Positions 1-28,662 of a stretch of DNA of 28,662 bases are shown here, piece by piece (the stretch's first letter is position 1; every line of letters starts with the position of its first letter). The DNA comes from an uncultured Candidatus Saccharibacteria bacterium (lineage in GTDB: Bacteria; Patescibacteriota; Minisyncoccia; JAHIHE01; JAGLIN01). The notes under the pieces were generated by a model. It did no database searches and was not told the DNA's origin. It worked only from the letters and a program-made list of their open reading frames with translations. The position numbers and the translations under genes were made by a program. The DNA is taken from the NCBI GenBank assembly GCA_964490635.1, contig CAZBCK010000005.1, positions 1 through 28,662 of the forward strand. The letters run 5' to 3'.

Positions 1-139
1 CCAGTTGGCTACCAGGTTTATGAAATTAGTGATGGTGTAGGTTGTGGAGGGAGAAGCTATGGAGAAAGATATAGTGAAATCATCTGTGTTTTGGTTGTTG
101 GATTCATCAAAGCGGGTGATCTCTGACGATCCAAGCGGA

Positions 140-1477
140 TCAATCAAGGAGAAAATCTAGAAGCGGTATCTCTTGAATAATAACATCTTTATAATTATGC
201 GTCTGATTTTTTCCAGACAGAGTAATCAAGATATTTTTTCCTTTTTTCAAATATTTATCCGTAATAACAAAATTGCCAAACTCTCGTTTTTTATTTTGGG
301 CATTAATTTCAAGGCTAACCTGTATTTTAAGAAAATGATTTTTATCCTGTGGCACTATAAAATCAATTTCCTTATTTTCATCATCGCGTCCATAATAAAT
401 TTTTGAATATTTTTTTGCCAGAGTATTATAAACAATATTTTCCAGTAATCTTCCTTCAATATCCGGCTTGGAAATATTTATAATATTGGCCAATCCATTA
501 TCAGTGGCGTAAAATTTATATTGCTTGCTGAAAATTTTCTTGGTTTTCCATTCAAATTTCTTTATTTTGCTCAAAGCAAAGGACTGCTCATACATTTCAG
601 CGTAATTTTGCAATGTCGGAACGGAAATTTTTTCGCCCTCATTGTTTAATATATTCGCTATATTTGAAAAACTGACAGTTCCTCCAATATTGGAAAAAAT
701 ATAATAAAGCAATTTTTCAATAATCGCCACTTTTTCAACTCTAAACCTTTTAACAATATCATCCAATAAAACTTTTCTAAAAAGAGATTTAATATACTGC
801 TGAATTTCTTCATCTTTTCTTCCGATTATTTCTGGCAATCCTCCCCAATACAAATAACGATATAAATGTTTTTTCAGCAGGATTTTATGTTTTATTTTGT
901 CAAAACTGCCATTAATTTTGACATTGGAAAGTTTTAAATATTCCTTAAAATCAAACGGTCTGATTTGCGTTTCAATGGTTCTTCCGGCCAAAGCCGTACT
1001 AAATTCGCCAGATAGAAGAGAGCTATTGGAGCCGGTTAAATAAATATTATATTTATTTTTTTGTGAATCATAAATTGTGCGAATAAATTTTTCCCAATAT
1101 TTAACATTCTGAATTTCATCCAAAAACAAATATATTTTGCCGTCTTGAACAACACGCGCTTCAAATAATTCCAGCATTTTTCGCAAATCTTCAATTTGAT
1201 TATTTTTCGCCAAGATATCATGCTCAAAATTTATAAAAAATATATTTTCCTCCGGCACATTTTTATTTTTAATCAGATATTGTTTCAATTGCTTTAATAA
1301 AAAAGATTTGCCAGTTCTTCTGAAGCCGGTAACTACTTTTATAAAATCATTGTTTAAGCCTGATTTAAACCAATTAAAATAATCATCGCGGTCAATATAG
1401 TGATCTACGGAAATCCGCGAAGAATCAACAATAATTTGCTTTAATTCGTCAGTGGTAATTTGTGTATTATTTGTCAT
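140..1477 (-). CDS. AAA+ ATPase (AAA_14 type) with C-terminal DUF4143 domain
   Basis: 445 aa. Walker A GFRRTGKS, Walker B LFLDEIQ, family motifs LTGSNS, LAGR, YLYWGGLPE, KFYATDNGL. C-terminal EIDFIV...IQVS resembles a PD-(D/E)XK-like end. Confidence 0.9.
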   Translation of the reverse strand: MTNNTQITTDELKQIIVDSSRISVDHYIDRDDYFNWFKSGLNNDFIKVVTGFRRTGKSFLLKQLKQYLIKNKNVPEENIFFINFEHDILAKNNQIEDLRKMLELFEARVVQDGKIYLFLDEIQNVKYWEKFIRTIYDSQKNKYNIYLTGSNSSLLSGEFSTALAGRTIETQIRPFDFKEYLKLSNVKINGSFDKIKHKILLKKHLYRYLYWGGLPEIIGRKDEEIQQYIKSLFRKVLLDDIVKRFRVEKVAIIEKLLYYIFSNIGGTVSFSNIANILNNEGEKISVPTLQNYAEMYEQSFALSKIKKFEWKTKKIFSKQYKFYATDNGLANIINISKPDIEGRLLENIVYNTLAKKYSKIYYGRDDENKEIDFIVPQDKNHFLKIQVSLEINAQNKKREFGNFVITDKYLKKGKNILITLSGKNQTHNYKDVIIQEIPLLDFLLD

Positions 1478-1483
1478 ATTTAC

Positions 1484-1511
1484 ATTTTAACAAATACTAC
1501 GATTTTGTAAA
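1484..1511 (-). promoter_or_regulatory. sigma70-type promoter of the ATPase gene, probably leaderless
   Basis: Minus strand TTTACA (1511-1506), 16 nt spacer, TGn-TAAAAT (1489-1484). Only 6 nt separate the -10 box from the ATG at 1477. Confidence 0.55.
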
Positions 1512-1795
1512 GTCCATTTTATAAAAACTATACCACGAGAACAGCTATGATGACAACGGATGGCGACAAATTAAGAAATAAATTTCTACCCCGTAAAATC
1601 GCCACGCTCCTATTGAGTAAACTAATCATTGATTTGTTTTTTTAAAATCATATAATTTTTTAAAATAATTCTAAATTATATTTTTATTTTCAATTAATTC
1701 TAATTAAATATTTAATTTTAGTTTAACATAAAATTTTTAAAATTTAAAATTATACTTAATATTTGATATTTGATATTATTTTAGGATCATTCGTT

Positions 1796-1968
1796 TCCCC
1801 CTTTGTAAAAGGGGAATTAAGGGGGATTTCCTCCTCGTACTTGAGAAGCAAAATAAGTCTAATACTTTCAAAGTGTATTCTCTACGGAATAGATGAAAGA
1901 CAATACTTTGATGAATTAATTATAGTCAAACCAAGAAATCCCCCCAGCTCTCTTTCCCAAAGGGGGGA
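1796..1968. repeat. REP-like inverted doublet (CCCCCTTTG...GGGGGATTTC type)
   Basis: Arm 1796-1830 TCCCCCTTTGTAAAAGGGGAATTAAGGGGGATTTC. Reverse complement of arm 1935-1968 is TCCCCCCTTTGGGAAAGAGAGCTGGGGGGATTTC. Both ends match and each arm has its own C-run/G-run hairpin. Confidence 0.75.
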
Positions 1969-2153
1969 GCTCACATATCCCAATTTATTAAATACAACTA
2001 AATTGCGCATGAGCCCTATTTTATTATGGCAGTTTTTGTTTGATTTTGAAAAAAAATTAAAAAATATTCCCATAATTTAAAACAATTTTTGATTTGCGTT
2101 TAAATCAGAAATATTTTAATATTCAAGGTCGCACAAAACATTGTTTTTTATTT

Positions 2154-3247
2154 CTAAAAAAACACGACCAAAAAGGGAGCCAGAAAAAACATTACGGCGA
2201 TATAGATCAGAGGAATCGCTCTTGAAGTCAGCGCGGTTTCGCCGATCTTTCTGGAAATGGAGATTGGAATAATCCTTAATGGATAGATAAAGACACTTCC
2301 AAATATATTAAATAGACAATGTGCCATTGCCACGGTAACGGCGACATAGCTTCCCAGACTAAAAGCGACTAAAAGCGCGGTGACGGTTGTACCGATATTT
2401 GCTCCGAGAACATACGGATAAATTGTCTCCAATTGCAAAACGCCGAGACCGACAAACGGAACGATCAGAGATGTTGTGACAGAGCTACTTTGCACAAACG
2501 CGGTGAGAAACAATCCAAAAGCAAAACTTCTTCCGGGACTTTTAAAAATTGAGTTGTGAAAAATTTCCTTAAATTCTGTTTTAGCAAGCGGTTTCAGTAT
2601 CCTAACAAAAGAAAAAAGTGAAAAAATAGCATCGCCAAAGATATCGCCGCAAGAAGAATAGTATTATCGCCAAGCGCGGTTTTAAAAAAGTCCGTTGCAG
2701 GACTTAAGATATAACTCAATGAATTTGTGAATGAACCTTTTGCGATGACATCCGACACCGATCCGTAATTGAAAATTGAATTGGTGATAAATAGCGATGA
2801 TTTTTCCAGCAAATGAAACTTTATTTCCAGCGGGAAAAATAACAGCACTGCGAAAACATTGTGAATATCGTGAAGAATCGCTGCTTCAAACGCTCTTTTG
2901 AATTCGCCTTTTTTGCGAATATGCGAAATTGAAACGATTGTGTTTGTAATAGTTGTTCCTATGTTCGCGCCAAGAATTATCGGTATTGCGCCAGTCAATG
3001 TTAAACAACCACTGGCCACCAAGCCAACTGTCAAAGATGTTGTGAAAGAAGAACTTTGCACAATACTTGTGACCAAAATCCCAATAAACAAAGTGACGAA
3101 CGGATCAACAGTCAGAGAAATAAGCTGATCTGAAAAATCTCCCCCGAACATTTCAAACGAAGAAGACATTAGTTTCATACTTAAAAGAAAAAGATACAAA
3201 AAGATCAAAGAGCCAACAATTTTCCTCCCTATTTCTTTTTTTGTCAT
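2154..3247 (-). pseudogene. Na+/phosphate cotransporter (NptA/NaPi-II-like) split by a 1-nt frameshift; pseudogene, phase-variable gene or sequencing error
   Basis: ORFs 2594-3247 and 2154-2513 each carry one of the two family repeats (QSSS...GANIGTT). Adding one base in the A-runs at 2607-2626 joins them into a ~364 aa frame (...LAMLFFSLFSFVRILKPLAKTEFKEIFHNSIFKSPGRSFAFGLFLTAFVQSSS...). Confidence 0.85.
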
Positions 3248-3292
3248 AAAGTTTTGATAATTTATTATTACATTCCGACATTGCTATGCTAA

Positions 3293-4366
3293 TTAAATCT
3301 TTTGGTTTATTATTTCCTCGTAAATCCTCTCGTATCCTTCAACCATTTTGTCTATTGTAAAATTTTCCTCAACATATTTTCGGCAATCAGCCCGATCTAT
3401 TTTATCTATCTTCTTTATCGCTTTGATCATCTCTCTCTCATTTTCCACTATAAATCCTGTTTTTTCGTGTTTTACTATTTCCGGCGCGGATCCTTTATTG
3501 AAAGCTATAACCGGAGTTCCGCATGCCATTGCCTCAATCATTACCAATCCGAATGGTTCTTCCCATCTGATCGGAAAAAGAAGAGCTTTAGCGTTACCAA
3601 GAAAATCAGACACTTTCTTGCCATTCAAAAACCCCAAATCTTCTCTCTTATTCTTTTTCAAATACGGTTTTATCTTCTCGTCATAAAATCCGCCCCCCCA
3701 GACAGTTCCCGCCATCTTTAGTTTTTCTCTGGATTCTGCCGCAACCGTCACAGCAAGATCAGCGCCTTTTTCATGCGAATATCTTCCTAAAAAAGCAAGA
3801 TAATCACCCTGCTTTTTTTTGAATTCAAATTTTTCAATTTCCAGCCCATTATAAACTGTTCCGGCATAATTCAGATTTGGCATTCCTTTTCTTTGGCTAT
3901 TGCTAATAGAAACATAATGAGCTTCATTCTTCCATGGGCAATACTCCACAGATCTGTTCCAGCTTGCTGACATTGGATCGTGTAAAGTGAAAACTGTCGG
4001 CGTTTTTGTCAGATTGACGAATGGTAATATTTTCGGTGTCAGATGAAAAGCGTGAATAATATCGTATTTATTTTTCTGCGCGTCTTTATACATTTTAGCA
4101 GCCATCAGTTGTTCGTAAATCATCAGTTGCTGCTGATCGTGAAATCCACCGGACATTGCCCTATTCGGCAGACGATAATATGAGACCATTCCGCAATTTT
4201 CCTTTTTAATTTTAATTTTTGAGTCGGTCGGAGTGTAAAAAGTAAGATCGTGTCCGCGTTTTTCCAATCCTTTCACAATCTTTTCTGCCAATCCCATCGG
4301 CGCATAAACAATTTCCTTTGGCAAAGGACAAGAGAATTCATTTGTACAATAGAACGCTATTTTCAT
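3293..4366 (-). CDS. GT-B fold glycosyltransferase, family 4
   Basis: 357 aa. Motifs DIIHAFH, TPTVFTLH, VYNG, FLGRYSHEKG, EEPFGLVMIEAMACGTPVIA. Confidence 0.92.
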   Translation of the reverse strand: MKIAFYCTNEFSCPLPKEIVYAPMGLAEKIVKGLEKRGHDLTFYTPTDSKIKIKKENCGMVSYYRLPNRAMSGGFHDQQQLMIYEQLMAAKMYKDAQKNKYDIIHAFHLTPKILPFVNLTKTPTVFTLHDPMSASWNRSVEYCPWKNEAHYVSISNSQRKGMPNLNYAGTVYNGLEIEKFEFKKKQGDYLAFLGRYSHEKGADLAVTVAAESREKLKMAGTVWGGGFYDEKIKPYLKKNKREDLGFLNGKKVSDFLGNAKALLFPIRWEEPFGLVMIEAMACGTPVIAFNKGSAPEIVKHEKTGFIVENEREMIKAIKKIDKIDRADCRKYVEENFTIDKMVEGYERIYEEIINQKI

Positions 4367-4490
4367 TTTTTAAAACTTAAGATCTTGATATTTATTATAT
4401 TATTTAAATCTTATCACTTGTTACCGATTTTTCCAAATTCCAGACTGCATTTTAACAAAGTTTGACTTGAAAAAATATTTTGTGGCTAGT

Positions 4491-4808
4491 TCAGTGTTTC
4501 CGACTTGGGAAATGCCGGACCAAGCATAGAATTATAAAGTTTGTAATAAAAAAAATAATTAAATAGCAAGACAGAAAATTAAACCATAAAATATCAGACG
4601 GATTTTCCCATGGCGAACTGAAACTACATTTCCGTGGAAAAGGGAAATCATAACCGGTAAGGTCTTGCGTTACGAATGTTATCGGATAACCGAACTTCAT
4701 ATCTTCCATATCTTTTTTGTCATATGCGGTTTTAGGTATTGATAATGTTCCGATAACAATAATAAATGACACAAGTCCGATAAGGAGATATTTAATTATT
4801 TTTTTCAT
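4491..4808 (-). CDS. small hypothetical membrane protein (2 TM)
   Basis: 105 aa, MKK start, hydrophobic N- and C-terminal segments around a FGYPITFV loop. TGCTATAAT extended -10 upstream at 4945-4953. Confidence 0.65.
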   Translation of the reverse strand: MKKIIKYLLIGLVSFIIVIGTLSIPKTAYDKKDMEDMKFGYPITFVTQDLTGYDFPFPRKCSFSSPWENPSDILWFNFLSCYLIIFFITNFIILCLVRHFPSRKH

Positions 4809-4986
4809 ACTTCATCGAACTAACCGAGGAGTTATTTTAAAACTGGTTTTAAGAAATATTTAGTTTAAGTTAGGAGATTTGAGCCAACACCGGTAAAAAT
4901 TAAACGGACTTTATGTTCAAAAAGATATTTCTTAATATTCTTAATTATAGCATATACCCAATAAAGATAGAAAACTCATAAATAAA

Positions 4987-5012
4987 AAAATCACATTATG
5001 CAAAGTGATTTT
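4987..5012. terminator. hairpin terminator downstream of the MacAB-like cluster
   Basis: AAAATCAC-N10-GTGATTTT, flanked by A and T runs, 19 nt after the stop at 5031. Confidence 0.5.
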
Positions 5013-5030
5013 AGTTTTTTTAAGTTTTGT

Positions 5031-5597
5031 CTATTTTCTAGCTCTAAACAAATTTTTAAAATAAGTCCAGTGCCAAAAAGTATGAAATACTGAGATCATA
5101 AACATTGCGATGCCTGTTTCAACATGCAAAAATAAAATGTTTGGTAGCAATGGGATTGCTATGCCAAAATTAATTTTTATTACTAATAACACACCTGAGA
5201 TACCAGAAAACAAAAATGTAATTAGTAATAATACATTCCAAATCTTTCTGTGTTTCACAACACTAATAATTTTCTTCTTTGATAAAATATGTGTTATTGC
5301 GTAGAGAATAATCAGGAATAAGGAGATTGGGATAAGATGATAAGTCATTTTATTTTGCTTAGCTGTTGTTAAATTTTTATCATTTACCTCTGGCGTGTTT
5401 GCTGCTTGAGCAATAGTTCCATTTTCCGGAGCTGGTTGCGAACGATCACATATTTCATCATTATCTACATCAACATATCTGGTGCAATCTCCCGGAGCGG
5501 GACAATTCACTTCATTATGCGGACAATCATTCCATGCCAGAGTTGTTGCTGGAATTAAAATTGATAATATTAAAGTGAAGATTATTCTTTTCGTCAT
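5031..5597 (-). CDS. membrane protein: signal peptide, Cys-rich extracellular motif, C-terminal DUF4405-like His-containing helices
   Basis: 188 aa. Signal peptide ending TTLA, CPHNEVNCPAPGDCTRYVDVDNDEICD, then 3 TM helices with LHVETG...FHTFWHW. Confidence 0.7.
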   Translation of the reverse strand: MTKRIIFTLILSILIPATTLAWNDCPHNEVNCPAPGDCTRYVDVDNDEICDRSQPAPENGTIAQAANTPEVNDKNLTTAKQNKMTYHLIPISLFLIILYAITHILSKKKIISVVKHRKIWNVLLLITFLFSGISGVLLVIKINFGIAIPLLPNILFLHVETGIAMFMISVFHTFWHWTYFKNLFRARK

Positions 5598-5622
5598 AAT
5601 AATATCAATATATTTTTTGAAC

Positions 5623-6825
5623 CTATTCGCTTCTCAACGCATCTACCGGATCAAGACGGCTCGCTTTTAGTGCTGGGTAGAATCCAAAAAATACGCCGAC
5701 TAATACCGAAAAACCAAAACCCACAACTATACCCATCAAAGATGGCGCTAGTTTAATTAATTCTGCTAACGATGTTTCATTAACTACATAAATCAGACCA
5801 TTGCCGATTAAAATCCCAATTATACCGCCGATCATTGAAAGGATTATGGACTCAAGTAAAAATTGGCTTAAGATGTCTTCGCGTTTTCCCCCGATTGCTT
5901 TGGCAATACCTATTTCTTTGGTGCGTTCGGCAACAGTAGCAAACATAACATTCATAATTCCTATTCCGGACACCAATAAGGTAATTGCCGCAACTGCCGT
6001 TAAAAGCAATGACATAAGCGCCGCAGCATCTTGCGCCGCGCCAACCATTGCTCCCGCGTCCATTATTCTGAAATCATCATCTTGGCTATCTCTTAATTTA
6101 TGTTCGTCTCTCAAAGCAGATACTATTTCCTTTGACGCAATTTCAATATTTTCCACATCATCGGCTATTGTGAATATCATCATAAACGCCTTACCTCCTA
6201 AGATGCTTCTTTCTGCCGTACTATTTGGTAAAAAAATAGCATCATCTAAAGAACTTTTTCCAATATTTCTTCCAGTTTCTTTAACTGTTCCAATTACTTC
6301 AATGATTTTACCATTTATTTTTATATTTTGACCAACTATTTCATCTTCTTCTGAAAATAAAGATTCTACCACACTACTTCCTAAAATAGCCACTTTCTCA
6401 TTATTTATAACATCCTCTTCTGTTATTAGTCTTCCCTTGTCAATTTCCACATTAGACATTTTAAAATAATTGTTTTCAACTCCAAGCACACCAAAAGAAT
6501 CTTCTTCTGATTCAAATGAAACAGGCATATTACCTTGTATTACAGCTGTTGCATCTGAAATATGCGAACAATTTTCTATTATAACTTTGGAGTCCGTGGT
6601 TTTTAACTTTGAGCTTTCAGTTTTTCCTCTTGCTCCCATAACTATAATGGAATTCGCGGACAATCCTTGAAATTGATCATCCACCGCTTTTTGCGCGCCC
6701 TGTCCGATTGCGAACATGGCAATAACAGTTGAAACGCCAATAATTATACCCAGCATTGAAAGAAATGTTCTAGTCTTGTTCGCCAATAAAGACTCAAACG
6801 CCATTTTTATAATTTCTAATTTCAT
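5623..6825 (-). CDS. ABC exporter permease, MacB/FtsX family
   Basis: 400 aa. RTFLSMLGIIIGVSTVI, large extracytoplasmic domain, GIGIMNVMFATVAERTKEIGIAKAIG, FFGFYPALKASRLDPVDALRSE. Confidence 0.95.
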   Translation of the reverse strand: MKLEIIKMAFESLLANKTRTFLSMLGIIIGVSTVIAMFAIGQGAQKAVDDQFQGLSANSIIVMGARGKTESSKLKTTDSKVIIENCSHISDATAVIQGNMPVSFESEEDSFGVLGVENNYFKMSNVEIDKGRLITEEDVINNEKVAILGSSVVESLFSEEDEIVGQNIKINGKIIEVIGTVKETGRNIGKSSLDDAIFLPNSTAERSILGGKAFMMIFTIADDVENIEIASKEIVSALRDEHKLRDSQDDDFRIMDAGAMVGAAQDAAALMSLLLTAVAAITLLVSGIGIMNVMFATVAERTKEIGIAKAIGGKREDILSQFLLESIILSMIGGIIGILIGNGLIYVVNETSLAELIKLAPSLMGIVVGFGFSVLVGVFFGFYPALKASRLDPVDALRSE

Positions 6826-6826
6826 A

Positions 6827-7534
6827 CTAATAGTTTGAAGTTAATTCATAATTATTATCTATCACTTTTCCGTCCTGCATAAAAATTATCCGATCAGCAT
6901 ATTTCGCGACTTCCGCCGTATGTGTCACCATAATTATCGTTTTGTTTTTATTTTTTAAATCAGTAAACAGTTCCATTATTTCAAGTCCTGATCTTGAATC
7001 AAGCGCGCCAGTTGGTTCGTCCGCCAAAATTATATCAGGATCATTTATAAGAGATCTGCAAATAGAAACTCGCTGTTGCTGTCCACCGGAAAGCTCTGTC
7101 GGTTTGTGATCTGCTCGGTGTTCCATATTAACGCTTTTCATAAGCTTCATTGCTTTTTCTTCCCTGATCTTTTTTCCTTCTCCGGCATAAAGAGCCGGCA
7201 AAGCGATATTCTTTAAAGCAGAGAGGCGAGAGAACAAATTAAACTGCTGAAAAACAAAACCCATTTTTTTATTTCTAATAAAGGCCAAAGTATAATCATC
7301 CCTCACTTCCCCGATATTTTCTCCACCTAAAAAATATTCTCCCTCAGAAAGAGAATGAAGGCATCCAATCACATTTAATAAAGTTGTTTTTCCGCAACCG
7401 GATTCTCCCATTAACGCCACAAACTCTCCCTGCTTAATATCAAGATCAATACCATTGAGAACTGGAATTTCTTCATCATTGGAAAGATAATATGACTTAT
7501 GGACATTCTTCAGTTGTATTGCTGATTTTTCCAT
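6827..7534 (-). CDS. ABC exporter ATP-binding subunit, MacB/LolD family
   Basis: 235 aa. GESGCGKT, LSGGQQQR, ILADEPTGALD, MVTH. Confidence 0.95.
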   Translation of the reverse strand: MEKSAIQLKNVHKSYYLSNDEEIPVLNGIDLDIKQGEFVALMGESGCGKTTLLNVIGCLHSLSEGEYFLGGENIGEVRDDYTLAFIRNKKMGFVFQQFNLFSRLSALKNIALPALYAGEGKKIREEKAMKLMKSVNMEHRADHKPTELSGGQQQRVSICRSLINDPDIILADEPTGALDSRSGLEIMELFTDLKNKNKTIIMVTHTAEVAKYADRIIFMQDGKVIDNNYELTSNY

Positions 7535-7551
7535 ACTTTTTAATTTATAGG

Positions 7552-9459
7552 CTAGTATACTATTTTATCCCCGGCATTCAGTCCCTTTATAACTTCCACA
7601 TTTTTGCCGTCTGTAAATCCGGTTACTATCGGAATCCATTCTTCATTGCTATTCAACACAGAAGGAGAATCTTTAACATTTTTAACAGCGCCAACCGGAA
7701 TGACTAAGACATCTTTGGCTTCAGCTGTCACAAAATCAACAAACGCAGTCATACCTTCTCTTATTTGATTGTCTCCCTTGTCCATTATTATGATACGAAC
7801 TAGATATGTAACAATCCCGTTGTTATTTGTTTTTGAAGTAAGTGAAATAAAGCTTACTTCTCCGTCAAGCGTTAGGTCATCTAAGGCGTCAAAAGTAGCA
7901 TAAACAGTTTGTCCGATCTTAATTTTATTAATATCAGCTTCTTCAATATCCACTTCAATAAAAAGCGTATCGTTATTTATAATAACTGCCACCGGATCGC
8001 TATTGCTGTTGTCCACAATAATATCACCCGTTTTATAATTAAGCCGCGCTACCTCTCCGTCAATCGGAGATAAAATGGTTGCGTTTTCCAGTTCGTTCTG
8101 CGCTTTTTCAAGATTTACAGAAGCGCCGGTTAGACTTGAATTTGCAGAAGCTTTTTCTGCTTCTGTTAACGGAGATAGCAGATCGTTATAATCACGCTTA
8201 GCTTGTTTCAAATCCAACTCTCTATTCTCCACAGTGTCCTCTGAATTTTCAATATCTCGTTCATTATCAGCTTTAACATTTACCAAATCTCTCTTGGCAT
8301 TATCAACATCCCTCTTAGCATCTTCATAAGCAGTAATATAATCATCAAGACTGTCTTTGGCGTCATCTACCGCTTCAGTTTTTGTGTTCAGAGTTGTAAT
8401 TTTAGCATTAACAATTGACCTATTTGCGCTAATCGTTGAAATAAAAGCATTAAGTTCTGATTGTGAAAAAGTGGAGCAAGTGATTGTAGCTTCTAATGTC
8501 AAATTCATATAATATAAATGTTCTTCAAATTCCTGTAAAGCTAAAACTGCTTGATTCGCCGCTGCGTCAATCTCGCCATAAGGACTATTGAAATTTAATA
8601 GTACAACCAAAGAATCAAGTTTCCCTAATTCATTTTTAGATTTTGAATAACTGCCTTTTGCTTGATTTAATGAAGATGAGTCTTTTGCTCCTAAAAAATT
8701 TTCAAAAACATCGTTTATTTGTTTATCATCTACACCAACTATTTCGTCAGACTCTTTTAAAATTTTATCTAGACTTATATTGATTGATTTTATTGTGTCA
8801 ACTAAACTTTCATAAGCGTCGCTCACAGCTTCGCTACTTAGTTCGTCTCGATTGTCATCTAAATTATCTTTTGCGTCTTTCAAATTATTTTCAGTGTCGT
8901 AAATATTATCTTTAGCGTTTTGAATATTTTCTTCAGCAGATTGTTTAATGTTTTCTAAACTAATTTTAGCTTGATTTAAAGAAATTTCCGCTGAAGTAAT
9001 TCTATCTTTGGCGTCAGCGATCTGCTCTTCCGTTGCTCCATCCATCATTTGATTATAATTCGCTAAAGCTGACAAATAGTTTGAATAAGCAGTGCGGACA
9101 TTAAGTTCCAAAATCTCTGTTTTTACAGTAGCAACTTTATCGCCTTTTTTAATCTTATCGCCTTCTTTAATAAACACTTCTTTTACTTCCAGATTATTAC
9201 CGCTAATTGAAAATGATAGTTCAACCCCGTCTTCCGCAATGACCTTTCCGTCTGATTCAATAGAAATTTTTAAATCACCTTTTTTTACTGTCCATTCTTC
9301 TTGAGAAGCAGTCTCTTTTTCCGTGTCTTTTTTATTAAAAAAATAATAAGCAGAAGTTGAAACTAAAAAAATAATAATTAAAAAAAATATTTTCTTTTTA
9401 GTTATTTTAAATTTTCCAGCCCCTCTGGATTTTCTGCTTTCTTCTAAAATAGAACTCAT
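7552..9459 (-). CDS. membrane-fusion/adaptor protein (MacA/HlyD/YknX-like) with a very long coiled coil
   Basis: 635 aa. N-terminal TM, first lipoyl half (VKEVFIKEGDKIKKGDKVA), ~330 aa heptad-rich region, second half (ILSPIDGEV), beta-barrel (EADINKIKIGQ...GMTA), C-terminal GLNAGDKIV. Confidence 0.9.
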   Translation of the reverse strand: MSSILEESRKSRGAGKFKITKKKIFFLIIIFLVSTSAYYFFNKKDTEKETASQEEWTVKKGDLKISIESDGKVIAEDGVELSFSISGNNLEVKEVFIKEGDKIKKGDKVATVKTEILELNVRTAYSNYLSALANYNQMMDGATEEQIADAKDRITSAEISLNQAKISLENIKQSAEENIQNAKDNIYDTENNLKDAKDNLDDNRDELSSEAVSDAYESLVDTIKSINISLDKILKESDEIVGVDDKQINDVFENFLGAKDSSSLNQAKGSYSKSKNELGKLDSLVVLLNFNSPYGEIDAAANQAVLALQEFEEHLYYMNLTLEATITCSTFSQSELNAFISTISANRSIVNAKITTLNTKTEAVDDAKDSLDDYITAYEDAKRDVDNAKRDLVNVKADNERDIENSEDTVENRELDLKQAKRDYNDLLSPLTEAEKASANSSLTGASVNLEKAQNELENATILSPIDGEVARLNYKTGDIIVDNSNSDPVAVIINNDTLFIEVDIEEADINKIKIGQTVYATFDALDDLTLDGEVSFISLTSKTNNNGIVTYLVRIIIMDKGDNQIREGMTAFVDFVTAEAKDVLVIPVGAVKNVKDSPSVLNSNEEWIPIVTGFTDGKNVEVIKGLNAGDKIVY

Positions 9460-9520
9460 AGGCGTGTAATTAAAAGTTAATAAAGTTTATAAAGCAATAA
9501 AGTGCTTTATAATTTTCTGC

Positions 9521-10066
9521 TTACTTTATCATCACAAAAGTCGCAATGTTCTTGTCGGTAATAGTTTCATCTATCCAGATCATGAGCATTTGATCTTTTG
9601 TAATATCATCCAGCGTAGCCACGATCATTTTTCCATTTTCACTTTTAAGCATTTTTATTCCAACAGGAATAATGAGCTTTTCTTCTCCCACACTCATACT
9701 TTTCAGCATTGCTAATTTTTCAGCATCACCTCCTACTCCTGTATTTATTCGTTTACCCATATCCATACCTTTGCCAAAGCCAGATGCTGGTTTTGGCTCC
9801 TTTTTTTCTTTATCTGTTTTCTCAATATTTCCATTTCCATTTTCAGGTTTCATTGATCTTTCAATTTTTAAAATTGTAACCTCGTTGCCAATAATAGTTT
9901 TTACGATCCCAGAGAGACTCGGTTTTTCCTCCGGTCTTTCAAAATCAGGAATCACTAGTTTTTCTGATATTTTATCATTTTTATCTTGATTGCTACTGTT
10001 TTGCCAAGCATATCCCGATAAAGCAAAAACAAGTAATATCCCTGCTGCTATTATAACTTTTTTCAT
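9521..10066 (-). CDS. exported hypothetical protein, possible OB-fold
   Basis: 181 aa. MKK plus hydrophobic signal, GIVKTIIGNEVTI and LDDITKDQMLMIW beta-rich motifs around a low-complexity G/K/E insert. Co-oriented within the cluster. Confidence 0.7.
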   Translation of the reverse strand: MKKVIIAAGILLVFALSGYAWQNSSNQDKNDKISEKLVIPDFERPEEKPSLSGIVKTIIGNEVTILKIERSMKPENGNGNIEKTDKEKKEPKPASGFGKGMDMGKRINTGVGGDAEKLAMLKSMSVGEEKLIIPVGIKMLKSENGKMIVATLDDITKDQMLMIWIDETITDKNIATFVMIK

Positions 10067-10132
10067 AAAGACTATTTATATTGATTAATGGATCTTTCAG
10101 AATCCTTTATCTTAAAACAAATTTTTATTTTA

Positions 10133-10165
10133 AGAGGAAGCCTATTCATATAATAGGCTTCCTCT
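10133..10165. terminator. 14-bp perfect hairpin (terminator or mRNA-stabilising stem)
   Basis: AGAGGAAGCCTATT-CATAT-AATAGGCTTCCTCT, 15 nt after the stop at 10181. There is no U-tract on the minus strand. Confidence 0.6.
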
Positions 10166-10180
10166 ATTTAATTGACAAGA

Positions 10181-10636
10181 TCAGTTGTTGTGTGAGTAAT
10201 AACCTGCATTGCCTTTTTGACCGTTGCTATCTCTCAATCCTGATTTGTTTCCGTGCCCAAATTCTTTTTCCTGGCCATTTTCTCTTTGTCTTTGATCTCT
10301 GCCACTGCTATTTTTCAAGCCAAGACCAAGTTCAGCTCTAATAGCTTTTGCTTTCTCAAGATCGCCTTCTTCTGCTAGTTTATGAGCTTCGGCAAAGCGA
10401 GCGAAATTGTCAGCATTAACAACTTGAGCGATACGTCCTTTGCCGTTCATAAGTTCTTTCCAGGCTTTATAATTATTACCTTGGAAAGCTTCCTTTATGG
10501 CCGTATGTTTTTCTGGCGAACAATTTGGTCCTTCAGCAGAAGAATCTCCGCGATAGGCAAGCGATGGCGATGCAACTGCGACTGCCGCGATCACAAGAGC
10601 GAATGTTCCGCCCAAAAGTTTTGTTGAGTTTTTCAT
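10181..10636 (-). CDS. secreted helical hypothetical protein with a G/R/K-rich tail
   Basis: 151 aa. Signal peptide ending PSLA, helical core (AFQGNNYKAWKELM...NFARFAEAHKL...IRAELGLG). Confidence 0.8.
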   Translation of the reverse strand: MKNSTKLLGGTFALVIAAVAVASPSLAYRGDSSAEGPNCSPEKHTAIKEAFQGNNYKAWKELMNGKGRIAQVVNADNFARFAEAHKLAEEGDLEKAKAIRAELGLGLKNSSGRDQRQRENGQEKEFGHGNKSGLRDSNGQKGNAGYYSHNN

Positions 10637-10691
10637 AGTTTTTTTAAGTTAAAAATAAATAAAAAGTGGATCGTCGACTTCCACTTAGTAA

Positions 10692-10717
10692 TACTTCAAA
10701 CAAAAAAGTTTCTTTCA
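10692..10717 (-). promoter_or_regulatory. candidate ECF-sigma promoter
   Basis: Minus strand TGAAAG-N16-AGTA, compared with the B. subtilis SigW consensus TGAAAC-N16-CGTA. It lies between the anti-sigma stop and the next gene. Confidence 0.35.
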
Positions 10718-10730
10718 AAAAATTCTAATT

Positions 10731-11450
10731 TTACTTCTGATATCTCATATCCTGCCTTTTTCCTTGTTTTTCCCACGGACCAATTTGTGTCGCGATAAAA
10801 ATATTATCTCCGGATATTTTACCGATCATTTTTATTTCTTCATTTTTTTCTAACAATAATTTTCCTCTGACAACAGCGTTTTCAAAATCAACTTCCCATT
10901 TTTTATTATCCCAATCTTCAATTATTATTATATCTTCTCCTTTCTCAATAACTTTTCCGGCCAAAAATCCATCTTCCGGTCTGGACCAGCGGGAGATCTT
11001 TTTTTCTTCAAAGCTTTTATAGACAGGAACATTTTCAGAAAAGATTCGTTCCATTTTTTCCGCTCCGTTGATGAAAAAGAGAGTGGTTCCTAAAATAATA
11101 CTTAGAATAATGCTACTACCAAAGATCAAAAAAGACGAATAGCGATAACCAGTTTTTGTATGGCGAATTACGAAGATGGAAACAAGGAAAAATACAATGC
11201 AAGAGAAAATCCAAAAAAATGGCAGAAGTCCGAGAAACAATTCAATTCCGGAGTTAGGAACATTTGAAAGAAGATCAAAGTCAGTTTGGTTAAAGGCAAA
11301 AAGAATAACTGAAAATGACAACGCGCCAATAATTATAGAGAAAATAAAGATCGCCCAAAAGAAAATGTTTTTGAGAACAAATTGCCAATGAGATTTTTGC
11401 GGAATTTTTTCCGCTTGAATTTTTTCTAATAATTTTTGAGAATTTTTCAT
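10731..11450 (-). CDS. probable membrane anti-sigma factor
   Basis: Directly downstream of the ECF sigma. Short soluble N-terminus (start taken at ATG 11450, MKNSQKLL), three TM helices, C-terminal OB-like domain (GFLAGKVIE...WEVDF). Confidence 0.6.
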   Translation of the reverse strand: MKNSQKLLEKIQAEKIPQKSHWQFVLKNIFFWAIFIFSIIIGALSFSVILFAFNQTDFDLLSNVPNSGIELFLGLLPFFWIFSCIVFFLVSIFVIRHTKTGYRYSSFLIFGSSIILSIILGTTLFFINGAEKMERIFSENVPVYKSFEEKKISRWSRPEDGFLAGKVIEKGEDIIIIEDWDNKKWEVDFENAVVRGKLLLEKNEEIKMIGKISGDNIFIATQIGPWEKQGKRQDMRYQK

Positions 11451-11465
11451 GGTGGTTTTATTACG

Positions 11466-11540
11466 GTGATATACCACGGTGACGGGCACCTTTCACATTT
11501 TATTTCTTAATATATCTAAGGTGCCCGTCACCTATATCAC
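11466..11540. repeat. GC-rich inverted repeat between the sigma and anti-sigma genes
   Basis: Perfect 15-bp arms GGTGACGGGCACCTT (11478-11492) and AAGGTGCCCGTCACC (11518-11532), extended by GTGATATA/TATATCAC past a 4-nt bulge. Confidence 0.85.
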
Positions 11541-12125
11541 AAAAGAAATATTTTCCCGCTTCGCTATTTGATAAAATGACTTTTTAGCGCGATTGATAAG
11601 TGTAGCAACTGTCCCGCTCGGCTTTTTCAAAATGTCCGAAATTTCTTTGTAGTCCTTTTCTTCCAGGAATTTCAAAATTAGAACTTCACGATATTTTTCC
11701 GGCATCAGTTGTAAAATTTTCCTAATATTCTTTTCGTTGAATTTTTGATCTGCTTCTTTTTCAATGTCCAGTGAAGAAGGGAGATTTTGAAAAAGTTCTT
11801 CATCAATCTCTTGCTTCTGATTTTTTCCCTTAGACTGTGTTTTTTTCCATTCCGTGATCGTTGTATTGCGAACAATGCGATATATCCAACTGGAAAATTT
11901 CAAGTCCCCGTCAAATTCATTAAGATTTTTCCACGCTTTTATAAATGCTTCTTGCAACACATCTTCCGCTTCTTCAAGAGAAAGCGAGGAAATGCGTAGA
12001 ATATATCGGATAAGTTTTTGCTCATATCTCTCATAGATATAAGCAAAATAATCAACATTCCGCAAAGACTTTTTTACAAGATCTTCGTCGCTTATATTCT
12101 CACAATTTTCAATTGATGTTTTCAT
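11532..12125 (-). CDS. ECF RNA polymerase sigma-70 factor (RpoE/SigW-like)
   Basis: 197 aa. Region 2 (AEDVLQEAFIKAWKNL...FSSWIYRIVRN) and region 4 (MPEKYREVLILKFLEEKDYKEISDILKKPSGTVATLINRAK). Confidence 0.95.
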   Translation of the reverse strand: MKTSIENCENISDEDLVKKSLRNVDYFAYIYERYEQKLIRYILRISSLSLEEAEDVLQEAFIKAWKNLNEFDGDLKFSSWIYRIVRNTTITEWKKTQSKGKNQKQEIDEELFQNLPSSLDIEKEADQKFNEKNIRKILQLMPEKYREVLILKFLEEKDYKEISDILKKPSGTVATLINRAKKSFYQIAKRENISFVI

Positions 12126-12181
12126 TCTCTGTCTATTATTTAAGCAATCTAAATTTAGATATTGCTATTCATACTTTGCCC

Positions 12182-12210
12182 TTGCGTAAATTAATTATTT
12201 GTGATAGTAT
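12182..12210 (+). promoter_or_regulatory. sigma70 promoter of the cold-shock gene
   Basis: TTGCGT (12182-12187), 17 nt spacer, TGn-TAGTAT (12205-12210). This predicts a ~115 nt 5' UTR, as in cspA-type genes. Confidence 0.6.
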
Positions 12211-12331
12211 TAAATTGTTAGTTTAATTACTAACCGCTCTTGAAGAAGAGTGACGAATATTAAAAGTGTAGAGATAAAGTCGGATTTCTACTTCTTAGTA
12301 TTTATTTAATCAATCCTATCTTTACATCCAT

Positions 12332-12529
12332 ATGCAAGGAACTATTAAAAGACTGACTGATAAAAACTTCGGTTTTATCGCTCAGGATGGTGGCGGTGAC
12401 GATCTGTTTTTTCACGCCAACAATTTGGACGGCGTTGAATTTGATCAGCTGAAGGAAGGCGATACGGTTACATTTGAAACCGAAAGCACTCCAAAAGGCA
12501 ACGCTGCGATCAATGTTAAAAAAGCTTAA
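12332..12529 (+). CDS. csp: cold-shock domain protein (CspA family)
   Basis: 65 aa. RNP1-like KNFGFI, RNP2-like LFFH, LKEGDTVTFE, KGNAAINV. Confidence 0.95.
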   Translation: MQGTIKRLTDKNFGFIAQDGGGDDLFFHANNLDGVEFDQLKEGDTVTFETESTPKGNAAINVKKA

Positions 12530-12541
12530 TACTTTTTTATA

Positions 12542-12573
12542 AAAAACAGTCTTGAGCAATTGAGGCTGTTTTT
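12542..12573. terminator. bidirectional terminator between the convergent csp and trmO genes
   Basis: AAAAACAGTCTTG...TGAGGCTGTTTTT stem with G-U pairs, with A and T runs on the flanks. Confidence 0.7.
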
Positions 12574-12605
12574 AGTTGCGCGTATAAAAATGGTCTGGAA
12601 ATTTT

Positions 12606-13088
12606 CTAACAAAATCGGTTATCAGAGTTGTGCTTATCTTTGTTGCCAAGCTTATTTTTAACCCAGCCCATTTTGGTATTGTCTCTTGCGTCAAATTTTG
12701 AAACATAGGGTTTGATATCTAAGAGAGGAGTTCCGTCAATTATATCCACTTCGCTTATATAAAGTTTATTGTCTTCATTCTTCTCCAATTTTACAATAGA
12801 AATGCCTATCGGGTTTGGTCTTTTCGGAGCTCTTGTCGCAAAAACTCCGTGCTCTTTGTTTTCAAGAAACGGTTTTGTCAGAAGTGAATATCCTTTTGAC
12901 AAGTGAAAGCAGTAGATCAAGAAAATATGAGAGAAACCATCAATGTCTTTCAGCCCTTCTTCAAACTCCGGAAAGACCTCTATCCATCCCTTTGATCTTT
13001 TTGATAATATACCCTGAATAGGAACTCCCTCTTTTTGTTTATATCCGGAGTGTATTATGCCAATTGGTTTATAGGTGTAGTTTTTCAT
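12606..13088 (-). CDS. trmO: tRNA m6t6A37 methyltransferase TrmO (TsaA/YaeB family), single-domain form
   Basis: 160 aa. YKPIGIIHS, GLKDIDGFSHIFLIYCFH, GVFATRAPKRPNPIGISIV, DIIDGTPLLDIKPY. Confidence 0.92.
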   Translation of the reverse strand: MKNYTYKPIGIIHSGYKQKEGVPIQGILSKRSKGWIEVFPEFEEGLKDIDGFSHIFLIYCFHLSKGYSLLTKPFLENKEHGVFATRAPKRPNPIGISIVKLEKNEDNKLYISEVDIIDGTPLLDIKPYVSKFDARDNTKMGWVKNKLGNKDKHNSDNRFC

Positions 13089-13210
13089 AGGATATGGTGA
13101 TATAAGTGCAAGAACAGATGTACAATCCGCTTTTTTATTCTAAGTTTTAATAATTTTAAGCAATTTTTTTGCGGGAACTGGTTTGCCAGCTTATCCGGCA
13201 GGCAGGTAAC

Positions 13211-13560
13211 AGCTCATACACAATTTAGTTCATTTAAAAAAATAAGTTATAATGATAATTGTTAATTCGCTAGCATTTATCATTATGGGAAATGTAGAAA
13301 AATCTATTCTTGAGATAATTCTTCCCGAGGGAATGTTTGAATGGTTTGATATTGTGAAAGGGTCTAAAATGAAGATATTAAGAAAGCCAGAAAGGAGAAA
13401 AAGATATTATTTAAAACCCATTAAAAATTTTGATAAAAAATTTATTTCACCCAATTTGTTATTATACGAATTCAATTTATCTCTTCATATAAATTATGCT
13501 ATAATACCAATATCCTTAACTTGTTATTGCGTTTATTCTAAGCTTTATTATAAGCCATAA
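13211..13560 (+). mobile_element. degenerate remnant of an ISL3-family (ISAon1-like) transposase N-terminus
   Basis: From ATG 13285, MGNVEKSILEIILPEGMFEWFDIVK resembles the LP.G...YF.I start of ISAon1-type proteins, after which the frame loses resemblance. AGCTCATACACAATT at 13211 may be a decayed GGCTC-type end. Confidence 0.45.
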
Positions 13561-13577
13561 ATACAGTTTACGCAATC

Positions 13578-13601
13578 AATTAATTAATTAATTAATTAAT
13601 T
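13578..13601. repeat. (AATT)6 microsatellite, self-complementary
   Basis: 24 nt of perfect AATT repeats read directly. Confidence 0.9.
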
Positions 13602-13603
13602 TA

Positions 13604-13728
13604 TCATTTCGAAACGGAACAAAGCGAAGCGTAGTGGAGTGAGAAATCTCTGAGTGTTATTATACAAACAAAACGATTATATTTATAGAATTCTTAGATC
13701 TCTCAGCCGTACCTCCTTTTATATGACA
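13604..13728. repeat. REP-like inverted doublet (TCATTTCGA...GAGAAATCT type)
   Basis: Left arm TCATTTCGAAACGGAACAAAGCGAAGCGTAGTGGAGTGAGAAATCTC. Right arm AGATCTCTCAGCCGTACCTCCTTTTATATGACA. The inner 10-mers pair 9/10; the outer ends are TCAT and ATGA. Confidence 0.6.
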
Positions 13729-13805
13729 CAAGGTAGCGAATCCGGAATAGTACCGTTTAAAATACAAAAAGCAAAAAATAAGATTGCCATAATATAGAAA
13801 ACCTT

Positions 13806-15311
13806 ATGTTTAACCTTAAAAAACAATTTCTAAACATCACTTACGCTGTTACTCTGCTGTTTTTTATTTGCGTGATCTTTCTGCCGGCAATTTATGTTTT
13901 GACTTACGCTGTTGGAGGAGATTTTACTGTTTCAGAAGAGCTTTTAAACGCTTTGGCAATTTCGTTCTTTGTTGCTTTTGTGGTGATGATCATTGACCTT
14001 CTTGTTGGAATTCCGACGGCTTGGATGCTGGTGAAGTCAAAAAGCAAATATAAGATTTTGCTGGATAACATCGTTGATCTGCCCTTGATCGTGCCAACGG
14101 CCGCTTTGGGACTTTCAGTCTATCTGTTTTGGGGAGAATTTTGGCAGATTGGCAGAGGTGTCGCGCTGATAATCCTCCTTCACATTATTTTCACAATTCC
14201 GTATGTGATTCGTTCAGTCGCCGCGGCAATAGAGCAAATTGACGAAACATACGACGAGGCGGCGGCGGTTCTCGGCGCGTATCCCGTTACGGTTTTTCGG
14301 ACGATTGACCTGCCATTGTTCAAAGACGGAGTTATTACCGGATCTGTTTTGGCTTTCACAAGAAGTTTATCAGAAACAGGAGCGACAATGATGGTTGCGG
14401 GCGTGGCTTCAATGACGGCGCCTGTTTTTATCGTTGAGTTGAAACATAGCGGGAATATTCCGCAGGCGGCCGTAGCGAGTATAATCCTGATTATTCTGTC
14501 ACTTATTATTCTGATCATTGCGAAAATTCTGACGAGGAAAAGGCATTTTAAATTCAAAGTGATCTATTTTGATCTGGAAAAACGACTGAGCGGACTATCG
14601 CAGATCAGAAATTATTTTCTGGGAGCGTTTCTTTCCATTGTAATAATTATTCCGACTTTCTATATCATTTTTTATAATTTTCTGAACTTCAATCCGGTTT
14701 TTAACTCTGTAATTCTGCAAAGTTTTCTGGTTTCTTTCGGAGTTGCTCTTTTTGTCACTGTCGTTGGATTGATCTTTGCAATCCCGATGGCGTATTTTAT
14801 AGCGCGGAGTAAAAATGAAAAGCTCAGCGCGCTGTTTAAAAATTTGCACGATGTCGTTTTGCTTGTGCCGACAAGCGCTCTTGGAGTTTCTCTTGCGTTA
14901 TTCTGGGGCAGATTGAACTTTAGCGAGATCTTTATTCTGGCGCTAAGCCATTTGAGTTTTACTTTTCCATTGCTGGTCAAACCAATTACGGCGGCTATAA
15001 AAAATGTTGATCGCGAAATTGAAGAAGCAGCAACGGGACTTGGCGCAAAACGAAAAAAAGTTCTAACTTCTATTCTCCTCCCTTTAGTTATGCCCGCAAT
15101 TGTCGCCGGGAGCATTATGGCTTTTACGAGAAGCTTATCTGAAACAGGAGCAACTCTGGCGGTTAGCAAAGATGTCAAAACTATCTCAGTTCTGATCGTG
15201 GACATGGTAAAGAACGACCAAATATCCGAAGCGGGATTTTTATGCGCTGTTTTGTTCGCGATCGGATTTGTGTTTTTGATAGCATTGAAGAAGACAAAGA
15301 AAGAAGTTTGA
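13806..15311 (+). CDS. ABC importer permease with two fused BPD_transp_1 domains (CysT/W, ModB, FbpB, ThiP-like)
   Basis: 501 aa. Two EAA loops (YDEAAAVLGA, IEEAATGLGA) and the duplicated motif AFTRSLSETGAT. Confidence 0.9.
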   Translation: MFNLKKQFLNITYAVTLLFFICVIFLPAIYVLTYAVGGDFTVSEELLNALAISFFVAFVVMIIDLLVGIPTAWMLVKSKSKYKILLDNIVDLPLIVPTAALGLSVYLFWGEFWQIGRGVALIILLHIIFTIPYVIRSVAAAIEQIDETYDEAAAVLGAYPVTVFRTIDLPLFKDGVITGSVLAFTRSLSETGATMMVAGVASMTAPVFIVELKHSGNIPQAAVASIILIILSLIILIIAKILTRKRHFKFKVIYFDLEKRLSGLSQIRNYFLGAFLSIVIIIPTFYIIFYNFLNFNPVFNSVILQSFLVSFGVALFVTVVGLIFAIPMAYFIARSKNEKLSALFKNLHDVVLLVPTSALGVSLALFWGRLNFSEIFILALSHLSFTFPLLVKPITAAIKNVDREIEEAATGLGAKRKKVLTSILLPLVMPAIVAGSIMAFTRSLSETGATLAVSKDVKTISVLIVDMVKNDQISEAGFLCAVLFAIGFVFLIALKKTKKEV

Positions 15312-15358
15312 AGGTTTTTTGATGTATAGAATTTGCGCGTCTGCTTAATATCTACTTT

Positions 15359-15566
15359 GACTCCCCCTAAAAGAGGGAGAACCTGAGTTCCCCGGTCACT
15401 CCCCTTTTAGGGAAGGATAGAGTCTGCCCTGAGCGAAGCCGAATGGGTGGGGTACTGAAAAAATGATAGAATCCTCATCTAAAACTAAAATCTGAAGCAT
15501 TCTCTAAGCTTCTTTTACAATTATGACTCTGTGTGCCCCCTCTAACTCCCCCTAAAAAGGGGAGGA
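15359..15566. repeat. mosaic of REP-like palindromes inside the ABC importer locus
   Basis: Three ACTCCCC(C)T...GGGAG hairpin units at 15360, 15398 and 15545. The second is interrupted by TCTGCCCTGAGCGAAGCCGAAT. Confidence 0.75.
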
Positions 15567-15634
15567 CTCATTCTCCTCTGGGAACATATGCACTTTAGAC
15601 TTTATAAACTTTATAAACTTTTAACTCAGAATCT

Positions 15635-16726
15635 ATGCCAAATATAAGATTGAAAAATATAACAAAAAAATTTACTTCAATAAGCGATAAAGGAAAGAAT
15701 GAGATAATCACGGCTGTTAATAATATTAGCGCTGAGATTAAAACGCACAGCTATAACACGATCCTTGGTCCGTCCGGATGCGGAAAGACAACTTTGTTGC
15801 GGATGATCGCCGGTCTAGAAACGCCAACCAACGGTAAAATATTTTTTGACAATAGTGATGTCACAAACCTTCCGCCAGAGGAAAAAAATATTGGCTTTGT
15901 TTTTCAGCACTATTCTCTTTTTCCTCATATGGATGTTTGGCATAATGTCGGCTATGGTCCTTTGATCAGGGATTTTCCAAAAGAAAAATCAGACAAATTT
16001 ATCTATAAAGTTCTTAAAATGGTGAAACTGGACGATCGTTTTGACGCGTACCCAAAAGAGCTTTCCGGTGGAATGAAGCAGCGAGTCGCAGTGGCAAGGG
16101 CATTGGCGGTTAGATCAAAACTCCTGCTTTTGGACGAGCCTCTTGGCGCGCTTGATGTGCGAATCGGAACCGCTTTGCGATATGAATTGATGAAACTTGT
16201 CAAGGAATATAAGCTGACTGCTATTCACGTGACGCATAATCAGGAAGAAGCGATGACAATCTCTGATAATATAATTATAATGAAAAGGGGGAAGATCATT
16301 CAGACTGGGTCGCCAAAGGAAATTTATAAAAAGCCCAATTCAATCTTCTCCGCTTACTTTTTGGGTCGGTGCAATTTTCTGAGATGTGATGTCGTAGATA
16401 AAAATCACGCCAAATTCCAAAATACTATCATTGAAATCCCGAAAAATGTAAAAAAGAAAAAGGTTGTTCTTGGTGTTCGTTCTGAAAAAGTTCATATTAA
16501 CAGGGAACTTAAAAAAGAAAATATTCAAGGTGTTATTGAGTTCGTTAATTTTCTTGGAGATCGCTGGCAATATATTATCGGATTATCCGATGGAACAAAG
16601 ATCAGCGCTTTAAAAAGAACCACAGTAAAGTCCGGAGTCGGGGATAAAGTATCAATAAGTTTTTATTCCGATAATATTTTGATCTTTGACGAGCCGAAGA
16701 ATTTTAAAGAAGAAAGATCGGTATAG
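15635..16726 (+). CDS. ABC importer ATP-binding subunit (PotA/CysA/FbpC-like) with C-terminal TOBE-like domain
   Basis: 363 aa. GPSGCGKT, IGFVFQHYSLFPHM, LSGGMKQR, LLLLDEPLGALD, IHVTHNQEEA. Confidence 0.95.
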   Translation: MPNIRLKNITKKFTSISDKGKNEIITAVNNISAEIKTHSYNTILGPSGCGKTTLLRMIAGLETPTNGKIFFDNSDVTNLPPEEKNIGFVFQHYSLFPHMDVWHNVGYGPLIRDFPKEKSDKFIYKVLKMVKLDDRFDAYPKELSGGMKQRVAVARALAVRSKLLLLDEPLGALDVRIGTALRYELMKLVKEYKLTAIHVTHNQEEAMTISDNIIIMKRGKIIQTGSPKEIYKKPNSIFSAYFLGRCNFLRCDVVDKNHAKFQNTIIEIPKNVKKKKVVLGVRSEKVHINRELKKENIQGVIEFVNFLGDRWQYIIGLSDGTKISALKRTTVKSGVGDKVSISFYSDNILIFDEPKNFKEERSV

Positions 16727-16948
16727 CTAGTAACAAGTATTAAAAAGGCATACATAATTTATACTAATTCTCATATCCCTCACTGGCATATATTTATATT
16801 AAAGTTAAAGATTATTTATATCTTAGTTATACCATATTTTGCCTAAAGATAAAGAAAAATTAGTGAATTTAGGAAAGGAGTTTTTAGACAGTCTGGGAGG
16901 CAGGAATGACAAAAAGAAGAAAATCCCAAATTATACAAATCCCGCAAT

Positions 16949-16974
16949 AAAAAAAGAGAGGAGTTTTTCCTCTC
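16949..16974 (-). terminator. intrinsic terminator of the small ORF
   Basis: GAGAGGA/TCCTCTC 7-bp stem (16956-16974) overlapping the TGA, followed by 7 U on the minus strand. Confidence 0.7.
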
Positions 16975-17167
16975 AGATGAAACCAATACCTGTCTGCGTA
17001 AAACCACTAGGAGCATGTTTTCTGACAATTTTCCATGCTTCAGAATTGTTCCGAGAGATAATTGTGTTCCTTTCCGGTATGGAACTTAACAAATATCCTG
17101 CTCTTTCTAGGGCAGCTCTAAGTGATGCGAATTCATCTTTATTCTTGCATCTTCCTGTAATATCCAT
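16973..17167 (-). CDS. small hypothetical protein (64 aa)
   Basis: Strong Shine-Dalgarno AGGAGGTG just upstream of the ATG, own terminator at the stop, TTGACA promoter ~300 nt upstream. No family recognised. Confidence 0.65.
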   Translation of the reverse strand: MDITGRCKNKDEFASLRAALERAGYLLSSIPERNTIISRNNSEAWKIVRKHAPSGFTQTGIGFI

Positions 17168-17273
17168 TTATCTCACCTCCTGTTTGTTTTATTATCGTTA
17201 GTCGTTGCTAACCGTTTGAATTATTTATTTTATAGGCAATAATCCAAACGGATGGCAATAAATCAAACAATAA

Positions 17274-17389
17274 AAAAACCTACTTTGGTAAAGTGGGTTA
17301 TTTTTAGACTATGGTTTTTATCCTCGTGTTTTCTTATTCCGTTTTATTTATACTCTAAAAATAACCTGCCTCACTGGTAGTAGGTTTTT
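17274..17389. repeat. imperfect inverted repeat whose two arms are each terminator-like hairpins
   Basis: Reverse complement of 17274-17307 is CTAAAAATAACC-N11-AGTAGGTTTTT. Sequence 17355-17389 is CTAAAAATAACC-N12-AGTAGGTTTTT. Confidence 0.8.
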
Positions 17390-17465
17390 GTAAGTCGCAA
17401 ATTGAAAGTCTGCGTTAAATTGGCAATAAAATTGTTTATTCATATATATCTTTATTTCAGTATAA

Positions 17466-17493
17466 AGTTTAGCAAATCAAACGCTATTGTCAA
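17466..17493 (-). promoter_or_regulatory. sigma70 promoter pointing toward the small ORF
   Basis: TTGACA (17493-17488), 16 nt spacer, TGn-TAAACT (17471-17466). Confidence 0.6.
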
Positions 17494-17498
17494 ATAAG

Positions 17499-17507
17499 TT
17501 ATCCACA
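17499..17507 (+). promoter_or_regulatory. DnaA box
   Basis: Perfect TTATCCACA between two divergent promoters. Only one copy was seen. Confidence 0.5.
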
Positions 17508-17537
17508 AGGCAGAAATGCATTGCAATAATCCTTTGT

Positions 17538-17565
17538 TTTACAGCAAGATTAACTATGTTATAAT
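17538..17565 (+). promoter_or_regulatory. sigma70 promoter of the TsaB-like gene
   Basis: TTTACA (17538-17543), 16 nt spacer, TGn-TATAAT (17560-17565). Confidence 0.65.
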
Positions 17566-17599
17566 AGAATATAAGAAAAGTGAAATAAATAAAGTCATT

Positions 17600-17878
17600 A
17601 TGAAAAAGTACTTGCTAAATATTAAAATAATAAATAATAAAGTGACTTTATTTATATCAGGTAGCAATAAAAAAACAGAAGTGGGGTTTAAAGAACTGGA
17701 ATGGAACGACCAAAGAGATTTATCCGAAAAACTGCTAGGGAATATTGATTCATTGTTGAGAAAAAATAATCTTGCCATAAGCGATATTTCAAAGATTAAT
17801 TTCAGTAGCAAGAAATGCGGGTTTATGACGGAACAAATCGGCAAAATCACAGTAAATGTTTTGAATTTTAAGATTTAA
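17600..17878 (+). CDS. miniature TsaB/YeaZ-like protein (N-terminal lobe only)
   Basis: 92 aa from ATG 17600, chosen because it lies downstream of the promoter. LSEKLLGNIDSLLRKNNLAISDISKI...GFMTEQIGKITVNVLNF parallels the TsaB pattern HSE.LL..ID.LL......DL..I...GSFTGLRIG...A..LAF. Confidence 0.6.
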   Translation: MKKYLLNIKIINNKVTLFISGSNKKTEVGFKELEWNDQRDLSEKLLGNIDSLLRKNNLAISDISKINFSSKKCGFMTEQIGKITVNVLNFKI

Positions 17879-17887
17879 AAATTACAA

Positions 17888-18271
17888 ATGCAAAATAGTA
17901 AAAATAAGTACAAGTTGAACATTACCCTTTTATTTCTTTTTATTTCAGCAATTACCATTGCTTCACATTCTTTCAATTTAGGTTTAGCCAGTTGGATCGA
18001 TATCCCGAATCATTTTGTTGGCGGAATGGTTGTTGCCGCGTTTTTGCCGAAGGAAACATTCAAAAAGAAAGCTCTCCTTTCAATATTAATAATCGCCATA
18101 ATAGGAATTGGCTGGGAATTCGTGGAAATCGCTATGGCGAAAAAAGAGATTTTTTTAAATTTATTTCAGGAGACAATGACCGATAAAACAGGCGATTTGA
18201 TTGTTGGTCTGGCAGGACTTGTTTTCGCTTACGGCAGAACAGACATAAAAGATAAATTAAACTTTTATTAA
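17888..18271 (+). CDS. small integral membrane protein, DUF2238/VanZ-like
   Basis: 127 aa, 4 TM. Motifs D..NHFVGG, GWEFVE, ETMTDKTGD. Confidence 0.7.
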   Translation: MQNSKNKYKLNITLLFLFISAITIASHSFNLGLASWIDIPNHFVGGMVVAAFLPKETFKKKALLSILIIAIIGIGWEFVEIAMAKKEIFLNLFQETMTDKTGDLIVGLAGLVFAYGRTDIKDKLNFY

Positions 18272-18288
18272 CTTTGTGTTTCTTAATC

Positions 18289-18464
18289 TGTCATTCCAGG
18301 CTTGTTCCGGAATCTATCCTCTGCCGCGTTAAGCGAGGATATAAAATACCAAATGCTTTATTAGGTTGAAAACACGATAGTTGTAATATTATACTTGGCG
18401 TTGTTGCGAATGGAATAGATTGTACCTAATAAAATGAAGATTCCGGAACAAGTCCGGAATGACA
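18289..18464. repeat. REP/MITE-like inverted doublet (TGTCATTCCGGACTTGTTCCGGAATCT)
   Basis: 27-nt arms at 18289-18315 and 18438-18464 match 25/27 as inverted repeats. Confidence 0.9.
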
Positions 18465-18485
18465 AGATTACTTTTTTAGAGTTTT

Positions 18486-18521
18486 AAAACACCTGACATT
18501 TATATAAATGTCAGGTGTTTT
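18486..18521. repeat. perfect 36-bp palindrome, probably also a bidirectional terminator
   Basis: AAAACACCTGACATTTAT|ATAAATGTCAGGTGTTTT with no spacer, between convergent genes. Confidence 0.9.
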
Positions 18522-18536
18522 TTATAATACTGAAAA

Positions 18537-20897
18537 CTATTTTTCAATAGCATCAATTCTCGGAAATGGCATTGGGATCGGCATTGGTTCAGGATCTCCC
18601 CATATTGGCGATTTCGGTTTTTCCGCACTATTTAAGATCAGACTGTTTATATTTTCCAAATTGTCCGATTTGTTCATCTTTAAATATTTTCCGGAAAGCG
18701 TGTATAAAACATCTTTTATAAAGAGAGATCTTTTAACACTGCTTAATCCTCCATATCCACCCCAATAATTATCTTCGTTATTACCGTCTAAATGATCAAT
18801 CGTTCCTTGCAATTTAAATCCTTTTTTGTCTATATAAAAAACCGCGACGCCTTTAAAATATCTGTTGGGATTTGGAGTTATCGCTTCTTCCTCTTCAACG
18901 ATATCTTTGCCGGCACTATCCCGTATTATTAATTCTTCATAACTCACTGGGATTACCAATAAATTTTTCTCTTTGGAGAACAAGAACGCTTTATGATCAT
19001 ATAACGCAATTGAATCGCTTCTCTTGCCTCCCGAGATATAAGTGTCTATCTCTTTCGGGTCGCTAATATTGGAAACATCAAAAAGGGACAATTTCAATTT
19101 TGCGTTCCAGTCGCCGGAATCTTTACCGAGTCCGATCAAAGTCGTCTCGTCGTAAGGGTGCAAATAGCTGGAATAACCCGGAATTTTTAATTCACCAAGA
19201 ACTTTCGGATTTGTCGGGCTACTCAGATCAATTACAAACAACGGGTCAACTTGCTTAAATGTTACCAGATACGCCCTGTTTTGCATAAATCTGACAGAGT
19301 AAATTCTTTCACCTTTCGCCAGCTTTTCAACTTTTCCGACAACTTTCATTTTTTCATTAAGCACATAAAGATTGCTATAAGATTCTCGTTCTGATTCCGA
19401 CTGATCATCAAAGCTTGACCAGCTCCTGCTCTTCGTTGTTGCGATTCGGAAATAGCCTTCATCTTCATCCATTGAAAACTGATTTAGAATAACTCCGGGA
19501 ACTTCGCCCGTTGCTTTGTATCTTAAAATTCCGTCATCAATGGCAATTTTATGAATAATCGTTTTTTCCAAATCCTTGGAAATATCTTTATATTTTTGCT
19601 TTGCTTTTTCTTTCATTTCTTCTTCCAATTGTTCTTGTTCGTCTTCAGTCAATGATTCGCCATATGCTTCCATAATCATTTCTATCTTCATTATTTTTTC
19701 CTGTGGCGACAAAATATAGTTTTCCGCTTTCTCAATCTCTTTTATTCTTTCTCTGTTTCTCTCGCTCAATTTTGGCAAAATAATTTCTTTTACAATGCCC
19801 ATCATCAACTCTTCTTCACTAACACGCTTTACGAATGTAATGTAAATATTATCCCTGGAAACAAACATATTGTTCTGACTGCTGTCCAGCAAGTAGATGT
19901 CATTACCAATTTTTTTGTTTGCATTGGAAATATCAATTGTCGAAACAGTCATAAAATTATAGGAGTAATATGGAATATCAAAATAATAAATATTTGGGAA
20001 AGCGCGTCCCGTGCTGTTTTTACCTCCGCTGATGATTTTGCCGTTTTCAAGAATAATCGGAATTGGCGACTCGTCATCATCATAATAAGAATAGCAGCCA
20101 GAGTTTGAAGTAACAAAATAAATATAGTTTCCAATCATTCTTGAATTAGTATAACCGCCTTCAAAATCAACACTCCTTTCTTCTTTCGGATTACTTTTGT
20201 CGCTAATATCATAAACTTTGAAAAAAGTAAATTGACCGCTCTTTTTCCTCGGTAATATGTCTTTATAATTTTCATAAATATCATAACCCTGCCCATAAAC
20301 CGCCAATTTATTTCCGCTTAAATATATTCCGTTTGGATTTGAATCAAATTTAATTCTCGTTATTATCTCAGAATCGTCCGCGGGATACGCCTTGGCAATT
20401 ACAACATCGTTTCCCGAAATAGCGTAAACATATTTGCCGTCCGTTTTAATAATGTCTCCCTCGTCAACTCCCGCAACTTGGACATTAGTCGTTGAATAGT
20501 CATCGCCGCCACCCTTTCCATCCAGAGTTGGAGCTCCCGAAGAAACTTCAGCCGCCGCTCCCCACGCCTCTATTCCGAAACTGTCAGAAATCGCCTCTTT
20601 TCTTGTGATCCCGTTCAATGCTTGATCATACATACTATGCATACCAGAAGCGTTGGTCGCGCTTTCAGCTAAAAACTCTTTCAACTCACTATAATTACTG
20701 AACTCTTTCATCTTCGCCTCACCTGAATATCCACCGAGTCCGGGAAAATTAATTCTATCCCCATACTTCTCGCTAATTCTGGGAATCAGCGCCAGACTTC
20801 CGAGAACAACAATGGCAAGAAGAAGTATGGAAACAAGTAAAAGGGATATGGCACTCCCATCATCAAATTTGTTTGTTTTATTTTGTTTATTTTTCAT
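18537..20897 (-). CDS. membrane-anchored secreted beta-propeller protein (COG4880/Beta_propel-like)
   Basis: 786 aa. N-terminal TM, DYSTTNVQVAGVDEGDIIKTDGKYVY, VILNQFSMDE...FRIATT, GERIYSVRF...LVTFKQVDPLFVIDLS...GELKIPGYSSYLHP. Confidence 0.9.
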   Translation of the reverse strand: MKNKQNKTNKFDDGSAISLLLVSILLLAIVVLGSLALIPRISEKYGDRINFPGLGGYSGEAKMKEFSNYSELKEFLAESATNASGMHSMYDQALNGITRKEAISDSFGIEAWGAAAEVSSGAPTLDGKGGGDDYSTTNVQVAGVDEGDIIKTDGKYVYAISGNDVVIAKAYPADDSEIITRIKFDSNPNGIYLSGNKLAVYGQGYDIYENYKDILPRKKSGQFTFFKVYDISDKSNPKEERSVDFEGGYTNSRMIGNYIYFVTSNSGCYSYYDDDESPIPIILENGKIISGGKNSTGRAFPNIYYFDIPYYSYNFMTVSTIDISNANKKIGNDIYLLDSSQNNMFVSRDNIYITFVKRVSEEELMMGIVKEIILPKLSERNRERIKEIEKAENYILSPQEKIMKIEMIMEAYGESLTEDEQEQLEEEMKEKAKQKYKDISKDLEKTIIHKIAIDDGILRYKATGEVPGVILNQFSMDEDEGYFRIATTKSRSWSSFDDQSESERESYSNLYVLNEKMKVVGKVEKLAKGERIYSVRFMQNRAYLVTFKQVDPLFVIDLSSPTNPKVLGELKIPGYSSYLHPYDETTLIGLGKDSGDWNAKLKLSLFDVSNISDPKEIDTYISGGKRSDSIALYDHKAFLFSKEKNLLVIPVSYEELIIRDSAGKDIVEEEEAITPNPNRYFKGVAVFYIDKKGFKLQGTIDHLDGNNEDNYWGGYGGLSSVKRSLFIKDVLYTLSGKYLKMNKSDNLENINSLILNSAEKPKSPIWGDPEPMPIPMPFPRIDAIEK

Positions 20898-20931
20898 AAT
20901 ACTATAAATTAATAAATTATATTATTTCGCT

Positions 20932-21116
20932 GGAGTCCTTGCGTTGAACTAAATTCAGCATAAACTTCGCAAGGGTGAAATATCGCAAAGTATTATTTAG
21001 ACTCTGCTGATTTTCTTATAACTCTTCTCTTGAAAGAGGAACAATTGGTAAAATCAGCAATTCCTATCTATGAAAAGTTTATTAATATTTCACTGCCTGA
21101 CTTTCGTCAGGACTCC
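20932..21116. other. symmetric multi-stem intergenic element (REP doublet or ncRNA candidate)
   Basis: GGAGTCC/GGACTCC, GTGAAATAT/ATATTTCAC and TGCTGATTTT/AAAATCAGCA nested pairings, plus two side hairpins. Confidence 0.6.
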
Positions 21117-21132
21117 GACAGTATTTAACAAT

Positions 21133-21951
21133 TTATTTCAAATACTCTTTCAACGCTTCCTCCCATTTTCTCATCGGAGAAAGTTTTGCGTTAATCAGCA
21201 TAGAATAAGTCGGTCTTTTTGCCGGTGTTGGAAATTCTTCGGATTTTACGGGTTTTATATTTGGTTTTAAATCAACCAGTTCAAAAATCTTCAAAGCGAA
21301 TTCATACCAATTGCAAACGCCTGAGTTTGTAATATGGTAAATTCCAGACAATTGATGCGATTCAACCAGCTCCTTTACTTTTTCCGCCAGATCTTTCGCG
21401 TAAGTCGGGCTTCCAAATTGATCATTGACAATTTTTATATTTTTACCTTCATTCGCAAGCCGAAGCATTGTTTCCACAAAATTTTTCCCGTGTTTCCCAA
21501 AAAGCCATGAAGTTCTGATTAAATAATATCTTGGCTCAATATTTAAGATCAACTTTTCGCCAAGCGCTTTTGACTCGCCATACATATTTAGCGGCTGATA
21601 GGAATGGTTTTCTTTGTAGCCAAGATGATTCTTCCCATCAAAAACATAGTCAGTGCTAAAGTGAATAAGAATCGCATTAATCTCTTTGCAAACCGTCGCC
21701 AAGAATCCAACCGCATAACCGTTCACTTGATACGCCAAATCCTTATTTGACTCCGCGTCGTCAACGGCGGTATACGCTGCGGCATTGATCACCATATCCG
21801 GCTTTAACTCACCAATTTTTTTGGCAACTTCTTCTTTTTTGGAAATGTCAATTTGATTTCTGCCCCACAAAACAAGCTCGTTGTCTTTTTTGAAAACATC
21901 CACAAGTTCATGACCCAACATTCCTTTGTATCCGAGTATTAAAATTTTCAT
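21133..21951 (-). CDS. rfbD: dTDP-4-dehydrorhamnose reductase
   Basis: 272 aa. GYKGMLG, INAAAYTAVDDAE, IHFSTDYVFDG, YGESK (YxxxK), RTSWLFG, DQFGSPT, PAKRP. Confidence 0.95.
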   Translation of the reverse strand: MKILILGYKGMLGHELVDVFKKDNELVLWGRNQIDISKKEEVAKKIGELKPDMVINAAAYTAVDDAESNKDLAYQVNGYAVGFLATVCKEINAILIHFSTDYVFDGKNHLGYKENHSYQPLNMYGESKALGEKLILNIEPRYYLIRTSWLFGKHGKNFVETMLRLANEGKNIKIVNDQFGSPTYAKDLAEKVKELVESHQLSGIYHITNSGVCNWYEFALKIFELVDLKPNIKPVKSEEFPTPAKRPTYSMLINAKLSPMRKWEEALKEYLK

Positions 21952-22071
21952 AATGCGTTTAGATTATATCCAACAGCAATATATCTCTTTACAACAAACA
22001 GATGCAAAGTATGATACATTCTTCTGCCCGACTTTAGTAGAAAATAAATATTCAAATTCCTCAATAATATT

Positions 22072-23508
22072 TTACACCGAAATACTTTCTACCACCATTA
22101 TTATTATATAAGAAATCAAAATTATCGCGAGACCAATTACCGTATAAGTGACAACCTTCTTTGCTTTGGTTTGTCCGTCAGGATTTGAACCGGAAACCAT
22201 ATAATATACCCCGCCAAGAATAAGAACAAAAAGCGCCAACCCACCGGCTATTGTCAAAAGAAACTCAGCCCCTTCGGTAAACACTAAATCAATATCTTTA
22301 TCATATTTAAAATAATTACCATGATCAGTACTATGTCCCATACTAGGTACGCCTCCGCCAAGAGGCATACAGGCATTTAAAACACCATCCCATAGAAAAC
22401 CGCTATCGCACTCATAACAATCAGTTCCATCGCAACAATCTGTGCCTATTATTTTAGTAGCGTTTGCCAAAGATAAAAAACAGAGTCCGGTGGGACAAAA
22501 ATAAGTGCAGCCGCCCGCGCATGCTCCCGTGCAACATACTCCAAATCCATTATGGTTTATTATTTGAGACGATCCCGTAGCAACATCACAACTTCCTGCA
22601 AGTCCACAATTTGTACCGCCAAAATCTGCTACGCAATTACAGTCAGGATCACCGCCAGTGGCAACACACCCTATTCCATTACAACAACCATCAGCACCGC
22701 AATTACAAGCTACCGCCCCCACGCAATTTCCAGTAACAGGATCAATAATATTAGGATCTATGCAACAATGCCCGTTTACATCGCAAGCATCAACTCCTCC
22801 TCTACAATTAACTCCCGTAAACTCACATGCCAAACCGTTTGTACAACTAGTTCCTACACCTGCTACAGGACCTGCTATTTCATCACAGGCGGTATCTGTC
22901 GTCCCGCAGGCGGATTCAAGCTGACCATCACCATTTCCACTGCAATTTCCAGCATTATTAAGAAATATATTTGCTGCGTTTCCACAATTGCCATTTGCCA
23001 CTCTTTCAAATACTCCGGAACATTTAATACATTTGTCTTCGCTCGCGTCCCAAAATCCCGAATTGAAAAAAACTTCATTCATATCAACCGGATTTATTTT
23101 TCTTACGGTACAAATTCCTCCGTCAAACAATGCGGACGAAAGACCAACTGGACACCTGTCGTGATAACAGACCAATCTATCCGTTGCAGAAGCACTATCA
23201 GCGCAAGATGTTACCGGACCAATAAGATCATATTCAAACTCTGAAAACAATTCATTCATTATTGGTGAATTTATTGATTCTACCGTGCAAGTTCCAGTTC
23301 TACCGCTACAAGCCATACAGCATTCAAAACTTGAAAAGCAATCGGGAGTCATTGCTCCGTCAGTATAACATTCCAGCTCCGTGCTAGGCGTCATACATGG
23401 CGTAGGTATGGTTTTATTCCAAATTCCGGCTTGAGCGGTAAAACCCACAGAAAGAACGAATGAAAAAACAATCCCTGCTATTGATAGAATGCTATTTTTT
23501 GTTTTCAT
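22072..23508 (-). CDS. Cys-rich surface protein with a C-terminal VirB2/TrbC-like pilin module
   Basis: 478 aa. Signal peptide ending AQA, ~345 aa with about 44 Cys (hand count), then TM-(GGVYYMVSGSNPDGQTKAKK)-TM. Confidence 0.8.
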   Translation of the reverse strand: MKTKNSILSIAGIVFSFVLSVGFTAQAGIWNKTIPTPCMTPSTELECYTDGAMTPDCFSSFECCMACSGRTGTCTVESINSPIMNELFSEFEYDLIGPVTSCADSASATDRLVCYHDRCPVGLSSALFDGGICTVRKINPVDMNEVFFNSGFWDASEDKCIKCSGVFERVANGNCGNAANIFLNNAGNCSGNGDGQLESACGTTDTACDEIAGPVAGVGTSCTNGLACEFTGVNCRGGVDACDVNGHCCIDPNIIDPVTGNCVGAVACNCGADGCCNGIGCVATGGDPDCNCVADFGGTNCGLAGSCDVATGSSQIINHNGFGVCCTGACAGGCTYFCPTGLCFLSLANATKIIGTDCCDGTDCYECDSGFLWDGVLNACMPLGGGVPSMGHSTDHGNYFKYDKDIDLVFTEGAEFLLTIAGGLALFVLILGGVYYMVSGSNPDGQTKAKKVVTYTVIGLAIILISYIIIMVVESISV

Positions 23509-23630
23509 AAAAATAAATAAATATTACTTGTACAACAAAATCAAAATTTTCACGGCTGGACAAAAGTTTGACTAACTATCGTAAGTACGATATAAAAAAC
23601 CAAATACCACCTACATATCATCCTTGCGCG

Positions 23631-24704
23631 CTATTTTGTTTTATCGCGATAAACACTATTGTTTTTCTTTTCCCTTTTATAAATAATGAGTGCTGCTATT
23701 CCCGCAACTATCAAAGCTGCTATCACAAGAGCGTATATAAAAAATTTATTTTCCACCTTAGGCGAACAATCCTGCGGACAGTTCTGTTCATTCTCTCCTC
23801 CTTCACATTTACCGTCAACATTGCAAATTGAAACCGGAGGAATTTCCGCCGTTTTTTCAATATAGGAAAATTCTTTTTCTAATCTTGATTTCAAACCACC
23901 TTCTTCCAAAAAATTTACCCAGAGAGAGAAAGTGCCAACTTTGCTCGACTGAAAAGTGGCAAGATTATTTTCAAAAACTAAATATTTAATTTCACCGTCA
24001 GGATTCTTGATAGTTGACGAAATATCCAAATCAGCAGGAATAAAGTTTAGTTTAAGATAAATTAATTCGTCTTTATTAAATACTTTGTTTCTTTGAGAAC
24101 AGTTTTTATCCGCGCAAATGTCAACATCTGCCATAATAAGTTTTCCAACGCAATCAAAATCCGTTTCAGGGACACAATCAGGATCGCACAAACCATCTTC
24201 CATTCCATCGCAGTATTTATCAAAAGAGCCTGATGGACAATCTTCGGGACAAGTTTTATAATTTTCTCCCAAAACACATTTGCCGTTCCCGCAAATACCT
24301 CCTTTAAAATCCAACTCCATTAATTTTGCAACTTCAATTTCTTCTCCCTTTTCCAAAACGCAGACAGCGCACTCCGAAGAAAATGGGACAGCGGAACATT
24401 TCTCGGGATTATTTATGGTTTTTAATTCATATCCTTCTTTTTCACAGTAACCATATTCCTCGCCGCATTTGCCTGCTAAAAATTCTTGAGCCGGGCAACT
24501 TTCTGTTTCAGAAAACTTGCAAATACCCATCTGCCCCGCCTCGTTCTCCTTTATAATGTATTCATAACCCATTTCCTTGCAATAAACCGCGGAAGGATTT
24601 TTCAAAGCAAGCGCGGAAGACAAAGAAAAGGACATTACTATTGCAAAAATTACAACTCCCCATCCCATCTTTTTGCATATATTATTATTTTTTATTATTG
24701 TCAT
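23631..24704 (-). CDS. membrane-anchored Cys-rich protein with a DUF333-like domain and C.G.GEN..CP.DC repeats
   Basis: Start moved to ATG 24704 (or 24668) because the track start overlaps the upstream gene. NPSAVYCKEMGY...GICKF, CGNGKCVLGENYKTCPEDC, CNVDGKCEGGENEQNCPQDC, C-terminal TM with a basic tail. Confidence 0.8.
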   Translation of the reverse strand: MTIIKNNNICKKMGWGVVIFAIVMSFSLSSALALKNPSAVYCKEMGYEYIIKENEAGQMGICKFSETESCPAQEFLAGKCGEEYGYCEKEGYELKTINNPEKCSAVPFSSECAVCVLEKGEEIEVAKLMELDFKGGICGNGKCVLGENYKTCPEDCPSGSFDKYCDGMEDGLCDPDCVPETDFDCVGKLIMADVDICADKNCSQRNKVFNKDELIYLKLNFIPADLDISSTIKNPDGEIKYLVFENNLATFQSSKVGTFSLWVNFLEEGGLKSRLEKEFSYIEKTAEIPPVSICNVDGKCEGGENEQNCPQDCSPKVENKFFIYALVIAALIVAGIAALIIYKREKKNNSVYRDKTK

Positions 24705-24777
24705 ATTATTGTGTTTAACATTCTTACGCTTTATTATTATTTTAAGCAAAGCGGAAAATATAGTTACTTCTAAAATA

Positions 24778-26526
24778 TTACGGAGACAAAATTCCCTTTG
24801 CATAATCACCATATAAACCAGTTCCAAGCAAACATGTTCCATAATCTAAACTTTCATAACCATCGGAACATAAGGGAACAAAACCGCCCCAGCTGTTTTT
24901 AATAATCCAATATTGATTTACATTGTCGTAGCCAACCAAAACCACAGCATGATTAGGAAATCCGCCGCCACAAGTCCAGATAGCACAACCATCTTTATCG
25001 TTTCCGGGGGAAGGCGGTCCTCCTCCAACATTTATCTCCACATACAAAGGACCATTGTGGACTAAAGCATTCTGTAACTTCGCCTTATTAAACGGAGGAA
25101 GGGTCGTTATGTGGATATTACTACTAACTTTCCATAAATCAATTGGGCTAGCATCATCACATACGGCAGGACAAACACTATTCGCACCAAGATAACTATA
25201 ACAATTTTCGCTTGCTATTCCAGTATCTTTAATAAAGGAAAATGCACATGTCCCCCCTCCGCAATCTGAAAAAGAATGACAAGAAGAAACCAAATATTGT
25301 TCTGAAAGGTCTATATCCAAAGTTGAATTATTTTGCTCTATATTATATTTTGCTTCCATTGATCCAGCTGTAGCAAACGCCCAACAATCATTGCATATCT
25401 GATTTTTAACTGAGGTCATCCAATTTTGACCATTCACATTTCTCCAATCAAAAGAATCTGGAGGAATATGAATATCTATGCTGTCTGTGTCTATCGTGGC
25501 AGCGGCATCAGTAATTATTAAAGTAATTATATGATCCCCGACACTTAAGTTGTTTTTATTAAATGCTTGCAAATTTCCGATATTCCCGTCTAAATTAGAA
25601 TTCCAAGAATAAGTATATGGAGCTGTGCCACCAGCAGCCGAACTATCAAAAGAAACTAAATCTCCACTGCTAAAAGCGTCTTCATCTTTGGGAGAAATAA
25701 TTGACGCTGTTATTAAAGCAGCGGCATTAACCGTGACAACCACCGTATCCATATCTGTCATTCCATCATTATCTATAACTCGCAACTGCGCAGTATATGT
25801 TCCAGCTATCGTGTAAATATGCGTTGTTATTCCAGTAGCCGCATTATTCCAATCATAAGTTCCATCGCCATCAAAATCCCATTCATAATTAACTATTGAT
25901 CCGTCCAGATCTGAAGAAAAAGTGCTGCCGTCAAAATAAACGGTGTCAACATCTTTGTCAACCGTAGCTGAGGTTCCTACCGGACCCGGAGCGTTTCCCA
26001 CGCGAGCATCAGCTATGGGAGAAACGGCAACCGCAGGAGTGGTCACATTAAAATTAGCCTCCTCTATCCTTGGTCCTGCATCACTGAAAGGAGTGGTTAC
26101 TCCTGTTTGATAAATATTGCCCAAAGTATCAGAAGCGGTAATAAATACTTTATAATTTCCAACAGGCAGAGTAGCTGGAATCGTCAAAGTATTTCCATAG
26201 ACATCATTGCCCGCCGCGCCATCATTATGAGCGCCATCATCAAAAAGATTTATGTTAGCTACCGTTGTTCCTCCACCATTTTTTATTTGCGCCCTAACAT
26301 AAATTACTCCTGAAACATCAACTACCGTAGAGGAAATAACAACGCTACTGCCTCTATCTTGATTTCCCGGTACAACACTGGTTCCGCTTACAGTCGGCTC
26401 TGGCTGGTTAGCAACTTCAAAAGAAGCACTTTGGACAAAAGAGATAACTAAAACACCTATCAAGATACTACTTACAATTAATAATAATTTAGCTTTGAAT
26501 TGGCTTATTTTATTTGTTGTAAACAT
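24778..26526 (-). CDS. secreted papain-family (C1A) cysteine protease with N-terminal DDG-motif Ig-like domain and PKD domains
   Basis: 582 aa. Signal/anchor, LFDDGAHNDGAAGNDVYG, PKD (YEWDFDGDG...HIYTIAGTYTAQLRVID), PDSFDWR, QICNDCWAF (catalytic Cys), NHAVVLVGY (His), WIIKNSWG (Asn). Confidence 0.9.
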   Translation of the reverse strand: MFTTNKISQFKAKLLLIVSSILIGVLVISFVQSASFEVANQPEPTVSGTSVVPGNQDRGSSVVISSTVVDVSGVIYVRAQIKNGGGTTVANINLFDDGAHNDGAAGNDVYGNTLTIPATLPVGNYKVFITASDTLGNIYQTGVTTPFSDAGPRIEEANFNVTTPAVAVSPIADARVGNAPGPVGTSATVDKDVDTVYFDGSTFSSDLDGSIVNYEWDFDGDGTYDWNNAATGITTHIYTIAGTYTAQLRVIDNDGMTDMDTVVVTVNAAALITASIISPKDEDAFSSGDLVSFDSSAAGGTAPYTYSWNSNLDGNIGNLQAFNKNNLSVGDHIITLIITDAAATIDTDSIDIHIPPDSFDWRNVNGQNWMTSVKNQICNDCWAFATAGSMEAKYNIEQNNSTLDIDLSEQYLVSSCHSFSDCGGGTCAFSFIKDTGIASENCYSYLGANSVCPAVCDDASPIDLWKVSSNIHITTLPPFNKAKLQNALVHNGPLYVEINVGGGPPSPGNDKDGCAIWTCGGGFPNHAVVLVGYDNVNQYWIIKNSWGGFVPLCSDGYESLDYGTCLLGTGLYGDYAKGILSP

Positions 26527-26548
26527 AAATATTTTTAGTTATTTATTA

Positions 26549-27196
26549 TTAAATGTTTTCCGCTTCAGTACAATTCCCCGCTGTATCACAAGCATCAATA
26601 TCAACAAAGTAAGATCCTAAAGCAACAGACGTCCAAGTGCCTGTATAAAGACTATCCCCAGCCACTAAATCGCCATTCGTACCATCATCAACCAGAGTAA
26701 TAGTAGCGATATCAGGCGATTCGTCAGGATCCTGAATATGGGCTATTGTCGTCGCGGGATTTACTCCCGCAGGAGCCGTAACAGTGGCACTAATAGTAAA
26801 TACAGTTCCAACCGGACCCGAGGGCGGAACGACACTGGCACCGGAAATTGATATAGTTTTCTCTACAAGAATATTATGCATAGTTGATACTATAACATAG
26901 GGAACTAAAACTATTATAAGTCCGATAATAGCAGAAACTACCATTTTCTTTGCTTTTTTCTGCCCATCCGGACTTGATCCGGAAACTGCGTAATAGATGC
27001 CACCAAGAATAAGTATCAACAGAAAGATTCCTCCGATGATTTTCAAAAGATAAAGTGTTAGTTCGTTAACTCTGTCAACAACCGGTCTTTCTAGCCAGGA
27101 AAGCTCAGCGCCAAAAGCGGGAAAAGCGAAAAGCGAAATCGAAAAAATAACAAACGAGAAAAATAATTTCTTTGTGGTTATTTTACACATAGTCAT
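26549..27196 (-). CDS. VirB2/TrbC-like pilin module with a C-terminal DDG-motif Ig-like domain
   Basis: 215 aa. Signal peptide ending PAFG, TM-(GGIYYAVSGSSPDGQKKAKK)-TM, then LVDDGTNGDLVAGDSLYTG. Extended -10 TGTTATAAT at 27224-27232. Confidence 0.8.
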   Translation of the reverse strand: MTMCKITTKKLFFSFVIFSISLFAFPAFGAELSWLERPVVDRVNELTLYLLKIIGGIFLLILILGGIYYAVSGSSPDGQKKAKKMVVSAIIGLIIVLVPYVIVSTMHNILVEKTISISGASVVPPSGPVGTVFTISATVTAPAGVNPATTIAHIQDPDESPDIATITLVDDGTNGDLVAGDSLYTGTWTSVALGSYFVDIDACDTAGNCTEAENI

Positions 27197-27280
27197 AAAA
27201 GATAATAGAATTTTAACATTTTTATTATAACATATTATTTAAAATCAACATAGGTTAAAAATTAGGTTTCATATCCAAAT

Positions 27281-27304
27281 AAAAAGAACGAGCTGTCGCT
27301 CGTC
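27281..27304 (-). terminator. intrinsic terminator of the thioredoxin-fold gene
   Basis: ACGAGC-N4-GCTCGT stem followed by TCTTTTT on the minus strand. Confidence 0.7.
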
Positions 27305-27348
27305 CTCAATTACTTTATATTTTATTTTCAACGAGACCCATAGATCGT

Positions 27349-28455
27349 CTATCCGCAAGATCCGCTATCGTTTCCTCCTGCTTCTCCAAGACCAAATCCG
27401 GGAGATGGAGCAGCTGAAGACAGTTCCGCCTTGCATTCTTCCGGCTGTTCGCTAAACCCGGAACATATAATTTCAAGCAAGCTCTTTGAATCCCTTCCTG
27501 ACTGAACTTTTTTTCCGTTCACAACCAATCCCGGAGATCCCGCAATCGCGTATTTTTCATTATCTTCTTTATAAACATCAAAAATAGGAAATTTTCCGTT
27601 AAGCCAAGTGTCTTTGTTGTTGAAACTTTCCATAACTTTATATTCTTTGTCTGTAGTCGCTACACAGCTTGCCAATTTTGAGGAATTGATTCCAATTTCC
27701 GCAACACATTTATCTGATTCATCCGCTTCAAGAAAACAATTCAGATAATTTTCCAGTTTGCCCTGTTCTTCTTTTTGAATGCAATATTGCCTCAGCTCTT
27801 CCTGCAATTCTTTTTCACCGTGCATAGAGTAAGTACAAAACTTTAACTCAAAATCAATTTTATCACCCAGCGTTTTAAGAACTGGCAATATTCCTTTTTC
27901 AACTTGAGTACCGTAAGGACAATGGCTCATCACAAAAAGTTCAACTACCGGTTTGTCATTTTTTTCCATCTCTAACACTTCTTTTTCCTTTTCAGCTTTT
28001 GCTTTTTTTTCCGCTTCGCGTTTTTGTTTTTCCATTTCCTCAATATCTATAACTTGCGGAAAGAATTTTTTCCCGTCTTTTGTAAGATATGAATTGATTG
28101 GTTCTTGTCCGCTACCAATATCAACAACCACTTTGTATAAGTCTCCTTCTTCAACAAATTCTTTAATCGTTACTTGGCTGCCCTGTGGCATAAGATTCTC
28201 GTTGATAAACGCTTCAATTTTACTTTTATTTTCTTCAGCTGACAAAACTTTTCCTTCCCCTTTCTTTGTGCCAACATCGTTTTTTTGCAGAAAAAACAGC
28301 GCGGAGGCAATTAGCACAAGCGCGAGCAACCCGACAATAAGCATTTTCTTGCTTTTAGCTGTCTTAGACGCAACATATTTTCCTTCCGTTGTTTCCGGCG
28401 TTTTAATTTCTTCATCCCCAAATTTTTTGGCGGTATCGTTTTTTTGTTCTTCCAT
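27349..28455 (-). CDS. membrane-anchored thioredoxin-fold protein (DsbC-N-like plus GILT/DsbA-like domain, monothiol CPYG)
   Basis: 368 aa. One TM, SYLTKDGKKFF (DsbC-N-like), VELFVMSHCPYG, MHGEKE...YCI, AGSP (cis-Pro loop-like) GLVVNG. Confidence 0.8.
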   Translation of the reverse strand: MEEQKNDTAKKFGDEEIKTPETTEGKYVASKTAKSKKMLIVGLLALVLIASALFFLQKNDVGTKKGEGKVLSAEENKSKIEAFINENLMPQGSQVTIKEFVEEGDLYKVVVDIGSGQEPINSYLTKDGKKFFPQVIDIEEMEKQKREAEKKAKAEKEKEVLEMEKNDKPVVELFVMSHCPYGTQVEKGILPVLKTLGDKIDFELKFCTYSMHGEKELQEELRQYCIQKEEQGKLENYLNCFLEADESDKCVAEIGINSSKLASCVATTDKEYKVMESFNNKDTWLNGKFPIFDVYKEDNEKYAIAGSPGLVVNGKKVQSGRDSKSLLEIICSGFSEQPEECKAELSSAAPSPGFGLGEAGGNDSGSCG

Positions 28456-28504
28456 ATTTATTGTCTTATTAATTTATTAAATCCGTACTTTTTAAAGTAA
28501 TGCC

Positions 28505-28532
28505 ATTATAGCATATAATTTTTTTTAGTCAA
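28505..28532 (-). promoter_or_regulatory. strong sigma70 promoter of the thioredoxin-fold gene
   Basis: TTGACT (28532-28527), 16 nt spacer, TGn-TATAAT (28510-28505). The spacer contains an 8-nt homopolymer. Confidence 0.7.
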
Positions 28533-28662
28533 CTTCATGTACAAGACAAGTACAAAAACTCTACACATAACTATTGTTCTCTTTCTTGCATATAATTAGT
28601 AACTATATTGTAAGATATAATAGCGTTGTTTATACTTTTGGATTAAAATAGAAAATATAATC

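What the first reader, a model, noticed from the sequence alone, without database searches (positions are those of the whole stretch)
22072..28455. Modular pilin-adhesin-protease surface locus with an adjacent disulfide catalyst (best candidate for an undescribed system)
Seen: five co-oriented exported genes built from recycled parts. In order: [Dsb/GILT-like], [pilin + domain X], [domain X + PKD + papain], [DUF333 + Cys repeats + TM], [44-Cys domain + pilin]. The pilin module occurs twice and domain X twice. Known: VirB2/TrbC-like pilins are abundant in CPR bacteria, which live attached to host cells. No VirB4/VirD4/relaxase gene is in this window. Inference: minor pilins or membrane-tethered modules display a disulfide-bonded adhesin and recruit a cysteine protease, for example to attach to and cut a host S-layer or surface protein, with the neighbouring oxidoreductase folding the Cys-rich parts.
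Basis: partly seen in the sequence, partly recalled or inferred. Interest (0 to 1): 0.8.

Follow-up and report, generated by a model that had tools for sequence, protein, structure and literature searches.

The report
Pilin-anchored surface protease cassette in CPR bacterium
Four neighbouring genes of an uncultured ultra-small (Patescibacteria) bacterium form a conserved, fast-evolving cassette that appears to mount a papain-type protease and variable cysteine-rich or Ig-like domains on secretion-system pilin modules at the cell surface, with a DUF333 partner protein; the neighbouring thiol-oxidoreductase-like gene is not part of it.

Summary
Five co-oriented exported genes lie at 22072-28455. 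Every domain call was reproduced: T4SS_pilin twice, choice-of-anchor X twice, PKD, Peptidase_C1, DUF333 and a 44-Cys ectodomain.

Genes B-E recur as a cassette in seven other contigs. In some relatives the parts are fused: Cys-rich domain, pilin hairpin and papain domain form one 728-744 aa protein, and shorter proteins carry pilin plus papain. This links pilin, protease and Cys-rich domain by gene fusion.

DUF333 follows the protease gene in every locus. It is fused N-terminally, at the propeptide position, in 15 of the 120 listed protease homologues. I infer that D is the protease's cognate partner, probably an inhibitor or a prodomain acting in trans.

The protease-DUF333 pair also occurs, without pilins, on archaeon-labelled contigs, with D up to 60% identical.

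Flanking housekeeping genes are 74-90% identical to two Patescibacteria MAGs. The cassette proteins are only 39-53% identical, and E's ectodomain is swapped in orthologous loci. That suggests diversifying surface or host-contact proteins.

Gene A is weakly GILT/DsbA-like and has CPYG instead of CxxC. It has promoter-like and terminator-like sites of its own and no homologue next to any related cassette.

Pilus incorporation, protease targets and co-transcription remain untested.

The parts
26549..27196 (-). Gene B: signal peptide (aa 1-29), B-type VirB2-like pilin hairpin (aa ~41-104, nt 26885-27076) and a C-terminal choice-of-anchor X Ig-like domain (aa 116-215, nt 26552-26851).
   Evidence: PF18895 34.8 bits and NF041940 37.3 bits. 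TM segments at 46-64 and 85-103. Orthologues: L008 63% full length, L003 74% over the pilin part only, and cluster representative P0284.
24778..26526 (-). Gene C: N-terminal single TM anchor that aligns with pilin helix 2 (aa 14-32), a CAX-like domain (aa ~44-140), a PKD domain (aa 184-266), a second Ig-like domain (aa ~270-352) and a papain-family C1A catalytic domain (aa 356-582, nt 24781-25461). There is no I29 propeptide.
   Evidence: Peptidase_C1 113 bits and PKD_4 50.9 bits. Gln, Cys, His and Asn align with cathepsin C and K. B 79-208 aligns with C 9-137 at 35% identity, E=1e-8, and the alignment includes the TM. Orthologues are 63-75% identical in L008/L009.
23631..24704 (-). Gene D (ORF reaches 24842): signal peptide, DUF333 plus a second DUF333-like repeat and a conserved 'EVEVxKLMxL' segment (aa 35-131), CGxGxC...CPxDC Cys motifs, an Ig-like beta-sandwich (aa ~190-285), a TM (aa 323-341) and a basic tail.
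   Evidence: DUF333 48 bits. AF2 model pLDDT 85.8. Foldseek matches appear to be to its Ig-like domain only. 75 homologues were found. It lies next to a C1 protease in L002, L003, L006-L014.
22072..23508 (-). Gene E: signal peptide, a 44-Cys ectodomain (aa ~28-385, nt 22354-23427) and an E-type VirB2-like pilin hairpin with a conserved pre-helix segment (aa 396-478, nt 22075-22323).
   Evidence: PF18895 26.0 bits, and relatives score 29.6-30.9 bits. The module is 80% identical in L008/L009 while the ectodomain there is not homologous. Invariant columns of the alignment cluster in aa 396-464.
27349..28455 (-). Gene A: N-terminal TM anchor and a weakly GILT/DsbA-like thioredoxin-fold domain with CPYG in place of CxxC. 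It is adjacent to the cassette but is probably not part of it.
   Evidence: GILT 15.4 bits against GA 22.4. 3bci DsbA E=0.3, with CPYC aligned to CPYG. No homologue in L002-L013.
28505..28532 (-). Promoter-like site upstream of gene A: TTGACT, 16 nt, TG-n-TATAAT.
   Evidence: 11 of 12 consensus matches with an extended -10. Sequence read. Consensus match only.
27284..27307 (-). Intrinsic-terminator-like hairpin (10-bp stem plus T-run) 42 nt after the stop of gene A. It would separate A from B-E.
   Evidence: sequence. Consensus match only.
27224..27232 (-). Extended -10 element TGTTATAAT, 27 nt upstream of the ATG of gene B. Candidate promoter of B-E.
   Evidence: Read directly from the sequence. 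The scan tool did not list it because there is no properly spaced -35.

Best explanation
B-C-D-E is a conserved Patescibacteria cassette, a specialised VirB2-like pilin array.

1. Anchors. Two different pilin hairpins, B-type and E-type, insert in the membrane with both ends outside. They serve as anchors or scaffolds for extracellular domains: a choice-of-anchor X Ig domain on B and a 44-Cys variable ectodomain on E.

2. Protease. C is a catalytically intact papain-family protease on an Ig/PKD stalk. It is held in the same membrane by an anchor that aligns with pilin helix 2. It carries the same CAX domain as B, so it probably associates with B. In relatives the protease is joined covalently to the pilin hairpin.

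3. Partner. D is a membrane-anchored tandem-DUF333 protein and the cognate partner of the protease. It most likely acts as an inhibitor, or as a prodomain supplied in trans, that keeps the propeptide-less enzyme in check on the producer's own surface.

4. Role. The whole forms a surface proteolytic and binding device at the interface with a host cell. It may be borne on a pilus if the T4SS, which would be encoded elsewhere, polymerises these subunits.

Shown: the architectures, the catalytic residues, the topology logic, the conservation, the fusions and the fast divergence.

Inferred: the B-C association, the inhibitory role of D, host targeting and pilus incorporation (I put the last at about 0.3).

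Gene A is a separate neighbour.
For: - Domain calls. Topology.
- The catalytic Gln, Cys, His and Asn align with cathepsins.
- Same gene order, with a toxin-antitoxin (AbiEii) pair inserted between D and E, in L008/L009. Identities are B 62-63%, C 63-75%, D 58% and the E module 80%.
- Pilin-PKD-CAX, then CAX-PKD-C1, then DUF333 in L006 and L007.
- Fused Cys-rich-pilin-C1 proteins followed by DUF333 in L002 and L003.
- Two small pilins, then pilin-C1, then DUF333 in L014.
- P0252 combines a Cys-rich domain, a pilin and CAX in one protein.
- 15 of the 120 listed C homologues carry DUF333. In 9 of 9 scanned it is N-terminal (aa 20-108), and the C1 domain begins at aa 141-183. None of the listed homologues has an I29 propeptide family in its precomputed Pfam list.
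- Protease-DUF333 pairs also occur on archaeon-labelled contigs.
- The AF2 model of the natural DUF333-C1 fusion P0080 has both parts at pLDDT above 90. Its pTM is 0.62, above the ~0.5 that the protease domain alone could give. This is a weak hint of a fixed interdomain packing.
- The pilin module is far more conserved than the ectodomains.
- Flanks are 74-90% identical against 39-53% for cassette proteins in L002/L003.
- VirB2-like pilin arrays are known in CPR and are essential in Southlakia (PMC12102498; PMC10633639).
Against: - No T4SS machinery gene lies on the 29-kb contig. Pilus assembly is therefore unsupported here.
- E's own Pfam score is 0.6 bits below the gathering threshold.
- No structural match was found for DUF333 in the PDB. 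I could not inspect interdomain contacts or run a multimer prediction, so the inhibitor role rests on architecture alone.
- The similarity between C's anchor and pilin helix 2 could be partly compositional.
- No expression data exist.
- Only one related locus was found in 185,579 species-representative genomes, and none in JGI metagenome contigs. The cassette is rare.
Confidence: 0.55

Rival explanations
1. Effector-immunity reading. The protease is a contact-dependent antagonistic or host-killing effector, fused or tethered to a pilin as its delivery module. The downstream membrane-anchored DUF333 protein is its immunity protein. This would resemble bactericidal T4SS effector/immunity pairs and polymorphic toxins.
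For: - The order is always enzyme gene followed by a small exported partner gene.
- The modules are recombined extensively and diverge fast.
- The partner is membrane-anchored on the producer.
Against: - In Chloroflexi- and Actinobacteria-labelled homologues DUF333 is fused in cis, N-terminal to the protease. That fits a prodomain better than an immunity protein.
- No delivery machinery is nearby.
- This rival overlaps with the best explanation, because both need DUF333 to inhibit the protease.
Confidence: 0.2
2. Nutritional exoprotease with passive anchors. The hairpins are ordinary membrane anchors and never polymerise. The protease simply digests environmental or host-released protein for an amino-acid auxotroph. 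E and B are unrelated surface proteins.
For: - No T4SS genes lie in the window.
- Protease-DUF333 pairs work without any pilin on archaeon-labelled contigs.
- Large ectodomains on every subunit would crowd a pilus (inference).
Against: - The pilin modules keep about 80% identity, including Gly-rich helix 1, the loop SGSNPDGQxKAKK and the pre-helix segment, while the ectodomains are exchanged. That is more constraint than a passive anchor needs.
- Distinct B-type and E-type modules are both retained across loci, and stand-alone pilins sit in the same arrays.
Confidence: 0.15
3. Pilin-maturation protease. The papain domain processes the pilins themselves, by cleaving leaders or ectodomains or acting as a transpeptidase, as C39 or sortase-type cysteine peptidases do for their substrates.
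For: - There are weak Peptidase_C39_2 cross-hits; P0221 scores 27 bits against GA 24.
- The protease is embedded in pilin arrays and sometimes fused to a pilin.
Against: - The best matches are C1A cathepsins.
- The same protease-DUF333 pair occurs without pilins.
- A ~300-aa Ig/PKD stalk in C suggests distant substrates.
- Cross-hits within clan CA are expected.
Confidence: 0.07
4. The neighbouring oxidoreductase A is a dedicated disulfide catalyst that folds the Cys-rich parts of the locus.
For: - A is adjacent, co-oriented and exported.
- E has 44 Cys and D has 22, all of which could pair.
- A has 9 Cys, which would leave one free thiol. Monothiol CxxS-type thioredoxin-fold proteins can isomerise disulfides (general knowledge).
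Against: - No A homologue lies in any related locus.
- A has its own strong promoter-like site and a terminator-like hairpin before B.
- The family scores are below threshold, and CPYG lacks the second Cys.
Confidence: 0.1

Closest known systems
VirB2-like (T4SS_pilin, PF18895) pilin arrays of Patescibacteria T4SS (PMC12102498; essential pilin array of Southlakia epibionticum, PMC10633639)
   Same: The pilin family is the same. Several divergent pilin paralogues sit in tandem or are separated by non-pilin genes. They are chromosomal and relaxase-free, and occur in CPR.
   Different: Here the pilins carry 100-380-aa extracellular domains. The array contains a papain protease and a DUF333 gene. 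No virB4 lies within 28 kb. The text I searched in those papers does not mention pilin-ectodomain or pilin-protease fusions.
Papain-family (C1A) proteases with an I29 propeptide (cathepsins L/K/S, cathepsin C)
   Same: The catalytic domain has Gln, Cys, His and Asn. Sequence E-values are 1e-20 to 1e-15 and Foldseek E-values about 1e-16 to 1e-17.
   Different: There is no I29 propeptide. The N-terminal membrane anchor and CAX/PKD stalk are additions. A DUF333 module occupies the propeptide position in fused relatives and is a separate membrane protein here.
Bactericidal T4SS effector/immunity pairs and polymorphic toxin systems (comparison from general knowledge)
   Same: A hydrolytic enzyme gene is followed by a small exported partner gene. 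Parts are swapped modularly, delivery or anchor modules are fused to enzymes, and divergence is fast.
   Different: No demonstrated toxicity, no XVIPCD-type signal and no machinery nearby. The partner is also found fused in cis as an N-terminal module.
Pam pili of CPR (bioRxiv 10.64898/2026.03.03.709456)
   Same: CPR-specific surface filaments used for host contact, with Ig-like domains.
   Different: Pam pilins assemble by donor-strand exchange with chaperone-usher-like factors. The only link here is a chance-level PamR hit in the PKD region of C (E=0.065, 12 bits against a cutoff of 300). The systems are unrelated.

Membership tests
T4SS_pilin / VirB2-TrbC pilins | Profile match above the curated threshold | tested here: met
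   B scores 34.8 bits against GA 26.6. E scores 26.0, just under GA, but is 61% identical to B's module, and E-family relatives score 29.6-30.9. P0048 and P0209 also match TrbC PF04956.
T4SS_pilin / VirB2-TrbC pilins | Signal peptide followed by two hydrophobic helices joined by a short basic loop | tested here: met
   B: 11-29, 46-64, 85-103. E: 7-25, 416-434, 455-473. The loop is SGSxPDGQxKAKK.
T4SS_pilin / VirB2-TrbC pilins | Small stand-alone subunit (about 70-130 aa) encoded with VirB4/VirB6 machinery | tested here: not met
   B is 215 aa and E is 478 aa, both with large extra domains. No T4SS machinery family was found in the window. The rest of the genome is not available.
T4SS_pilin / VirB2-TrbC pilins | Polymerises into an extracellular pilus | not testable with these tools
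   Needs microscopy or biochemistry. No multimer prediction was available.
Peptidase C1A (papain family) | Profile match and catalytic Gln-Cys-His-Asn | tested here: met
   PF00112 113 bits. In the alignment to cathepsin C, the query motifs KNQ.C, NDCWAF, NHAV and KNSWG align with the enzyme's catalytic motifs.
Peptidase C1A (papain family) | N-terminal I29-type inhibitory propeptide | tested here: not met
   C has no I29 hit. An Ig-like domain runs straight into the mature N-terminus '...PPDSFDWRN'.
DUF333 (PF03891) | Profile match above the curated threshold | tested here: met
   48 bits against GA 25. A second, degenerate repeat follows it.
choice-of-anchor X (NF041940) | Profile match above the curated cutoff | tested here: met
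   B scores 37.3 bits against a cutoff of 25. C's copy does not reach the NCBIfam model but aligns to B's domain at 35% identity, E=1e-8.
GILT / DsbA-type thiol-disulfide oxidoreductase (gene A) | Profile match above threshold and a CxxC active site | tested here: not met
   GILT 15.4 bits against GA 22.4. All NCBIfam hits are far below their cutoffs. DsbA 3bci gives E=0.3. The motif is CPYG.
Pam pilus system (PamR) | Equivalog profile match | tested here: not met
   12.1 bits against a cutoff of 300.

The most novel reading that the evidence does not exclude
CPR bacteria use VirB2-like T4SS pilins as a modular scaffold. It carries enzymes and binding domains out to the host surface, giving an 'enzymatic pilus' with a papain protease. 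DUF333 is a previously unrecognised inhibitor or prodomain class for prokaryotic C1 proteases. The protease-DUF333 pair has been exchanged between CPR bacteria and DPANN-type archaea, so it would be a shared tool of ultra-small episymbionts.
Probability: 0.25. Interest if true: 0.8.

Novelty: new variant of a known kind. Interest (0 to 1): 0.62.

Why it matters
How CPR bacteria grip and exploit their hosts is largely unknown. Their T4SS and its pilin arrays are essential in the one genetic system studied, but their function is not known.

A conserved cassette in which pilin modules are joined to a protease and to swappable ectodomains gives a concrete hypothesis to test: what some of these pilins carry.

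It also gives DUF333, a widespread domain of unknown function, a testable role as the partner of prokaryotic papain-like proteases.

Finally, it points to gene exchange between the two great groups of ultra-small episymbionts.

Tried and rejected
- Genome-collection scan with the E-family alignment: only one locus, the same MAG as L003.
- JGI metagenome-contig scan: nothing.
- Search for public sequencing runs holding the locus: none, so co-transcription could not be tested.
- PDB sequence searches with D and with a 72-sequence D profile: no hit.
- Foldseek of the D model: the matches appear to be to its Ig-like domain only. Foldseek of the DUF333-C1 fusion model: only the protease matched. 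The DUF333 fold stays unassigned, and I had no access to coordinates to check whether it covers the active site.
- PamR / Pam-pilus link: rejected as a chance-level Ig hit.
- Thrombospondin-like look of the small Cys module between pilin and protease in P0006, P0012 and P0221: Pfam does not confirm it.
- Recent duplication or gene conversion inside the locus: rejected. No long nucleotide repeats were found, and I estimate the B and E modules at about 65% nucleotide identity from the alignment.
- Other pilin genes elsewhere in the window: none found.
- Literature on DUF333: nothing functional found. The papain-classification paper mentions DUF3335, not DUF333.

Full report
**Observation.**
The region 22072-28455 holds five minus-strand ORFs: A 27349-28455, B 26549-27196, C 24778-26526, D 23631-24842 and E 22072-23508. 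D most likely starts at 24704.
- B has T4SS_pilin (34.8 bits, GA 26.6) and choice-of-anchor X (37.3 bits, cutoff 25).
- C has PKD and Peptidase_C1 (113 bits).
- D has DUF333 (48 bits).
- E has T4SS_pilin at 26.0 bits.
- A has only sub-threshold GILT and thioredoxin-type hits.

'Domain X' is real. B 79-208 aligns with C 9-137 at 35% identity, E=1e-8. The two pilin modules are 61% identical, E=2e-16. E contains 44 cysteines, and D has 22 counted from Met-59 of its ORF.

Hydrophobic-segment analysis shows that all five proteins are exported or membrane-anchored. B and E have a signal peptide plus a two-helix hairpin. This places B's C-terminal domain and E's N-terminal domain outside the cell, as in VirB2-type pilins. 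None of the other window ORFs of at least 90 aa that were scanned matches a T4SS machinery or relaxase family.

**Source.**
The window is almost the whole of a 29,186-bp ENA metagenome contig, and the locus sits at its end. RmlD and the Beta_propel protein just downstream are 86-90% and 74% identical to those of two Patescibacteria MAGs, GCA_048632755.1 and GCA_034659355.1. The organism is therefore a CPR bacterium.

**Conservation of B-E.**
- Contigs L008 and L009, from two other ENA assemblies, carry a B orthologue (62-63% identical, with CAX), a C orthologue (63-75%), a D orthologue (58%, full length) and an E-type pilin gene. An AbiEii/DUF6922 toxin-antitoxin pair is inserted before the E-type gene.
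- L006 and L007 carry pilin-PKD-CAX, then CAX-PKD-papain, then DUF333.
- L014 carries two small pilins, a pilin-papain fusion and DUF333.
- In the two close MAGs (L002, L003), at the same chromosomal position next to rmlD, one 728-744-aa protein contains the Cys-rich ectodomain, the pilin hairpin and the papain domain. A 184-185-aa DUF333 protein follows it.
- A 295-aa protein, P0252, combines a Cys-rich N-terminus, a pilin and a C-terminal CAX domain.

The parts that the window encodes on separate genes are therefore fused in relatives, in several combinations, always with both decorations on the outer side of the hairpin. This is the strongest evidence that pilin, protease, Cys-rich domain and CAX belong to one functional unit.

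**Gene A.**
A has no homologue in any related locus. It is preceded by a near-consensus promoter-like site (TTGACT, 16 nt, TGcTATAAT). A 10-bp-stem terminator-like hairpin follows it, 42 nt after its stop. B then has its own extended -10 element (TGTTATAAT; read). A's fold assignment is weak: GILT 15.4 bits against GA 22.4, and S. aureus DsbA at E=0.3. Its active-site position reads CPYG, not CxxC. I conclude that A is a neighbour and not a component. A monothiol isomerase-type role cannot be excluded.

**Operon structure of B-E.**
The gaps are 22 nt (B-C), about 73 nt (C-D) and 122 nt (D-E). None contains a terminator-like hairpin. Co-transcription is likely but untested, because no sequencing run holding the locus could be found.

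**The protease.**
C's catalytic domain aligns with cathepsins C, K and S, with Gln, Cys, His and Asn in place. There is no I29 propeptide; an Ig-like domain runs directly into the mature N-terminus. C's N-terminal membrane anchor aligns with helix 2 of B's pilin hairpin, and the same is seen in L008/L009. C therefore looks like a B-type gene that lost its signal peptide and helix 1 and gained PKD-papain. The CAX copy in B is closer to its orthologues (54-63%) than to the paralogous copy in C (35%), and both copies are retained in four other loci. The duplication is old and maintained, which fits a B-C interaction. That interaction is an inference.

**DUF333.**
Among the 120 listed homologues of C, 15 carry DUF333 and none carries an I29 family. 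In all nine that I scanned, DUF333 lies at aa 20-108 and the papain domain starts at aa 141-183, which is the propeptide position.

D-like proteins share a unit of about 170 aa: DUF333, a second DUF333-like repeat and a nearly invariant 'EVEVxxLMxL' segment. In the CPR loci checked they are membrane-anchored.

Protease-DUF333 gene pairs also occur without pilins on contigs that sources label Aenigmatarchaeota and that carry archaeal-type neighbours. There D is 60% identical and the protease 42%.

AlphaFold2 models of a natural fusion (P0080: pLDDT 78.6, pTM 0.62) and of D (pLDDT 85.8) are confident. Foldseek and PDB sequence searches found no relative of the DUF333 part.

My inference is that DUF333 is the cognate partner of these propeptide-less proteases, most likely an inhibitor or a prodomain acting in trans. 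I put this at roughly 0.45.

**The pilin module as a scaffold.**
- In the E family, the last ~85 residues are about 80% identical between proteins whose ectodomains are unrelated: Cys-rich, beta-helix or Ig repeats. This stretch covers the pre-helix segment HGNYFKYDKDI.LVFTEGAEFLL, the Gly-rich helix 1, the loop SGSNPDGQTKAKK and helix 2.
- A full HMMER scan of 1.84 billion representatives found 4453 relatives of the module.
- Among the best 150, 14 are stand-alone pilins. 22 have an N-terminal ectodomain and 3 have a C-terminal extension, including a B orthologue and a pilin-papain fusion. 109 contain 2-12 pilin modules in one polypeptide.
- Such constraint argues for specific interactions, either polymerisation or recognition by an assembly machine, rather than a passive anchor. 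No machinery is visible here, so I rate pilus incorporation at about 0.3.

**Evolutionary behaviour.**
Flanking genes are 74-90% identical to L002/L003, while cassette proteins are 39-53% identical and differently fused. E's ectodomain is replaced outright in L008/L009. No long nucleotide repeats indicate recent conversion. This pattern is typical of surface proteins under diversifying selection, and it fits a host-contact role.

**Comparison with the known.**
VirB2-like pilin arrays of 2-11 genes are described in 383 Patescibacteria assemblies (PMC12102498). The pilins are essential in Southlakia epibionticum (PMC10633639). The passages of those papers that I searched do not describe pilins fused to enzymes or adhesin-like domains, nor a protease-DUF333 module inside an array. 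Pam pili (bioRxiv 10.64898/2026.03.03.709456) are unrelated.

**Verdict.**
This is a new variant of a known kind. The disulfide-catalyst part should be dropped, and the mechanism is still inferential.

Noticed in passing
Proteins P0209, P0212, P0216, P0225, P0233 and others (not in the window): Many relatives of the pilin module are single polypeptides with 2-12 tandem T4SS_pilin modules. P0209, for example, has 7 modules and scores 159 bits. They could be 'poly-pilin' proteins, either polyproteins or polytopic assemblies. I found no description of them in the papers read.
   Followed up: partly
L010/L011 and L012/L013 (archaeon-labelled contigs): The Ig-papain protease and DUF333 gene pair occurs without pilins. 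The contigs carry archaeal-type neighbours (HMG-CoA reductase, Lon_C, NFACT-R_1), and sources name them Aenigmatarchaeota or Altiarchaeota. The DUF333 protein is 60% identical to window gene D, which suggests CPR-archaea gene exchange.
   Followed up: partly
L008 5166-6034 and L009 3845-4713: A DUF6922 + AbiEii toxin-antitoxin pair is inserted between the DUF333 gene and the E-type pilin gene of otherwise orthologous cassettes.
   Followed up: no
window 2154-3247 (-): Two adjacent ORFs (217 aa and 119 aa) each match part of the Na_Pi_cotrans domain. This may be a split or frameshifted Na+/Pi cotransporter gene.
   Followed up: no
window 18537-21951 (-): rmlD (RmlD_sub_bind, 329 bits) and a 786-aa Beta_propel protein (518 bits) lie directly downstream of E on the same strand. 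They keep that position in L002 and L003, with no terminator-like site between E and rmlD. The linkage probably reflects close relatedness rather than function.
   Followed up: partly
P0006 aa ~478-530, P0012 and P0221 (between pilin and papain domains): A small conserved Cys module (CYWDCGNWSACAAGTQTRVCTETCG) links the hairpin to the protease. It looks thrombospondin-repeat-like from memory, but Pfam does not match it.
   Followed up: partly
window 5031-9459 (-): An operon of HlyD-like (635 aa), ABC ATPase and MacB/FtsX permease genes is followed by a 188-aa protein with a Cys-rich exported N-terminus and several TM helices, which has no family match.
   Followed up: no
L002 5306-7063: A 585-aa protein has a different large Cys-rich ectodomain and a C-terminal pilin module of another subtype. 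It lies about 1.5 kb upstream of the fused pilin-protease gene, with GIY-YIG and small ORFs in between.
   Followed up: no

Follow-up and report, generated by a model that had tools for sequence, protein, structure and literature searches.

Two adjacent genes on the reverse strand of the window, the whole stretch of 28,662 nt that was analysed, encode a VirB2-like pilin that ends in an Ig-like domain and a secreted papain-family peptidase whose mature form begins with a paralogous copy of the same domain (Table 1). The domain is referred to here as X, its copy at the pilin C-terminus as pilX, and that at the protease N-terminus as proX. The arrangement is best explained as a cell-surface cassette that CPR bacteria of the Parcubacteria type have conserved. 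On the basis of the sequences, the two X domains might moreover form a non-covalent tether by which the pilin holds the secreted peptidase at the cell surface, a reading that we regard as a serious candidate though somewhat short of probable.

Table 1. Features of the cassette and its surroundings, with coordinates in the window.
Feature	Coordinates	Strand	Description or basis
Terminator-like hairpin	27284..27307	-	10-pair stem and T run, between upstream thioredoxin-like gene and pilin gene
Pilin-X gene	26549..27196	-	215 aa: signal peptide, VirB2-like two-helix hairpin, C-terminal X domain
T4SS_pilin (PF18895) hairpin, pilin aa 49-104	26885..27052	-	Pfam, 34.8 bits, E=1.8e-8
pilX, pilin aa 113-215	26552..26860	-	103 residues, 7-strand Ig-like sandwich
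Choice-of-anchor X motif (NF041940), pilin aa 166-202	26591..26701	-	LVDDGTNGDLVAGDSLYTG..., 37.3 bits, E=1.6e-9
Spacer, pilin stop to protease start	26527..26548	-	22 nt, AT-rich
Secreted C1A (papain-family) peptidase gene	24778..26526	-	582 aa: signal peptide, X, PKD, Ig-like domain, Peptidase_C1
Predicted Sec signal peptide, protease aa 1-34	26425..26526	-	...SFVQSA/SFEVANQ, read from sequence
proX, protease aa about 41-140	26107..26406	-	At mature N-terminus; DDGAHND loop
PKD domain, protease aa 187-266	25729..25968	-	Pfam
Ig-like domain after PKD, to about aa 354	25465-25728	-	
Peptidase_C1 catalytic domain, protease aa 356-548	24883..25461	-	PF00112, 113 bits, above cut-off
DUF333 (PF03891) protein, third cassette gene	23631..24842	-	C-terminal membrane helix; Pfam and ORF list
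Cys-rich exported protein ending in second T4SS_pilin hairpin	22072..23508	-	478 aa; ORF and Pfam

The pilin-X translation ends in NCTEAENI with the stop codon immediately after it, and its hairpin exceeds the gathering cut-off of PF18895 (26.6 bits); orthologues of the pilin also give weak matches to TrbC (PF04956). The topology predicted from the translation runs from a signal peptide (...AFGA/ELSW) through a hydrophobic helix (residues 46–70), a short charged loop (SGSSPDGQKKAKK) and a second hydrophobic helix (residues 84–106). Upstream of the gene, the terminator-like hairpin, identified by consensus match only, probably sets pilin and protease apart as a transcription unit of their own, and no terminator-like site was found between the two genes. 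Read-through fusion is excluded as an option, since the pilin and the protease start lie in different frames in the window and in four of five other loci checked. The DUF333 ORF as listed overlaps the 3' end of the protease gene, so that a later ATG is probably its true start. A DUF333 gene is kept after the C1 partner in L001, L004, L084, L085, L088, and L090, and Cys-rich pilins similar to the 478-aa protein precede pilin-X in L005 and L006. T4SS_pilin genes number two in the window and two to three in its relatives. Pfam searches of the window's ORFs with a length of 100 aa or more found no VirB4, VirB6, or other type IV secretion families.

The translated protease carries the catalytic motifs VKNQICNDCWAF (Q...CWAF), PNHAVVLVGY (NHAV), and IIKNSWG (NSWG), in which we take the Gln, Cys, His, and Asn residues to have the roles that they have in papain. 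Many C1A enzymes possess an N-terminal inhibitory propeptide of the I29 type. No Pfam match to Inhibitor_I29 was obtained for the protease, whose pre-catalytic region consists of X, PKD, and Ig-like domains, and neither a C-terminal nor any other recognisable anchor was found in its translation or by Pfam.

The initial annotation had aligned the pilin C-terminus and the protease N-terminus end to end by eye, and this likeness was borne out by computation. pilX and proX share 36–37% identity, a single BLASTP comparison of pilin and protease gave 47 identities in 133 positions (35%, E=1e-8), and tblastn searches of the domains against the whole window were reciprocal (pilX to 26107-26394, E=2e-6; proX to 26573-26851, E=3e-8); further matches had E>1, and the window holds no third X copy. 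The interval 26100–26880 originally marked out does cover both X copies, the spacer, and the signal peptide. In an alignment restricted to X, the Smith-Waterman score was 120 versus 33.5 ± 6.2 for shuffled sequences (z=14), a score reached by none of 2000 shuffles, and the similarity extends beyond the DDG motif according to shuffle tests of the N-terminal (z=5.3) and C-terminal parts (z=7.1). A single profile built from both X types recovered both of them in every locus with E-values from 1e-28 to 1e-45. The Ig-like fold, also claimed at the outset, agrees with the AlphaFold2 models, which have an identical order of seven strands (pLDDT 85.6 for pilX and 82.4 for proX); the DDG loop of pilX (domain residues 62–66) has a pLDDT below 50. 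The proposed likeness to choice-of-anchor X held for the pilin copy, which exceeds the curated cut-off of 25 bits of the 37-position NCBIfam model and whose motif forms the loop between strands D and E, but not for the protease copy, which stayed below that cut-off (aa 92-131, 11.2 bits, E=0.23). Foldseek returned generic Ig-like and E-set matches for both models (TM 0.5–0.65), among which a xanthanase module (6fhn, 23% identity) was the sole match worth naming that was common to both, and a profile search of PDB sequences yielded 2yn3 only (E=0.1). Two cysteines of pilX are conserved as a pair (ACDxxGNC), and its tail reads E-x-E-N-I. Judged from sequence identities, the duplication that gave rise to pilX and proX is old, because orthologues are far more alike (pilX 41–98%, proX 31–96%) than the paralogues (22–39% in 13 of 19 loci).

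The cassette layout was compared across 19 loci, i.e., all related loci with enough downstream DNA, which represent 18 lineages at less than 90% pilX identity. In every one of them, a gene ending in X is directly followed by a gene that encodes a signal peptide with a small-x-small cleavage site, the motif SFE[IV], an X domain, and a payload; the spacer between the two genes measures 15–124 nt in 17 of these loci. The position of X is constant: it forms the very C-terminal end of every anchor protein and the very N-terminal end of every mature enzyme, irrespective of variation in anchor, stalk, and payload. Anchors comprise the plain hairpin, a Cys-rich region with hairpin, the hairpin followed by a PKD and Ig-like stalk, and a type IV pilin-like N-terminus; in L087, L093, L096, and L101 the pilX-type copy follows this last variant (PilX_N, 23 bits, below cut-off), and elsewhere mostly a T4SS_pilin hairpin. 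The payloads comprise C1, M64, and C25/Tricorn-like domains as well as a domain without a family, and in L092, L095, and L099 no Pfam match to the payload was found even at E-values up to 1. The DDGxHxD motif of proX is kept in 19 of 19 loci, whereas the DDG loop of pilX is deleted in three lineages (L084, L085, L086) and degraded in one, the partner proX retaining its loop. A symmetric loop-to-loop Ca bridge was ruled out, as the loss of the pilX loop in L084, L085, and L086 is not mirrored in proX. A word-indexed search with the protease N-terminus gave four matches; an exhaustive profile search was used instead, which identified 2374 representative proteins with an X domain. These include proteins of 1000–4700 aa with 2–21 tandem copies in Anaerolineae, Acidobacteriota, Auribacterota, and archaea.

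Under the docking reading, the first gene would provide a membrane hairpin whose two termini both point outward, a topology that would display the C-terminal X domain outside the cell and, if the hairpin polymerises, on a filament. The peptidase, presumably exported by the Sec pathway, would expose the paralogous X domain at its mature N-terminus, and non-covalent binding between pilX and proX would hold the otherwise anchorless enzyme on the pilin. With up to 21 tandem copies in surface proteins of many phyla, X is usually found beside another X, and the geometry is likely to be head-to-tail, as between consecutive repeats of the giant multi-X proteins in other phyla. In that arrangement, the N-terminal pole of proX, where strand order argues for the placement of the invariant DDGxHxD loop, would be turned towards the C-terminal pole of pilX. 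Retention of this loop in proX and its dispensability in pilX fit such a contact through the N-terminal pole of proX. The DUF333 membrane protein may serve as a peptidase-specific partner. CPR bacteria (Patescibacteria) are mostly uncultivated epibionts of ultrasmall size, which depend on hosts or surroundings for amino acids and other building blocks, and a likely use of the system would be extracellular protein degradation by such an auxotrophic epibiont.

The docking reading is supported indirectly by the presence of the X/X gene pair in 19 of 19 loci and by the constant terminal positions of X, and a natural fusion also bears on it. The initial annotation had suggested searching for relatives with pilin and C1A peptidase in one ORF, and one such protein was found (P0190, locus L104), in which a pilin hairpin is joined to a C1 peptidase through a Cys-rich linker, without either X copy. 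Its hairpin is 64% identical to that of the pilin-X protein of L099 and its C1 domain 45% identical to that of the window; only one protein cluster represents it, and its 2-kb contig was seen in two samples. The absence of both X copies is what would be expected if pairing of X with X merely replaces a covalent link. By the Rosetta-stone principle, fusion of two genes is taken to suggest interaction of the separate proteins. P0190 resembles such cases in that pilin and peptidase are encoded by separate genes in most genomes and by one ORF here, but differs from them in that the fusion removes the common domain rather than joining two full proteins, and its lack of X is thus informative on the role of this domain.

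A wider interpretation as a split tandem repeat, which we put forward as a speculation that is rather unlikely to hold in full, would regard the X pair as a portable connector. In CPR bacteria, and perhaps also in DPANN archaea, X would be displayed at the tip of a VirB2-like or type IV-like pilin, on which interchangeable secreted hydrolases (C1, M64, C25-like, perhaps M28) would be hung via their N-terminal X domains. Such a degradative organelle, borne on the pilus or the cell surface, would rest on a new kind of homotypic docking between Ig-like domains, and in some lineages the match between the two halves would be maintained by gene conversion.

Alternatively, the X copies might not bind each other at all but be stalk or adhesin modules that act independently, for instance by recognising the same ligand on the host cell or the cell's own envelope, so that pilin and protease would be co-localised without touching, and their adjacency would reflect local duplication within a co-regulated operon. 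We consider this explanation possible but doubtful. It is consistent with the generic Ig-like fold of X, with its weak likeness to Big_13 and DUF4625, and with its wide occurrence, mostly as repeats, in giant bacterial and archaeal surface proteins that are otherwise unrelated. The choice-of-anchor names of NCBIfam denote surface proteins with different anchoring devices, and the name of this family accordingly marks a surface-protein domain. PKD and Ig-like stalk domains are likewise common to both genes and shuffled between them, and gene conversion of the central X segment is tolerated. However, a mere spacer would not need to be terminal in both proteins, as X is in 19 of 19 loci while the stalk domains move, the fused relative has dropped both X copies together, and the flanks of X remain type-specific even where its centre has been homogenised. 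The initial annotation had named random scatter of the domain over unrelated proteins in this genome as part of what would count against it. Scatter over many unrelated proteins is seen among the giant surface proteins of other phyla, but in the CPR loci examined X was found only in this gene pair, save for a partial extra match inside the protease of L006.

Another possibility, raised in the initial annotation as a recombination hinge, is that the direct X repeats are a substrate for homologous recombination which makes and unmakes an in-frame pilin-X-stalk-protease fusion, or swaps modules, as a source of variation. This appears improbable. In a clade formed by L088, L090, L097, and L098 (and less so in L094/L095) the two copies are 52–67% identical with identical runs of 20–61 nt. 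Within that clade, the central segment (IAHIQ..STGFP) shows 82–86% nucleotide identity within a genome versus 77–82% between orthologues, whereas the flanks reach 56–57% within a genome versus 77–88% between orthologues. A centre that is at least as alike within a genome as between orthologues, with flanks that are not, is a signature of gene conversion. Moreover, the PKD and Ig-like segment of the window's protease recurs as a stalk inside the pilin of L090 (57% identity over 185 aa), so that in the wider sense of gene conversion and of modules moving between the pilin and protease genes the idea found partial support, and P0190 demonstrates that a pilin-protease fusion exists. In the window, by contrast, the X-coding segments are 49% identical, have a longest common run of 10 nt, and give no significant blastn match. 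A pilin-X-peptidase fusion occurred in none of the 19 loci and in none of 162 classified proteins (including the best 150 X-bearing representatives), and the sole fusion found, lacking X, did not arise by crossover between two X copies. Among Logan contigs from three hydrothermal-vent runs, one of 251 nt matches pilX exactly, and no joints were seen in these assembled contigs. For the window, the hinge idea is not supported. Finally, chance or compositional likeness, such as that between two unrelated beta-rich and Gly/Asp-rich segments, has practically no standing, as it accounts for the part of the BLAST alignment that spans membrane helix and signal peptide (z=2.6) but is refuted for X itself by the shuffle, tblastn, profile, and strand-order tests. 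That part of the alignment, reached by 33 of 2000 shuffles, also led us to reject a "half-pilin" homology between the protease signal peptide and the second membrane helix of the pilin; it is best read as hydrophobic composition.

Returning to the docking reading, the cassette can be set against several described systems. VirB2-like pilin arrays are widespread in Patescibacteria and essential in one cultivated case; these T4SS_pilin/TrbC hairpin proteins form small, highly variable arrays on CPR chromosomes and are thought to mediate host contact (PMC12102498). They lie near virB4, whereas the window contains no T4SS ATPase or channel gene, and pilins with a C-terminal Ig-like domain followed by an X-led peptidase gene are not described in that survey. 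A literature search on T4SS_pilin and choice-of-anchor, DUF333, and Patescibacteria pilin with cysteine protease likewise returned no description of the pair; an apparent mention of DUF333 (PMC10318531) actually concerns DUF3335. In line with choice-of-anchor X, pilX follows differing anchors, and the end of X (GNY..i.A.D..GN) resembles Big_13. Unlike the repeats of giant adhesins, X occurs here once in each of two proteins encoded by adjacent genes, always at a terminus, and its attachment to a pilin hairpin has no counterpart among the other phyla sampled.

If the rule is true that a pilin ending in X is followed by a secreted hydrolase beginning with X, the concrete job of these pilins would be the carrying of enzymes, and a natural connector pair of about 100 aa would be available that is possibly useful for surface display. 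Even without binding between the X domains, the cassette of pilin-X, X-peptidase, and DUF333 protein, the natural fusion, and the gene-conversion clade can guide the annotation of hypothetical proteins.

The closest functional parallel is offered by cellulosomes, in which secreted enzymes are tethered to a cell-anchored scaffold by the specific, Ca-dependent binding of cohesin and dockerin modules. Neither the pilin nor the protease matched a cohesin or dockerin family in Pfam, and the likeness is functional only. As in that system, an anchored protein and secreted hydrolases would each carry a small Ca-associated module (the role of Ca being presumed here), and a constant connector at the enzyme terminus is combined with interchangeable payload enzymes. 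In contrast to cohesin and dockerin, to which they have no relation in sequence or fold, pilX and proX are paralogues of one Ig-like domain and would form a putative pair of homotypic kind, with a pilin hairpin as the anchor and one enzyme encoded per anchor gene.

The pilin gene of the window encodes a T4SS_pilin (VirB2-like) hairpin at aa 49–104 (PF18895, 34.8 bits), and the protease gene starts 22 nt 3' of it in a different reading frame (see table; signal peptides and membrane topology, here and in the relatives, were assigned by eye). The protease consists of a hydrophobic leader, approximately 100 residues without a strong Pfam family, a PKD domain (aa 187–266), further Ig-like sequence, and a Peptidase_C1 domain (aa 356–548, 113 bits). 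Both genes are likely co-transcribed, since a terminator-like hairpin is located 5' of the pilin gene and none between the two genes. The other genes of the window have ordinary chromosomal functions (ABC transporters, sigma factor, TrmO, RmlD, glycosyltransferase), the GC content is 28–43%, and no type IV secretion machinery was found in the 28.6 kb. The pilin gene and the gene of the Cys-rich exported protein form a small pilin array, the extra domain being N-terminal in the latter and C-terminal in the former. The thioredoxin-fold protein has the motif HCPYG instead of CxxC (TrbB is a pilin-assembly disulfide isomerase); its gene adjoins several genes of Cys-rich exported proteins and is parted from the pilin gene by the terminator-like hairpin.

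As the initial annotation had proposed, the C-terminus of the pilin aligned with the N-terminus of the protease (BLASTP, 35% identity over 133 aa, E = 1e-8). When either copy of the shared domain X (pilX in the pilin, proX in the protease) was compared with the six-frame translation of the window, the sole match was the other copy (E = 2e-6 and 3e-8). The X-only Smith-Waterman score was 14 standard deviations above shuffles, and each half flanking the DDG motif was significant by itself; chance likeness of pilX and proX was excluded. The part of the alignment covering the pilin helix and the protease signal peptide was not significant (z = 2.6, shuffle test). AlphaFold2 with small alignments gave seven strands in identical order for both copies (pLDDT 85.6 for pilX and 82.4 for proX), in agreement with the Ig-like fold claimed previously, and placed the DDG...D stretch in the long strand 4–5 loop, which is poorly defined in pilX. 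The reported likeness to the choice-of-anchor X domain held for the pilin copy, which scored above the cut-off of the NCBIfam model (37 positions), but not for the protease copy, which scored below it. Foldseek and PDB profile searches with X retrieved generic Ig-like folds and nothing closer.

An X profile matched 2,374 representative proteins (409 with E ≤ 1e-10), and among GTDB genomes X occurs in Anaerolineae, Acidobacteriota, Auribacterota, Bacteroidota, and archaea. Because most of the best matches were giant surface proteins with 2–21 tandem copies, X is a common extracellular Ig-like repeat whose usual neighbor is another X. The closest X copies outside the CPR among the matches were archaeal, namely nine tandem copies of 50% identity in Borrarchaeum and solitary ones from Methanocellaceae and Woesearchaeota; together with P0165, an aenigmatarchaeotal protein 42% identical to the PKD-Ig-C1 part of the protease, this hints that CPR bacteria and archaea have exchanged surface modules.

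All fetchable loci with a gene ending in pilX plus downstream DNA were taken in, namely the window (identical to L091), L001 (standing also for L002 and L004), L003, L005–L007, L084–L090, L092, L094, L095, and L097–L099. These 19 loci, including loci from Parcubacteria (L006) and Moraniibacteriota (L007), represent 18 lineages at <90% pilX identity; all relatives are metagenomic, many lie on short contigs, and X counts per genome refer to the fetched loci, not to whole genomes. In all 19 the pilin stop codon directly follows C-x-E-x-[EN]-[ND]-[IL], and immediately downstream on the same strand comes a gene for a leader, a small-x-small site, SFE[IV], and then proX. The anchor is a bare hairpin, a Cys-rich region with a hairpin (L086, L089, and the protein P0005), or a hairpin extended by a PKD+Ig stalk (L088, L090, L097, L098); L087, L093, L096, and L101 carry one helix at the N-terminus in the style of type IV pilins (MKG|VSLYIAL...; PilX_N 23 bits, below cut-off) and have no VirB2-like hairpin. 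The payload is C1 in ten loci, M64-like in L086 and L003, and a Tricorn/C25-like X-led protein (precomputed Tricorn and C25 matches) after the pilX gene of L087, and had no Pfam match even at E up to 1 in L092, L095, and L099. An M28 peptidase (P0148) likewise begins with X, and the PKD+Ig part of the window protease (aa 170–354) is 57% identical to aa 121–303 of the L090 pilin. Anchor, stalk, and payload thus vary, and the general design is anchor, optional stalk, and X, followed in the next gene by X, optional stalk, and hydrolase. Across the loci, nothing but the pair of X domains and their location at the termini is constant.

The pilX-type domains behind the type IV pilin-style anchors have a Cys pair and a C-terminal ENL motif, located at or 1–8 residues before the end in three of the four (L101 runs off its contig). 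The partners in L092, L095, and L099 end in a domain of approximately 500 aa without Pfam match, terminating GDPTLQLKLKQV(S/T/N)W. Partner genes split into several ORFs by frameshifts or assembly errors (L003, L004) have intact counterparts (P0137/L086 and L001). A DUF333 membrane protein gene follows every C1-peptidase partner, and in L104 it precedes the fusion gene; in 15 of 120 listed C1 homologues (of 311), from other phyla, DUF333 is in the same ORF as C1. This repeated association suggests a functional link between DUF333 and C1 peptidases, in which DUF333 might inhibit, regulate, or anchor the enzyme. The longest DUF333 ORF of the window overlaps the protease gene 3' end by 65 nt (24778–24842), and translation probably begins at a later ATG (MTIIKNNN... 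or MGWGVV...).

Positions of genes and cassettes in the window and in loci of relatives
Locus	Positions	Strand	Feature	Remark
Window	26549–27196	minus	pilin-X ORF, 215 aa	signal peptide, T4SS_pilin hairpin, ~103 further residues
Window	24778–26526	minus	protease ORF, 582 aa	leader, X, PKD, Ig-like domain, Peptidase_C1
Window	23631–24842	minus	DUF333 (PF03891) membrane protein	next gene downstream of protease
Window	22072–23508	minus	Cys-rich exported protein, 478 aa	C-terminal second T4SS_pilin hairpin (26 bits, just below cut-off)
Window	27349–28455	minus	thioredoxin-fold protein	upstream of pilin gene; weak TrbB, GILT, thiol oxidoreductase matches
L104	681–1883		P0190, 400 aa	contig seen in two samples; one protein cluster
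L087	995–1735		type IV pilin-like anchor + pilX-type domain
L093	862–1620		same
L096	615–1257		same
L101	914–1476		same
L092	6329–10396		X-led partner	1279–1381 aa (three loci)
L095	6746–10585		same
L099	1111–5256		same
L008	4090–9765		archaeal X relative	Borrarchaeum
L009			archaeal X relative
L014			archaeal X relative
L001	5657–6187		DUF333
L084	3140–3718		DUF333
L085	2571–3131		DUF333
L088	3417–4004		DUF333
L090	4157–5071		DUF333
L104	121–636		DUF333
L003	3338–4039		other membrane protein in place of DUF333	M64 payload; 209–233 aa (with L086)
L086	6991–7620		same	M64 payload
L003	929–3381		split X-led partner
L004	299–4159		split X-led partner
L007	4365–11126		three-gene cassette	between ftsA and ftsZ
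L087	2–940		neighborhood of the X pair	pair directly after ftsZ

Homologues of the pilin were rare (15 in a word-indexed search, including entries named Parcubacteria or Buchananbacteria). Orthologues were 41–98% (pilX) and 31–96% (proX) identical over the 19 loci, whereas pilX and proX of the same genome were only 22–39% identical in 13 of the 19, no higher than pilX and proX of different genomes. The duplication is therefore old, and the copies, both retained, parted before these lineages did.

One protein among the 120 listed of 311 protease homologues, P0190, joins PF18895/PF04956 with PF00112. At its N-terminal end 113 residues match the L099 pilin-X protein (64% identity), and residues 172–400 match the window C1 domain (45% identity), the linker between hairpin and C1 being Gly-rich and Cys-rich; the X profile found nothing in it even at E = 10. 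A fused pilin-C1A relative, as sought following the initial annotation, thus exists, but both X copies are gone and the fusion does not run through X. Neither the 19 loci nor 162 classified proteins (the best 150 of 2,374 representative X-bearing proteins plus earlier matches) included a pilin-X-peptidase fusion.

The absence of X from P0190 is the outcome expected if the job of a pilX-proX pair is to connect hairpin and enzyme. We tentatively favor, at somewhat less than an even chance, a putative tether in which non-covalent X::X binding holds the peptidase on the pilin. The pilin hairpin would expose pilX on the outer side of the membrane or on a filament, and the peptidase, exported by Sec and with its leader cleaved, would then bind pilX through its N-terminal proX, head-to-tail, as if two neighboring tandem repeats had been placed on separate chains. 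Judging by strand order, not coordinates, the strand 4–5 loop of a seven-strand up-and-down sandwich shares its pole with the N-terminus; proX would then point its DDGxHxD loop at the acidic tail and C-terminal pole of pilX. This geometry fits the asymmetry of the loop, which is kept in proX of all 19 loci and in pilX is deleted in L084, L085, and L086 and degraded in L006. A role of Ca is plausible. The main alternative, which is less likely, is that each copy works on its own, either as a stalk or by binding a ligand that both recognize: such action would account for the generic nature of X, but would leave the strict terminal positions of the domain and the X-less fusion unexplained.

The initial annotation had also considered the X pair as a recombination hinge. 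In a sister clade, pilX and proX of one genome are 52–67% identical (L088, L090, L097, L098; weaker in L094 and L095), with identical runs of up to 20, 50, 61, and 21 nt in L088, L090, L097, and L098, respectively, and 60–78% of the codons of identical residues are themselves identical, compared to 32–65% in other loci. The central segment from IAHIQ to STGFP, which holds the choice-of-anchor motif, is 82–86% identical within genomes versus 77–82% between orthologues (nucleotide level), and its variants, including synonymous ones, are common to both copies genome by genome; the N- and C-terminal flanks show 56–57% within genomes versus 77–88% between orthologues. These patterns indicate gene conversion of the X center in this clade, with type-specific flanks; the centers are therefore interchangeable and the direct repeats able to recombine. 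An in-register crossover would yield a fusion in frame; the 19 loci and 162 classified proteins contained no product of this kind. The hinge is real as an evolutionary process in relatives but improbable as a mechanism in this window, where the X coding segments (49% identical, longest common run 10 nt) are too diverged for such recombination.

The proposed tether has its closest functional analogue in cohesin-dockerin tethering, although the X::X pair, whose binding is putative, is not a member of that system by sequence or fold. The window hairpin belongs to the VirB2-like pilins known across Patescibacteria (PMC12102498); the survey of these pilins reported arrays and variability, but no Ig-tipped pilins paired with X-led peptidases (PMC12102498), and literature searches found no published description of a pilin-X/X-peptidase pair. 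Attaching secreted enzymes to a surface anchor in modular fashion is a known kind of arrangement, of which the putative X::X connector and its pilin anchor would be a new version.
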